The notes below the pieces were generated by a model that saw only the letters and a program-made list of their open reading frames with translations, did no database searches and was not told the DNA's origin. From IMG/VR virus record IMGVR_UViG_3300045988_160394, positions 192,001 through 256,000 of that record: DNA of 64,000 nt. One strand, written 5' to 3'. Source of the stretch: a virus. Position numbers and translations under genes: made by a program. This document shows positions 1-64,000 of the stretch, piece after piece; the first letter of the stretch is position 1, and each line of letters begins with the position of its first letter.

Positions 1-19
1 TTAAAAATAAGTCTTTCAT
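1..19 (-). CDS. N-terminal tip of a CDS continuing past the left edge (MKDLFL...)
   Basis: ATG at 17-19 (minus) lies downstream of AAGGAGG (plus 32-38). Only 6 codons are visible. Confidence 0.35.
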
Positions 20-20
20 A

Positions 21-554
21 TTATTTGTCATCCTCCTTATCTCTATCTATATAGTATTTCTTTATATCCTCTAAAACATTTAAATCCAATCCTAATTGCT
101 CAGGAGTATTAGGAACATTTAATCTATTAGAGAATATAGCTGTTGAAATAGGTCTTCTTATTAGAACTCATTTCTCTAAAGTAGGTTCTCAGCTTTTAAC
201 TAATACTGTACCATTCATTAATAGATTACCTATTATGTTTTGATTCACCATTCTATAATCAGATAATTCTATTAATTGATTATTGAATTTATGTTTATTC
301 ATAACTAAGTCATTAAAGTTATGATCTTCTATTACAGCACTTGAAGTATGAGATAAAGAACTTTGTGTTATATTAGACATATTCTTATCCATTTTAAATT
401 GAGTATATTCATCTATACATAAATTAATATTTCCATCATCTCTAACAATTACAGATGATTTAGATTTAGGATTAACTATACCTGTATCTCCTGAAATATC
501 TACTTTTCCTGTTTTATTTTTTACATCATTGAATAAGTTACTTTTATTACTCAT
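21..554 (-). CDS. hypothetical tail/baseplate-region protein, 177 aa, 2 in-frame TGA (168, 189)
   Basis: Track ORF 189..554 ends at a TGA. The same frame stays open through a second TGA to TAA at 21-23. I translated the whole extension and found no TAA/TAG. Confidence 0.75.
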
Positions 555-563
555 ATTCTCCTC

Positions 564-926
564 CTAAAAACCTAAATTACCTGAAAAAGTAGCAGGACCA
601 GAATGAGTATCATTGTTACTACTTTTTTCAGCAGTCAATCTACTTTTATCAACCAATCCTGTTATTCTTATTACTTTACCTACTTCTTCTATTTCTACAT
701 AGTCTCCAGTTTTAGGGAAGCCCCCTAAGATTCCTCTTAGAGAGCTTTTCTTAACTGGAACATCTTCTTTTATTGTTAATATTCCATCTATATTTTTATA
801 TGATATAGTACAAACATTTCTATCTTCATTAGTATCTAACACTTCTGCTAATTTTTCTTGAGATATATTATATTTGTTATATGGTGCAACAATATTGTCT
901 TTAAAAATGTTTTTCAAATTACTCAC
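564..926 (-). CDS. hypothetical small beta-rich tail/baseplate protein, 120 aa, GTG start
   Basis: Intact ORF with RBS AGAGGTGA before GTG 924-926 and TAG stop. Sits in the tail module. Function not recognisable. Confidence 0.7.
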   Translation of the reverse strand: MSNLKNIFKDNIVAPYNKYNISQEKLAEVLDTNEDRNVCTISYKNIDGILTIKEDVPVKKSSLRGILGGFPKTGDYVEIEEVGKVIRITGLVDKSRLTAEKSSNNDTHSGPATFSGNLGF

Positions 927-938
927 AATATTTCACCT

Positions 939-3900
939 CTATTTTATATTATTTGACTTTAATGGAGCTAACGCCATTATGTTAAATTTTTTTCCGTTCT
1001 TGTTATAACTGAATACACCATCACTATCTTTTATTATATTTGTATCACCAACATATTTATCTAAAACCTCTTTAAATTCATCTGAATTCTTTTTAACTTC
1101 TAATACCATTGAATAACCTGTAGATCTTCATTTACCCTTAGTATCATTTGCTCTTGCTCCACTTTTAAAAAGTATTTTACTATCTTTAATTTCTTCTTCT
1201 GCTAGCATTTTACTTAATAGCCATACTAACTCTTCAGAAACTAAAGGCATATCTATAATATTGTTTTCTATTTTTATAGGTACTGCTTCTGTTCCACTTT
1301 CAAAAGGTATGTTAATAGTTGCTGATGGTTTATCACTATGAGCTATAGAGAATCTTTTAGCCACAATAGCTGCTTTTATATTTGGATCGTTAACTAAGCT
1401 ATTAAGTTTTAATACTTTTGGATTTGTAGCTAATGTCATTGTACTAACATCAAGGATTTCATATTGCTTTAATATATCTTCTGAATAATCGTCGCTTCTT
1501 GGAGTTTTGATTCTAGGCTTAACCATCATTGCATATGATTCTTGGTTATTAGCAGAATATGAAGAAGAAACATTATTATAAATCTCTTGTAGTAATTCTT
1601 CTTCAGTTTTTTCATCTCCAACATCTACTCCTAAATCTTTTCTTCATTCTTGAGATAAATTATCTAATACTCCTTTATCGACGAATTGATCTAATATCCA
1701 ATCCATTACAGGTAAGTCTCCATCTAAGTCTTTTATACTTTTAACAAATTGTAAGACCATTCCTTGTATAGAATCATAACCATCTTTTACTGGCCAGCCA
1801 TATACAGAACCTTTGTGTCCGTTCATTCCAGCTATTAAAGGTTTATTATTTTTCTTCAATGGATAAACATCTATTGCTTGTATTCCTTCTAAAAATCTAG
1901 TAAAGACTTCTTGAGCATTATTAATCATAACATACATAACTGTTTCAATAGCTAAATCTATTAACAGCGTTGCAGGATTTAATTTTATTACTCCTTCAGC
2001 TACAGCTTTTAATGATTTTAATAAAGTTCCACCTCTTAGTTTATCAGCAACTTTAGCAAATTTGGTTACCTTAGCTGCATCATCTAATTCGAATATAGAT
2101 TTAAAGCTTTTAAGAAAGTCTCCTATAGAATCTATTTTTAATGTTTTATTATTAATAGCTTTTAATAGTTCTTCTTCATTTAATATTTTAGCAAGATCTT
2201 TATTTATCTTTTGAGCTTCTCCAAACTCTTTAGCACTCCATTTATCTAATATTGCTCTAGACTCTCTAGATAAAGACTTATATAGATTATTTTCTTTGCT
2301 AGATATTTTTTTAATATCTTCTGCAAATTCATGTAAGTTTAATTTACTATAATCTAAGTGTTTATCTAAATCTATTTTAGTTGATTTAATTTCTTTCAAT
2401 ATTTCTTCTAATTTCTCAGGAGTTATATCACTAGAAACATTACCTACTTTATCTTTTCCAAAAGCTTTCTTAAGAGCTTCTGCATATTCGTCTGCGTCTA
2501 TTCTAGAATAATGTAACAATGCTTCAGCAACATCATCTATCTTATCTAATGATCCTGGTTTAATTTTTGATAAATTGTTTATAGCATTATCTACTCCATT
2601 AAGATTTAAGGATTCTTTATTAGTAAATATGTTTAAACTTTCGAACAATGATTTAGCTGCTGGTCTATCTTTCAAGAATTCTTTCATACCTGTAGCATGA
2701 GATAAGTCTTCTGCTATATCTACTAGTTTTTCTGTTTTACCGTACATATCTTTACTTTTAGCAATTACTCTAGTAAGTTTACCATTAACCATATAAGCGT
2801 TAACTTTGTCGGCTATTGCTAAACCAACTCCAAATCCTAATAGTCCTCCAGCTGTAGATAATAAGTTTTGAGCTGCTACTTCGTATTGGTCCTTATGTCT
2901 TGCAATAACATCAGGCATTATAGAAGTAGTAAATCCTGTATCTATACTCATAGTATGAATAACTGCTTCAACTTCAAATTGTCCCATCATATCTTCATAA
3001 GTATCATGGATATAGATTCTGTCATGTGGTTTTATAGAAGGATCACCAAGTACAGCAACATCTCCTAAATACATATCTTTTACAGCATTCTTTAATGAGT
3101 TAGCAGTAACTCTTAAAGCAGTTGCTTTATTTACTTTATCATCATTAGGATCTGTAGCCCATTCTTCTGATAAATGGTTTGTAACTCCTAAATCAATCCA
3201 TCCATTACCTGCTGCTAATAATCCTGTATCAACAGTCATTGTTTTTTGATATTCAGGATATATATTCATATCTACATATATAGGTCCTACAGTAGATTGT
3301 TCTCTACCTCACCATGGAGATGATGATTGCCACATTCCTATTGCATTAGTTTTTAATTGAGCTTCTGATGCCTTTATAGAGTTATAAACTATATCAGTAT
3401 AAGAATCTATATAATGAAATTGTTGGAATGGCTTTCTTTTTTCTACTACTTTATTATCTACTAGTACGTAGTCATAAGCATAATAATGATTTGGTTTTCC
3501 TAAGAAGATAGTACTTCTAAAGCCGAAATCTCTTATAGCTCCTATATAGTTGATTCCTGCATTAGCAGATAAATGTAATAGATCCCAGAATGTTTTATCT
3601 TGTAATGAAGTATTTAATATTGGTGTTATCTTTTTTAAACTAGGACCATTAGTTACTTCATTAACTCCTTTTAATAAACTTTTATCTGAAACTTCATATA
3701 AGTTTTGCACTACTTCACCTTGTTCAAAAATACTTGTATATTTAGGATCTCCAAAATGAGTAATACCAAATATATTGTCATTAAACCATCTACCATCAGA
3801 GAAATAGTCAACTGCTTTTCTCCATCCTCCACATTTAGCTGTTAATAGTTTGGCTAATAAATCTCTAGGACTTTCTCCTCCTTTAGACCAGTTACCTCTA

Positions 3901-6900
3901 AAATCTTTAAACCATGTTACAGCTGATTGTGCAGCATCTATAGATACAGCTTCTATTTCACCAAAACCACTTAAAGGATTTGTAAGCTCATGTCCATCTC
4001 CTTGAGCAACTATTTGAGCTACTTCTGCTACTTCAACTTCAGCTACTTTTCCATTAAACACTACAGGTAATTTAGAACCGTCTCCTGAGTATCCCATTCT
4101 AACATGTATTCTTATACCTGGTTGTAACATAACTGTATCAGGTAGATTCTTTCTAGCTCTTATTCTTTTTTCTTTATCGAAATAAGCTTTAGGAGAGAAT
4201 ATAGAATCGAACACATCTCTTAATCCATATATATCAGCGTATTGTTGTGTAGTTGTTGAATCAGGTTCCATAGTATATGAATTAAATGTATTATTCATAA
4301 CTAATGTACATGTATCAGCTGCTATCTTTCTAGATTTAACAACGTTAATACTAGATATAGAGTTCATGTTATAGAAGTTGTCATGTAACTTCCAAGAACC
4401 AAATTTTCTACCTTCATCTACAAATACAACATAATAAGTAGGGAATGCTCTTGCCAATCTACCTCTTTTATCATTAACAAGCATATCATAGAATGAATGT
4501 AATATATATGCTCTAGGATCTTCAGCTGATTCTATGAATACATCTTTCATTAATGAGTTCATAACCTTCTGACTAGTAGATGTATAAGCTATAGTCTTTC
4601 CATCATTACTTAATGTCATATTTATTCCACCCATAGCAGATAGGAATTTTACAGCTGATATTTTTGAATCAGATAATCCTTCTCCAGATTCAATATAACC
4701 TGTTAAATTATTTAATGATTCATAATCTCTATATTTAAATAATGTATATAAGTCATTTGCATTTCTAGTTGTAGCTGCTATAAAAGGATATATTAATCTA
4801 GCACAAAAAGCTTGCTGAGATGCTCTGTGTACAGAATTCATTAATTCCTTCATTTCTTTTTGGTCAAAACCTAAAGCTTTTAATCCTCCTGTTACAGTCT
4901 TTACATCACTAAGATTAGGTTTTTTATCAGCATCTTTTCCTTTAAGTTCAGCATTTGAAAAAATCAATAAAGGATTACCCATATATAAAGGGTTTAACAT
5001 TCTACCTAATAAACCACCATCTTCTGGCATATCTGAGAATCCAAAACTTTCATAATAGATATCATTCCAGTCATTTGCTATTATATCTATTTCAGATATT
5101 AAAAGCCCATCTACTATCATCTTTCTTAAATGAAGTAATACATTTCTTAAGAAAGCTTCTGCATTATTTTCTATGCTTGTTAAAATAGCTGTTTTATATT
5201 TCTTTATTTCATCACTATTAGAATCTAACTTATTATAATATGGGTCTAAAAATCCTGCCTGTATCTTTTCATAAGGAGAATCTTTTTCTGATACATATGT
5301 TATATTTGATTCTTTCTGCATCATGTCAGAAATCAATTTAGGATCAGAATATTGTACTATTCTTCACGCTCCAAAAACTGTTCCTGTATCGATTCCTTCT
5401 TTTATACTTAAAGCATAACTAGATTTACCTTCTATTTTATCTGTAATACAATAAGGTAAAAATGATCCTTTATATTCCGAATCTGTTTGATCTTTATTAG
5501 GATATTCAGCTAATGTCATATAATGATTTGGATACCAATCTTCTTCTTCTTTTATTCCACTAGCATATTCTCTATTTCCTGATAAAGCACATCCTGAGGC
5601 AAATAAGAATCCTATCATATATTGAATTGGATTTGCTAACTCAAAAGAACTTTTACCGAAAGAATCAGTTATTGGATGCATTTTAATTGATGTAGCTGTT
5701 GGACATAGTATTTCAATTAATTCTTTACCTTCTCCTTTTGTAAATAAATTGTTTACTGCGTCGCTACAAACTTTTTTATAGTTATTTTTTCTAGTTAAGT
5801 CTTTACTGTTCTTTTCATAATCTATAGGCTTAGATAATATTTTATCTATTAAGTTTATACATTTAGTTCTTCTAGCTTTTATTTCTTCTGCGAAAGCATC
5901 TTTGTTGTCTTCTTTTATTTTTCTAATAGCTTCATCAACACATTTATCAGCTAAAGGAGCTTTCCATCCAGGTATGATTTCTCATCCATCAGTTACGTCA
6001 GTCATAACTAATTTTTTAATAGCCATAGAAAGTCCTAATCTTTCTTCTATTGTTTCTTTCTTATCCTTAGATAAGTTTTTCATGTTTTTCAGTTTAGAAG
6101 AAATTTCTCCTTCGATGTTTTTAATTACATCATAGTAAGAGCTACCTTTTGCATTATCTGCACTTTCTAAAGTTATTCCTGTATAAGCTTCTATTTTTCC
6201 TGTTAGTTCAGCTCCATATACGTCTTTAAATTTAAACATATGAGATGGATCATCTTCTGTTTTGAATAAGTTTTTAGCTAAACCTTCTTTAACCATTTTC
6301 TTTATTACTAAAGATGTATATGGATAAGCATAAACAATATAGAAATCTGGATCTGGATAACTTCTATTTTGACCAGCGTATTTAACATATCTAAATCCTA
6401 ATTTACCTAACTCTTCTAATGAAGGTAAATCTAAATCTGGATATAGTTCTACTTTTGATAAAGCATAATTTAAGTTAAAGTAATTTTTAATAGATAAGCT
6501 AGAACTTCCATTAAAGTCAACTCTTCCACCTTCTGCTTTTACATCCAATCTTCTTAAAGCTTCTCTTTGTCTTTGAGTTCTATCTACAGAAGTTAATCTC
6601 ATAAATATAGAATATACTCCAGGGAAACCTTCCATAGTATCTACTTCTATCATATCTATTAATACTTCAGATACTCCTAACATTGTAGTTAAATCAGATT
6701 TGATTTTAATAGGCCATGCAGGTAAAACTTTTCTATATGTTTTTGCAGTAGCAGATGCTAGATTAGGAAGAGAGTTTAATGCTGAAACTATAGTTATATC
6801 GTCAGTAACTAATTGAAATTCTAATTGTATATCTTGTCCACCTATATATTGAGGACCTTTACCTTCTATAGCTTTTAATGAAACTTCTGTAAAACTGTTA

Positions 6901-9893
6901 GCCATATTAGCCATAACATTAGTACATAGAATATTTGTTACATAAGGTACAAAAGGCATATTAGCTGGATTTTTGTAATCCTTAATATAGAAGTCTATTT
7001 CTTTATTGTATTTGTTTAATGGATCATCATCAGGTAAATCTTGAGGATTATCTTCTTGATTTATTCCATTAATTAAATTCTTTAATGCTGTAACGTCATT
7101 ACTTTTTCTTAATATAAAAGTATTTTTATAATGATCAGATTTTTCATCATCTGAAATATTTAATGTAGCTAATTTAAATATACTATCTTTATTAAATGTC
7201 ATTTCAAATGACACTCTCATACAATCATCTATAAATATTTCATTAGGTTTTAAAGGATTGTTTTTATCGTTCTTACCTAATACTTCTTTTATGTTAGACC
7301 AGTCTTCATTATTTATAGATTCTAAATTTAACTTTAAGCTAAATTCCCATATAAGATGATATATATCATTAGCATCTTTAGTTATTATTTCATTCATTGT
7401 TAAGTCTTTTAAATACTTAGGATTATTAAAGTCCCCTAATAAAGCATTTTGTAAAGGTAATATATAGTTCTTAGTTACACTTGATAAAGCTTTGTCGTTT
7501 GTATCATAAATAAATATTCTAGACTTATCTGTATTACAAATATTCTCTTCTCTTGATCCATCTCCTACAAATAGAGGAGGATTCATCTTTATAAAATGCT
7601 TCTTCTTAACAGCATTACCTATTAAGTTTTCTATTGCTATATTAAACTTTTCATTCTTATAGTTCTCAACTGAATCTAAAGCTAATGCTAATTCACTTAA
7701 TGATTTAACGAATGTTTTAGCATCATCACTTAAATCTATTGAAGAAGTTGGTGTTAATAAGTTTTCATCTCTATCTTTTTTTATTTGAAGAGCATTCGCT
7801 AACCAGTTTTCATCTGGTATATAAAAACTTATTTCTCCTTTATTTACTTTAGGACCGCACTCATACCACCATGGACCAACAGTATTTTTATGAGTATAAT
7901 ATTGTAGATTATACTCATAGCTATTAAATTCCATAAGACTTAAGTTCGTTCCAGCTATTATAGATCTTTGATAGTAATATCTGAATATCTCCCAGTTAAA
8001 ACTTTTTGCGAACATAGGAGGCATTTCTGCTAGTTTTTCATTATCTTCTTTACCTGTATCTTTATCTATAGGTATATCTGGCATATAAACTTTATAGTTA
8101 AATTCTTTTAAAGTTAATATTACTTTTAATAGTCTAGGGAAACCTTCTACGTTTTGAATACTCATATTTGATAAAGCAACAGCTTCTATTCCTAATACAT
8201 CATTTATATAACCGTTCTCTATAGGCAAGAAAGGAGCTATTTTGAATTGGGCTATTAAACTTCTTAAGCCATCCATTTTATATTCAAAAGATGTTCCATT
8301 AGGACTTGTATAAACATAGTCTATTCCATTTATACCAACGTCTTCGTAAAAGTATAATGTTAGTTCTAACATTTGCTCATTATGTCCTTTATGTTTAGCT
8401 TGAGTACCTTTACTTCTCATATTAGGTATTCTTTCATAAGTACATTGAGTAATGTTTCTTATACTTTCTGGCGGTATAAGCATTAAAGTATCTCCTATGA
8501 ATAATGCACAATTTCTAACTTTAGTAAAATCTATTCCTGTTAATTCTTTATGAAGTTTTAATCTATCTTCATAAGATTTTTCTGATATCTTATTGAAACT
8601 ATCTAACCATTCTATATTATTTCTATCATATGACCATAAATTAAATGAATCAGATATTCCTGAACCAATAGCTTGTAATTCTGGAGAGCTATTAAATTTA
8701 GGATTAGCTATAGTTGATTCTGTATTACATAAAACATATTTATTTAAGTTTATCCATTTACCTTCATATTTTACATAAACAACTCCTAGAGATCTTTTAT
8801 AGTTATCCATTCCATATGGTATATAATTATAATTTGTTATAGGAAGGTCTCCATAATACATATCCCATTCTTTAATCATAAAATCGACAGTATCTTTTAA
8901 ATAATAAATGCTGTTAAAAGTTCTATCATCATTATCTGAATTAGTTTTACTTGCTTTAATTCCGTTTGCATTTAAAACTAGAACTATCTCTTCAGATTTT
9001 TCTAAAACTTTTCTAGCAGCTTCTTGAGCTTTATAAGCATCTTTAATAGTGTTAGAAGTAGATTCGTCTTTTTGCCCCATAACAATAAAGTACTTATATC
9101 CATCTTTTTTATTTATATATGGATTAGCACTCATTCTAGTTATTATTTCAGTGTATAAAGTTTTATCTCCACTTTCTCCTACTTTTCATAAAGTTACTTT
9201 GTCGTCATTTTTTCTTTCTGTAACTTTACCACTTTTTCTATCGTAATTTAAGTTTTCATAAGTTATAAGAGTTTTACCATTAATCATCTCTTTCATTTTA
9301 CCGAAGGTTGTTTCTGTTACTCTTTTATCATAGTCTTCTTCTCTGCATAGTTGTACTTCATAGTGAGGTATTTCCATAGAGTCTATACCTAATGCTCTGA
9401 CTTGTATTGATTGTCCTCCACCCATCTTTTTAAAGAAGTCTCTAAAGTTATTGTACTTTACACTTTCAGAACCATTAGTAAACATTATAGGTTGATTACC
9501 ATCATTTATATCTTCTAATCTAAAAGACCATGTATCTCCGTCAAACTTATTTAAATCTCAAGTAGACCCATTTTTATCTATATCAGCTTTATTAGCTTTT
9601 AATACGAAAGCTCCTTCTTCTGAATAATGTCCTGGATTAGTAGAGAACGGTGCTTCTACATAAAAGTATGAATCTAATATTTCTTTATCAGAATATTCAC
9701 CATCTGTATTTTTATCTACGTATTGTTGATAAATTTCTGACATTAAATCTTCTTGCATCATTTCATCCATATCAGGAGTTAAAAACTTTTTAGGATTTAC
9801 AGTATTAAAGTCGCTTCTATTATTAGCCATACTAATATATTTTTCTTTATTCTCTTTTAGTTTTTTTAGTATGTCTTTATTATCTTGACCCAT
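939..9893 (-). CDS. giant tail/baseplate-associated multidomain protein, 2984 aa, 7 in-frame TGA
   Basis: Track fragments 1128..1529, 1644..3269, 3309..5336, 5364..5681, 5982..9134, 9186..9485 and 9558..9893 share one frame. Each is separated by a single TGA. All seven linkers were hand-translated without TAA/TAG, and no internal Met has an RBS. RBS AAAGGAGA precedes ATG 9893; true stop is TAG 939-941. It contains SIQVRALGIDSMEIPHY (staphylococcal-nuclease-like, about 9361-9410) and hub-like segments such as PGIRIHVRMGYSGDGSKLPVVFNGKV. Confidence 0.8.
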
Positions 9894-9917
9894 AGTAGTC
9901 TCCTTTCTATTTATAAT

Positions 9918-9937
9918 AGGTGCAACTTAATGCACCT
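9918..9937 (-). terminator. stem-loop after the RNAP-like giant gene (AGGUGCA/UGCACCU, 7 bp)
   Basis: Perfect 7-bp inverted repeat with a 6-nt loop, 5 nt past the TAA at 9942-9944. It is followed by an AU-rich tract and then the next RBS. Confidence 0.45.
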
Positions 9938-9941
9938 ATCA

Positions 9942-12900
9942 TTAAAAATTCCTATTTATATAATTCTCGATATCTCTATCTGTTACTGGCTGATCTTTTT
10001 TATTTTTTATATTCATGTTTATATTAACAGCTCCACCTACTGTAGCTTCTGCTGCTTTTGCCATGATCTTCTCCATATACTTTCTACCTTTTTTAGTATC
10101 CGCCTTTATATTTATTATATAACCTTGTTGAGTATTCCCTGTCACATAACCGCTATCTTTTTCCATGAATTCAGGAATGCTCATAATTTGTTGTGATTTA
10201 TTTTCTTTGCTAACTTCACTAGCTTGTTTATCATTTAAAGGATTACCAGAAGCATAGCCTCCAATCATTAATCCAGCTGCTAAACCTAATACTGCTTTAC
10301 CCATTCCTCCTACTCTTACATTTTTAACTCCATCAGCTAAAGATTCTGTCATACTTTCAGATAAACGTTTTATTTCTGCGTCATATTGTCCAGAGTTCAT
10401 TAGTTTGTTTTTTGCAATATTACTTTCTTGTTGAGCCATGCTTCTTTGAGCTATTTCATCTAAAGCATTTTGTAAGAAAGCAGGATCTCCATATCCCATT
10501 AAAGCTTGGTGTCTAGTTGCAAAAGTACTAGCTTCTTCAGCAGCTGCTCCAATAGAACCATTATACCAAAGTTTTTCAGTTCTTGCTCCATTTCTTCCAG
10601 TAGCTTCTATAGATGCTTTATAAGATAATGCTAGTTTGTCATGAGACATTTCTTTCATTCTTCCTAAGAATTTTTGTTTCATTGCATTAGCTCCACTTAT
10701 CATAGGGTCAGCTTGTTTTTCTATATTAGCTCTTTCTTCTTTGCTTAATATAAGATGTCCCATATGTTCATATGATTTCTTAAATATATCATCACCATAA
10801 TCATCTAACCAACTGCCTAATTCATTTAATGATTCTGTAGATGCTACTGTTCCTTTATTATTAAAAATATCATTCATTGCTTTTTTGAAGTTTTTAATTC
10901 TATTATCATCATATACTCCACCAGCTAATTTTTTAGAAGAGATTACTCCTTGTTCAGCTGTATCTAAAGCATTCCAAACATAGTTATTAAAAGCTATTTC
11001 TTCAGGAGAAGTATTTCTAAATACATCAGCTAACTTAACAGCATTTAAAGCTTGGTTAACTGAACCTGTTGCAGCTAGTCCTGTTTTAGCCATCATTTCT
11101 TGTGCATACTTATCTACAGACATTCTTTTAATAGCTGTAGCTTCTAATTTACTAAACGTATCATCATCAACATTACCTTTTATAACAGTTAAAGCTTCGT
11201 CTAGTATTTTGCCAGGCTCTGATGCTTTATTTAAATCTATATCAAATTTTTCATCTTTAGTTATGTCTTTAGCCAAACTTAATAAATTAGTTGTATCTTC
11301 ACTTAGCTTATTAAACTCTTTTACAGTAGGCATATGAGCAACAGTTGTAAAAGTCTTTTTACCTAGAATAGATTCTCCGCCTGGAACTAAAACCATGTTA
11401 TCTGGATTAGATAAGTTTTGATTTTTTATAAAATCTTCTTTAATAGTTTTAGCTGCTTTATCTTGCCAATATTTATTATCTGTAACAGCAACACTATACA
11501 TAGCTCTTTCTTGTGCAGCAAAATAATCATATACTTCACCTGACATTAAATTGTTTTCTATTGCATAGTTTCTACCACCATTTTTATTAGCTAATTCATA
11601 TAAAGCTCCATCTACTACTTTCCCATCTTTATCTCTATATTCAATTCTGAATGAAGATAAAGAGTCACCGTCTTGGTCGGCATTAGCTTTTAACATTGTA
11701 GATACAGATATCTTAGTTTGATTACCTTGTAATCTTTTATCTAAGAATACTCTAGTTTGGTTTATAGAATTATTCCTTGTATTTGGATAACGGTCAGTTA
11801 TATCAAAAGTACCATATTCTAATAAGAAATCATCCATTTCACTTTCTGTTTTAAATCCAAACTTCTTTAATGTTTCTGGTTTATAATATCCCATCTTTTC
11901 CATCTGTTCTTTTGATACGTATTTATAATCAAAATAAGCTTCACCATTAGCTTCTCATTCAGCTATTGTTTTACCCATTATTTTAGATTTTTTAGTAAGA
12001 TCATCTCCAACAGTTACATCTATACCTGCCTCTTTAGCTGCCTCTACTAACTCTTTAGTCGTAGTATCAGTTATTAATCCAGATGATTTAAGTCTATAAG
12101 CAGTTGCATTTATTTCTATTTTACTAGCATTATGATGCATACCATTCTTACCAAATATAGAATCTCTTATACCTTCTATAGCTTCTGTTCTATTTCCTAA
12201 AACTCTTTGGAATAGTCTTTCATATTCATCATCTTGTTTCCCAGATAAAGATTCTAATTCTTCTATACTATGTTTAAGCTTATTTAATTTTTGATGTCCT
12301 ACATCTCTAACTTCCTCATCTGCTATTTTCATACCAGTACCAGGGACAGCTAGATATCTATTCTCCTGACCAAACTTTTCACCTAAATCTACAACTATGT
12401 TTCTTTCTACTAAATCATCAACTTTAAAGTTAACATCTTTGATATCAATAACTTCAAAGCCTTTTTGTTTCATATCTTCTAAACTTAAGTTATATCCTCT
12501 ATTAAAGCTATTAGCTTTCATAGCCATTTGTATTTTATATTCTTTTTCTGCACCTTCTACACCTAATTTAATCTTATATTTTTTAGCGTATTCATGAATG
12601 TCTTTTAAATGAGCGTATCTTTCTGTTTTAACCATATTATCTGTTAGTAGTTCATCAGTGTATGGATTAAAGAATTGATCATCTTTAAATTGGTCTAATA
12701 AACCTTTTAATGATTTCTCTCCTATAATATCTTTAGAAAAAGTAACAGTACCATCAGCATTTTCTGTTAAATGATCTTTGAAGGCATGTGAGCTTAACAA
12801 TGTTTTAGTATCTAGTTCTCCATTATTAATCATTTTTTCAATTTGTTCTGCATGAGCTTCTGTCAAGGATACCCTTTCTAATATAGATAATTCTTGGTCT

Positions 12901-15900
12901 CCAAACCTCATAGTTTTCATAGTGCCAGCTTTAGAATCTATATCTTCTAACATAGAATCTATTTTCATTATTTGTTGTTGAATAGCACTTTTCTCACTAG
13001 GGTCGGTAGACTTAATCATTTGCTTTTCTAGTCCTATTCTTTCTTTTTTTAATTCTTTTTTTGTTTTTAACATTTCAAAGTATTCTGCTGTTACACCTGT
13101 TTGTGTTTCTGCATCTCTAACATATTTTACGTTCTCTCTAGTATTAGTACCTATAGCAACTTTAGCATCTTTTATAAACTTACCATCAACAGTTATATCT
13201 TTTTGTATAGTAGCATATGAACCAATAGCTTCTTTTTTGTATTCATATTTACCATCTTTATTCATAATATAAATATCTTTAGCTACTAATCTATCATTTT
13301 CATCCATATCTTCTAATTCTTCATCTAAAGATTTTATTAATGCTGTAAACTTATCTTTATCTAATGATGTAGTTTTATTAACAGAATAAAATTTATCATC
13401 TATAAAGAATCTACCTTTCTTTTGTTTAACGCCTATAGATTCATAGCTTTTAGTGTCTTTATTTAAATCATATTGTTCTATAAATTGAAATGCTTTATTA
13501 GAATTTATTTTATCTACAATAAAATCTACAGCATCTTTCTCTGAACCATATTTCTTACCTAAGCTGTTAATAGCTTTAGATAATAATCCTTCATACATTT
13601 GTCCTATATTACCGTGCTTAGCTACGGCATCATTAGCTAATAAATGAGTTTTATTTTTTAGTATCTTATCGAATAATAATGCAGAATGCATATTTCTTTC
13701 TACAGTTATAGCTTTCTTTAAATCATCTAAAGATTCAAAACCTATTTTCTTAAGTGTACTTTCAGATAAATCTTTGTTTTTAAAGAATATAGCATCTACA
13801 GTTTCATTAGTAATTACTTTGTCTTTTACTATGTCCCAAGAATCTGTTTCTTTAAAAAATTGTTTTATCTTATTGTTGTATGATCCAGTAGAAGCATAAA
13901 CTATATCTGTCATACCTTTTTCTGCACCAGATGTCATTGTTTTAACATACCCCATAGCAGATATATCTTCTATAGCATATTGTCCAGTAATACCTTCTTT
14001 AGATAGTATCTTCTCTAACTTAGCAGCCATTTCTGCTTGAGTAAGAGGTTGATTGTTTTTATCTAAAAATTTAGATAAGTTCTTTCTTATTATTTTATTT
14101 ATATCTTCGTCTCTTAATTTAGTTCCATCACTTTCATAGAAGTTAAAATTGAAAACTCCATAATGCATTTTAGAAGCAAAGTCTACATTTCTTTCAGCAA
14201 AGCCTTTCCATTTAACAGCTGATTCACCTCTGCTTACTAATTTACCAGGAGAAGAATTGAATACTAATTCTCCATTTTTAAATTCAAAATTACCTCTATA
14301 GTTTAGTAATGCTTCTTGTTGTTTCTTTAAATCATTTCCTACTAATTCATTTAATAAAGCACTAACGTCATAATTTTTACTAAGCTTCTGAGTACTAGCT
14401 GTTCTTAATCCATAAGCAGCTTCATGCACTCTTGAATCTATAATTCTCTCTTGCTCAAAAGTAGATATTGAATTTCTTATATAGTTATAAGCTTTTTTCT
14501 CTATATCTTTTGTTTTTTCATCTACATTAGAATCTTTCATTACCTTAGCAAAGTTATTATCTATTAAAACTTGTAAAGCGTTGCTACTAACATATGTTGT
14601 ATCCATCATTACATCCGTAGTTGTTTTACCTAATCCAAAATAATTTCTCATAGTTCTTTTATCCATAATATCAGAACTTAAAGTATTACCAGCAGTAATT
14701 CCTAGTTTGGATTTCTTTATATCATCTACTCTTAATTGTAGAGCATTACCAGACTGAGTTATAGGTGGTCTTTGAGAATTATCAAAGATAGAGAATGTAG
14801 AGTTTCCTGGTCTATATCCTCTTATTCCTATAAGTGCAGATGTTTTATTTTCTTGACCAGTAAAACCTAATTCTTTAGTTAAAAAAGCAAATTCATTAGA
14901 TACGTTTTTGTCTTCTTTAATTTTATCTAATACAAAGTTAATATTCTTAATCAAATCTCTAGTCATTTCTGGATTAATATCTTCTAATGCTTTCTCTTCT
15001 TTTACATAATATTTAAGATGTTGTTTCATATTATCTAAGAATTCTTTATCAGCAAAATCTATTCCATCTACTATATGATTTAATTTTTGATTTTCTCCAA
15101 ACAAATCTACTAATACATTTTTTATATCTGATATATCTACTCCATAGTTTGAATCTATATCGTTACCTCCAAAACCATTTATGGTAGATCTACTTCTTAA
15201 TGAAGCATTATTTAAAGATACTAATCCTACTAATCTATCAAAACCTTCATCTTGGCCTTTCTTCTCTACTACTCTTTGTACGTTATTACTTATACTATAT
15301 CTATTAAGATTATCTAAAGATGAAGCAGAACCTCCTTTTACTTTTCTACCGTCAGCTTTGAAAGTTAACTTATTATTTACTTGTATTTTCATAGAACCTA
15401 ATTCTAAATACATAGTCTCAGAAGGATCATTGTATTTTATTTTAGGCATAATTAATTCCTCTGATCTACCATTTTTAAATAATAATAAAGAACCATCTTC
15501 TTGTACAGATATAGATGCTCCAAGTTTATCGGCAGTATGAACTACATCTTTTACATAAGTATTTAAATCTTTATATAAGTTGTCATACAATATCTGTTTA
15601 GTCCTATCACCTTTTTTTATTACATTTCTATTAGGTATATAATACTTTTCAACTAAACTTTTAGCATATCTTTCAGCAGATTTCTTAGTACCATCTAGAA
15701 CATTTATATTTGTTCTTTCAACTATATTATTTGCTATTTGTTGAATTATTGGTTTCATATTTTCACTATTTAAGTATCTAACAAATTCAGTATTACCTTC
15801 TAATGCTTTCATAAATGTTCTGCTACCATTTAATATTCCATTTGTAACATTAGACTCTTTAGCTTCTCTCATTCCTTCAATTATAGCTTCTGCTATTTGA

Positions 15901-18782
15901 TACGGATGATAATCTTTATCTTTAAAGCTATTTTTTGAACTAAACTTAAATTGTTTCTTTATATTTTTAAAAGCCTTTGTATCTTTTAAAACCTCATCTT
16001 CTTGTAACATAGCAAATAGTTTTTCAACTGCATCTTTTTCGTAAATTAAATTACCTTTTTTATCTTTACCATGAACAGCCTCTGTAGCTGTTTTTATTAT
16101 TGAGTAAGGGCTATTAACATCATTAAGATTAATCTTTAATATGTTTGCTGTATCTAATGATTTAGCAGTATCTATATAATTAATTCTTTTTCCTCTAATT
16201 ATCTTATCGTATTTTATTTCATATAGATTTTTAAAAGTATTAAAATCTGTTTGTAAATTAACGTCGCCTAATTTAATCATATCGGCAATATCATCATTAC
16301 CGCCTCTAAATTTGTTATTAAATATTCATTCAGCAGTCGTTCCTTTTACTTCTTTAACTGTTCTATTAAATAATTCTTGTTTAACACTTTCAGCCGTTTT
16401 AGGATCTTTAAATACTTCAGTAGCTTCTAAAGCTTCTATTATATTTTTAAACATATTACCATAGCTATTAACCATTTCTAATCCTGTAGCATTATTATCA
16501 ACAGTTGATTGTAATAATCTCATTACATCATTTTTACTATGTCCTAAAGTAGCTATAATCATTTCTTGTGATTTTATTAATTGAGCATTACTAAGTTCCA
16601 TAGCCATTTGCCCTTTAGAAACTCTTTCTGCCATGATAAGAGATATATCTCTACCTGTAATATCCATGTTCAATTCTTTAGATAAGTTTTCTTGTAGATC
16701 AAGTACATTCTTTATTTTCTTATAAGAATTATCTCTAAACATAGAGTTGTCTGCTCTAGAAATTAATTTCTTTTCATTATCAGCTAATACAACTCTATTA
16801 AATAACTCAGTATCAGAAAGACCTTCTTCATTAACTGGTTTAAAGACAACTTTATTAGTTTCTTTATTTTTGTTAATTTCTCTAATATCAAATCTGTCTT
16901 TCATTCCTTTTTTGATTTGAATTCCATTATCTGTTCTTTCTGCAACAATATCAAAGTTACCGCTTAAAAAAGCATTCATCTCTTTTTCTGATTTAAATAT
17001 TAGATTTTGTGTTAAATCTCCTAGTCTTGTTGTAGTTGCGTAATCATCATGTACTGCCATGTTTAATTGAACTTGATAAAGTTTTTTACCAGAATATTCA
17101 GGGGCTATATCTCCCATCATTGTTCTCAATTCATCTGTTAGTTCTATTTCTCTTATATTAGATATATCGTAAAAAGAACCTTTATTAATTCCGAAACCTG
17201 CACTAAAGTTTTCATGCATAGCTCCACCAGCTGCTTGTAAGGCTTCATCTCCTTTACCTAGTAAATGATTATCAGCTGTATATATAGTTCCTGTACTTTT
17301 ACTTTGTGCAAAGTTGAAATAATTTCTTCCACCATAACTAGTACTAACTCCTTTTTTAGCTTGAAGTATTTGCTTACCAGGAGTTAATACTGTATCTTCT
17401 GTTTTTATATTTTCTATTAAATTGTTTATGTGCTCTATAACAGATACATTCCCTGGAAGACTTTCTGATTTCTTTGTAAAAAACCATGATAATCCAGTAA
17501 CGTCATCTTCAGCCATATGAGGTTTTAGTCCTTCACTATTAAACAAACCTCCATAATGTTTTTGTAATAAGTATTCCTGTCCTCTTACTTTATCTATATC
17601 TCCTATTTTTGCATTTCCATATACAGAAGATAATGAATTATAATCTGTTGCTAATTTAACTCCACCTAAAACATCTAGATCTGCATAAGATGGAATATTA
17701 AAGCCAACTCTTTTACTTTCGAAATAATTATTTAATTTTCCATTATAATCGTTATTCCATTTTAATAACATATTATTTAAAATAAGTTCGTCAAACGCAT
17801 TACTGTTAAAACCAGAAATCATTGCTTTTTTATTATTAACAGCTGTTTGAGCTTTACTTATAGTTTGTGTAACTTTTAATATATCTGCTTTTATTCCATC
17901 AATTTCTCCTGTTTGATGATAAACATTATTTAAAACTTCTGCTCCTTTTTCTATAACTGAAATATCTTTATAGTTATTTCTATCTACATTAGGGAAATTA
18001 GTTGCTTTAAAATATTTTTCTCCTTTAACTTTTTCATATTTAAAATCTTTATCTGCATATTTAGCTAAACGCATAGCTGTTACTTTTAATTCTTCGTCAC
18101 TATCTATAGTTCCATTTTCTATAGCCTTTCTTATTTTATTTACAGTTTCTTCTTTTTCTTTATCTGACATTCCTATAAGTACACTTACATTATCTATTAC
18201 CTTACCTGTTTTAACGTCATATTCTTGCATAGCAAATTCTGTAATAGCATTAGGTCTTCATATATTATTTTTATCTTTTCCTCCAAGAGTTTCTAAGTCC
18301 CAAACAAAAAGACTTCCTCCATTACTTTTTAGAGAGTTAAAATATTTATAAGATTCTTTTCATGAATTGATAGATTCATTAGCAGAACCTCTTTGTTTAC
18401 TATGAACAACATTACCTAAATTCTTTATTGTTAATCCTAACATATTCTCTGATGAATTAGATTTATCACCTATTATTTCAAAGAAGTTTAATCCTTTATC
18501 TCCGATGTTGGTTAATTGTCTAAGCTTTTCTGTTATTACATCTATATCGCCAGTAGCAACTTTTTTATTTCATGTATACTTATGCTTATTAATAAACATA
18601 TGGTCAGAATCTTTTATTAAATACTTACCACTATGTAATAATTCTATTGTTCTATTTATTTCTTCTATAGCCGCATTTTCTTTATTTATATCTACTTTTT
18701 TTGAAGCTTCAATGTTACGTTGAGCTATACGGATTCTATCCATAGTAGTTCCAACTATATTAGTTGATTTATTATTAGCCAT
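9942..18782 (-). CDS. giant two-barrel RNA-polymerase-like protein with N-terminal DEDD (DnaQ-like) exonuclease motifs, 2946 aa, 5 in-frame TGA; candidate virion RNAP
   Basis: Fragments 9942..11903, 11955..16280, 16326..18230 and 18570..18782, plus the unlisted stretch 18231-18569, are in one frame. They are joined by TGAs at 11955, 16326, 18258, 18360 and 18570; linkers were hand-translated. RBS AGAGGTGG precedes ATG 18782; stop is TAA. Beta-prime-like motif: DRYPNTRNN...LKANADQDGDSLS (NADQDGD at about 11664-11684; compare universal NADFDGD). Beta-like motif: NDAVAKHGNIGQ (about 13600-13640; compare GDKxAGRHGNKG). Exonuclease motifs: Exo I LFVWDLETLGG (about 18282-18310), Exo II GFNSNAFDELILNN (about 17781-17820), Exo III HMAEDDVTGL (about 17491-17526). 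Confidence 0.8.
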
Positions 18783-18831
18783 TATTCCACCTCTTTAAAT
18801 ACACTTATTTCATTATTAATTATTATATTAT

Positions 18832-18860
18832 ATAAAAATAAGACCGCCTTGTATAAGACG
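18832..18860 (-). terminator. candidate rho-independent terminator after the small membrane-protein gene
   Basis: On the minus strand, CGUCUU-AUACA-AAGGCG forms 6 bp including one G-U. It is followed by GUCUUAUUUUUAUAU. The G-U makes the structure strand-specific. Confidence 0.45.
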
Positions 18861-18873
18861 ATCTTAAAAATAA

Positions 18874-19188
18874 TTATAATACAATACCTAGTTTAATCAG
18901 GATACTGTTCATTCTATTAACTTCTTTTCTAAGTTCAGAATTTTCTTTTGTCAAAGTTTCTATCTTTTCTTCTAGAATCTTTGTTTGTTTAGCATATTCT
19001 TCTTTAACTTTTGAGTTTTCTATTGAAAGCTTTTCTATCATCAACATAAGTTGTTCGTTAGCTGTTAAAATAAGATCTTGCTTTTTATTATTTTTGTTAA
19101 TTCATAAACCATACATAGTTCCGATTAAAGTTATTAATGCAACAATAATAGTAGCATCAATTGAATTTAAACTAGTTAGAATATCCAT
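18874..19188 (-). CDS. small membrane-anchored coiled-coil protein, 104 aa, 1 in-frame TGA (19102)
   Basis: RBS AAGGGGTG precedes ATG 19186-19188. Hydrophobic N-terminal segment IIVALITLIGTMYGL-W, then a heptad-like K/E-rich region. TAA at 18874-18876. Absent from the track because the TGA splits it. Confidence 0.6.
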
Positions 19189-19209
19189 AAAAACACCCCT
19201 TAGTTAATA

Positions 19210-22200
19210 TTAAAATAACATTGAAACCAATCCTTGAATACCTGATTGGACACCGTATTCGCCTATTTTTTTAACATCACTAGCAGTTTGACTTATGTCT
19301 CCAACTATTCATAGTCCTGGTGCACTAGTAGGACTCATAGATATATTTTGTAAAGAAACTCCTAATCCAGACATTGCTGTTACCATATTAGAAGCATATT
19401 TGATACCACCTGTACCTTTATCAAATTTATGAATGTCTGGTGCATCTTGATATTGAGCTTTTCCTTTCTCTGATTCGTAATATCCGAAATCAGATAATAA
19501 CATACCTTCGTTCTGAATAGTTTTCATTTTAACATGTTTCAAATTAACGTTAGGTTTCCAACCTCTTCAGTTCATACCAGGTAGTTTATGCTTTTTGAAA
19601 AACTTCCTGTTACTATCTACTTTTTTTACTTTCTCTCTTCAAGCTATTTGTAGAGGTTTCCTTAAATATTCTGGTAAAGATTTAAGGATTTTTTTTCTTT
19701 CGTTCTTATCAGTTTCATTCATAAAGTTTATAAAATAATCTTTATATTGATCTGGTATTGACGCTAAGATTTCATCTTGTGTAGCTCCTTCTGATAATCC
19801 ATAAATAGTAGATTCCATTGCTTTCTTGTAAGCAACTGCTGCCTTAGTATACTTACCACCTTTAAGCATGGTTTGTTGTGATTGTAAAGCCTGTATCTTA
19901 TTGTTAATCTTCATCATTTGTTGATCATATTCATATCCACCAGCTGTATATTTATTACTCAACTTTTCGGCCTTTTTAATCAATTTAGCAACTTTTTCTT
20001 TATTTTTATCTATTTTTCTAAAAGCTTTCTTTATATTTACGCTTCCTTCGAAAACAAAAGCTCTTAAAGCAGCTTGATTATATAAGCCTTTATATTTCAC
20101 ATATTCTAATCTATCAAAATATTCATCTAGTTCAAATTTCTTTTCAACTTTCTTAGGTATTCATTTTCTTCTAAACATGTCTTTATCAAAATCAGGATTC
20201 TTAATAGCTGATACACCTAATCCAACTAAAGCACCTATAGCTGCACCTTTACCATGTCCTAATTCATCTAATTTTAAATATCTAGATAATGTTTCTCCAG
20301 CAAAAGCAAATGATGCTGTTGCTTTCAATGGATTTTCAGCATTATTTCATCCTCATGCTAAAGACCCTAAAACTGCTCCAACTTCTGCTCCTACTTCTAT
20401 ATTAGTTTTCTTTCTTATATTAGTAGTTCTAACTCCTAAGTTCCATAAAGCAGCAGTACCCATTCCAAGTAAAGCTGTAGGGTTAGTTGCAGCCATTAAT
20501 GCTCCTGCTCCATATTTTAAATAAGATTCACTAGTTAGTTTCCCTATATTCATAAATAAAGCAGCGGAAGCTACTGCACCTGCATGTTGTAACATAGACT
20601 GTCCTGATATTCTATTAAACGCAGGTTTTACGAATCCTTCAATAGGATGATCCCAAGTAGTTAATGAGTTACCATAAATTTGTTCATTCATGAAAGATTC
20701 TCTAGCTGTTTCTATTTTTAAATACTTATTATGAAGGAATGGAATATTAGCATGACCAATAACTTCTTGAATAGCTCCTAATGTTTCTTGCATAGCTGAA
20801 ACATTTGCTAAATAACCTATGGCACTTGTATCTTCTTTATCTTTAGTTGCCATTCCTCTTTCTATTAATGTCTTGTTAATATTAGTTCCTAATCCATCTG
20901 TATCATATATAACAGCATTAGTAATTAATCCATCTTCTAATCTTTTTATAGCATTAGCTGATGTTCTATAGTTAATATGTTGACCTACATCTAATACATC
21001 ATGGACATCAGCATCTTTATCTAAAACAATACCTCCAAGATTAAGTTTTTCTCCTGAAGCTAATTCTACAATAGAACCATTGATGCTTTTAACTACACCT
21101 TTTTTCATTTTTACATTATTACGTATATATCTGTAATTAAAGAATTCATGGTTCCCTGACATTTTATTAGCCCTTTGTTGAATCTCTTTCATCTCTTCTA
21201 TTAACTCAGGGTCTTTTACAGTATTTCTAGCAATGTTTCTCCATATCTTATATTCTTGTGATGATGGTGCTATGTCTGCTAATATTTTAAATCTATCAAA
21301 TGCACCATATTCACCAAACTCATCTGAATGAAGTTTATTAAGAGTTTCGTATCCTTTACCAGGTAATCTCATTTCTCCTTTAGGTAATGAAGTAAATGGG
21401 TCCCCTGTTAAGAATCTTTCAGGTAATCATTCAGGCATATTATTTCTTAATGGATTATATCTAATAATAGACTTATCTTCTGATGGAAAGAAACGTCTAG
21501 CTATCTCCATTAATTCTCCACCAAAACCACCTATTTGAGAATCTCAGAATCCTCTAGAGAAACTTGTCATTGCTCCTGCATCAGCATATCTCATTTTATA
21601 GCTATCTTCTCCAAAAGCAAAGTCTCCTAAGAATCCATATATACCAGATAGCTGTTTAGCAGAATATATTCCATCTTGCATAAAATTAGTTACAAGACTT
21701 TTATTAACCAAACCAGGGTCATATATATCACTATAATATTCTGAATTTCTAACATTCATTTGATTAACAAGATTAGTGTATACATAAGTACCTTTAGTCT
21801 TATCAGGTAATACACCTTTATTGTATGCTGGGTTAGATTCATAACCAGTTAAATAATTCGCTGCTTTTTTAATATACTTATTTAATCCAGAAACTATTTG
21901 TCTAGCTATTACTCCTGTTTCTTGAGATTGGCTAGATATTGTTTGTACAATAGGGCTATTAGGATCTATTGCTTGTGTTTTATCGAATGCTGGATTAACA
22001 TCTCCATTAGGAACATTTAAATGATTAAAAGATTCAACATCATTTTCTACAAAACCTACTCCAGGAGAAGAAACTTCTCCATGAGAAATGTTTATATTCA
22101 TATGGCCGTCTCCTGGATTACCATATGGAACATACTTAGCATTTCTTACATCAGTACCTTCAAAAATTAAAACATCATCATTTTTATTTCCTCTAGCTTT

Positions 22201-25200
22201 AATTTTTTCGTTAATGTGTTTTAGTACCGTTCTTATATCTCTTCCATCACTACCTAATCTTTTCTTTACTTCAGGAAGCATTCTTACTGGTTTTATCATT
22301 TCTCCTAAAGTTGGATTAAGTATAGCTCCTCAAGGAGTACCTTCAGTAAATAGTTTTCCTGTTAAAGGATAAGGTCTATCATCCATATGTTTTTTCTCTA
22401 ACCAATATGGATCTAAGAATGCTCTTATAGGACTTAGAGGATGTCTAATTGTTGGTATTCAACTATGTTTCCATTTTTCATTTTCTGAACCATATATACT
22501 AACGTCTTTATAATTACTATGAGCTCTTCTTAAATAGTTAGGTTGATAGTATTGAACTGATCCTCCTCTAAATTCATTAGCTGAACCAAAGCCCCAGAAA
22601 CGTCCTCTTCTAACAACTGATACTCCATTTTCATATCATTCTTTTCTTTCATCAGCATCTTGAAATTCATTTGTTCCTGTCCAATACTCTCCTATTATAG
22701 ATGATTCTTTAGCTCAGTTAATAGCTTGACCTATACCAGTAGCATAAGCTAATTTTCTTGCTGCTATATCTACATTGGAAACTGCATTAGCTGCTGCTCC
22801 AGTAATAGAAACTCCAGTAAAGTTTTCTGATTCAAAATTAAGATAATCATATAGCTTATAAGCAGCCATTACTGGCAATACTCTTTTAAGACCTATATTT
22901 TTAATTAATTCTAAAGTAGAACCTGTATTTTCTGATGATAGATTTAATCCTACTCCTTCTAATCCTCACATTAATCTTGCAACCATAAATTGAGGTATTT
23001 GAGTAAGGGATGTGTAGTTGCTTAAATCACCATTTCTACTAGCTAGTATTTCCTTACCTGCTTGGCCTGCTAATTTAATAGCATCGTTTATTGATTTGAT
23101 TTGTCCTAATCTTGATAAAGCAGATTCTCTATTAAAAGTATAGTTGTCATACTCATTTATATAAGTTTCATTTAAACTACCAAAAGTCTTATCATAAATA
23201 TTAGTTCTAGATCCTAAATCGTCTATCATATTTATGTATTCTTGTTTAAACGTAGGACTAGTAGTTAATAAGTCATCTAGTTTTTTTAATGGAGAACCTT
23301 CTCCTATTAATTGATTAAGATGCAAATCCTGGTCAAAGTCATTATAGATTTCTAAGTTCTTTTGCATAATAGACCAGTTAGCAAGATATCTTAAATTCTT
23401 TTGTTGTTCTAAAGTTAAGTTAGAGTTTTGTAGAACCTTTTCTAAATTAACTATTCCAGATTTAACTCCACCATTAGATTCTCTTAACATAACTTCTTTA
23501 AGAGCTTCTCTTCTAATAACGTTTTCTGCATCTAATACATTAGTAGACGAAACAGAATATCCAAATATACTTTTACTATCTACTTGAGATATGTTTTGCA
23601 TATTCATTAAATGGTCTATATTAGATAAACCTTTATTAAATATATTGTTTAAATCCTGATTAAAGAAATTACTTTCTCCTGAATTATTTATTAAATGTAA
23701 TAATTCTTCAGCATTTTCATACTCTTTATTATTTAAAATATTAAGTATTCTTAACGATTCTTTATCTGTTATTGCTCCAGAATGTATCAATGAAGATATA
23801 GAAGAATCAGTCACTTGTTGAGAAGCAGTTATATCATTTAATATAGATGATAATTTTTTATTATCTTCTAATACCATATTTGCTATATTTGCAGAAGCTT
23901 CTAATAAACTTTCTTCTGAAAAATCCATTCCTTTTGCTTCAGCATAAACGTAAGATAGTTGATCTATTTTTTCTTCTGTACTTAAATCACTACCTATAAA
24001 TCTTTTTACTCTTAATAGCTTGTCTTTAACTCTATCTTGGTCTTTCTTACTATTGCCAGTAAAAATGTCTTTTATTTTATTAAACATAGTATAGGAACCA
24101 GTTTGATCAATGTCTAATTTTTTAGCAAGCTCATTATCACTTGCTGTTAATATGTCTTTATTAGTACCTAAGAACTCTTTTGTTAATCTAGCCCCTTTAC
24201 CATGCATATTATTATTTATAATACCATCTGCTATCTTATCTGAAAGAACTAAATTGCCTTGTTCATCTAAAACAGTTTCAAACAACTTTGCTTTTTTAGT
24301 ACTAGCGTTACCTATAGCTATTTTAGAAGTGAAAGCAGTTGTACTAGTATTTCCTTCTTCATAAGCTCCTAATAATGAAGTATTTAAAGCTTTAAAGTTA
24401 ACGAATATAGGATTACTCTTTTTTAATTTTATAGCATCTGTTAATCCAAATATTCTACCTAGAGTACTTACTGAAAAGTCATCTATAGCTTTATTAGCCA
24501 TATCTCTTACTTCGGCCGTACTATATATTTCACCATTTCTATTTATTCTAATAGCTTTATCAAAGATAGTATTGTCATCTAATTCAGGCATTTTATCAAT
24601 AAAGTCTTTTAAATTCTTTTTGACTAATCTACCATTTTCATCTTTAGTTACATAATCAAACATTCTAGGATTATAGTCTTTAGACTCAGTAAACTTTTTA
24701 AAGTCTCCAAGAGTCATTGCTTTATCTCCAGAAAATAATAGTTCACTATCTATTTCTAAACCTAAAACATTCTTTGCGAATTTATCTACTTTACCAAAGA
24801 TAGTATCACTTGTTTTCTTATTATCTAATAAGCTATTTCTTAATTCTTTATCTACTTGTTCTCTTATCTTTCTAGTCTTAGAAAAGTTATTTCTTACTTT
24901 TTCAGATATATCTTTTTTAGAATTATATATATATTCTAAGAATTCTTGTTTCTCTTCATTAGAGAAATTCATCTTATTGAAATGCTTATCTAAGAAATTA
25001 GAAAAAGCTATCTTATTATCTTTAGATACTACTGCATTTTCATTTATTTTTTCATAAGCCTCTAAAGCAGTATTTTTAATCGTAACTGGATTTCTTTCGA
25101 TGTTTTCTTTTTTTGTATATTTAGCAATAAGCTTAAATACTTCTTGTTTCTTTAATTCAGTTTCATAGTTAGCTTTAATACCTCTAATAGCATCTGAAGC

Positions 25201-25575
25201 TCTTACTTGATCTATGTTTTTTATTTGACCAAATAAATTATTTTTTCTAGTACTGTTAAATTTAAAAGAATCTTTTCTAAGTTTTCTTTCTTCTTCAAAA
25301 GTCTTTTTGCCTAATCGGAAAGCATCTCTTAAATCTTCACCAATAGTTCTTTTATCTAATCCTGTTCTAGTTGCTTTTAAATCTCTAAGCTCTTTATTAG
25401 CTTTTTTAATAGCCGTTTTAGCAGAAGGAATAAATTCACTTGATAAAGTTCTTTTTAAAGATGTATTATTAAAAACAGCTGCACCGCCTCCTATGGCTAA
25501 TGCAGCTGCTCCAACTTTGGCGACTTTACTAACTGTAGAAGAATCTCTTTCTTTATCTCTTCTTTTTTTAGCCAA
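19210..25575 (-). CDS. tape-measure-like giant tail protein, 2121 aa, 13 in-frame TGA, TTG start
   Basis: Fragments 19309..19542, 19639..20100, 20353..21372, 21544..22299 and 22966..25575 are co-framed. I scanned every linker triplet by triplet and found only TGA, never TAA/TAG. RBS AGAGGTGA precedes TTG 25575; stop is TAA 19210-19212. Supporting features: long helical repeats, Gly-zipper hydrophobic segments (GHGKGAAIGALVGLGVSAI), and a position directly after two chaperone-like genes and downstream of sheath and tube. Confidence 0.75.
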
Positions 25576-25597
25576 GTATTATCACCTCTTTATTGTT

Positions 25598-26392
25598 TTA
25601 TCTCAAAGCCACTGGTACTGTACTAGCAGATTGACTTTCATATCCAGTAAACATAGCATCGGCATCCCAATCTATATCTGGATACATTTTTCTAAAATCT
25701 AAGTATTGTTTATACTCACTTTCAGTCATTTCTCTTGATCCAACTTTTATTTTAGCAGAGCCATCTGAATAATGTTGAGATGCTTTTTGTTCTACATGCT
25801 CTTCATCATTTTCATCATGGTCTTCATAATATTCTTCTTCATCATCTGTTTCTATATTAGCTCTTAAGAAATCTGCTAAATCATTTTGTAATTCAAGATT
25901 TCTAAATGTAGTTAAGTTATATTCTGCTTTTACAAACATCTTGCAGAATTTAATCATATCTCATTCTTCTATTTCTTCTATTCTATAATTAGGGAAAGCT
26001 TCTGCTATTATACAAGTCATTTGTGAATCCATCTCTTGTAATTCTTCCCTAAAAGAATTTAATAACTGTAGTATCTGATCTGCTCTTAAAAATGAGTTAT
26101 CTAATATTTGTTCGTAAAGTAAGCTAGGAATGCCTGCTTCTATTTCATCCAAATCAATTTCAGTAGGATATAAAAGGGTAGCTTCAATTATTTCATCTTC
26201 TTTCTCTATTTGTTCAAGCTGATTATTTAATATAATGCTTTTATATTCTTTTCTATTAAGAGGTCTATATATGAAGTTATATCCTCCTATATCAGCAAAA
26301 AAAATAACTTCATGTTTAGACATTAAATCTTTAACTACTGCATCGAAATCAGCTTCTTGTTGTCTATTTTTAGAAGCGTTTGATATTTTCAT
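25598..26392 (-). CDS. tail assembly chaperone-like protein, 264 aa, 1 in-frame TGA (25961)
   Basis: ORFs 25961..26392 and 25598..25957 are in frame across one TGA (EEIEE-W-DMIKF). The N-terminal part is paralogous to the upstream gene (FIYRPLNRKEYKSII vs IIWKRLKRSEYKEIL). Acidic C-terminus. Lies immediately upstream of the tape measure. Confidence 0.65.
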
Positions 26393-26395
26393 ATT

Positions 26396-26797
26396 TTATA
26401 CCGCCTTTGTGCTTGTTATACCAAATCCAGTCTTTATCATTGTTTCGGATGCTATATAGTCAGATATACCTGCAAAGTCTTCTATTAATTCGTCTACATT
26501 CTCAGGATAAAGTATTACCTTCTTTGCAAAAGCTTCTTGTTTTTCATAAAAAGCTAAATCTGGATCTTCAGAATAAGTATCAGTTAATATCTCTTTATAT
26601 TCACTTCTCTTTAATCTTTTCCATATGATTTGTAAATCTGTACCAGATATTTCAGTTATGAATACTTCTTTTAATTTATATTTTTCTTTTAATTCCTCAG
26701 CTATCATTTCTATTGGTTTTGTTTTCTCAACCTTAACTTCTTCAGAAGTTACTTGATCTTTTATAACTTCTTCTTTTTTTGTATTATTTTTTTTCAT
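26396..26797 (-). CDS. tail assembly chaperone-like protein, 133 aa
   Basis: GGAGGA lies 7 nt before the ATG at 26797; the track start at 26812 lacks an RBS. Paralog of the N-terminal half of 25598..26392. TAA stop. Confidence 0.6.
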   Translation of the reverse strand: MKKNNTKKEEVIKDQVTSEEVKVEKTKPIEMIAEELKEKYKLKEVFITEISGTDLQIIWKRLKRSEYKEILTDTYSEDPDLAFYEKQEAFAKKVILYPENVDELIEDFAGISDYIASETMIKTGFGITSTKAV

Positions 26798-26840
26798 TCT
26801 TAAATCCTCCATTTTTATTTATTTTCTAATAATTAGTATA

Positions 26841-27905
26841 TTAAGATTTGCTTATATACATAGTACAACTTTTATTAACTTTAAATACTGTATCTATTTC
26901 TGTTCTATATAAGCTGAATTCTAGAGAACAATTTATACCTTTTCCAGAATTAATTTTAGAATTTAGTTTTTCTATGTCACTTTTATCAGTTATTCTGCAT
27001 ACTCATCCTTGATCACAATAAGTTAGCGTATATGTTTTAGATAAGTTTATTTTACTATCAGAAATAGTTAATTTAATATTATTAATCTTATCTCCGCTTT
27101 TCTTATTTATTATTTCAGGAAATGCTACAGAAATTAAACAATTATCTTTGTCTAATTTTCTTAATGCAATATTAGTAACGATAGCTAAATAATTTTGATT
27201 ACCTAACGCTTTACTCTTTGCAGTATCAACATCACTTTTATTTTTCTCTTCTACAACAACATAATCATATTTATTATTTGCTGATTTTAAATTAGGATTA
27301 GGAGTTGGAGTATTATCTTTAACATTGCCATCTTCTTCAGTCTTTTTATAAGATAAGTTTCTTGCTATAAAACTATATACTTCTGCTATAGGTTCTCCAC
27401 TAGTGTCAAGAACTTGTTGATACCCTGTTATATAAACTCCTTCTATAACTTGGAATGTTGCATTATATGATGTTTCATTACTTACGTTATATCCACCATA
27501 TCCTATCACTATATCAAAACACTTTCTAAATAAAGCTGCATTTAATGGATCACATGAAACTCCAACTTTGTCATAAGGATTCGCTATAGATGATTCTGGT
27601 ATACGTTCTAATAAATTAGCTATATAACCTACTTCTGTAAAGTTAATTATAAAAGTACCTTCTACTAATTTCTGTCCAATAATTATTCTAGATGGAAGAA
27701 AGCTATTAAAACCATATATGGGTTTTTTCTGTTCAGTATAAGTAAAATCAATTCTAGCTATATCTATTATTCTTTCTCCACCAATAAACATTTCTGCATC
27801 TATTGAAGAGAAATACCTTTTATGTGTTCCAGCATATTTAGTTGTACTAGTAATTAAGTCTCTATCACTAGCTTGTACTCCATACGTAAAATAAGGCTTA
27901 GCCAT
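26841..27905 (-). CDS. tail-tube paralog 3, 354 aa, 1 in-frame TGA (27003)
   Basis: The N-terminal pattern SSIDAEMFIGGERIIDIARIDFTYTEQKKPIYGFNS parallels GGSDIVATFNGKTIGELQAITYSITREKVPVYTMGS of 30547..31212. The frame stays open 53 codons past the TGA to TAA 26841-26843 (hand-translated). Confidence 0.65.
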
Positions 27906-30460
27906 TAAATCACCTCCAAATCTATTGAATAAGCTTTTGTATTTAGATTATCCATTATTACAAATCCTGATTTTATTACAGGATTACTATCTATCATATA
28001 AAAAATATTTATATCATAATTGTCATTTATAATTGCTGAGTTAGAATCATAATGATACACATTATAACTATCTTTTTTAATGCATATTTGAATAAGTTGA
28101 GAATCGTTTGCTTTATCAAAAATGATTGTTTTATTTTTAGAATCATATATTGCTTTTTTATACTTTTCTTTATTTATACATTTTTCATTAAAGATAGTCT
28201 TATATAATTCATAAAGCAAATCAAAACTATCACTTTTTAATGATAAGATATTTTGAGCATAAGATGGCTCAACATTTTTTACAAATGTATTCTCACTATT
28301 TACTATAGATGATACATCTGATAAATATCCTTTTTTATTTATATTGCTTTCTATTTTTTTTGTAATCATATTACAATCGTTATTCTTTAAATAATTATTA
28401 ACATCATTACTATCTTCTAATAAAGATACAAAACCTACATCTGAAATAATACTGTACTGTTCGTTTTCTATTCATAATGCAAATATATCATCTTTATTAA
28501 TAGCTGTTAAATACTTATTTAATACTAAAGTTTTATCTTTATCTGTAAATTTTATTTTTCTAAAAGTTGTAGTATCTAAACATTCACTTAATTTAGATAT
28601 GCATAAATAATATATATTATCTTTGTTTCCTAAGTTTTCTATATAATCAACATCGGCTATTAAATCTAAAGATTCATTTATATATCCACCAGGAGCTTTT
28701 AATAAATATATATCTTTATCTTTGTTTTCTTTAGCTGTTAAACATTTTAAAGATAAATTAGATAATTTAGAATTACTTAAAGACGGTGTATCGTATTTTT
28801 CTAATGTATTAACACTATTATATATATTTTTTAAGAAACCTTTGTCATTGTCTGAAAAAGAATAAAAACAATATCTTGGTGATTTAATATTGTTATTATT
28901 TATACCTATTACATTATACAATGTATTACTTTTTCCAGTGTATGTTACTTCAGTAGGATAAGAAAGTGTAGATTCATAATAATTTTTATTATTTCTATCT
29001 ATAAAAACATTTGCTTTTATAACACCATTATTAAATTTAAATGTATTGCCAAATACATTATCTATTTTTTTTGTTGGCATGTAATCATAATTATCACTAT
29101 TAATAGAAGATATAAATTCGTTATTATATTTTACTGCCATTAACATTAGTTCTTTTGATTTTATATCTTTCTTACTACTAAGAGTATTTATAAAGTTTTC
29201 ATCTTTTAATTCATCTAAAATAGGAATATATGAATTGAAATCACTTGCTAATAACATTTTATTGTTCTTTACATATTCTTTGTATTGATTAACAAAACTA
29301 TCTTTAACTTCTAAAGTTCTTACTTTAACACTTTTACTAAAGTTATTATCTAGTTTTGTATATATAAGATAATCTTGATTACTTTCTAAATTATTAAAAG
29401 TACATCTTCTAGATATTAACTCTTGTTCTATCTTTTTATTAGTAGCAATATCAATACAAACACATGTATCATGGCTACTATTGTTAGACATAACTTTTAT
29501 AGAACTATTAGTAACTAATTCTATAATAGGAGCATCATCTGATATTGTATTAAACACAATAACTTTATTAACAGCAAAAGTAGCTGTATTTGATAATGTT
29601 TGACCTTTATTATGATATCAAGCGGAATACTCTCCAGGTTTCATATAAGCATAATGTGTTTTACTTTTTTCATTTATTTGTACTTCTTTAACTATATTAT
29701 TAGTTTTTCTATCAGATATAGATATAGTACCTACTACTTGATTTGGCGAAAGATAAAACTTAACCAAACCTTCATCTTCATTTGAAGAAGGTTGTTCAAC
29801 TATTGCTGATAAGTATATCTTTTTAAAATTGTTTGAATTAGTTATATTATTTATATCATGAATAGACTCTCCTAGATTGTTAGGCTTAGATATATTTCTA
29901 TTTGGATGAGTAGAAATAACTTTATTATTTTTATTAGATTGATTACTTCCTACTTCTATTCCTTTTCTTAATGGTTCCATAGCTGTAGCTACAAATTGAT
30001 AAGTATTTTCTGTATATAAATCGTTGATTGACATAACTTGTCCTTCATTAATTATTCTTAATCCATATATAGCCATTCTAGAAGTTCTTCCGTATTCGTT
30101 AGCAAATGTTATAGTAATATCTAAAGCAGGTAATTCATCAGGAAGAAAGAATTCTTTACCTGTAGCGGTTTTTAAATCATCAAACATCTCTGTTGCAAAA
30201 TGCTGATCGAAAACAGCAAATACTAAAGATCCAGCAATTGTTCTTTGACCTAATGTATAATCTAGAGCATTAGCACTTCCAATAACTCTAACTGGTTTTT
30301 TATCTTGGTGAGTAGAAACAGATAAAGTTTGAATAGAGCCTAATGTATAAACTTTTTCAGCAACGTTACCATTAGCTCCAGTTACAACATTTAATCTAGC
30401 AGTAACAACTATATCACAACCAGAATAACTGTCATATCCTTTTATTTCGAATTTAGCCAT
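27905..30460 (-). CDS. tail-tube paralog 2 with a roughly 570-aa Asn/Ile/Lys-rich C-terminal extension, 851 aa, 2 in-frame TGA (29618, 28472)
   Basis: ORFs 29618..30460, 28472..29557 and 27905..28369 are co-framed, and the linkers have no TAA/TAG. The N-terminal 280 aa is tube-like (YSGCDIVVTARLN...VYTLGSIQTLSVSTHQDKKPVRVIGS...ITITFANEYG, shared with paralog 1). TAA 27905-27907 overlaps the next ATG (TAATG). Confidence 0.7.
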
Positions 30461-30507
30461 TATATATCCTCCTTTTTTATTTTAGATATAGCTTTAATAT
30501 ATGTTTA

Positions 30508-30540
30508 CAAAAAAAAGAGGAAGTACTGAGACTTCCTCTT
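30508..30540 (-). terminator. rho-independent terminator after tail-tube gene 1
   Basis: Perfect 10-bp stem AAGAGGAAGU/ACUUCCUCUU with a 6-nt loop. On the minus strand it is followed by a U8 run. Confidence 0.8.
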
Positions 30541-30546
30541 AAAAAA

Positions 30547-31212
30547 CTACCAAGTAGTACTTATGAAACCTTTGTTATTATCATCAATAGGCTTCATTGA
30601 ATCTACTGATCTACAAACGAAAGTATAAGCTTTTTCAGATGTAGGAGCATCAATAGAGAAACCTGTTCCTTCATTCAATAACTCTACTCCATATAAAACA
30701 GTAGAAGCTTTATTACCATATTCATTAGCAAAAGTGATTGTAATATCGAATGGTAATAGTTCATCAGCGTATCTTGGTTTAACATTTTCTGCAACTAGGT
30801 CAGAAGGAGTTTTACCTGTAACACCAGCTCCAGTATTAGTACCAGAAGATAGACTAGTCATGTGCTTATCCCATTCTTCAACTGAAGTAAATTGTAAAGC
30901 ACCATTATCATCTGAAGTTTTGAATACATTTGCATGGTATTTACTGATTCCTGGACCATCTGATAATTCAACCATTAATGCGTCTCTATTGAAAGTAATG
31001 AATACTAAGTTACCAGCTATACCTCTTTTACCTCTTGAGAAAGATCTAGGCTCTGCACTACCCATAGTGTAAACAGGAACCTTTTCTCTAGTAATTGAGT
31101 ATGTTATGGCCTGTAACTCACCAATTGTTTTACCATTGAATGTAGCAACAATATCGCTACCTCCAAAAGTAGTATAAGTCTTCTTATATTGTTCTGTGGA
31201 CATGTTAGCCAT
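30547..31212 (-). CDS. tail tube protein (paralog 1), 221 aa, no TGA
   Basis: Lies immediately downstream of the sheath gene with a strong RBS AAGGAGGAA. Conserved blocks are shared with the two downstream paralogs (PFDITITFANEYG). TAG stop followed by a strong terminator. Confidence 0.75.
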   Translation of the reverse strand: MANMSTEQYKKTYTTFGGSDIVATFNGKTIGELQAITYSITREKVPVYTMGSAEPRSFSRGKRGIAGNLVFITFNRDALMVELSDGPGISKYHANVFKTSDDNGALQFTSVEEWDKHMTSLSSGTNTGAGVTGKTPSDLVAENVKPRYADELLPFDITITFANEYGNKASTVLYGVELLNEGTGFSIDAPTSEKAYTFVCRSVDSMKPIDDNNKGFISTTW

Positions 31213-31259
31213 TAGAACATTCCTCCTTTATTATATTCATAAACAATATATTTAATTAT

Positions 31260-31280
31260 AAGAGGGGATATACCCCTCTT
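31260..31280 (-). terminator. stem-loop between sheath and tube genes (AAGAGGGG/CCCCUCUU, 8 bp)
   Basis: Perfect 8-bp inverted repeat with a 5-nt loop, 6 nt after the sheath TAA. The tail is AU-rich, not a clean U-run, so it may be an attenuator or a processing/stability element. Confidence 0.5.
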
Positions 31281-31285
31281 ACATA

Positions 31286-34216
31286 TTAGTTGCTTTCTTG
31301 TACAGAAACAGTGTTTCTAACTTCTTTGATTTCGTTATAAGGGATAACAACGTATTGTATCTTGATTATACCTAATCTAGCAGAAGCAGCATCTGTTACT
31401 ATATTGAATTTGTAGTAGCTGATTAATGATTCTTTTAACTTATTTAACATAGATGTTATAGCTGTAGTCATAGAGTTTCTGTTAGCTAAGTTATCTTGTA
31501 ATCCAATAAATGGTTGAATTACTTCTCTTAAACTAGCATCAACTATATTTATAACCTTAGCTGTAGATAATCTTCTGTAAGCAGAATCAACTGGTGCCAT
31601 TGTTATACCATCTGTTATAACAGTACCATTAGTTGTATTCTTAACAGTAACTATACCTTTACCTGTTAATTGGCTTAATTGATAGTTTGATAATTCAAAC
31701 GCTAAAGTTGGTAAGCTTATAGGTTGGTTAGTTGAAGATCTATCAGCTGCTAAAGTAGAAACCATACCAGCGTATCCAGCTGCACCATTAGATACATAGT
31801 TATATCCGTTACCAGTTGTAACTACATATTGCATGAATGGAACTGAGATTCTCATTCCTATTGGATGAGGCATGTTATTGTTGTTTAACATGTTATTACC
31901 GTTAGGTCTCTTAGCATATAAGTCTAAGTCTAAAGATAATACTTCATTAACTCTTGCTGCTACTGTTGATAAGTTAACACCATTTAACTTAGCACATCCT
32001 ATTATTCCGTGAGTTGGGAATGTTTTTAAAGATGTATAAGTACAGTGTTGAGCTAAATGTCTAGCAAAGTTATCTGTAGTAGTGTAAGGAATATACATAG
32101 TAGTATCGTAGAAAGTATCTCCTTTATCCTTACCTGTACCTTTACAGCTAGCTCCAACTTCTTTATCTGGAGATAAAGCTTTTGCTTTAAAGTATTCAGA
32201 GAATATTGGGTTTTCATTTAACTTGTCTACTAACTCTCCATAAGTCATCCATTGAGCTTCTGTTGAGAATACTACAAGGTTTAATCCTGAAGCAAGATCT
32301 TCTACAAAACATATAGTATAATCTTCTTCTAATTCTTTATTAGCTATTTGAGATAATTCTGCTACAGGAGTGATTACATTGTTTTCACCAGCAATATATA
32401 CGTTAGCTATATCTCCATTAGTAGCTATTAAAGTTGTATGTTGAGGAACTTCTTTAACTGTTGCATTACCGTTTTTAGCTTGTACTAATTTAACATGGCT
32501 AGATGTTGATCCTAAAGTATCAGCTTGTAATGCTCTACCATCTTCTGATTGCATTAAAGCACTAGCTTCAGTTTCTACTAGTTTAACAGTTTCTCCTTTT
32601 TGAACTAAGAATAAACCGTCTTCTTTAGTAGATACAACTAACTTACCATTAACTACTTGCTTAATAGTAACAGTAGTAAAGTCTCCTTCTATTACGGCTA
32701 CTAAAGTTCCTTCAGGGAATTTAGCACTATCCTCTTGTTCTTTTGTTATACTAACTATTCTTCTAGCTTTTAAATCAGTATCTATTGAGCTTAATATCTT
32801 ATTTTGGTCTATGCCTTCTTCTATAGATTTAATTTCAATAGTACAGTCTTTAGCTTCTGAGAAGTCTTTGCTATCTATTTTAGCTACTACTTCTATCATG
32901 TTAGAAAGATTTTCTTGTAAATTGAAAGTTCCTGCTTTTCTCTTTTTGAAAGCGTCTTTTCTAGGAAGTTTTCCATTTACTTTAGTTTCTGCATTAACCA
33001 TACCAGTTAATACTGTATAGTTAGTTGAATGGTTTTCTAACATAGAATAAATACCATCCATTATACCAACTACTCTATTAGGATCGTTAGACTCAGGTAC
33101 AGCAACTTTGTAACCTCTAACTTCTCCATGAGTTCCTTTTAAAGCAACTACTTGAGCAGTTTGAGCGAAACCAGAACCTAATCTTTTGTATAAATCGAAT
33201 TCATCTAATTCTACTTCTTCGTAATCCTTTTTATTCTTAACAGCTATTTTATCTATTACTCCAGATGGTTTTAACCAATCTCCTTGGATATCTGTAGCAA
33301 TAGGCAATAAAGCACTTAAGTCATTACTTGATTTACCGAAGATAGGATAATCAGCTTTTACATCAGAGTTTATAATTAACTCTTTCCAAACTGATTCTTG
33401 GTAATTAGAATGAGGTTTTTCATGAGCAGATAAAACATAATTTACATCAGTTTTAGTTTTAACTCCTTCTGCTGCATGATCTCTACCTATAGTATAAAGA
33501 CCAGGGAACATTACACCTAAACATAAAGATTGAGCTTCTTTAGATGATGCAGTTACATCTCCACCTTCTTCATTAACTATAGCTAATCTTATAACATTAT
33601 TAGCTTCTAAGTTGTTAACGATATTAATAACGTCAACAAGTCTAGAATCTTTAGTTATACCATAGCCAGCTAATTTTATTTCATTAACTAGTAATTCAGA
33701 TTGGTTAAAAACTAATCCTTGGATTTTTTCTTTCATGTTAGATCTGTCGATAGGTTTGTATATTCTTATAACTCCAGCATCACTATTTTGTGCTTGGTTA
33801 GCAGAGTAGTTTAAGAATACATCTTTGTTTAAGTTTGATGGGAATATACCGCTTACTCTTAACTTAAGTTTAGTTTCTGTAGCTAATTGATAGTCTTTGT
33901 AAATTTCTTTACCAGAAACTCTTATTGCGTATATTGTTCTACAACCTCTATCTCAAGCATCAAATATTTCAGCAACTAAAGTAGCTTCTCTTCTTGTTTT
34001 AGTATCAAATGAATCACCGAAAATATATTTCGCATGTTCAGGTGAAAAGATAGGAACTACTTTACCAACTGGACCATTAAAAGCTGTACCTATTATAGTT
34101 ACAGATTCAGTTGTATTGAATTTACTTGTGTCGTAATCCTGAGCATAATCAGGGATAATCTCAGTTATTACTCCAGGAAGGATAAGATCATTGTCAAATA
34201 TTCCTGTGTTTGCCAT
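31286..34216 (-). CDS. tail sheath protein, 976 aa, 1 in-frame TGA (33953)
   Basis: ORFs 33953..34216 and 31286..33736 are joined in frame; the linker was scanned with no TAA/TAG. The N-terminus has the sheath signature LPGVITEI...TIIGTAFNGPVGKVVPIFSPEHAKYIFG. Size and position upstream of the tube genes also fit. Confidence 0.85.
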
Positions 34217-34240
34217 TATAGCATTCCTCCTTGATTGTTT

Positions 34241-34921
34241 TTATTTTTTTTCAACAGTATCTCCGTATACTTCTATGTCATCTAGTCTTCTATTGAATAT
34301 TACTCTTAATTTTTCTATTTTTACATAGTAACGAAGATTTCTTACTGATAAAGTTTCCCTAAAGTTATTATATTCACTGTCCGTAACTTGTTCTTTAAAA
34401 TATATCTCACTTACACCTTCTTTTTTTAAATAACCTGTATAATTTAATATTAATTCTTCAAAATCTTCCATTATTTTATCGGCTATTATACTTTCTGTAG
34501 CAAAGATGTTAAATTGAACTATACAATCAAAGAACTGTCCAAAAACAGTACCCCCTCTTTGTTCATTATATTCATCACATTCATTAGTATTTTCTCTTAC
34601 TATAGGCTTGTACTCATTTGAAGGTTTTCTACTAACTACTTTATACGATATATATGGATGATTGACTGGAATTTCTGGATCAGTAATTTTTATTTGATGT
34701 TCATCATTTGTAAATACAACATCATCTTTTTTCATATCATAATCAACTATTGTTCCAATCATTCTTATACAATCTATTAAACTAGCATTTTTATCTGCTC
34801 TTTGCATTTTCTTTGCTGTTCCACCATGAGGCAATTTACAATTATCTTCTTTTGGAGTTGTCTCTTCTAATCCATTTATACTATCTAAAGTATTAAGCAT
34901 GCTTTCTAAATCGTCTCTCAT
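34241..34921 (-). CDS. hypothetical neck/tail-completion protein, 226 aa
   Basis: Intact ORF with TAA stop, tightly packed between the neck genes and the sheath. Confidence 0.6.
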   Translation of the reverse strand: MRDDLESMLNTLDSINGLEETTPKEDNCKLPHGGTAKKMQRADKNASLIDCIRMIGTIVDYDMKKDDVVFTNDEHQIKITDPEIPVNHPYISYKVVSRKPSNEYKPIVRENTNECDEYNEQRGGTVFGQFFDCIVQFNIFATESIIADKIMEDFEELILNYTGYLKKEGVSEIYFKEQVTDSEYNNFRETLSVRNLRYYVKIEKLRVIFNRRLDDIEVYGDTVEKK

Positions 34922-34922
34922 T

Positions 34923-35984
34923 TTATACCGCCCCCATTATAATGTTTATATCTTCAATAGTTCCGTAAGGCACTATACTATAATCAGCTATTATATATCC
35001 AGATGATTCATCAGTCTTTTTGAAAATAACTTTATTAACATGGTATTTTTTTATTAGCTTTCCTTTTAATCTATTTAAGCTTTTTGTTATATCGTCTTTT
35101 ATTTGCATAGATGTATATGGAGTAAATAATTTACCTTTGTATTTACTCATATCTATATTTTTTATAGTAAGCTTTATTACATCATCTACTAATGCATTAG
35201 AATATATATCGTGAGGTTCTTTAAAGTTAAAAGGATTTTCTAAAGTTACTTTATCTATATAAAAATTATATTTAAAATACATAGCTCTTAATCCTTTTAC
35301 ATCTATATTATCTATATTAAAAACAACTTTTAAATCATTTAATCCTCTAAAGTATTCTGCATAATTTCTTGTAGAATATAAACCAGCTAATAAAACATTT
35401 GAATATGGAATATCTTCTACATTGTTATAAACAAAGTTTAAGTTATTACCGTATTCTTTTAAAAAGCTTTTATTCTTTATATTCATTGAAACTACAAAAT
35501 CATTTTCTATATCACCCATCTCTGTTAGATAACTATCAAAGTTTTCGTATAGACTAGCATGCCTTTCTGTCATTAAAATTGTAGTTAAGCTATTAACAGA
35601 AGCAAATTGTTTTAAAAAGTAATTTGCATAATATTCATTTGTATCTTCTATAGGGTTATAAAATTTATCACTTAAATAAATACCAATAGGTACTAAGAGA
35701 TCAAAATCATAATGGATTAATTTATCTATAACTCTTATATAATCTGATTCGTAAAAGCAATTAGAAGTATAAATATTATTAGCTCCCATATCAAACAATA
35801 AACAATAAGCTTTATATAATTCACTATTACCATATAGAGATAATGCTTCTTCTTTATTTTTAGGAAAAAGTATTTCTCTATTTTTATAATCTGATGAAGC
35901 TTCGCCTAATAATATTACTTTTCTATCTTTATTAATATCAGTTGAAAACTTCTTTATATTTTGACTACTTACGTTTATACTCAT
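34923..35984 (-). CDS. hypothetical neck/tail protein, 353 aa
   Basis: Intact ORF with TAA stop. It overlaps the upstream gene end by 20 nt. Confidence 0.6.
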   Translation of the reverse strand: MSINVSSQNIKKFSTDINKDRKVILLGEASSDYKNREILFPKNKEEALSLYGNSELYKAYCLLFDMGANNIYTSNCFYESDYIRVIDKLIHYDFDLLVPIGIYLSDKFYNPIEDTNEYYANYFLKQFASVNSLTTILMTERHASLYENFDSYLTEMGDIENDFVVSMNIKNKSFLKEYGNNLNFVYNNVEDIPYSNVLLAGLYSTRNYAEYFRGLNDLKVVFNIDNIDVKGLRAMYFKYNFYIDKVTLENPFNFKEPHDIYSNALVDDVIKLTIKNIDMSKYKGKLFTPYTSMQIKDDITKSLNRLKGKLIKKYHVNKVIFKKTDESSGYIIADYSIVPYGTIEDINIIMGAV

Positions 35985-36417
35985 GAATTATCTCCTTAAA
36001 GTTTTTAATTATTTGCTTATTATTATTCTTTTGAGATGGGCATACGCATCTAGTAAATTTAAATTCTCCATTAAGTCCTCTATGGAATTGTATAGCATAT
36101 ACTCTATACATATTTTCTCTATCTATTATTAAGTCGTCTTTTTCTATAAATAATTTATTTTTTATATAAAATATCTTAGGAGTAACAGTAGGGAACTCAG
36201 CTCTTAAAGCTTCGAATTCCCTAGACTCTCTAGATGTTCCTTCTACTTGAAATATCTTTATTTTATAGCCTAAACCTAAACAACTTTTACATGTAAGCTT
36301 AGGTTGTTTTGTTACAGGATCAACGCATTTGCATTTAATATTGCCTATTTTCTTCACTATTCAAAATTTATATTTTCAACTATCTATTACTTCTTGTGCA
36401 AAACTATGGTCAATCAT
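35965..36417 (-). CDS. hypothetical Cys-cluster protein, 150 aa, 2 in-frame TGA (36361, 36376)
   Basis: The ATG at 36415-36417 opens MIDHSFAQEVIDS-W-KYKF-W-IVKKIGN, running into track ORF 35965..36357 (whose M is really a GTG Val). Contains CKC...CKSC. TAG stop. Confidence 0.6.
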
Positions 36418-36419
36418 AT

Positions 36420-37163
36420 TTAAAATCTCCTTCCAAATCTGCTAGAGAAATTATTGTACAAACGATTATATCCATCCATACCATTTGGTCTATAATAAGG
36501 AGCTCCTAAGTTTATATCTACAGGCATAGCTGTTCTTCCTCTAAGAGCAAATACTGGATCAGCAAATGTCATTAATCTATTTAAGATATCTTCAAAATCT
36601 TTTTTAAATCTATCTAATAAGTCTTTTATAGCTGATAAATTATACTGAAATTCTTTAGACAAATCTGATAAAACTTCTTTAACCTTTTCAGGTTTAGTTA
36701 CCATGCATATATATAAAGTACTTAAAGCTTCATAACAAGTTTTATATATTACAAAATGCCAAACTAAACTATGTGTATTTTTTAATTCTTCTACATTATC
36801 TCTTAATATTAATAAGTCTTCTTTTGAAAAATGTACGTTCTGTTTCTCATAAGCTTTTTGTACTATTACCTCTACTAATCTAGAAGCTTCTTTTAAATGA
36901 TATAATATTACTTCATCATTTATATCTATATCTCCTAGTTTATTTTTTATATCATCTATAGATGCATACATAATACTAGGTTTAGAAATGTATTTTATTT
37001 TTTGAGCTTTTAAGAAAGTACCATTAGTAGCATATATGTTAGGTAATTTAAATTCATATACACTATTATCATCAAAGTCTTTTAAATGGAATGGTTTTAT
37101 AATTAACACATTAGGCTCTATTTCGTCTACAGATATACTACAGCTTACTCTTTCTCTATTCAT
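36420..37163 (-). CDS. hypothetical head-tail connector region protein, 247 aa
   Basis: Intact ORF. Its ATG overlaps the upstream TAA (TAATG). RBS AGGAGTG. TAA stop. Confidence 0.6.
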   Translation of the reverse strand: MNRERVSCSISVDEIEPNVLIIKPFHLKDFDDNSVYEFKLPNIYATNGTFLKAQKIKYISKPSIMYASIDDIKNKLGDIDINDEVILYHLKEASRLVEVIVQKAYEKQNVHFSKEDLLILRDNVEELKNTHSLVWHFVIYKTCYEALSTLYICMVTKPEKVKEVLSDLSKEFQYNLSAIKDLLDRFKKDFEDILNRLMTFADPVFALRGRTAMPVDINLGAPYYRPNGMDGYNRLYNNFSSRFGRRF

Positions 37164-38092
37164 TAAAAATCACTCCTATACGCTATAATCTTTTCAGGTA
37201 GTTTACTTGCATCTATATCTAAATTAAACTCTATATAAAATTCAGGATATGTTTCACCATTTTGGCTTCTTGAAACTATTTTAAGTTCTGTTTCGTCTTC
37301 TAAGAAAAATTCTACTGGAGCTAATACTTCTTCTAAATAATCTTTTTCAGCTTCAGTTAAAATATTGTTTTCACAATCTTTTCCGTTAGGTACTACAGAA
37401 AAAGTTATAGTATCACTTCAATCTCCATCCATATCTTCTTTTTCTTTTACTCTGGCTCTCATGTAATATTGACCATTATCTAATTGAATTAATCCATCTG
37501 TAAATTTAGAAACATAAGATTGAACTATATCAAAAAAAGCTACATCAGAAGCAAATTGGAATTCATATTGTATCCCTGATTCGCTTTCTAATATAGCTTC
37601 TTTCATATTAGAATCCCTTAGTTTAGAGTTATAAGTTGGCAGACTTATAATATCTTTTAACTCTGTATTTGGTTTAACTGTAATAGTTCCATCTTCATTA
37701 ATTCTATTAATTGAAAAATAAAATAAATTATGTTCTGTTAACACGGCTTCATTATTTACAGGTGATGTTATAACAGCTTTATATTTAGAATCTGCTGAAA
37801 ACTTTATATCTTTAGATATGTTATTAGTTAATTCACGTCCTAACATATCTTTAATGTCTTTAACATTAATTTGATAAAAGCCTTCAAGATTTGGTCATTC
37901 TTTTAAAGTTATTATTATTTTATTATCATCAACAGATAACTTATATATTACAACGGTGCCAGATGATGCATCTACAACATTAACATTCTTCTTATTTACT
38001 GTTTCAGGATTGACAGTAAAATTAGTTAATATAGTGATTTTCTTGTTAGTATATTCTCCATATATACTAGTAACATTAAAAATGCTTTGCAT
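37163..38092 (-). CDS. hypothetical head/neck protein, 309 aa, 2 in-frame TGA (37895, 37418)
   Basis: ORFs 37895..38092 and 37418..37846, plus an 84-codon extension, are co-framed. All linkers were triplet-scanned. TAA at 37163-37165. Confidence 0.7.
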
Positions 38093-38113
38093 TATCTATC
38101 ACCTCATATTTTA

Positions 38114-38503
38114 TTATTTAGTTGTTTCTGTTTCTTCTACTTTTTTAGTAGATTTCTTTTTAGTAGTTTTTTTAGCTGGTTTCTTTTCTTCTTCAACTAC
38201 TTCTTTTTCTTCTGGTTCCACTACTGGAACTTCTTCTTTTACTTCTTCAACAACAGGTTCTTCAATGACCTCTCTTACTGGTTCTTCACTTACAACAGGA
38301 TTAGATTGAACTTCATTGTAATCAAGTTCACCTTCTACCACATAGATTAATTTATGAGATATACCTATTTTAATATTAGTTGTGTTTGCTCCTTCATAAA
38401 TAAGAGCTTCTGGTCTAGTAATTGTAAGGTGTGTATTAGTAAGAGGGTCATACCATCCTGGATTACCTGCTGATATTTTTATTCTAGCTATTGGTGCTCT
38501 CAT
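38114..38503 (-). CDS. hypothetical head-associated protein with an E/V/K-rich tail, 129 aa
   Basis: Intact ORF directly after the MCP gene. TAA stop. Possibly a decoration protein (context only). Confidence 0.55.
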   Translation of the reverse strand: MRAPIARIKISAGNPGWYDPLTNTHLTITRPEALIYEGANTTNIKIGISHKLIYVVEGELDYNEVQSNPVVSEEPVREVIEEPVVEEVKEEVPVVEPEEKEVVEEEKKPAKKTTKKKSTKKVEETETTK

Positions 38504-38554
38504 GTGGTACGACCTCCTTTATAATTTATTCTTTTATTTAATTTTTAAACTATA

Positions 38555-39781
38555 CTATTTTGTAGCTGGTGTATTAGTTATATTGATAACTGGAGCAGCT
38601 GGGTATGATGGAGCTACAGCTATGTTTCTAGCAACAGTGATTGCTCTACCATTATTTAAGATACCTATTCCATATCTTTCTTTAGCTTTTAAAGATCTGA
38701 TATCTTTTTCTGGTTCTGTCCAGTTTCCGTTTGATAAACCTTCTCTTTGAGCGATTATACCTACTTCTGAACTATCTAATACATACATATCAAATCTCTT
38801 TGTAAGTTTATCAAAGTTTACCCATGGTGAGAAGTTTATAGATAGAGGTACAGGTAATCTGTTTTGAACTTGTTCTGGCTTCATTATCATTTTTTGACCA
38901 TTACCGTTATTAGCCATACCAAATGCAGCTGGTGTTCCTTGGATTCCTCCGTTAGGATGAACGTTATTTCCACCTAAAGCACCGAAAGTTAATCCGTTAC
39001 CTATCATTGAGTTTCTTGCGAAGATAACCCAAGTTAATGGATGCATGATAACATCTGTTGGGTTATATCCATTACCCATTAATGCTAATGTTAAATCTAA
39101 GAAGTCTTCTACTGATAAAGTATCATTGTAGTTACCATCTTTACCAAGTCCAGTTGTTCCTGCTGCTGGGATTATTCCTCTCTTAGCATTATCGAAAACA
39201 ACATGTCCATGTGTAGAGAATGCATTAAATATTAATTCTTCTTTATATCTAGCCATTGCTCTACCCATTTTTCTTAAGTTGATTCCTAAGATATCCCATG
39301 AGCTATCAGCTATAGCTTCTTCTGTTATAGAAACTTTAACTCCGATCTTTTTAACTCTTACTTCTAGAGTAGCGTTTTCTAGTGTAGTTTGATCGAATCC
39401 AGTTTCTTTGTATCTAGTACCTTCTCCAACTTCGTATGCTGTTACTTCCCCAACTATCGGAATAACATATACTGCTGAACTTCCTCCGTCAACTTTTACA
39501 GTTTGGAAGAACTTAGTTCCTAAATACTCAGGCTCAGCTGCTTCTCTTAATTTACCTTCTATAACTTTTGGGATTAATTTAACAGCGTCAGTACTTGAGA
39601 TTGCTTCTTTTATAGATGCTCTTCCTTTGCTGAAATCTCCGTATAAGTTTCTAGTCATGTTTTCAACTAAATCTATAGCTTCTTCAGTTATATTAACTGT
39701 TTTCTTATCTTTTTTAGCTAATGCTACTTGTTCTTTTAACTCATTAAGTTGCATTAGAGTTTCTTGTAATTGAATACTCAT
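38555..39781 (-). CDS. major capsid protein (HK97-fold type), 408 aa, no TGA
   Basis: The N-terminal coiled segment is followed by blocks typical of HK97-family capsid proteins (VYVIPIVGEVTAYEVGEGTRYKE, SITEEAIADSSWDILG, MARYKEELIFNAF). RBS GAGGAGGAA. Located after the protease/scaffold gene. Confidence 0.75.
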   Translation of the reverse strand: MSIQLQETLMQLNELKEQVALAKKDKKTVNITEEAIDLVENMTRNLYGDFSKGRASIKEAISSTDAVKLIPKVIEGKLREAAEPEYLGTKFFQTVKVDGGSSAVYVIPIVGEVTAYEVGEGTRYKETGFDQTTLENATLEVRVKKIGVKVSITEEAIADSSWDILGINLRKMGRAMARYKEELIFNAFSTHGHVVFDNAKRGIIPAAGTTGLGKDGNYNDTLSVEDFLDLTLALMGNGYNPTDVIMHPLTWVIFARNSMIGNGLTFGALGGNNVHPNGGIQGTPAAFGMANNGNGQKMIMKPEQVQNRLPVPLSINFSPWVNFDKLTKRFDMYVLDSSEVGIIAQREGLSNGNWTEPEKDIRSLKAKERYGIGILNNGRAITVARNIAVAPSYPAAPVINITNTPATK

Positions 39782-39824
39782 TATTCAAATTCCTCCTCAA
39801 AGAATCTTATTTTCTATTTTTTTT

Positions 39825-39847
39825 GAGGGAGCTTTTTAAACTCCCTC
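39825..39847 (-). other. 7-bp GC-rich stem-loop (GAGGGAG/CUCCCUC) in the leader of the MCP gene
   Basis: Perfect inverted repeat with a 9-nt loop. On the minus-strand RNA it is followed by an A-run rather than a U-run, so it is more likely a stability/processing hairpin than a terminator. Confidence 0.4.
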
Positions 39848-39896
39848 TTTCTATTTTTTATTATATAAAAGATATACCAATAATTTTCACAATTGA

Positions 39897-41360
39897 TTAA
39901 AGTTGTAATAAGATTGATGCAGTACCTACACATCCATCCCAGTCTACCATAGTTGGCATACCAGCTATTAAACCTTTTTTCTTATAAGATATATTTACTG
40001 GTTGAGCTTGTCCATCTCCGCCACCTCTTGTTTGCTTAATAGCAAATAATCCTTTATGCATATCAGCATAAACTACTGTAAATTGTGCTGAACCTACTGT
40101 AATAGTAGCATTATCTGTAATAGATACAGCATCTCCTGAACCTATTTTAACTTTAGCTGATTCTAAAGCTGTATCAGGTAATCTTAAGATCATTTCATCT
40201 TCTGAAGCTTCTTTACCAACAATAACATGGCTTATAGTTAAAGTTTCACCTTTTCCTAATTCTTGAGCAGCGTGGTTTCCACCATCCATAAGTCCTGGAA
40301 TACCTCTGTCTAATCTCATAGCTTCGTCTAATCTTGGATCAAATGCACCTTCTCTTGATGAAGCTAACATGTGTAAATCATTAGAAATGTAGTTCTTATC
40401 GTAAGGATATCCTGGATAAGTAAAGTCTGATTGATAAGCAGTTGGAGGATTAGTTACGAAATCTTCTCCAGCTCTTCCTGAATTAGGCCAGATTTGTGGA
40501 TTGAAGTCGCTGAAGTTTCTTCTATCTTCTAAGCTCCATTGAGCAAATCTAGCAGCACCTTCTGGTAATAATGATTTATCAGTTGCGTAAACTGTTCCTA
40601 TAACTTGTTGTCTTTCTGCTTCTATTTCAGCAGCTGTCATATCTGCCATTCCTTTTGGTTTGTTATCTTTAGGGAAAGATAAAGGTGAGATAGTTATTCT
40701 ACCATTAGCGTCAGCTTTTAATTTGTGTCCTGGTTTTAATTCTCCATATACACATCCCCATGGGTTTCCTTCTGCTTTATCTTTTTGTTCGAACCATGGT
40801 AAATCAACTAATTTATCTGTCCAGATTGGTCCTGGCATGATACCATTGAATGCATCTGCATTTCTAGTATATTCGTTTCTTCCTAACATACCTAATGGTA
40901 AGTTAGCATCTCTTAATGTTTCAGGTTTACTTTGGTCTTTACCGTTTAAAGTATTAACTTGGAAAGTATCTTCTACTTCTTTCCATGTGTTACCTTCTTG
41001 TAATTCTACTACTTTACCACCGTTTGCTAAAGTAACAGCATTGAAGAAGTGTTGAGTTTCAGTATCCATTACAGTTAAGTGTGGATCAGCAGCTACTATT
41101 CTTCCTTTTGGAATTACAATTTGGTTATATCCGTATGCCCATCCATATCTGAATAATGGTTTTAATCTTGGGTCCATAACGTATTTAATATTTAACGTAT
41201 CATGTTCACTCACAATTAATGAGTTATTAGTTCTATTTATTCTTTGGTCGTCGGTTCTATGTCCTGGTATACCGTTATTTTGGAACATGTCCCCTCTTGC
41301 ACCAGGTTGTAATACCTCTCTTGATGAGAAGCTATATGGTTGTAATGCCATTGTATTCAC
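39897..41360 (-). CDS. hypothetical abundant head protein, 487 aa, no TGA
   Basis: Intact ORF between the protease/scaffold and MCP genes. Trp-rich (all TGG). TAA stop. Function not recognisable. Confidence 0.6.
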   Translation of the reverse strand: MNTMALQPYSFSSREVLQPGARGDMFQNNGIPGHRTDDQRINRTNNSLIVSEHDTLNIKYVMDPRLKPLFRYGWAYGYNQIVIPKGRIVAADPHLTVMDTETQHFFNAVTLANGGKVVELQEGNTWKEVEDTFQVNTLNGKDQSKPETLRDANLPLGMLGRNEYTRNADAFNGIMPGPIWTDKLVDLPWFEQKDKAEGNPWGCVYGELKPGHKLKADANGRITISPLSFPKDNKPKGMADMTAAEIEAERQQVIGTVYATDKSLLPEGAARFAQWSLEDRRNFSDFNPQIWPNSGRAGEDFVTNPPTAYQSDFTYPGYPYDKNYISNDLHMLASSREGAFDPRLDEAMRLDRGIPGLMDGGNHAAQELGKGETLTISHVIVGKEASEDEMILRLPDTALESAKVKIGSGDAVSITDNATITVGSAQFTVVYADMHKGLFAIKQTRGGGDGQAQPVNISYKKKGLIAGMPTMVDWDGCVGTASILLQL

Positions 41361-41456
41361 TCCTTGTATTTAATTTCTTTTTAATGATTTCTTATTTTAG
41401 TATATTCATACATTTGAAAATATTATCTTTTCGTTGCTTTTATTATATTAAAGAGA

Positions 41457-42908
41457 TTATTCTAGACCAAATATGTTACCTAATTTAGCTTTAAAGTCTA
41501 CGCTCTCTTTTAAGTTTCTTGCAGCAGTAGTTGATCCTGAATCAACAATAGTATTATCTCTTTCATCAGATACACTTACAGGAGATTCTATTACACTCAT
41601 TTGTCTAATAGCATTTAAATTAGATTCTTTACATTCTGTATAAGTTTTTAAACTAACTTGTAAAGACTCAACTGAACTCTCCATTAAAGATGCTACATCT
41701 TGAGCTTTTAATCCAATATCAGTTCTAAGCTTATTAACTCTTTCTACTAGGTCAACTTTTCTTTCTTGTTGTACTTTTACTAATTCTACTTCAGCAGATT
41801 CTTTTAATTTCTTTTCTACTTCTACAGATTTCTTTAATGAAGCATTTTCTGCTTTTAATTTCTCTATTTCAGCTTTTAACTCTTTTATTTCATTTCCTTC
41901 TGTCTTTTTGTCTTTACCTTCGTTAGTTTTATCGTCGTTTACTTCGCCTTCTTTAGAACCTTCATCTGATTTAGGATCTTCTTTTGGTTTTTCTTCTCCT
42001 TCATCGTTCTTAGGATTCTTTTCATCATCTTTTTGTTCAGGAGTTTCTTCAGGCTTTTGCTCAGGATCTTTCTTTCCTTCTTCACCTTCAGTTTCACCTT
42101 CTTCTTTTCCTTGCTTATTTTCTTCTTCAATTTTTCCAGTTTGATTTGCGTTTTCTCCATCTTTTACTTCTTCATCTAAAGGAGAACCTTCTGCGATAGC
42201 AGCTTTAGTTGATTCTATTAAATCAGCAAATATATTATTTGTTCCAAATGCCATTGATTCATTCACCTCATTATTTTTATTTTTTTTAACAGCTGGGTAT
42301 ACTCTAGTACTATGAGCATATATATCAGATGGTACAATTACGAAAGATAATTCTTTAGGTTCAATTCTTTTTACTATCCAATAACATCTTTTGCCATCAT
42401 ATATTTCACCTTTAGAATGTTCGCATAGTCCTTCTTCTACCAAATTCCTATTACAAATAGAACATCTTATATCATGAGCTATAGCTCCTATAGATACAGT
42501 AGCTAATGTTCCATTTTTAATTCCTGTTTTACCTTCTTCGTCTCCTATATTAGTAACAAATTCAAGAGCAGCTGTTCCACTTCTTTCACTCTTACTAATA
42601 TAATTAGCACTTTTAATTCTACCTATTATCTTTCCATCTCTTTCATTATGATGCATTATTACTGGTCTTTCATAAGGAGATGTCCAATAAGGTACTGATT
42701 CTTTTAAACAGTCTGGTGCATAATAAGTATCATTTCTGGTTATAATAGAATGGATTCCTTCTATATCTACCATCAACGAATTCTCATCTATATAAGTTTG
42801 TGTATAGCCCTCGGATAACAAAGCAATTTCGTTATCCTTGGACTTTACATTTAAAGCTACAGCACCGACATATTCTTTTAATTCAAATGCCATACTATGC
42901 TTTTTCAC
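41457..42908 (-). CDS. prohead protease / scaffold-like protein, 483 aa
   Basis: A globular N-terminal region of about 210 aa is followed by a long K/E/D-rich coiled-coil tail (EIKELKAEIEKLKAENASLKK). Positioned between portal and capsid genes. The protease call rests on position only. Confidence 0.5.
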   Translation of the reverse strand: MKKHSMAFELKEYVGAVALNVKSKDNEIALLSEGYTQTYIDENSLMVDIEGIHSIITRNDTYYAPDCLKESVPYWTSPYERPVIMHHNERDGKIIGRIKSANYISKSERSGTAALEFVTNIGDEEGKTGIKNGTLATVSIGAIAHDIRCSICNRNLVEEGLCEHSKGEIYDGKRCYWIVKRIEPKELSFVIVPSDIYAHSTRVYPAVKKNKNNEVNESMAFGTNNIFADLIESTKAAIAEGSPLDEEVKDGENANQTGKIEEENKQGKEEGETEGEEGKKDPEQKPEETPEQKDDEKNPKNDEGEEKPKEDPKSDEGSKEGEVNDDKTNEGKDKKTEGNEIKELKAEIEKLKAENASLKKSVEVEKKLKESAEVELVKVQQERKVDLVERVNKLRTDIGLKAQDVASLMESSVESLQVSLKTYTECKESNLNAIRQMSVIESPVSVSDERDNTIVDSGSTTAARNLKESVDFKAKLGNIFGLE

Positions 42909-45030
42909 CTGCCTTTGGTTTTGTATATGTTATTTCACAATTACAGAAAGAATGATAAGCTGGTATTTCTTCTACTGTAAAAGCTTTTGTATCTATAACG
43001 TCTTTATTTTCATTAGCGTCTTTATCGCTGCTAAATTTAATATATGCTTTATCTATTCCAACAAACGCTCCTGTTTTTACATATGAATACCAATAAGATT
43101 TTCTAGCATAATAATCTTCTAAGAATCTAACTTTATACTCATATTTGTTGAAAGCTTGTTCTACATCAGCATCTTCTTTATCTAAATCTTTAACTATGTT
43201 TTTAAATATATGTTTTAAATCATTAGAAAACTCTTCATAGAATTTAGTTAATACTATTTTATCTTTAGGCATAGATACTTTCTTAACATTAGTATTTATA
43301 TCTTTTAAAGCATCTACCATACCTTGATTTGAATTCATATCAACTATTCTTTCTAATAAAGTAGATATTGTTTCAGCTGTTAATGGAAGTATTAAATCAT
43401 TATCTTCTCCATTCATTATGTCATCGCAAGCATCCATATATATAGAATAGATTTCTTTTGTATATACCTTTTTATTATATTCACTATTAAACGCTTCTTT
43501 TATTTTTGCAGATGTTTTACCATGTTGATTAGCAGGTCTATTATTATTATCTACAGCTTTATTAGGGCTTGAACTCTTAGAGCTTCTTGGAGATTTATTA
43601 GCTGTTGATCCTTTTGATGCAGAACCACTATTATTAGCATTTCTACTTTGAATGCTCATTTTAGCAATCTCTTTTTGATGTTCTGCTGTTCTATCAATTT
43701 CTTTCATTCTTGCTTTAGTATCAATGTAGTTTTTATATAATTTTTCTTCATCATCAGGACTATCTTTGTATCCCATTTTTCTTCTAGATTCACTAATGCT
43801 TGTAACATTAGATTGATACTTAAGCATTTCATGATTTTCTTTTTTAACTTTAGTCTCTAATGAGATTTCTTCAAATTCATAATCTACTATATCTTCTTCA
43901 TTTAATATAGGATTAAATCCATTTTCTAATAGTAATTCACTTAATATATATTCTCTAATAAAGATTTCCATTATTCTTTGAATATATTTAACAGTATCAT
44001 GTATTTGAGCTTCCATAGAATCTGCATCTTGTTTAGCTCCTCCTCTACCCATTTGAGAAGCAGATACTCCTAATGCAGAGAATACTCTATTTTCAAAATA
44101 AGTTAAATATCCTTGTGCATTTAAAGCAGTTCCTTCAGCTCCTATAGCTTTTATAGTTGTTCTTTCATTAGTAATTAATATTCCATCCAATGTTGAATTT
44201 TCTACTTCTCTTTGTGCCTTTTGTATTTCTGGATCAGTTCCTCCCATACCTGGTTGAGGTAATCCTATTATCCATTGATATAAAGGCATAGAAAATCTAT
44301 ATATTAATGCACTGACGTTACCTTCTATTTTTCTTAATAGCTTAACGTCTTCTAATGCTGCTATTACTCTAGGTGTACCAAAAGAGTTATTTGCATCTTT
44401 ATCTAAATACATATGAATAACATCTCTAGGATAAAATTGTTTTTTATTTTTACCATATCCTTGTTCGTATTTTAATACGTTACCATTTAAATCTCTTTTA
44501 ATTCTTATAGACGCAGGATCAACTCTAAAATATCCACCAACTATTTTATCAGCAAATATAGGTTGTAATCCTGGCATACCAGGAATAGCATCTACTCTTT
44601 TCTTTATTAAAAAAGCATTAGAATATTTAACTAAGTCGTCTGCTATTTCTTGAAAAAGTATATCCATTGGTTTTTGAGTAGCAAAAGACATCATTCTAAA
44701 TCTTTTTTCTAAATACTCAACTCTATCGTCTTGACCTTTTAAAGATGCTCCTTCTTTATATATTAAATAAGAATATTTACTAAAAGATATTTTTATATAA
44801 GAATCAGCCTCTGAAGCTTCTTTTATTTCTCAAAGATTATATTCAGGTCTTTCAAATCTTTCTCTACTATCAGATTGATTAGCTATAGCACCTATGGCTT
44901 TAACAACAAAATCTTTTATTTTAGCCTTATTTATTTTTATAGGTCTGGATGTAGTTACTTTTTCTTCAACAGGAGTTTCATCTAAATCAATACTTTCTTT
45001 TCGTTTGAACAGCTTGTCAAACAAATCCAT
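42895..45030 (-). CDS. portal protein, 711 aa, 1 in-frame TGA (44830)
   Basis: ORFs 44830..45030 and 42895..44694 are joined in frame; the 45-codon linker was hand-translated. Size, position between TerL and the protease/scaffold, and portal-like blocks (FYPRDVIHMYLDKD, LIYRFSMPLYQWIIG) support the call. TAG stop. Confidence 0.75.
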
Positions 45031-45055
45031 GTTATCACCTGTCTTTCATATTTAA

Positions 45056-45358
45056 TTATTTAACTCTTGCTAATATATCAGTCTCTTTTAATAGCAAGTA
45101 TTTTTTATTATCAAATTGTATTTCAGTTCCAGCATATTTATTGTATAATACTTGATCTCCTACATTAACTGAAGGAATTAATAACTGTCCATTGTTTAGC
45201 ATTCTTCCTTCTCCGATTGCAACAACTCTTGCCATATCTGTTCTTAAAGATTGTTCAGTTCCTTCATTAAGTAAGATTAATCCACCTTCTGTTTTTTCTT
45301 CTTTTTGTTTAACCTCTATTTCTAATAATAAATTATCTCCCATTGGTTGTAGATTCAT
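45056..45358 (-). CDS. groES: GroES-like co-chaperonin (Hsp10), 100 aa
   Basis: Collinear with bacterial GroES along its full length: MNLQPMGDNLLLE..., TEGGLIL, ARVVAIGEGR, NVGDQVLY, KETDILARV. RBS AGGGAAGG. TAA stop. Confidence 0.85.
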   Translation of the reverse strand: MNLQPMGDNLLLEIEVKQKEEKTEGGLILLNEGTEQSLRTDMARVVAIGEGRMLNNGQLLIPSVNVGDQVLYNKYAGTEIQFDNKKYLLLKETDILARVK

Positions 45359-46334
45359 GTTTTATACCTTCCCTTTCTATTAATGTTTGTTTTGACTTTA
45401 TTTCTTGAACTCAACTTTGAAAACTATCCTTTATAACTTTATTTGAGCTATTAAGATAACGATATAAGTTTTCATAAGCTATATCATATTTCTTATCGTA
45501 TGATATTAATGATGCTGTTAATACATTATTGTTATATTGATTTGATTTCGTTCCACCGTCAGTTTTTTCTATATTAGCATATCTAATTCTAAACTCTTGT
45601 GTGGCTTTTAATTGTTTTAAATTTATTATTGTTGATTCTAAGTTAAACATAAGTTTGTGATAATCTAGTTTCATATCTTTTATTATTTGTTGTCTAACAG
45701 CAGAATCTAACAAATGCTTAGCATTATCTATAATATCGTTACTATTAAATAGTATATTATTAATTATTAATCCAATTTCACTGTCTGTTTTATTACTAGT
45801 TGCTAAAATATAATCTCTTCAAAATTCAGTAATTATATTTTGTAACTCAATATTATAATAATAAAATAAGTCTACTAAATTCTTTATATATTCTTTTTCG
45901 TATATATCTTTTTTTGTATACTCTTCTTCTTCTGTTGGAAAGAAGTCATCTGTTCCTCACATATTATCAACATCTTCATTATTGTTATTATCATCATTTT
46001 CGTTATCACTATTTTCATTGTTGTCAGTATCAGCATAATTCCAATCATCTTCATCAGGAATAGGTTCTACAACTTTATCTTTTAATTCTTCATTTATAAA
46101 ATCTAAGACTGGATCAAACACTTCTTTTATTGTATTAGAAGCTTCATTTGGCAATTTAGAAATCAATGTGTTTAATACATTCATATTATTTATCAAATTG
46201 TCTATGATTTCTTTACCTTCGTCTTTTTCATCTGGTGCATTATTGTCTATTTCACTATATTCTATTTCTGAATAATAATCATCAGTGTAATTAAGCTCAG
46301 GAACATAACCTATTCGTTTTTTATTTTCATCCAT
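45333..46334 (-). CDS. hypothetical acidic protein, 333 aa, 3 in-frame TGA (45957, 45819, 45411)
   Basis: ORFs 45957..46334 and 45411..45713 and the linker are co-framed (hand-translated). After the last TGA the frame runs 25 more codons to TAA 45333-45335, overlapping the groES start by 26 nt. Confidence 0.6.
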
Positions 46335-46399
46335 TATTAACAGCTCCTTTCATATAAAAGTATATTAGCGATGATATAATAGAATACCATCGCTAATTA

Positions 46400-49300
46400 C
46401 TATCTACTAAATCCACCTCTTCTACCAAAACCTCCAGAACGAGAACCTCAACCACTACTCCTTCCACCAAATCTATTAGACATAGCTTTAGCTGATCTAT
46501 AATCCATATCAACCTCTACTCATGTTTGTCTATCTCCAGGTAAATCATCTCAATCATTATTAGCATAAAAATCAGATATTCTAGAGTCTGTATTAATTCT
46601 ATTAACAGAAGTAGCATACATTCCTGCTCCACCCATTTGTTTATTAGATATATGGAAGTCTGAAGTAGTTTTTATATCTTCAACGACACCTGTTAGTTCT
46701 TTAAATTCCATAACCATTGCTAAGTGAGCTAAACCTAAAGCGTCGACAAAGTGTTCGTTTTCTGATGTATATTGAGGTATACCTGCTTTAGACATTTGAA
46801 CAACTTCGTAATCTGTTAATTGTTTAGCTAATACATCGTCGTAAGGAGATAATATAATTCTATCTCTTTCAAAAGCTATTTGTAGTTGGTTAACCATAAA
46901 TGGTTTAAAAGGTTTGCTATCTAATTCTTTAGTTATAGGGTCCATTATTTGAAGCTTAGTAGAAAAGTTACACTTCTTAACTTTAGCTTTTAATCCTGTT
47001 TGTGGATTTTCATCACCTATGATATGCAAGCGTTCTATTTGATATTCTCCTGCTCCTGCATCACAATATATTCAGCTAGGATTATATAGAGCATTTAATT
47101 CAACTATTAAATTAACAGCTGCATCATAAGAATATTCACTTCTAGGAACTTCTACTCTTTTTAATACTTTAAATTTATTAAAGTTTACATCATAATCTAA
47201 TATTAAAATAGAAGATGAAGCTCCATATTTATCTCAGTCAACCCCCATAGTTCTAAAAACATTTCTAGGAGGAGGATTTGTTCTGTCATACAATTCCATG
47301 AAGGGGTATAATCCTGTTTCTTGTAGTTTTTCTTTTTGGAAATAATCTAATTCATTATAAGCATAATTATAAAACTTTTGAGCAGCATCTAATTTATTCT
47401 TATCAAATACCCCTGTTTCTTGTGTACCGAACTCAGCTAAAACTTCATGCACATAACCTTCAGCTGTTAATTGAGCTTTAAGTTCTGCTTCCATTTGAGC
47501 ATTCCAGTTAGGGTTATGTGTAGATGGATGATAATGTTGAGAATATCCCATACTCTTATCTGTACACATTTGATAGAACTTACTACGTTTACCTAAAGGT
47601 GTAGATGAAACTGTTATACCTATTTCAGGTCTCTCTATAGCAACAGCAGCAACAACTTCGAAACAATATTCACTCATGAAGTCAACCTCATCTATGAATA
47701 TCCAGTCTGCTTTTTGTCCTCTTATAGAAGCTGCATCATCACCAGTAGTAAATCCTAGTATCATAGATCCGTTAGCAAATTCTATTTTTGCAGGGTTCTT
47801 TGTAGAAGCAACTACTGTTTGTTTTAATAATGGAGATTCTGCTATTAACTCATTTAATCTTGTAAACATGTTTCTGATTTGGTTTTCATATGGAGCAGCC
47901 ATAAGTATTCTAAAGTTCTTATTACTACTAGCCATATATAACATCTCAACTACCATTGTTTCAGTATTATGAGTTATAAAGTCTTCTGCTACAAAGTTCA
48001 TTGTTAATGGTATAGATAAATTATATGTTTGCATCTCTCCTAAGGATTGTATTGAAACTATTTCATCAAAGATAAATTCACCATCTGCAAAAGCTTTTAA
48101 ATCTTCATTATCTAATACATTAGCGAATTCTTTTAATCTACTCCTTTGGATATCATAATTCATTCTTAATCTAACATTAGGATTTGTTTTACACAAATCA
48201 GCTTTAGATAATCCTTGTTTAATTCTATCTTCTTCTACGAATTCTAATATCTCTTTTGGTAGATAAGTATCGTATTTATTATTTATTAAAGCTAATTCAT
48301 AAGCTTCTTTCATAACTTTCTCTTTAGAGAAAATACCAATCTCTTTATAGAACTTAATAACGTTTATAGAATCTGTTATTAAAAGCTGATAACAAACTTT
48401 AATTGTTCCATTATATTTATTTTTCTTAGTTACAACATAGCTATTAATTCCAAACTTTAATAATAAATGTTGTATATCAGAAATAAGTTCTCTTGATACA
48501 GAACTATATCCTATTTGTTGTTTATTATTTCTAGCATATGCTCAACCATCTGTAGCGTATAATCTAGATAAGAATAAAGCTGTATCGTTTTTACTTAATT
48601 TAAATATATCTTTAGGAACGAATTTAGTATGAGATGTTTTCCCAAACAATTCGTGCTTTTCTAAAATCTCTTTAATATTGTTAGGATAGATTCTATTATT
48701 CCTGTTATGTTTTTTTACAATATTATAATCTATGTTTCTATTGCTTTTATATTGTACTAATTCACAGTCAAAATAGTTAACTGCTCTTTCTAATTCACTT
48801 CTTATCTCTTCAGAAGCTGTACAGAATCTAATAGCCTTTGTAGAGCAATTACCGTCACCAATCATGTAAGCTAATAGTTTTATTTCATTTTCGCTCATGT
48901 AGTGATTACCGAAATATCCTAAGTTACCAGCTAATGCTACTCTATCTCCTGGTTTTAAGAAATCTATTGCTTGTCATCCTTTAGCAGTAAATAATGGGTG
49001 ATTTCCCGTAGCATCTATGTGCCTACCTGACTTTGTAGTAACTCTAAAGACTTCTTTAATTCCGTTATCTGTTATTTCATTAGTAAAGTGAGGACTCATC
49101 TTATAATCATCTGTCATAGTTACAAAATGAGCTCGACCTTGTTTATATAACTCTTCTGCTGTTACTCTTTCTCCTGTTTTAGGATTAAATACTCTAGTAT
49201 GACCAGGGATACATTTCCCTATACGTCTTCCACATCTATATACTTTTCTAACACTTTTGTCTCTTAACATTTCAACTTGATATCATCTAGCTGTTCAAGG

Positions 49301-49411
49301 CACGTATTCTTTTTTTCTAGGATCGAAAGTTTTTAAAAAAGCTTGAGACCATAATATAGGGTCATCCATAATTTCTTTAAGCTTCTTGGACTGAGCTCTA
49401 TTTATTGCCAC
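46400..49411 (-). CDS. terL: terminase large subunit interrupted by an intein, 1003 codons (about 587-aa extein), 9 in-frame TGA, GTG start
   Basis: Fragments 48974..49270, 48542..48898, 47234..48313 and 46550..47029, plus the linkers and a C-terminal extension, are all co-framed (triplet-scanned). RBS AAGGAGTG precedes GTG 49409-49411; stop is TAG 46400-46402. Motifs: PWTARWYQVEML (both W are TGA); Walker A CGRRIGK|...|T, split by the intein; Walker B ADWIFIDEVDF; nuclease-domain MGVDWDKYG (W is TGA). Confidence 0.9.
47966..49213 (-). mobile_element. intein (416 aa) with a LAGLIDADG homing-endonuclease domain, inserted in the TerL P-loop
   Basis: It starts with Cys right after the Walker-A Lys (RRIGK/CIPGHTRVF). 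Hint block B is TGNHPLFT. LAGLIDADG motifs are LLAYMIGDGN and FLSRLYATDGW. It ends FVAEDFITHN, followed by Thr, which restores GKT. It carries its own in-frame TGAs (48974, 48542). Confidence 0.85.
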
Positions 49412-49434
49412 TGTTTTCACTCCTTACATGTTGA

Positions 49435-50076
49435 TTAGAAAAATAAGTCAAAAGGTTCATCATCAAATTCTAATAATATTTCTCTTTTGTATGTTCTTTC
49501 ATCTAAATACTTTTTAAATTCTTCTATTTCTGATTCATTATATGCTTCACTAGCTTTTGCTATATATCTAGTAATATAACAACTGCTACATAACTCTTTA
49601 GTTAATGGAGTTGTTCCTGCTATTGATATACTAACTTCTTCATTATTTGCTCATATAGTACTTAGTTTGAAAAATGATAGTAAATCATCAAAAGCTCTTC
49701 TAGAAAAATAAGGCTCGTCGACTTTTAAATGTTTTAATCTTAATCCTCTAGCGTCTCCTCTTTCTATTTCGTTAATACTTTTTATATACAATGTATTATC
49801 ATTAATAATAACTTTGTCATTTACTAATTCATATTCGCAATCTAAAGCAGAGCATATTTCTTTAATAGTTTGTAAGATATGTTTTTTTTGTGCTACATAA
49901 CTGCAACAGAATAACACATCAGATTCATTGTTCGCTTGCATATCTCTTACTGTTGATAAACATAAAGCAGATGTTTTTCCAACTCTTCTACTTCCTAATA
50001 ATATTTTTATTTTAGAATTGTTATCATATATAAAATTTCTAATAGTATCTTTACTTAAAATATCCATTACATTCAT
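49435..50076 (-). CDS. P-loop NTPase resembling a terminase ATPase domain, 213 aa, 1 in-frame TGA (49651)
   Basis: Walker A LLGSRRVGKTS (compare TerL CGRRIGKT) and Walker B LKHLKVDEPYF. AAAGGAGA lies 10 nt before the ATG at 50076; the track start at 50145 overlaps the upstream gene. The frame stays open 71 codons past the TGA to TAA 49435-49437. Confidence 0.65.
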
Positions 50077-50116
50077 TATTTTAATATCTCCTTTATTATC
50101 CTGTTTTTTATTTTTA

Positions 50117-51157
50117 CTATATGCGATGCATATATTGAGCTTCATTCCCCATAATTGATTGTTGTAAATTGTATTGTGACATCTTAGCTAATTCCATACC
50201 AGCTTGTCTCATTGTAGCTAATTGTCGAGTATCATGAAATTCAGCTTCTCCAAATGTTTGAAATCTTTGAGAACTATTCATTTCTCTAGTTACTTTTTGT
50301 AATGAGTCTACACTACTAACGACCATAGAAGGTAACTGTTTAGCTAACATTACAGGGAATGCTGCTCCTTGAAGAACCTCTCCCGTTACGAACATGGCCC
50401 CCGCTTTAGCAGCTGATTTAACAACACCATTACCTTGATTTCTAGCATCTTTATAATCAGAGATAGCCACACCAGTGTTTATTATTACTCCGACGCTTCT
50501 TTTATTAAATATCTTTTTAAATACAGATTCTTCTAGTTTATCTTCTGCTTCATTCATTCCTTCTTTAGTTACATCTTCTATAACTTCTTTAGTTTCTTCT
50601 TTTATCTTTTCCTTAACTTTCTTTTTAGTTTGTTTTTTACTTTCTTTTTCTGCTTCTTTTCTAAAAACAACATTATGCTCTTTATCATATTCTTTTGTAA
50701 ATTTATTTATTTCAGAATCGACATCAAACAATTCTTCAGGCTTACTATATTTAATCCTTTCTCCTTCGTAATCATAAAACAGTCCTTCATTTTCAGAAAG
50801 GAATCTTTTCATACTTTCAAGATCTTCATTACTTTCTATTACGCCACTTCTTCTTGCTCTATTAATAGCACCTTGTGCGTCAAAATAATCAGTATCTTCT
50901 CCTAATATATTGTTTATCTTTTCATACAAAGGATTGCCTTTAAGATTATTTAATTCATTATGTTCTAATAAAGAAGCTCGTTTCTCATTTATAGCTTTTT
51001 CTCTGTCTTTAAGCATCTTTTCATAAGCTTGATCTTCTTGTCTAGCATTTTTTCTCTTATCATTTTTTCTATGTCTTCTTTTCCATTTAGAATAAGATAG
51101 CTTACCTCCACCAGCTACATACTCTTCATACAAGGCTTTTAATTCTTCTTCATTCAT
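50117..51157 (-). CDS. hypothetical protein, 346 aa (charged, K/E-rich centre)
   Basis: Intact ORF. Its ATG overlaps the upstream TAG region. TAG stop. Confidence 0.6.
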   Translation of the reverse strand: MNEEELKALYEEYVAGGGKLSYSKWKRRHRKNDKRKNARQEDQAYEKMLKDREKAINEKRASLLEHNELNNLKGNPLYEKINNILGEDTDYFDAQGAINRARRSGVIESNEDLESMKRFLSENEGLFYDYEGERIKYSKPEELFDVDSEINKFTKEYDKEHNVVFRKEAEKESKKQTKKKVKEKIKEETKEVIEDVTKEGMNEAEDKLEESVFKKIFNKRSVGVIINTGVAISDYKDARNQGNGVVKSAAKAGAMFVTGEVLQGAAFPVMLAKQLPSMVVSSVDSLQKVTREMNSSQRFQTFGEAEFHDTRQLATMRQAGMELAKMSQYNLQQSIMGNEAQYMHRI

Positions 51158-51158
51158 A

Positions 51159-51836
51159 CTACATCATTCCTCCATGTCTTAAATTGTTTAAAGCAAATAC
51201 TAAATCACCAGTAGCTCCACCGTCTTGTGCATAAGCAGGAACTCTTGGAGCGGAAGTAGTAACTTGACCATCAGGATTTATTCCTTTTCTATCTTCTATA
51301 AATTGTTTAGCTGCATCAGGAGTTCCTATAATAGCCATACCTGCACCTGCTAATAAAACACCTCTTTTAGTAGCTTTATATCCTACTAAACTTTCTTCAT
51401 CTTTTCTTATAAGCTGTAATGGGTTTTTGACCTTATGGCCGTCAACGATATTATAGTCTCTTGATATAGTATCAAAAACAGCAGCTCCATTATTTACGAA
51501 CTGTTTTCCTCTTCTACTTAAATCATCTAAGAATAAAGGCTTTCTACTAATACCAACTTTACCTACAATATTATAAGAAGAATCATCAGATAATATTGTT
51601 GTGCTTGTTTTCCCTATTCCTCTTTTAACAGCTCTTTTTACAGAACCATCTTTTATTTTGCCAATAAAGTCTTTCCCCATATGAATTCCTTTATCAGCGG
51701 CCCCAGCTCCTCCTTCAATTAATCCAGGAACATGTTTAAAGATTTTATTAGTAATCTTACCTACTTTAGCAGCGATACCAATAGATACATCATTAATGTT
51801 ACCCATAAGTTTATTTACTCTACCTAATAACGACAT
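51159..51836 (-). CDS. hypothetical Gly-rich protein, 225 aa
   Basis: Intact ORF with RBS AAGGAGTTGA and a TAG stop. Confidence 0.6.
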   Translation of the reverse strand: MSLLGRVNKLMGNINDVSIGIAAKVGKITNKIFKHVPGLIEGGAGAADKGIHMGKDFIGKIKDGSVKRAVKRGIGKTSTTILSDDSSYNIVGKVGISRKPLFLDDLSRRGKQFVNNGAAVFDTISRDYNIVDGHKVKNPLQLIRKDEESLVGYKATKRGVLLAGAGMAIIGTPDAAKQFIEDRKGINPDGQVTTSAPRVPAYAQDGGATGDLVFALNNLRHGGMM

Positions 51837-51865
51837 TTAATCAACTCCTTATGTTTATAGTAATA

Positions 51866-51889
51866 AAGTGCAGCTATTAAACTGCACTT
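51866..51889 (-). terminator. stem-loop after 51895..52344 (AAGUGCAG/CUGCACUU, 8 bp)
   Basis: Perfect 8-bp inverted repeat with an 8-nt loop, 5 nt past the TAA. The tail is AU-rich. Confidence 0.5.
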
Positions 51890-51894
51890 ATAAA

Positions 51895-52344
51895 TTAGAT
51901 AAATGGTACTCCAGGTAAATTGAAGTTACCGTATCTATCTCTATATAATCCTCCACCAGTAACAACTCTACCAGCAACTCCTACAGTAAACGCAGTTCCA
52001 GCAACTTTCTTTGCACTGATATGACCATTAACCATATGCCCCTTTTTAATAGCTTCTAAAGCAGTAGCACCAGACTCTCTTGCTTTAAAAGAATCAGTTA
52101 TCCCTTTAAATACTTTTGCATTACCAACAGCTGCTCCCATTTTATAGCTTTCTTTTTGCATAAGTTCATTAGTTAATTCATGCCCCATCTTTAAAGCTTC
52201 TCTTTTAGATTTAGTAACTCCTTGTGCTAAAATCCCTGCTGCTGATCTTTTAGCAAGTCTACTTTCAGCTTTATTACTCGCTGCTGAAAATAAACCAGCC
52301 GCAAATTCAGTCATACCTTCAGCTATTTTTCTTCCTTTACTCAT
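51895..52344 (-). CDS. hypothetical Ala/Gly/Lys-rich protein, 149 aa
   Basis: Intact ORF with RBS AGAGGTGA and a TAA stop. Confidence 0.6.
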   Translation of the reverse strand: MSKGRKIAEGMTEFAAGLFSAASNKAESRLAKRSAAGILAQGVTKSKREALKMGHELTNELMQKESYKMGAAVGNAKVFKGITDSFKARESGATALEAIKKGHMVNGHISAKKVAGTAFTVGVAGRVVTGGGLYRDRYGNFNLPGVPFI

Positions 52345-52356
52345 TTAAATCACCTC

Positions 52357-53019
52357 TTATAAATTATCTGGTCTTTCCTCTACAATAAATTCAGTACTAA
52401 TAGCATTATCAAGCATCTCATTAACAGATAAAGTATTACCTTGTTGTCCTTTTTGTGATCTTCTAGTTCCAAGCATATTATCAAGAATCTTATCTTTTCT
52501 ATTTAAACATCTTTCATATAGTTCATAAGCTTTAGATACTTCTGGTCTAGTATATTCTTCTCCTGATTCAGTCATACCTGCAACTACATCTGTTATAGGC
52601 AATTGTTCTTTAGACAATATAGCTTTACATCTTTCTAACATTACATCTATATTAATTAATTCAGCTACTAATGTTTGATCAGTAAAGCTGGCTTCGTCTA
52701 GATTGTAATCTTCCATATAATAGTTTCATCTTGTTTCTATCATGGCCGTTTCTACTGGACATTTTTCTCCTAAAGGAGCTAAATCATATTCCAATAAACC
52801 ACAAGTAGCCGCATATGGACAATCACTTTGTTTACAAACAATTGGCACTTTAGCAAATAGGCCTGTCTTAGTAGATAACATTGCCATAGCTGCTTTTTTA
52901 GCCTCTACTCCAACAACACTATGTCCTCAAAAGTTATTTGACATAGCTTGTATGAAACCTTCTTTTTTAGCTATTGCATCCTCTCTTTCTTGTAGAGAAA
53001 TCTCCTTATTTATTTCCAT
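52357..53019 (-). CDS. hypothetical Cys-motif protein, 220 aa, 2 in-frame TGA (52927, 52726); weak small-terminase candidate by position
   Basis: The ATG at 53017-19 opens MEINKEISLQERED..NNF-W-GHSVV..CKQSDCPYAATCGLLEYDLAPLGEKCPVETAMIETR-W-NYYMEDYN, running into track ORF 52357..52716 (hand-translated). TAA stop. The antisense track ORF 52742..53260 is a shadow of this gene. Confidence 0.65.
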
Positions 53020-53025
53020 AATATA

Positions 53026-53391
53026 TTACTCACCCCCTTCCCATAATTTACTATCATCATCTTTATATATTTCTTTTTCTAATTTTTCAACCATTTCTTC
53101 TGATAAGTTCGTTTCTCCATTTTTTATAGAATATTCTTCAGCAGTAAAGTTATATAAGATATTAAAATCTTCTGATCCAAATACTTCATTAAAAACCTTG
53201 ACGTTTTTTAAAACATATCTACTACTTTCTATTTTATTAATATCATCTATATATCTATGAGTTGTCATGCTACCTGTTATTAATATTTCTTCTTCTCCAT
53301 TTTCATTCTCTATTAATTTAGTTTCAAACGTAAGACGCCCTTTGACTCTCTTTAATTGTTTATCTCCTGTTACTATCTTTAGGTTCGCCAT
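53026..53391 (-). CDS. hypothetical protein, 121 aa; first gene of the minus-strand module
   Basis: Intact ORF with RBS AAGGAGGA and a TAA stop. It abuts the divergent intergenic region. Confidence 0.65.
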   Translation of the reverse strand: MANLKIVTGDKQLKRVKGRLTFETKLIENENGEEEILITGSMTTHRYIDDINKIESSRYVLKNVKVFNEVFGSEDFNILYNFTAEEYSIKNGETNLSEEMVEKLEKEIYKDDDSKLWEGGE

Positions 53392-53410
53392 AAAATTGTC
53401 CTCCTTATAT

Positions 53411-53424
53411 ATTTTTCCTATATA
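53411..53424. repeat. 14-nt direct repeat ATTTTTCCTATATA, copy 1 (candidate phage promoter element)
   Basis: An exact second copy lies at 53523-53536. This copy is 20-33 nt upstream of the minus-strand ATG at 53391 and reads TATATAGGAAAAAT on the minus strand. Confidence 0.5.
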
Positions 53425-53522
53425 TTAATATATTCTAGTATTTTATTTATTTTAAATTGTCAGAAAATTCTGAAAACTTTCATCATATATATTTTTATAT
53501 ATTTTTCTACACCAATTTACAA

Positions 53523-53536
53523 ATTTTTCCTATATA
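53523..53536. repeat. 14-nt direct repeat ATTTTTCCTATATA, copy 2
   Basis: Exact match to 53411-53424 in the same orientation, 112 nt away, inside the divergent control region. Confidence 0.5.
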
Positions 53537-53689
53537 GAGCAAAATTTTTATAATTTTTCGAAGCAGTACCTAGTTATTGATAATAGATAAAAAGCTAAGA
53601 ATTTTAGCCCCAGGTCTATTAAGTTAAACAAAATAAAAATAAACGAAAGGGTCTAATGATAAAAGATTGATTAGACAGAGGTGAATAAA

Positions 53690-54028
53690 ATGGAAAACTT
53701 AAAAGAAGTAAAAGCAACAAGAGTAAACGGAAGATTAATGGCTTCAGGTAAAGTAAAGTCATTAAATGAAAAGAGAAGAGAACAAGGAGTGAATATTATG
53801 AAACAAGAACAAGTAGTAGAAGTAAAAGAAGAAAGAATAGATACATCTATGTTTGATAAATTAAGTGCTAATAAAGCAGCTTATAATAAGCACTTAGAGG
53901 ATCTAGCTTATGACAAATGGTTAGATGAACAATTCGATCAAGAAGACAAGGAAAAGAAGCTATCATATAAGATATCAAAGTTGTTTAAAATGATGGCTAG
54001 AGACTTGCAAGGAAAGAAAATAAAATAA
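53690..54028 (+). CDS. hypothetical early protein, 112 aa
   Basis: AGAGGTGA lies 5 nt before the ATG at 53690; the track start at 53681 is a GTG inside the RBS. TAA stop. No TGA. Confidence 0.65.
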   Translation: MENLKEVKATRVNGRLMASGKVKSLNEKRREQGVNIMKQEQVVEVKEERIDTSMFDKLSANKAAYNKHLEDLAYDKWLDEQFDQEDKEKKLSYKISKLFKMMARDLQGKKIK

Positions 54029-54050
54029 ATAAACAGTAGGAGGTAAAGTG

Positions 54051-54455
54051 ATGAAGAAATCAAACAATTATAGACATGAGTTAGAGAGGTTAAAACCATT
54101 TAATAACTTCATAGTAGAAGGTAAGGTAGAGTGTATTAGTAGTAAGTTCACTGATAGTTTCTCAGGAGGATATAAGACTAAGACTATGTTATTAACTAAT
54201 GTAGGAATAGCATTAAGATCTAAGAAAGATAAGAAACTACACATAGTTATGAGAATAGATCACATATGGATAGCAGAGGATACTAATACAATACCTAGAG
54301 ATAAAAATACAAAAATAGGAGATATAGTTAAGTTCAGAGGTAAAGTATATGAGTATAAATATAGTCATGGAGGTATACAATTAGGCATTAAACAGAGCAT
54401 GAAAGGACATGTGAATGTAACCAAAGGAATAAGCTATAAAATATTGTATAAATAA
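54051..54455 (+). CDS. hypothetical early protein, 134 aa
   Basis: AGGAGG lies 7 nt before the ATG at 54051. TAA stop. Confidence 0.65.
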   Translation: MKKSNNYRHELERLKPFNNFIVEGKVECISSKFTDSFSGGYKTKTMLLTNVGIALRSKKDKKLHIVMRIDHIWIAEDTNTIPRDKNTKIGDIVKFRGKVYEYKYSHGGIQLGIKQSMKGHVNVTKGISYKILYK

Positions 54456-54466
54456 TATAGATTATG

Positions 54467-54493
54467 CCTATATATGCATTACGTATATATAGG
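54467..54493 (+). promoter_or_regulatory. 11-bp AT-rich hairpin CCUAUAUAUGC-AUUAC-GUAUAUAUAGG between early genes
   Basis: Inverted repeat seen directly (one G-U pair). Both arms contain the CCTATATA core of the 14-nt repeat at 53411/53523. It could be a terminator, an operator or a hairpin promoter. Confidence 0.45.
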
Positions 54494-54576
54494 TATAAAT
54501 GTGTATTATTCATACACTATGCACAGAGTATGTGGCATTATGGTCAACGAACCGCCCGCTCAATGGAGGTGCAATT

Positions 54577-56835
54577 ATGTCAAATTTAAACAACGTATTA
54601 GGGAACAACAATAATGTAGAAGGAGGAAGCAATATGAAAAAAGTAGTAATCAAAGCTACAAACAACAATAGCAGAAAGGCTGCTAAAATGAACAAGGAGT
54701 TACATGATGTAATGGCTAAGAGATTTATGAAACAAAATCTATATAACTGGGCTCCAGTTATCAGAATGATTACTATAACAGGAGTAGATGATTTAGAAAA
54801 CTTAGTGTTTGATATGTACAATACTATAGGAGGTAACAGCCCTGTAATGAGAGAGTTCGTTAAAAGAAATGGATCCGTTACAGAAGGGGAGGTAGATGTC
54901 GTTCAAGTATTACCAGATGGAAGAAAAACAACTAGAAAGGTTGTTTGTGGAGAAGTTAAAGGTAAGATGAGACATGATTATGTGGAGGATATATTCCTTA
55001 TCCAATTTAAGGATTTAGAAAAGAATTTTAAAGGTATAACTAAGAAAGAAAAGAAAGAAGCTAGTGAATTATTAGTTGCTTCCGTTCTTGATAATGGATT
55101 ATCCATAGTAACAGATGTTAATGGATATCCTGCTGTTAGAATAAAAGGCCAAGAGATGGAAGGAGATGTAGTTAATAAAACTATTTCACCATTCATATGG
55201 ACACCTTCAAACGAAAGAAATGGTCAAATACTAATGACTAGTATAGACCATAATGAAGCTTGGGACATATTAGAGACTGTTGGTGGAAGAACAGTTAGCA
55301 AGCTATTAGAAAAAGGAGAAGAGATGCCAATAGCTAAATTCAAGAAGTTAGCTTCAAGAATAGGTTTATTCGCAACTCCAGCTATTAAGTTCGGAAAAAT
55401 AGGTACAGCTAAACATGGCCTATTATTAATAAACAGGACCATAGCTGGTGCTGATGATTTTGATAAAATTGCTAAGGAAGTGTTAGACTCTGTAGGAGTT
55501 GAAATAGATGATAACCAATATGATGGAGCTGTTTGGTTCTCAGCAGAATGGTTATCAGATTGTTTCAAAGAAAATGGATTTAACATTTCACCAGCTCAAG
55601 CCATCTGGTTTTCAGCTCAGCTAAGAGTCAATAAGATATATGCTAAAGTATTTGGAGAAGCATTTATTCAAGAGCTAGTTAATGTAATGGCTCACAAATT
55701 AATTGAAAACTTAGTAGAAGGTAGAGATTATACTATCATAGGTAATAGAGACAATATCTCAATGATACTAGATAGTAATGGTGCTAAGTTATTGGATTTA
55801 AACTTAAAAGATAAATGTGATGTTTATCTATTAGATATAGCTAAAGGCACACAATCAGGTACAGCCATACAAATGACAGATAAAATGGCTGTAAAAGATA
55901 AAGAAGCTACTTGCAACTTCTTATACAAAAGAGGTATAGAAGAATGTCACAATTATGTAAATGCTATAGGTGATACAACTAAATCATTAGTAGAAGATGA
56001 TATAAATGTATCAGAGTACTTAATAAATGTTGCAAAACATAATGGAGGAGCAATTGCTTCTAAAGTATTCTCTGATCAATATATCGTATCAGGTATATTA
56101 AGAGATGCAACTAAGAAACATGAAGCTGCTTATAGAAGAGGTAGAGTAGAATTAAACTCACTATTCCAAAGAGCTTTATTTGATAATACTTATGTATTTA
56201 CTAGTGGTAAATTAGACTCAGTATTAAGAGTTGATAGTAGAGGTGCTATAGAATGCTATTCAACTGATGTTTTAGAATTAAATAGAGAAGTAATAGATGC
56301 TATAGAAAATGATAATACATTAAATGATTATGAGAAGGATATGAAATTAAGAGAAGTATTATCTGCTTGTATTATTAAATACCCTACTCCGGGTACAGAG
56401 GAAATAGAACTTGTAGTCTTCTTAACAGAGAAACAAATAAATAGAAGACTACAAGGTTATGTGAAATCAGGTATGATAACTAAAGAAGAAGCTTTAGTTC
56501 TATATAAATATTTTGTATACTCATCATACGGTACAATAAAAATAGCTGCTGATAATAGTGTAAAACACAAATTAGCAGGATTTGATACAGATTACGACGG
56601 ATTCGCAGTCGTATTCGAAAAAGAATTGGTCACTATAATAGAAGGAGTGTATGTTGAAAGAACTGAATCATTCCAAGAATCAACAGGTTCAATAGCTACA
56701 CATGGTGGTGTTACTCCATTTATTGATTGTGGACATGATGCTAAGAACTATATAGAGCTAAATAATAAAAATGTTAATATGAAAGATAAATCAGTACAGG
56801 ACGAAATAAGTATTTGGAATAACTTATTCGAGTAG
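54577..56835 (+). CDS. single-subunit two-barrel RNA polymerase (YonO / QDE-1 / crAss gp66-like class), about 752 aa
   Basis: Beta-like motif FGKIGTAKHG (about 55390-55419; compare GDKxAGRHGNKG). Beta-prime/RdRP-like motif KYPTPGTEEIELVVF...KLAGFDTDYDGFAVVFEKEL (DTDYD at 56584-56598; compare NADFDGD / DxDGD). Start chosen at the ATG with GGAGGTG 5 nt upstream; an alternative is ATG 54634 after GAAGGAGGA. TAG stop. All 7 Trp codons are TGG. Confidence 0.75.
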   Translation: MSNLNNVLGNNNNVEGGSNMKKVVIKATNNNSRKAAKMNKELHDVMAKRFMKQNLYNWAPVIRMITITGVDDLENLVFDMYNTIGGNSPVMREFVKRNGSVTEGEVDVVQVLPDGRKTTRKVVCGEVKGKMRHDYVEDIFLIQFKDLEKNFKGITKKEKKEASELLVASVLDNGLSIVTDVNGYPAVRIKGQEMEGDVVNKTISPFIWTPSNERNGQILMTSIDHNEAWDILETVGGRTVSKLLEKGEEMPIAKFKKLASRIGLFATPAIKFGKIGTAKHGLLLINRTIAGADDFDKIAKEVLDSVGVEIDDNQYDGAVWFSAEWLSDCFKENGFNISPAQAIWFSAQLRVNKIYAKVFGEAFIQELVNVMAHKLIENLVEGRDYTIIGNRDNISMILDSNGAKLLDLNLKDKCDVYLLDIAKGTQSGTAIQMTDKMAVKDKEATCNFLYKRGIEECHNYVNAIGDTTKSLVEDDINVSEYLINVAKHNGGAIASKVFSDQYIVSGILRDATKKHEAAYRRGRVELNSLFQRALFDNTYVFTSGKLDSVLRVDSRGAIECYSTDVLELNREVIDAIENDNTLNDYEKDMKLREVLSACIIKYPTPGTEEIELVVFLTEKQINRRLQGYVKSGMITKEEALVLYKYFVYSSYGTIKIAADNSVKHKLAGFDTDYDGFAVVFEKELVTIIEGVYVERTESFQESTGSIATHGGVTPFIDCGHDAKNYIELNNKNVNMKDKSVQDEISIWNNLFE

Positions 56836-56864
56836 TATTGATTGAGTAATTGTGTAATAGGTTC

Positions 56865-56891
56865 GGTGAGTGTATACCTTTAAAACTCACC
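56865..56891 (+). terminator. stem-loop after the RNAP gene (GGUGAGU/ACUCACC, 7 bp)
   Basis: Perfect 7-bp inverted repeat with a 13-nt loop, followed by AUUUAAAUU. Confidence 0.4.
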
Positions 56892-56967
56892 ATTTAAATT
56901 AAAATATAAAAATAAAAGATAAAAAATTAAGGAAATCTTCAAAGAGTGAAGATATTAGGAGGAAACA

Positions 56968-58818
56968 ATGATGAAAATATTATTAAACAACAACAACAAT
57001 GGAGCAAATACTTTAATGGAGGCTGTTTCAAACGAAATGATGAAAATAACAGAAGCATCTAAGTTTAATGTTGCTAATGGTGTAGCAGGATTATATAACA
57101 GTGAAAAGAGAATAGATAAGAGAATGTTAGATTATTTAACAAAAGTAGATACTAGAAAGCTAGATAACATACAAAGAGCTTTCGCAGTAACATCTTTTGC
57201 GACAGGTTCAATGGTAGGTATAACTACTATTGGTATAGAAGCAGCTTTAACTTTAGCTACTTCAACTTATCAATATTTAGATAAAGATGGGAAGGTAAAT
57301 GCTAAGAAAGTTGAAAGAGTTGTTAAGAACATAGGTGAAAAGCCAGAAGCTGGATATAGATATGTATCAGTGTTTAATTACAATGTAAACAAGGCTTTAG
57401 CTATATCTAAGTTCAGCAGAGCTTCAATATTTATAAGAGTATCTGCTCATGAAATAAAAGAGTTCCAAAAGAGAATAAGAAAGATTGATATGACAGCTAT
57501 CCAACCAGAAGATCTTGTTACAATAGCATATGACATGGATATCATAGGTAGAGCTCTTCAAGAGTTATCTATAGACGTTACTAAGGATAAATCAAAAGAT
57601 ATTGGTTATGATATCAATTCATTAATCAATATGACTAATAAAACAAAGTCTAACATTATTAAGAATACAGTTGTTAAAAACAACATAGAAGATATAATAT
57701 CAGAAAAGATATTTAAAGGAACAGTTTCTAAAAAATACTCAATGGAAGCTATAATAGATGGTAAACCAATGAGTGAAGTAGATGTTAATGATAAAGATGA
57801 ATTAAATAGTGCTTACATCGATAATTTAGGTGGAGATTGTAAAGACGCTATAAATGCTGGTTACATGAAAGGATTCGAGCCTATTGTTGAGTTATTAAAA
57901 GTAAGCAATAATGATGCTTACCAAGTATTCAAGAACAGAGTAGTAACAGCTTCTCAAAACTCTAACCAAAAGGATGTTATTATGAATCAAATAATAACTG
58001 CTGCTAGAGTTGCTATGGATATCATTAATAATCTATATGGTAAGAAGCAATATGACAATACTATAACAAGCAGCTATATCAAAGAAGTTGCTGCTAAATT
58101 AAGAAATGCTATATACACTGTAGGAGCTAAATATGGAGTAGATCCAGTTAACACAGTTAAGATAGCTATGTCAGCTCCATTTGCTAAAATAGTTAACGGA
58201 GAATTAAAAGTAAAAGAAAGACCAACTAGCTTAAGAGCTATATTAGACATCTTCCCAAAAGAATTTGTAGTAGAATATGTATGTAATCCATATGATACAG
58301 AACAAAGCAAAAGAGAAGTAGCTGAATCAGCTTGTTACTTAACTGTTACATTCTCTGATTATGATTTATGCTTAGGAGATGAATTAGATTTCGAAGATAG
58401 TTTATCTATGACTGAGTATGGTATGGTTTCAATTAAAGAAAAATTCTCAGGTAAAGCTGTTGTTACAGAAGAAGGATTAAAAGCTGTTGTTGATATATAC
58501 GCATTTGAATATACTGATGCTGTATTCTTAAGTGAAATATATACAAATAACGAACAAAGTTTTAATGCTCCATTTGTACAACCAGTTTGCTTTACAAAAA
58601 ATAGTGATGAATCTAATATAGAAACATCAATAGAAATGAACGCTATAAGAGAGAAAATAGACACTTGCTTAGACGCAGGTACTAACGGTGTTCTATTATG
58701 TGTAAAAACAAAAGAGGGGAACTTATCAAAGATAGGTAGATTAGCTTTCCCTTATCAAGGAAAAATTAGAATAAAAGATTATATAATAAATACATCTTGT
58801 GGAGTTGTATTATTATAA
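56968..58818 (+). CDS. hypothetical early protein, 616 aa (contains no Trp)
   Basis: Intact ORF with AGGAGG 5 nt upstream and a TAA stop. It lies immediately downstream of the RNAP gene, so an accessory role is possible but unsupported. Confidence 0.7.
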   Translation: MMKILLNNNNNGANTLMEAVSNEMMKITEASKFNVANGVAGLYNSEKRIDKRMLDYLTKVDTRKLDNIQRAFAVTSFATGSMVGITTIGIEAALTLATSTYQYLDKDGKVNAKKVERVVKNIGEKPEAGYRYVSVFNYNVNKALAISKFSRASIFIRVSAHEIKEFQKRIRKIDMTAIQPEDLVTIAYDMDIIGRALQELSIDVTKDKSKDIGYDINSLINMTNKTKSNIIKNTVVKNNIEDIISEKIFKGTVSKKYSMEAIIDGKPMSEVDVNDKDELNSAYIDNLGGDCKDAINAGYMKGFEPIVELLKVSNNDAYQVFKNRVVTASQNSNQKDVIMNQIITAARVAMDIINNLYGKKQYDNTITSSYIKEVAAKLRNAIYTVGAKYGVDPVNTVKIAMSAPFAKIVNGELKVKERPTSLRAILDIFPKEFVVEYVCNPYDTEQSKREVAESACYLTVTFSDYDLCLGDELDFEDSLSMTEYGMVSIKEKFSGKAVVTEEGLKAVVDIYAFEYTDAVFLSEIYTNNEQSFNAPFVQPVCFTKNSDESNIETSIEMNAIREKIDTCLDAGTNGVLLCVKTKEGNLSKIGRLAFPYQGKIRIKDYIINTSCGVVLL

Positions 58819-58916
58819 GATAAAGATAAGGCATGACTTACATAGTTGTGCCTTTTATTATACTCAAAGATATAAAATAAGAATGCAAAGAAAATAATAA
58901 AGTGAGGTAAAGAAAG

Positions 58917-60080
58917 ATGAAAAAGATAGCAATAGAAATAATGGAAAGACAATTACAAGAAAGAAAGGAAGCTGCAACTAGTATTATAAACAACACAATA
59001 GAAGCATTAAAAGTATTAGGACAAGAAGAGTTATTATCTTCAAATGTAGTAGAAGTAGAGAAAGAAAAAATAGTAGAAGTTAAAGTTCCAGTTGAAGTAG
59101 ATAAGAGTGAATTAGAAGCTTTAAAAGTAAAAAATGCAGAAGCTGAAGCTATTATCAAATCATTAAAGAAAGAATTAGCTAATGAAAAGAGAAAGGCTAC
59201 TAACAGTAACAAGAGAGTAGATAAATTAAAAGAACAAGTTTCTGAATTAAAATCAGATGTTAAAGGTTTATCTAAGATAGCTGATAAAAATAAAGAGCTT
59301 GTAGAAGAGAATAAATACTTAAAAGATATGATTACAAAATTAGAAGCTAAATTAAACATGAAAACAAATGCTGAATTTAAAGTACCAGTGAAGAATAAAG
59401 AAACAGTTAAGAAGCAAACTCCTGTTCAAATTAATAGCGATTTGAAAATTTATTCAAACAATAACATAAGTATATTAGCTCAATATAAAAATGTTATATT
59501 TGAAGCTTCTAAAAGAATGGATGCAATAACCATATATGATCCAAGTATGTACGGTATGAAAGAAGAAATAAAAGCTGCACTAGAATCAGCTAAATTATTT
59601 ACTCAAGCTAGAGATGTAAAAGACCATGACAGAATAGAAACTGAAATAGGTTCATGTCATGCTATATCTAAGACTAAGTATATGGGATTCGTTATGGATA
59701 ACGGTAAAGCTATTTGTTATGTATACGAACCAAGTAAATATGATACAGCTAAAGCTATTTTAATAAACAAAAGATTAAATAACACTAGTATTAAATATGA
59801 ACCAGCTACAGAATCTCAACAAGCTCTTATTAACAATTTAGTAGCTCAACATGTAGCTGCTAATAATAAGAGAATGGAGCAACTTTCTCAAGATGCATAT
59901 ACTGGTTTAGGGTTAGATTTCTTAGATGGAAATAATAATCAACAAACAGTTAGTAATAGTGCTCCTAGTGTTAGCTTAAACTTTACAAAACAACCTGAAC
60001 AAACTGCACCTTCAACTAATAGTCCTGAAGAGGATATGATGGCTGAATTTGCTAGAATGTTAGATGGTTTAAATGCATAA
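58917..60080 (+). CDS. hypothetical protein with an N-terminal coiled coil, 387 aa
   Basis: Intact ORF with RBS GTGAGGT and a TAA stop. The antisense track ORF 58838..59359 is a shadow. Confidence 0.7.
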   Translation: MKKIAIEIMERQLQERKEAATSIINNTIEALKVLGQEELLSSNVVEVEKEKIVEVKVPVEVDKSELEALKVKNAEAEAIIKSLKKELANEKRKATNSNKRVDKLKEQVSELKSDVKGLSKIADKNKELVEENKYLKDMITKLEAKLNMKTNAEFKVPVKNKETVKKQTPVQINSDLKIYSNNNISILAQYKNVIFEASKRMDAITIYDPSMYGMKEEIKAALESAKLFTQARDVKDHDRIETEIGSCHAISKTKYMGFVMDNGKAICYVYEPSKYDTAKAILINKRLNNTSIKYEPATESQQALINNLVAQHVAANNKRMEQLSQDAYTGLGLDFLDGNNNQQTVSNSAPSVSLNFTKQPEQTAPSTNSPEEDMMAEFARMLDGLNA

Positions 60081-60400
60081 GCGTTACCTTTCCCCTGCGG
60101 GGGTAGTTTCTCACGTTAAGCCCTACGGGTTTGAGTTAAAAGTAACTACCTTCGGTTATCGAGAAATTAGAAATATTTCTTTCTATGACAAGTTAGCTCC
60201 GCTTCGCTACGCTAACTGTTAGAAAGAAGAAAACTCGCTTCGCTCGTAAGAAATAGAGCGTTTTGTGAGTATTCGTGAGAAGAGTGCTTCTCTTTGGTGG
60301 GTAAAACCACCAACGGTTGTACTTAGCTCTACGAGTGCCATAAGAAATCATAAAAGAAATAGTACTTCTTTTTGATTATAAACTAAATCAATTATATTAA
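60081..60400 (+). ncRNA. candidate structured non-coding RNA in a GC-enriched intergenic region (about 320 nt)
   Basis: No ORF here, and the region is visibly more G+C-rich than its flanks. Helices verified by hand: 60092-95/60100-103 (CCCC-UGCG-GGGG); 60177-85/60220-28 (9 bp) enclosing 60192-97/60211-16 (6 bp); 60241-45/60256-60; 60277-82/60287-92; 60296-300/60307-311. A 9-nt repeat CGCTTCGCT occurs at 60200 and 60236. Strand assumed from the flanking genes. Confidence 0.5.
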
Positions 60401-60419
60401 ATTAAAGGAGGTATTCACA

Positions 60420-60902
60420 ATGAATACAAATACAACTATCAAGAAAAGAATATTTACTATGGCTATGAGAGGCAACACTGCTATCTTAACAGACAGTAGT
60501 AATCCTCAATCTACTATCTCATTTAAAGGAGAAAACTTATCTATTATTGGCTTACAACTATTAAATAAGCTATTAGAAAGTATGCCAACTCAAAGATTAA
60601 ACTATAAAGTAGCAGTATTATTACCACATACTGTAGTTATTCCTACATTCGAAAATACTAGAAATGCATGGATTGCTAATGGTAAAACTAAGACTGGTAA
60701 TGATATAGAACCTGCTAAGCTTCATGAAGTTATTAGACTTAATGAGCTATTAAGAGTTAAAGGTCATAACGTAGAAATCTTTGACCAAAGCAAACTAACT
60801 AGTGTAATGTATAAATCATTTACTAGAAAGACATGGGAGCTTATGGATAAGATAGTACCAAAAGCAGAGGCAGAAGATTGCAATGCATTTATGGTTCAAT
60901 AA
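60420..60902 (+). CDS. hypothetical early protein, 160 aa (paralog of 62578..63420)
   Basis: AAGGAGG lies 8 nt upstream. TAA stop. Shares NGKTKTG / TGKTKSG and flanking blocks with 62578..63420. Confidence 0.7.
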   Translation: MNTNTTIKKRIFTMAMRGNTAILTDSSNPQSTISFKGENLSIIGLQLLNKLLESMPTQRLNYKVAVLLPHTVVIPTFENTRNAWIANGKTKTGNDIEPAKLHEVIRLNELLRVKGHNVEIFDQSKLTSVMYKSFTRKTWELMDKIVPKAEAEDCNAFMVQ

Positions 60903-60933
60903 TATTATTATGAGTCAGTGAAATATCTGGCTC

Positions 60934-60992
60934 TTTCTGTCGTGGAAGATACAGTCCACCTGATGATGGCTATTAGGTAGCCGAAACAGAAA
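60934..60992 (+). ncRNA. hammerhead ribozyme, type III topology (HH1); predicted cleavage after C60941
   Basis: Stem III is open: 60934-40 pairs with 60986-92 (7 bp, including A15.1-U16.1 and C15.2-G16.2). GUC triplet at 60939-41. Stem I is GUGG/CCAC with a 10-nt loop. Core CUGAUGA at 60960-66, then one extra U. Stem II is GGCUA-UUAGG-UAGCC with G10.1-C11.1. GAAA at 60983-86. Confidence 0.85.
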
Positions 60993-61018
60993 TATTATTA
61001 CATTATGAGGTGATTGAT

Positions 61019-61441
61019 ATGAAAATATTTATACCAGCTTACGAAGGAATATCTGGATTATATACTGTAGAAGAAATAAGAGAAGGAGAAAACTTCTATT
61101 ATGATAATGGATCTATGGTAAACATATATGACAACTATTTTATTGTTATCAATAACAATGGAATAATCGAGTACGAAAGTGATGAAGGATTATACAGCAT
61201 ATTTGTTATGTGTTCTGATGAAGAAATAAAATTCTTAGAACAATTTACAGATATAGGATCTAAAAAGATTTTAGAGAGAATGTTAGAGCGTAGAATGTAT
61301 TACGCTAATCTTAAAAAATCTGTAGATGGTAAAACATGTCCTGTATGTGGAAAGAAACTATCCGAATCTAATATAGATGCTGGAATAAGAAATCTATTCT
61401 GCAATAATTGTAAGCATAGTGAAACTATTTGCATAGATTAG
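61019..61441 (+). CDS. hypothetical small protein with a C-terminal zinc-ribbon (CPVCG...CNNCKH), 140 aa
   Basis: GAGGTGA lies 5 nt before the ATG at 61019. The final G of its TAG stop is part of the downstream hammerhead. Confidence 0.7.
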   Translation: MKIFIPAYEGISGLYTVEEIREGENFYYDNGSMVNIYDNYFIVINNNGIIEYESDEGLYSIFVMCSDEEIKFLEQFTDIGSKKILERMLERRMYYANLKKSVDGKTCPVCGKKLSESNIDAGIRNLFCNNCKHSETICID

Positions 61442-61501
61442 TCGAAACGGTAGAAATACCGTCGTACAGGGATGGCTTCCTGTGCCTGATGATGACAAGC
61501 C
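61441..61501 (+). ncRNA. hammerhead ribozyme, type II topology with pseudoknot (HH2); predicted cleavage after C61463
   Basis: Order along the sequence: GUC (61441-43, the stem II 3' strand) then GAA (61444-46). Stem III is ACGGUA-GAAA-UACCGU (61447-62). C17 is at 61463. Stem I is GUACAGG/CCUGUGC (61464-70 / 61479-85). CUGAUGA at 61486-92, extra U, then GAC (61494-96), which pairs with GUC. AAGCC (61497-501) pairs with loop-I GGCUU (61474-78). Confidence 0.85.
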
Positions 61502-61535
61502 AAACTATATTTGAATTTAAAGGAGATTGATTGAT

Positions 61536-62093
61536 ATGAAAACAAAATTCACATTAAAAGGATTAGAAATAGGAAACATTAAGATAGGAGATATCGTTGT
61601 TGAAGGCGAATACTTTGTTAAAGAGGCATGGGGTATGAAAAACCTAATTAAAGGAACAGTTGAAGATTTGTTACACAACATGCCAAAATATCTTGATCAA
61701 GTATCTACAATAAACAACAAGTACGAAGAACTATCTAGAAAAGAATTCTTAAAGAAAGTAGACCATATTCGTACTAGAATTAATGGAGCTAAAACTATAG
61801 AAGAATTAGATAGTATCTGTAAATGCTATTACGAAATATGTCCATTTAGTATGCATAGTGAAATAGATGCTCTTCATAACCAAAGATATCATGAGTTAAG
61901 AAGATATTCTGATGATGAAATTAAAGAGCTAAAAAAAGAAATAGAGTCTTCAGGTACAATTACAGGTATTGCAAGACTTATCAATATTGTTAAGAGTGAA
62001 GTTATTCCTGATAAATATAGAGACGAATTGTTAGCTATGGTTGACAGGAAACACTCAGAAATATTATTTAAATATACAACAAGTATGAATTAG
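61536..62093 (+). CDS. hypothetical small protein, 185 aa
   Basis: AGGAG lies 10 nt before the ATG at 61536, in the conserved leader AAAGGAGATTGATTGATATG. The TAG stop abuts HH3. Confidence 0.7.
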   Translation: MKTKFTLKGLEIGNIKIGDIVVEGEYFVKEAWGMKNLIKGTVEDLLHNMPKYLDQVSTINNKYEELSRKEFLKKVDHIRTRINGAKTIEELDSICKCYYEICPFSMHSEIDALHNQRYHELRRYSDDEIKELKKEIESSGTITGIARLINIVKSEVIPDKYRDELLAMVDRKHSEILFKYTTSMN

Positions 62094-62158
62094 TCGAAAC
62101 GGTATAGAAATATGCCGTCGTGTAGAGATAGCCTACTACACCTGATGATGACAGGCTA
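62093..62158 (+). ncRNA. hammerhead ribozyme, type II topology with pseudoknot (HH3); predicted cleavage after C62119
   Basis: Same architecture as HH2, with compensatory changes. Stem III is ACGGUAUA-GAAA-UAUGCCGU (8 bp). Stem I is GUGUAG/CUACAC. CUGAUGA at 62142-48, extra U, GAC at 62150-52. AGGCUA (62153-58) pairs with loop-I UAGCCU (62129-34). Confidence 0.85.
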
Positions 62159-62191
62159 AATAATATTTTAATTTAAAGGAGATTGATTAAT

Positions 62192-62452
62192 ATGACAAAT
62201 TGGAAAATTACAAAAATAACAACAGGAGTAGCAACTGAAGAAGAGGTAAAAGGATGGGAAGAAATAGAAAATGATGACATCTGTCCTGTATGTGGATCAA
62301 AAATGATTGATGATGAAGAAGAACAATTATTACAACATACTGAATGTCCTATATGTGGTTACTTTGAAAACATCTACGGTAATGCTATAGATTTCTATGG
62401 TAAAGAATGTTTCGAAGAAAAGAAAAAAGAAATAGGTCTTTTAAATGAATAA
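62192..62452 (+). CDS. hypothetical small zinc-ribbon protein (CPVCG...CPICG), 86 aa
   Basis: Leader AAAGGAGATTGATTAATATG. TAA stop, followed by a short hairpin. Confidence 0.7.
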   Translation: MTNWKITKITTGVATEEEVKGWEEIENDDICPVCGSKMIDDEEEQLLQHTECPICGYFENIYGNAIDFYGKECFEEKKKEIGLLNE

Positions 62453-62455
62453 TTA

Positions 62456-62476
62456 GGGAGTTCTCTCCCTTCTTCT
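62456..62476 (+). terminator. short hairpin GGGAG-UUCU-CUCCC followed by UUCUUCU
   Basis: Seen directly, 3 nt after the TAA. A weak terminator candidate. Confidence 0.4.
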
Positions 62477-62577
62477 AATGTAGCCAATGACGGTCACAAG
62501 CCCGTATAAGAAATACAGAGTGGAAGAAAATAATATTATGGGTTAAGCTTCCCTAAAAAGCATAGGAGGAAACAATT

Positions 62578-63420
62578 ATGAAAAATGTAGTATTAGTATT
62601 CAAAGGAAATCACGCTTTAGCATTAGACAATGCTGGAACAGTTATTAAGAAGACTTCAACTGGTAGCTTTTTAGCTAACTTAGAAACTTTAGCAGAAGTT
62701 CTTAACACTATCCCTGTAGGAGATGTAGCTCCAGAAGTTACAACTATTCATATCCCTGACTTTATTCAAGGTATAGCTTCAGGTACAGCTTTAGATTATA
62801 TTAGAACTGGTAAGACTAAATCTGGTACACAATTAACTGGTCAAGAAATGCAAGCTTTTAAAGATGTGTATAAGATGATAGCAGAAAGAATCTATAACGT
62901 TAGATTAAGCTTAGCTAAGTTCATACCAAAGACTAATACAGAGTTAATAGCTTTAAGAACAAACGCTTATAATGCTTTAACTAATTATGTTGCAAGTACT
63001 GGTGGAATGGTAATGGGAGGAATGGCTCCAGCTTCACAAGTAATTGACCCTGATAAAGCTTTAAGAGAAGCATTAGATGCTCAAATCATAGAAGCTATTA
63101 ATAAGGGAGATATGGATAAGATAATGCAATTAAAAGCTATGAGAGATACATTAAAGCAACCAACTATGGTTCAAGGTACTGCTCCTGTAGCTCAACCAAC
63201 TAATAGTTATGTGCCTACACCAAACTTTGGAATGGAAAGCACTACAGCTCCAACAGAAAATAATACTGCTGTTGCACAAGATAGTAATAACCAACCAATA
63301 GCTACACCTGAAGAAACTCAACAACAAGCTCAAGCTCCAGTAGAAAATGCAGGTACTGATGTTAGTTTCACTAATACAACTACAACTGATGCAAGTAACA
63401 TCAACTGGGCTAATGTTTAA
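62578..63420 (+). CDS. hypothetical early protein, 280 aa (paralog of 60420..60902, with a Q/T/P-rich tail)
   Basis: AGGAGGAA lies 6 nt upstream. TAA stop followed by a terminator. Confidence 0.7.
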   Translation: MKNVVLVFKGNHALALDNAGTVIKKTSTGSFLANLETLAEVLNTIPVGDVAPEVTTIHIPDFIQGIASGTALDYIRTGKTKSGTQLTGQEMQAFKDVYKMIAERIYNVRLSLAKFIPKTNTELIALRTNAYNALTNYVASTGGMVMGGMAPASQVIDPDKALREALDAQIIEAINKGDMDKIMQLKAMRDTLKQPTMVQGTAPVAQPTNSYVPTPNFGMESTTAPTENNTAVAQDSNNQPIATPEETQQQAQAPVENAGTDVSFTNTTTTDASNINWANV

Positions 63421-63433
63421 TTAATAGCTAATA

Positions 63434-63465
63434 AAGCCTCTATTAATATAGGGGCTTCTTTATAT
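63434..63465 (+). terminator. rho-independent terminator (AAGCCUCU/AGGGGCUU, 8 bp, then a U-rich tail)
   Basis: 8-bp stem with one G-U pair and an 8-nt loop, followed by CUUUAUAUUAU. Confidence 0.65.
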
Positions 63466-63507
63466 TATCAAAAATAAAATTATAAGAAGAAAAAGGAGAC
63501 GATTGAA

Positions 63508-64000
63508 ATGAAAATTATAAAAGGATCACAAAAAATGTTAGAGGAATTACAAGCAAACTTATTTAATATGTTATCAGAAGAAGGACATGAATTAAACGGA
63601 AGTGAAGCAGACGGATATGCATTAAAGATAGACGAGGAAGTATTTAATGATAACCAAAGAAGAATAATTGAAGTAGCTATGAAAGCTAGAATAAACGCAG
63701 GAGTATTAGATCCATCAGCTTATACAATAGATGAAGAATTAGTTAAGAATAGTTTCTCATTAATAGCTGACTCTCAAGAAAAGATGGAAATAATCCAAAC
63801 AGATATATTAAGAGGAGCTAAGATACCAGAAGAAAATATAGTAATATTATTACAACCATGGGCTCCAGAAATGTATAGTACATTCTCATACTTAGTAATA
63901 GCATTTGGTTTAAGTAACGATCAAATGAAGGCAGTACAATTATCAGCTAAAGCAGCTAAGACTGGATTAAAGATAACACAAGCTACTAAGAAAGCAGCTA
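63508..64000 (+). CDS. hypothetical protein, 5' part (at least 164 codons), continues past the right edge
   Basis: AAGGAG lies 9 nt before the ATG at 63508-10. I translated to the window end without a stop. It is missing from the track because it is unterminated. Confidence 0.65.
   Translation, partial: MKIIKGSQKMLEELQANLFNMLSEEGHELNGSEADGYALKIDEEVFNDNQRRIIEVAMKARINAGVLDPSAYTIDEELVKNSFSLIADSQEKMEIIQTDILRGAKIPEENIVILLQPWAPEMYSTFSYLVIAFGLSNDQMKAVQLSAKAAKTGLKITQATKKAA

What the first reader, a model, noticed from the sequence alone, without database searches (positions are those of the whole stretch)
61441..62158. Two type-II hammerhead ribozymes with a covarying pseudoknot, each starting inside the stop codon of the upstream gene
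HH2 (61441-61501) and HH3 (62093-62158) contain every invariant hammerhead position: CUGAUGA, GAA, A15.1-U16.1, C15.2-G16.2, the GUC cleavage triplet and G10.1-C11.1.

The two copies differ by compensatory changes in all helices:
- Stem I: GUACAGG/CCUGUGC versus GUGUAG/CUACAC.
- Stem III: 6 bp versus 8 bp, both capped by GAAA.
- Loop-I to 3'-tail pseudoknot: GGCUU/AAGCC versus UAGCCU/AGGCUA.

This is strong comparative evidence for a functional fold. Both share an extra U after A9.

The last G of the TAG stop codon (61441 and 62093) is the outer base of the 3-bp stem II. A terminating ribosome would therefore sit on the ribozyme.

Inference: cleavage at 61463/61464 and 62119/62120 cuts the early polycistronic RNA into monocistronic pieces. 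The upstream piece would end in the stem III hairpin with a cyclic phosphate. The downstream piece would begin with a 5'-OH at the stem I hairpin. Translation of the upstream ORF could modulate cleavage.
Basis: partly seen in the sequence, partly recalled or inferred. Interest (0 to 1): 0.8.

Follow-up and report, generated by a model that had tools for sequence, protein, structure and literature searches.

The report
Hammerhead ribozymes between jumbo-phage genes
Two real type II hammerhead self-cleaving RNAs sit between small genes of an uncultured jumbo phage, each starting at the G of the upstream TAG stop codon; this kind of ribozyme and its placement between phage genes have been known since 2011, so it is a good new example rather than a new kind of element.

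Summary
61441-61502 and 62093-62158 (+) are complete type II hammerheads with a loop I/3'-tail pseudoknot, an extra U after A9, and a 3-bp stem II whose first G is the last base of the upstream TAG stop.

- **Model support.** A covariance model built only from 16 unrelated viral contigs scores them at 67.6 and 71.3 bits; the next best hit in the window is 9.7 bits. Rfam RF02276 passes the first copy (40.4 bits, threshold 37) and misses the second.
- **Conservation.** Related phages on 196-264 kb contigs keep the ribozymes at the same gene junctions with compensatory changes, although the flanking protein is only 40-56% identical.
- **Neighbours.** The copies belong to a five-gene unit (60420-63420) in which all four junctions carry a self-cleaving motif: type III hammerhead, two type II hammerheads and a twister-P1-like motif.
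- **Stop-codon contact is family-wide.** Of 114 unique viral copies with an upstream ORF, 20 overlap a TAG and 32 abut a stop.
- **Prior knowledge.** Type II pseudoknot hammerheads flanking single phage genes, and the proposal that they cut long transcripts into gene-length mRNAs, were published by Perreault et al. in 2011.

Verdict: new member of a known kind. The processing function is plausible but untested. Gating of cleavage by the ribosome is speculative.

The parts
60420..60902 (+). First gene of the ribozyme-punctuated unit (160 aa, unknown function, TAA stop).
   Evidence: ORF list. No Pfam or PHROGs hit. Orthologs of 160 aa occupy the same position in L120-L129.
60912..60933 (+). Conserved hairpin GAGUCAG-UGAAAUAU-CUGGCUC directly 5' of HH1. 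It would lie near the 3' end of the upstream cleavage product and is terminator-like together with the following U-rich strand.
   Evidence: Terminator-like hit. Appears in the MFE fold. The stem covaries in L121 (GGGGUUGG/CUGACCCC) and L128, read by eye.
60934..60992 (+). HH1, a type III hammerhead, also with an extra U after A9. C17 is at 60941, so predicted cleavage is at 60941/60942.
   Evidence: Rfam RF00008 scores 30.4 bits, E 2.6e-4, below the gathering score of 48.5. Four distinct orthologs show 97% paired cells and 5 pairs changed on both sides; 3/500 shuffles reach this. The MFE fold gives the three-way junction.
61019..61441 (+). Gene B, about 140 aa, with a C-terminal CxxC...CxxC zinc-ribbon-like motif. 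Its TAG stop at 61439-61441 shares its G with HH2.
   Evidence: Present only in the window, L127 and L128.
61441..61502 (+). HH2, a type II hammerhead with a pseudoknot. Stem II is 61441-43/61494-96. Stem III hairpin is 61447-61462. C17 is at 61463. Stem I hairpin is 61464-61485. Core is 61486-92 plus U61493. The pseudoknot tail 61497-61502 pairs with loop 61473-61478.
   Evidence: RF02276 at 40.4 bits, gathering score 37. R1 scores 67.6 bits. Orthologs in L127 and L128.
61536..62093 (+). Gene C, 185 aa, unknown function. Its TAG stop at 62091-62093 shares its G with HH3.
   Evidence: Eight homologs at 40-95% identity.
62093..62158 (+). HH3, a type II hammerhead with a pseudoknot. Stem II is 62093-95/62150-52. 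The 8-bp stem III hairpin is 62099-62118. C17 is at 62119. Stem I hairpin is 62120-62141. Core is 62142-48 plus U62149. The pseudoknot tail 62153-58 pairs with loop 62129-34.
   Evidence: R1 scores 71.3 bits. No Rfam hit. Orthologs in L120, L121, L124, L127, L129 and L130 carry compensatory changes.
62192..62452 (+). Gene D, 86 aa, zinc-ribbon-like and weakly similar to the C-terminus of gene B. TAA stop.
62455..62470 (+). Hairpin AGGGAG-UUCU-CUCCCU between the stop codon of gene D and the twister motif.
   Evidence: The stem is kept while the loops differ in L121 and L124.
62472..62526 (+). Twister-P1-like self-cleaving motif with P1, P2 and P4 but no P3. Predicted cleavage is in the UAA after P1, about 62476/62477. 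The site is assigned from memory of the family.
   Evidence: RF03160 scores 49.1 bits, E 7e-8, below the gathering score of 67.2. It sits at the same junction in L121-L124, L126 and L130. P1 covaries in L124 (CUUU/AAAG against CUUC/GAAG). CAC/GUG replaces the consensus CCC/GGG.
62578..63420 (+). Gene E, 280 aa. Its N-terminal part is weakly similar to the 160-aa gene.
63434..63457 (+). Terminator-like hairpin with a T-rich tail; the likely 3' end of the unit.

Best explanation
HH2 and HH3 are active-type, pseudoknot-stabilised type II hammerhead ribozymes transcribed as part of a multi-gene phage RNA covering roughly 60.4-63.4 kb on the + strand. A type III hammerhead (60934-60992) and a twister-like motif (62472-62526) occupy the other two junctions, so every gene junction of the five-gene unit carries a self-cleaving motif.

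**Cleavage and products**
- Each hammerhead cleaves 3' of C17 (61463/4 and 62119/20).
- Only the 3-bp stem II holds the two products together, so they should separate at once.
- The upstream mRNA keeps its stop codon plus 22-26 nt and ends in the stem III hairpin with a 2',3'-cyclic phosphate.
- The downstream mRNA starts with a 5'-OH at the first paired base of the stem I hairpin, locked by the pseudoknot. A 39-nt A/U-rich spacer with the ribosome-binding site follows.
- The likely result is a set of single-gene mRNAs with structured, exonuclease-resistant ends. Their stability and translation would be uncoupled from their neighbours.

**What is shown and what is inferred**
- Shown here: the motifs, their statistical significance, covariation, syntenic conservation and the junction anatomy.
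- From the literature: members of this class cleave in vitro and in vivo.
- Inferred: co-transcription of the five genes, cleavage in this phage, and the effect on mRNA fate.
For: - **Motif and core:**
- **Covariation of stems I and III and the pseudoknot:** (16 unrelated viral copies: covariation score 0.744 against 0.164 for shuffles, 0/500 reach it; 4 of 6 pseudoknot pairs changed on both sides; 9 distinct copies within the phage clade, 100% paired).
- **Selection on the RNA:** HH3 orthologs are nearly invariant apart from compensatory changes, while the adjacent protein is 40-56% identical. The only core change, in L120, is at N7, the one core position that is free to vary.
- **Interchangeability:** in L120 a hammerhead sits directly before the 272-aa gene, where the window, L121, L124 and L126 have a twister. 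This suggests cleavage matters, not the particular sequence.
- **Junction anatomy:** all four junctions have a motif. Terminator-like hairpins flank the unit at 60090-60103 and 63434-63457. A hairpin precedes each cleavage site.
- **Family-wide context:** the pattern occurs in at least 119 IMG/VR contigs, often 2-6 copies within a few kb. Of 130 unique copies, 114 have a co-directional ORF ending upstream (within 60 nt) or up to 12 nt into the ribozyme. For 114 copies a start codon with a ribosome-binding site follows at a median of 23 nt.
- **Literature:**
  - Type II pseudoknot hammerheads, pseudoknot mutants and rescue.
  - Arrays flanking single prophage genes.
  - Cleavage of ~2-kb native transcripts in vitro and of the A. 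tumefaciens array in E. coli (PMC3088659).
  - Three type II hammerheads near phage-like genes cleave in D. vulgaris cells (PMC8782182).
Against: - No RNA data exist for this phage, so transcription units, promoters and timing are unknown. The sigma-70-like promoter scan is at chance level (61 found, 61.6 expected).
- HH3 is precisely absent in one lineage (L125/L126). No ribozyme follows the 136-aa gene of L121. A ribozyme at a given junction is therefore dispensable.
- The extra U after A9 is not in the Rfam consensus, and its effect on rate was not tested. Rfam's own model does not recognise HH3.
- In Firmicutes, which are probable hosts given the capsid's relatives, a 5'-OH end can target an RNA to RNase J1, as with glmS (from memory). 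Stabilisation is therefore not the only possible outcome.
Confidence: 0.62

Rival explanations
1. Ribosome-gated ribozyme. The stop codon lies inside stem II, so a terminating ribosome covers the 5' strand of stem II, G12-A14 and the start of stem III. The ribozyme can then fold and cut only when the upstream ORF is free of ribosomes. Cleavage would thus report or time the translation of the upstream gene. This could coexist with the processing role.
For: - Overlap is confirmed at both sites and in the orthologs of L120, L121, L127, L129 and L130.
- Family-wide, 20 of 114 copies overlap a TAG, 32 abut a stop and 43 have the stop 1-5 nt upstream. Random positions give 0.7%, 0.6% and 3%.
- TAG is used almost only where it overlaps.
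- The size of the ribosome footprint downstream of the A site is established knowledge.
Against: - The same pattern follows from tight packing of phage genes. The ribozyme fills the stop-to-RBS gap, with the downstream start a median of 23 nt after it.
- The ribozyme has its own preference for a purine at -1 and A at -2. This holds even when the stop lies further upstream (53/60 and 44/60). An A-G at the boundary is therefore there anyway, and only a T is needed to make TAG.
- In L124 the gene ends in TAA and the UAG follows it unused.
- The other two ribozymes of the unit sit 31 nt (HH1) and 19 nt (twister) beyond their stops, each behind a hairpin that starts 9 nt or 2 nt after the stop.
- No kinetic data exist.
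Confidence: 0.2
2. Destabilising or shut-off element. Cleavage removes the protective 5' triphosphate or 3' end and hands the products to host RNases (for example RNase J1 acting on 5'-OH ends, as for glmS). This would limit expression of these genes rather than stabilise single-gene mRNAs.
For: - The capsid is 37-52% identical to those of jumbo myoviruses of Bacillus and Moorella, so a Firmicute host with RNase J is plausible.
- The glmS precedent is from memory.
- The NAR 2019 review states that the bacterial functions are 'largely elusive' (PMC6765202).
Against: Every product end is structured. The downstream product begins at a paired base of stem I with no single-stranded 5' overhang. Every upstream product ends in or just after a conserved hairpin. 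This is the opposite of what a degradation entry site would need.
Confidence: 0.12
3. Cassette-boundary or selfish module. The hammerhead plus the shared A/T-rich spacer and RBS is a repeated ~100-nt unit. Its main evolutionary role would be to mediate gain, loss and exchange of small gene cassettes by recombination, or it spreads as an insertion. RNA cleavage would be secondary.
For: - The HH2 and HH3 downstream spacers are near-identical, and both place the ATG 39 nt after GAC.
- Relatives differ by whole cassettes at exactly these boundaries:
  - gene B plus HH2 is present only in the window, L127 and L128;
  - L127 has an extra 46-aa gene plus a fourth hammerhead;
  - the zinc-ribbon gene plus twister is missing in L120, with the join in the shared AAATAA..ATATT stretch;
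  - HH3 is precisely absent in L125/L126, and no hammerhead follows the 136-aa gene of L121.
Against: - Recombination needs only sequence repeats. It does not explain preservation of every catalytic nucleotide or strictly compensatory substitutions in the stems and pseudoknot.
- Ribozymes of three unrelated architectures occupy equivalent junctions.
Confidence: 0.1
4. Chance resemblance or decayed, inactive copies.
For: - Rfam reports nothing at gathering thresholds on the whole window and never reports HH3.
- The core carries an inserted U.
Against: - R1 scores of 67.6 and 71.3 bits against a background maximum of 9.7 bits.
- Syntenic conservation with compensatory changes.
- The extra-U form recurs in at least 119 viral contigs. 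It coexists with U-less copies that have the same GUC/GAC stem II.
Confidence: 0.02

Closest known systems
Type II hammerhead ribozymes with a loop I/3'-tail pseudoknot (Perreault et al. 2011, PMC3088659; Rfam RF02276)
   Same: - Same topology: stems I and III capped, stem II open and only 2-3 bp.
- Same core.
- Same 5-6 bp pseudoknot between loop I and the nucleotides right after stem II.
- Same setting between phage or prophage genes.
- HH2 passes the Rfam threshold.
   Different: - One extra U lies between A9 and G10.1.
- HH3 and its orthologs are not recognised by RF02276.
- The host genome is an uncultured, TGA-recoded jumbo myovirus.
Multi-hammerhead arrays flanking single genes in prophages (Clostridium scindens, Azorhizobium caulinodans, Agrobacterium tumefaciens ardA; PMC3088659)
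   Same: Several ribozymes within a few kb, each in a gene junction. The proposed role is processing long phage transcripts to gene-length mRNAs. Activity was shown in vitro and in E. coli.
   Different: Here the array mixes three architectures (type III hammerhead, type II hammerhead, twister-P1-like) and covers every junction of a five-gene unit. The 2011 paper does not mention stop codons (0 occurrences).
Association of twister with hammerhead ribozymes in bacterial and phage gene neighbourhoods (Roth et al. 2014 and Weinberg et al. 2015, recalled from memory; summarised in PMC6765202 and PMC8782182)
   Same: Different self-cleaving classes occur close together and in equivalent gene contexts. 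In this phage clade a hammerhead and a twister occupy the same junction in different relatives.
   Different: The twister here lacks P3 and scores below Rfam's gathering threshold (49.1 against 67.2).
CChMVd (+) hammerhead with an extra residue between A9 and G10.1 (De la Pena & Flores 2001, J Biol Chem 276:34586; title seen in the reference list of PMC2632901; content recalled from memory)
   Same: A natural, active hammerhead tolerates one inserted nucleotide at the same core position.
   Different: That one is a viroid type III hammerhead with an inserted A. Here the insert is a U, in phage type II and type III hammerheads.
HHphage of haloviruses HF1/HF2 (PMC3088659)
   Same: A hammerhead a few nucleotides upstream of a start codon within an early polycistronic phage transcript. 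The mapped 5' end lies within 3 nt of the cleavage site.
   Different: That ribozyme is a core-insertion variant in an archaeal virus. It has no stop-codon overlap and is not part of an array.
glmS ribozyme with RNase J1, and 5'-terminal stem-loop stabilisers in Bacillus mRNAs (from memory)
   Same: They show how a ribozyme-made 5'-OH end, or a 5'-terminal hairpin, decides mRNA fate in Firmicutes.
   Different: Different ribozyme class and metabolite control. Relevant only by analogy for the fate of the products.
Theta (HDV-like) ribozymes of stop-codon-recoded gut phages (PMC10879173)
   Same: Small self-cleaving ribozymes in phages that switch genetic code.
   Different: Those process suppressor tRNAs. 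Here there are no tRNAs in the window, and the ribozymes lie between protein genes of the block that is not recoded.

Membership tests
Hammerhead ribozyme (class) | Conserved core: C3 U4 G5 A6 N7 G8 A9, G12 A13 A14, A15.1-U16.1, H17. | tested here: met
   Read directly in both copies and aligned by R1 and RF02276. One deviation: an extra U between A9 and G10.1.
Hammerhead ribozyme (class) | Three helices around the core, with pairs adjacent to the core (10.1-11.1, 1.1-2.1, 15.1-16.1), supported by covariation. | tested here: met
   The adjacent pairs are G10.1-C11.1, G1.1-C2.1 and A15.1-U16.1. Stems I and III covary (10 of 12 pairs changed on both sides). Within the clade 7 of 14 stem I and III pairs changed on both sides and 100% of cells are paired. 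Stem II (GUC/GAC) is invariant, so it is uninformative.
Hammerhead ribozyme (class) | Mg-dependent self-cleavage 3' of position 17. | not testable with these tools
   Needs transcription and cleavage assays. Class members with the same architecture cleave in vitro and in vivo (PMC3088659, PMC8782182).
Type II hammerhead, pseudoknot subclass | Stems I and III closed by loops, stem II open, in the order 5'-II-III-I-II-3'. | tested here: met
Type II hammerhead, pseudoknot subclass | Pseudoknot of at least 4 bp between loop I and the nucleotides immediately 3' of stem II. | tested here: met
   HH2 has (U)GGCUU/AAGCC(A) and HH3 has UAGCCU/AGGCUA. Pseudoknot pairs covary (4 of 6 pairs; 2 of 6 pairs). 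A pseudoknot of at least 5 bp occurs in 63/132 copies, against 21.5 for shuffled tails (maximum 32 in 200 shuffles).
Rfam RF02276 Hammerhead_II | Score at or above the gathering threshold (37 bits). | tested here: inconclusive
   HH2 scores 40.4 bits, which meets it, but only when the fast filters are relaxed. HH3 is not reported at E<=10 even on 96 nt, and neither are its orthologs.
Rfam RF00008 Hammerhead_3 (for the neighbour HH1) | Score at or above the gathering threshold (48.5 bits); type III topology. | tested here: not met
   30.4 bits, E 2.6e-4. The topology and core are nevertheless complete, and 5 pairs covary among 4 orthologs. It works like a type III hammerhead but fails Rfam's cut-off.
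Rfam RF03160 twister-P1 (for the neighbour at 62472-62526) | Score at or above the gathering threshold (67.2 bits); P1, P2 and P4 with conserved loops and pseudoknots. | tested here: not met
   49.1 bits, E 7e-8; P3 is missing. P1, P2, P4 and the conserved AAGCC/GAG..G segments are present. P1 covaries in L124, and CAC/GUG replaces CCC/GGG. It is a probable twister, but membership by the curated threshold is not met.

The most novel reading that the evidence does not exclude
Placing the stop codon at or inside the 5' strand of stem II is a selected, family-wide design, not just tight packing. It makes these type II hammerheads ribosome-gated: a terminating or queued ribosome melts stem II and the G12-A14 core, so each junction is cut only when translation of the upstream gene pauses or ends. 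Because the cut lies 22-26 nt past the stop, the released mRNA still terminates normally and is not treated as a non-stop message. Phage hammerhead arrays would then be translation-sensing processing switches.
Probability: 0.18. Interest if true: 0.65.

Novelty: new member of a known kind. Interest (0 to 1): 0.33.

Why it matters
The biological role of the thousands of hammerhead and twister ribozymes in phages and prophages is still described as largely elusive (PMC6765202).

This locus is a compact natural test case. It is a five-gene unit with a ribozyme at every junction. Three ribozyme architectures are used interchangeably. Relatives naturally lack individual ribozymes or whole cassettes.

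The family-wide statistics obtained here give concrete, testable constraints on how such ribozymes are embedded in mRNAs:
- 95 of 114 copies have the upstream stop within 8 nt, and 52 overlap or abut it.
- The start codon follows a median of 23 nt downstream.

The analysis also shows that curated Rfam thresholds miss conserved copies, namely HH3, HH1 and the twister. That matters for annotating phage genomes. The analysis does not reveal a new kind of element.

Tried and rejected
- **Rfam gathering scan of the whole window:** 0 hits. This was a filter effect, not absence.
- **blastn of 58900-63500 against 50,697 phage records:** no match.
- **The search for related loci with the 280-aa protein in IMG/VR:** no relatives.
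- **PHROGs and Pfam on the flanking proteins:** nothing significant, so gene functions give no clue.
- **Sigma-70 promoter scan:** at chance level and uninformative.
- **HH1 upstream hairpin loop pairing with HH1 loop I (UAUCU/AGAUA):** considered. L120 and L121 do not keep the complementarity, so the idea was dropped.
- **L121's 136-aa gene as the ortholog of window gene B that had lost HH2:** BLASTP shows no homology. It is a different cassette.
- **The 340-nt noncoding stretch 60081-60419 as another known ribozyme:** no Rfam family at E<=10.
- **Theta-ribozyme paper:** holds nothing on hammerheads.
- **Frequency of the extra U:** could not be estimated fairly, because the loci were collected with a pattern that requires it. 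Only its optional nature is shown.
Full report
**1. The observation**

- HH2 runs from G61441 to about A61502:
  - GUC-GAA, a 6-bp stem III capped by GAAA, G16.2-U16.1-C17 with C17 at 61463, and a 7-bp stem I (GUACAGG/CCUGUGC);
  - CUGAUGA at 61486-92, an extra U, GAC, then AAGCC(A), which is complementary to (U)GGCUU in loop I.
- HH3 runs from G62093 to A62158. It has an 8-bp stem III with one G-U pair, C17 at 62119, a 6-bp stem I (GUGUAG/CUACAC), the same core with the extra U, and the tail AGGCUA pairing with UAGCCU in loop I.
- The first G of each ribozyme is the third base of the in-frame TAG that ends ORFs 61019-61441 and 61536-62093.
- The stated cleavage positions are correct.

**2. 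Is it more than chance?**

- Rfam at gathering thresholds on the whole window returns nothing.
- In E-value mode RF02276 (Hammerhead_II) hits 61440-61505 at 40.4 bits, above its threshold of 37.
- HH3 is never reported, even when only 96 nt are searched at E<=10.
- I therefore built an independent model:
  - Sixteen diverse copies, none from the window, were aligned and turned into model R1.
  - With filters off, R1 finds exactly two sites in the 64-kb window: 62091-62162 at 71.3 bits (E 6e-17) and 61439-61506 at 67.6 bits (E 5e-16). The next hit scores 9.7 bits.
  - The invariant blocks match by construction, but the stems and the loop/tail consensus do not.
- MFE folding of each copy gives stems III and I as drawn, with z-scores of -2.8 and -3.8.

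**3. Comparative evidence**

Across the 16 unrelated viral copies, the full structure including the pseudoknot has 95.8% paired cells. The covariation score is 0.744 against 0.164 for shuffles (0/500 reach it). Slid controls stay at or below 0.13. Four of six pseudoknot pairs change on both sides. These copies were pre-selected for a pseudoknot, which inflates the paired percentage but not the covariation.

In all 132 unique copies, a contiguous pseudoknot of at least 5 bp occurs in 63, against 21.5 (maximum 32) when tails are shuffled.

The gene between the two hammerheads has homologs at 40-95% identity. They lie on contigs of up to 196 and 264 kb with the same gene order.

HH3 is present at the same junction in L120, L121, L124, L127, L129 and L130. 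The substitutions are compensatory:
- A-U to G-C in stem III of L121;
- a largely rewritten but fully paired stem III, and two changed stem I pairs, in L124;
- A-U to G-C in stem I of L127.

The only core change, in L120, is U7 to A, at the one position that is free to vary.

Nine distinct clade copies give 100% of 202 cells paired and 9 pairs with changes on both sides. No shuffle out of 500 reaches this, and slid controls give 0-2. The RNA is thus under much stronger constraint than the neighbouring protein.

**4. Surroundings**

The window is a phage. Portal, major head protein, tail sheath and terminase lie on the minus strand. The capsid is 37-52% identical to those of jumbo myoviruses of Moorella and Bacillus.

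The two hammerheads are part of a run of small + strand genes of unknown function. The order is:
- gene 60420-60902;
- hairpin 60912-33;
- type III hammerhead 60934-60992 (RF00008 at 30.4 bits, E 2.6e-4, below threshold). Five pairs covary among four orthologs;
- gene 61019-61441;
- HH2;
- gene 61536-62093;
- HH3;
- gene 62192-62452;
- hairpin 62455-70;
- twister-P1-like motif 62472-62526 (49.1 bits, E 7e-8, below the threshold of 67.2, no P3). It is conserved in L121-L124, L126 and L130, with P1 covariation in L124;
- gene 62578-63420;
- terminator-like hairpin 63434-57.

All four junctions of this five-gene unit therefore carry a self-cleaving motif. In each case a hairpin lies just 5' of the predicted cut and a structured element starts at it.

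In L120 a hammerhead sits directly before the gene that is preceded by the twister in other relatives. This argues that cleavage is what is selected, not a particular sequence.

**5. The stop-codon contact is a family trait**

- Of the 130 unique viral copies, 114 have a co-directional ORF of at least 40 codons ending upstream (within 60 nt) or up to 12 nt into the ribozyme.
- The stop codon overlaps the first G as TAG in 20, abuts it in 32, and lies 1-5 nt upstream in 43.
- Random positions in the same contigs give 0.7%, 0.6% and 3%.
- TAG is used almost only in the overlapping class.
- A start codon with a ribosome-binding site follows a median of 23 nt after stem II.
- When the stop lies further upstream, position -1 is still a purine in 53 of 60 copies and position -2 is A in 44 of 60.
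- In L124 the gene ends in TAA and the UAG follows unused.

The simplest reading is that the ribozyme fills the gap between stop and ribosome-binding site. Its own A/G at -1 plus G1 then make a TAG easy to form. A role for the terminating ribosome in gating cleavage is possible but not required by the data.

**6. Mechanism**

*Shown:* intact catalytic cores, covarying helices and pseudoknot, syntenic conservation, and the junction anatomy.

*From the literature:*
- This architecture cleaves fast at physiological Mg, and the pseudoknot is needed (mutants and compensatory rescue).
- Arrays cut ~2-kb native transcripts, and one array cleaves in E. coli (PMC3088659).
- Type II copies near phage-like genes cleave in D. 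vulgaris cells (PMC8782182).

*Inferred:*
- The five genes are co-transcribed.
- Each junction is cut.
- The 3-bp stem II lets the products part.
- The upstream mRNA ends 22-26 nt past its stop in the stem III hairpin with a cyclic phosphate. That tail is long enough for normal termination.
- The downstream mRNA begins with a 5'-OH at a paired base of stem I, with the pseudoknot intact, 39 nt before its ATG.
- Structured ends on both products point to stabilisation and insulation of single-gene mRNAs rather than decay. The opposite outcome (RNase J attack on 5'-OH ends, as for glmS) cannot be excluded.

*Against an essential role at any one junction:* HH3 is precisely missing in L125/L126, and no ribozyme follows the 136-aa gene of L121.

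**7. Comparison with what is known**

Perreault et al. 2011 described all of the following:
- type II hammerheads and the loop I/3'-tail pseudoknot, with mutational proof;
- their frequent association with prophages;
- arrays flanking single genes;
- the proposal that long phage transcripts are processed into operon- or gene-length mRNAs.

The 2019 review still calls the bacterial roles largely elusive. That the twister was found near hammerheads is recalled from memory of Roth 2014 and Weinberg 2015. An inserted nucleotide between A9 and G10.1 has a precedent in CChMVd (reference seen, details from memory). In the viral loci, copies with and without the U share the same GUC/GAC stem II.

Neither the 2011 paper, the cyPhyRNA-seq paper nor the 2019 review contains the phrase 'stop codon'. 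The quantified stop-codon contact may therefore be a small new descriptive point.

**8. Verdict**

- The identification is supported.
- The processing model is plausible and already published for the class.
- The translation-coupling idea is unproven.
- This is a new member of a known kind, and interest is moderate to low.

The most useful by-products are:
- the all-junction, three-architecture array with natural presence/absence variants;
- the family-wide spacing statistics;
- the demonstration that Rfam thresholds miss three of the four motifs.

Noticed in passing
window 1-52000 (minus strand) compared with 54499-63420 (plus strand): TGA appears to be a sense codon in the late and structural genes.
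- Read through TGA, the ORFs fuse into open frames of 2950, 2995, 2122 and 1007 codons holding 5-13 in-frame TGAs.
- Under code 11, 28 of 58 ORFs 'end' in TGA.
- The ribozyme-bearing + strand block has 0 in-frame TGA in about 2585 codons.

This is the pattern of a stop-codon-recoded phage with standard-code early genes. No tRNA gene lies in the window.
   Followed up: partly
window 49423-46400 (-): With TGA read as Trp, this frame encodes a large terminase interrupted by an intein. Pfam hits are Intein_splicing at residues 83-486, LAGLIDADG_3 at 282-363 and Terminase_6N at 487-628. The intein domain matches run across TGA codons.
   Followed up: partly
window 62472-62526 (+), with hairpin 62455-62470: A twister-P1-like self-cleaving motif lacking P3. 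It scores below Rfam's gathering threshold (49.1 against 67.2 bits, E 7e-8). It is conserved at the same junction in L121-L124, L126 and L130, with a compensatory P1 change in L124.
   Followed up: partly
window 60934-60992 (+), with hairpin 60912-60933: A type III hammerhead, also with an extra U after A9, preceded by a covarying hairpin with the conserved loop UGAAAUAU. The hairpin plus the U-rich stem III strand looks like an intrinsic terminator. Termination and ribozyme cleavage would therefore give nearly the same 3' end.
   Followed up: partly
window 60081-60419 (+): About 340 nt without an ORF, richer in G+C. Sequence islands are invariant across relatives whose proteins are only 40-56% identical (for example AAGCCCTACGGGTTTG, GCTCCGCTTCGCTACGC and CTCTACGAGTGCCATA). 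Predicted hairpins are present. No Rfam family matches. It could be a structured RNA or a regulatory region.
   Followed up: partly
L120, L121, L125-L128 compared with window 60900-62580: Relatives differ by whole gene-plus-ribozyme cassettes at the ribozyme boundaries. Individual hammerheads are precise 60-66 nt presence/absence modules between TAG and a shared A/T-rich spacer. L127 has a fourth type II copy after a 46-aa gene.
   Followed up: partly
window 54462-54498: A 16-bp perfect A/T-rich inverted repeat (TTATGCCTATATATGC...GTATATATAGGTATAA) ends at the start codon of the 778-aa gene, near the switch between the minus- and plus-strand gene blocks. It produced a spurious mir-1277 hit.
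   Followed up: no
window 60420-60902 with 62578-63420; 61019-61441 with 62192-62452: There is weak paralogy within the unit. The 160-aa and 280-aa proteins share an N-terminal region including a GKTK(T/S)G motif (E 0.004). The two small proteins share a CPVCG...C..C zinc-ribbon-like segment (E 2e-4).
   Followed up: no
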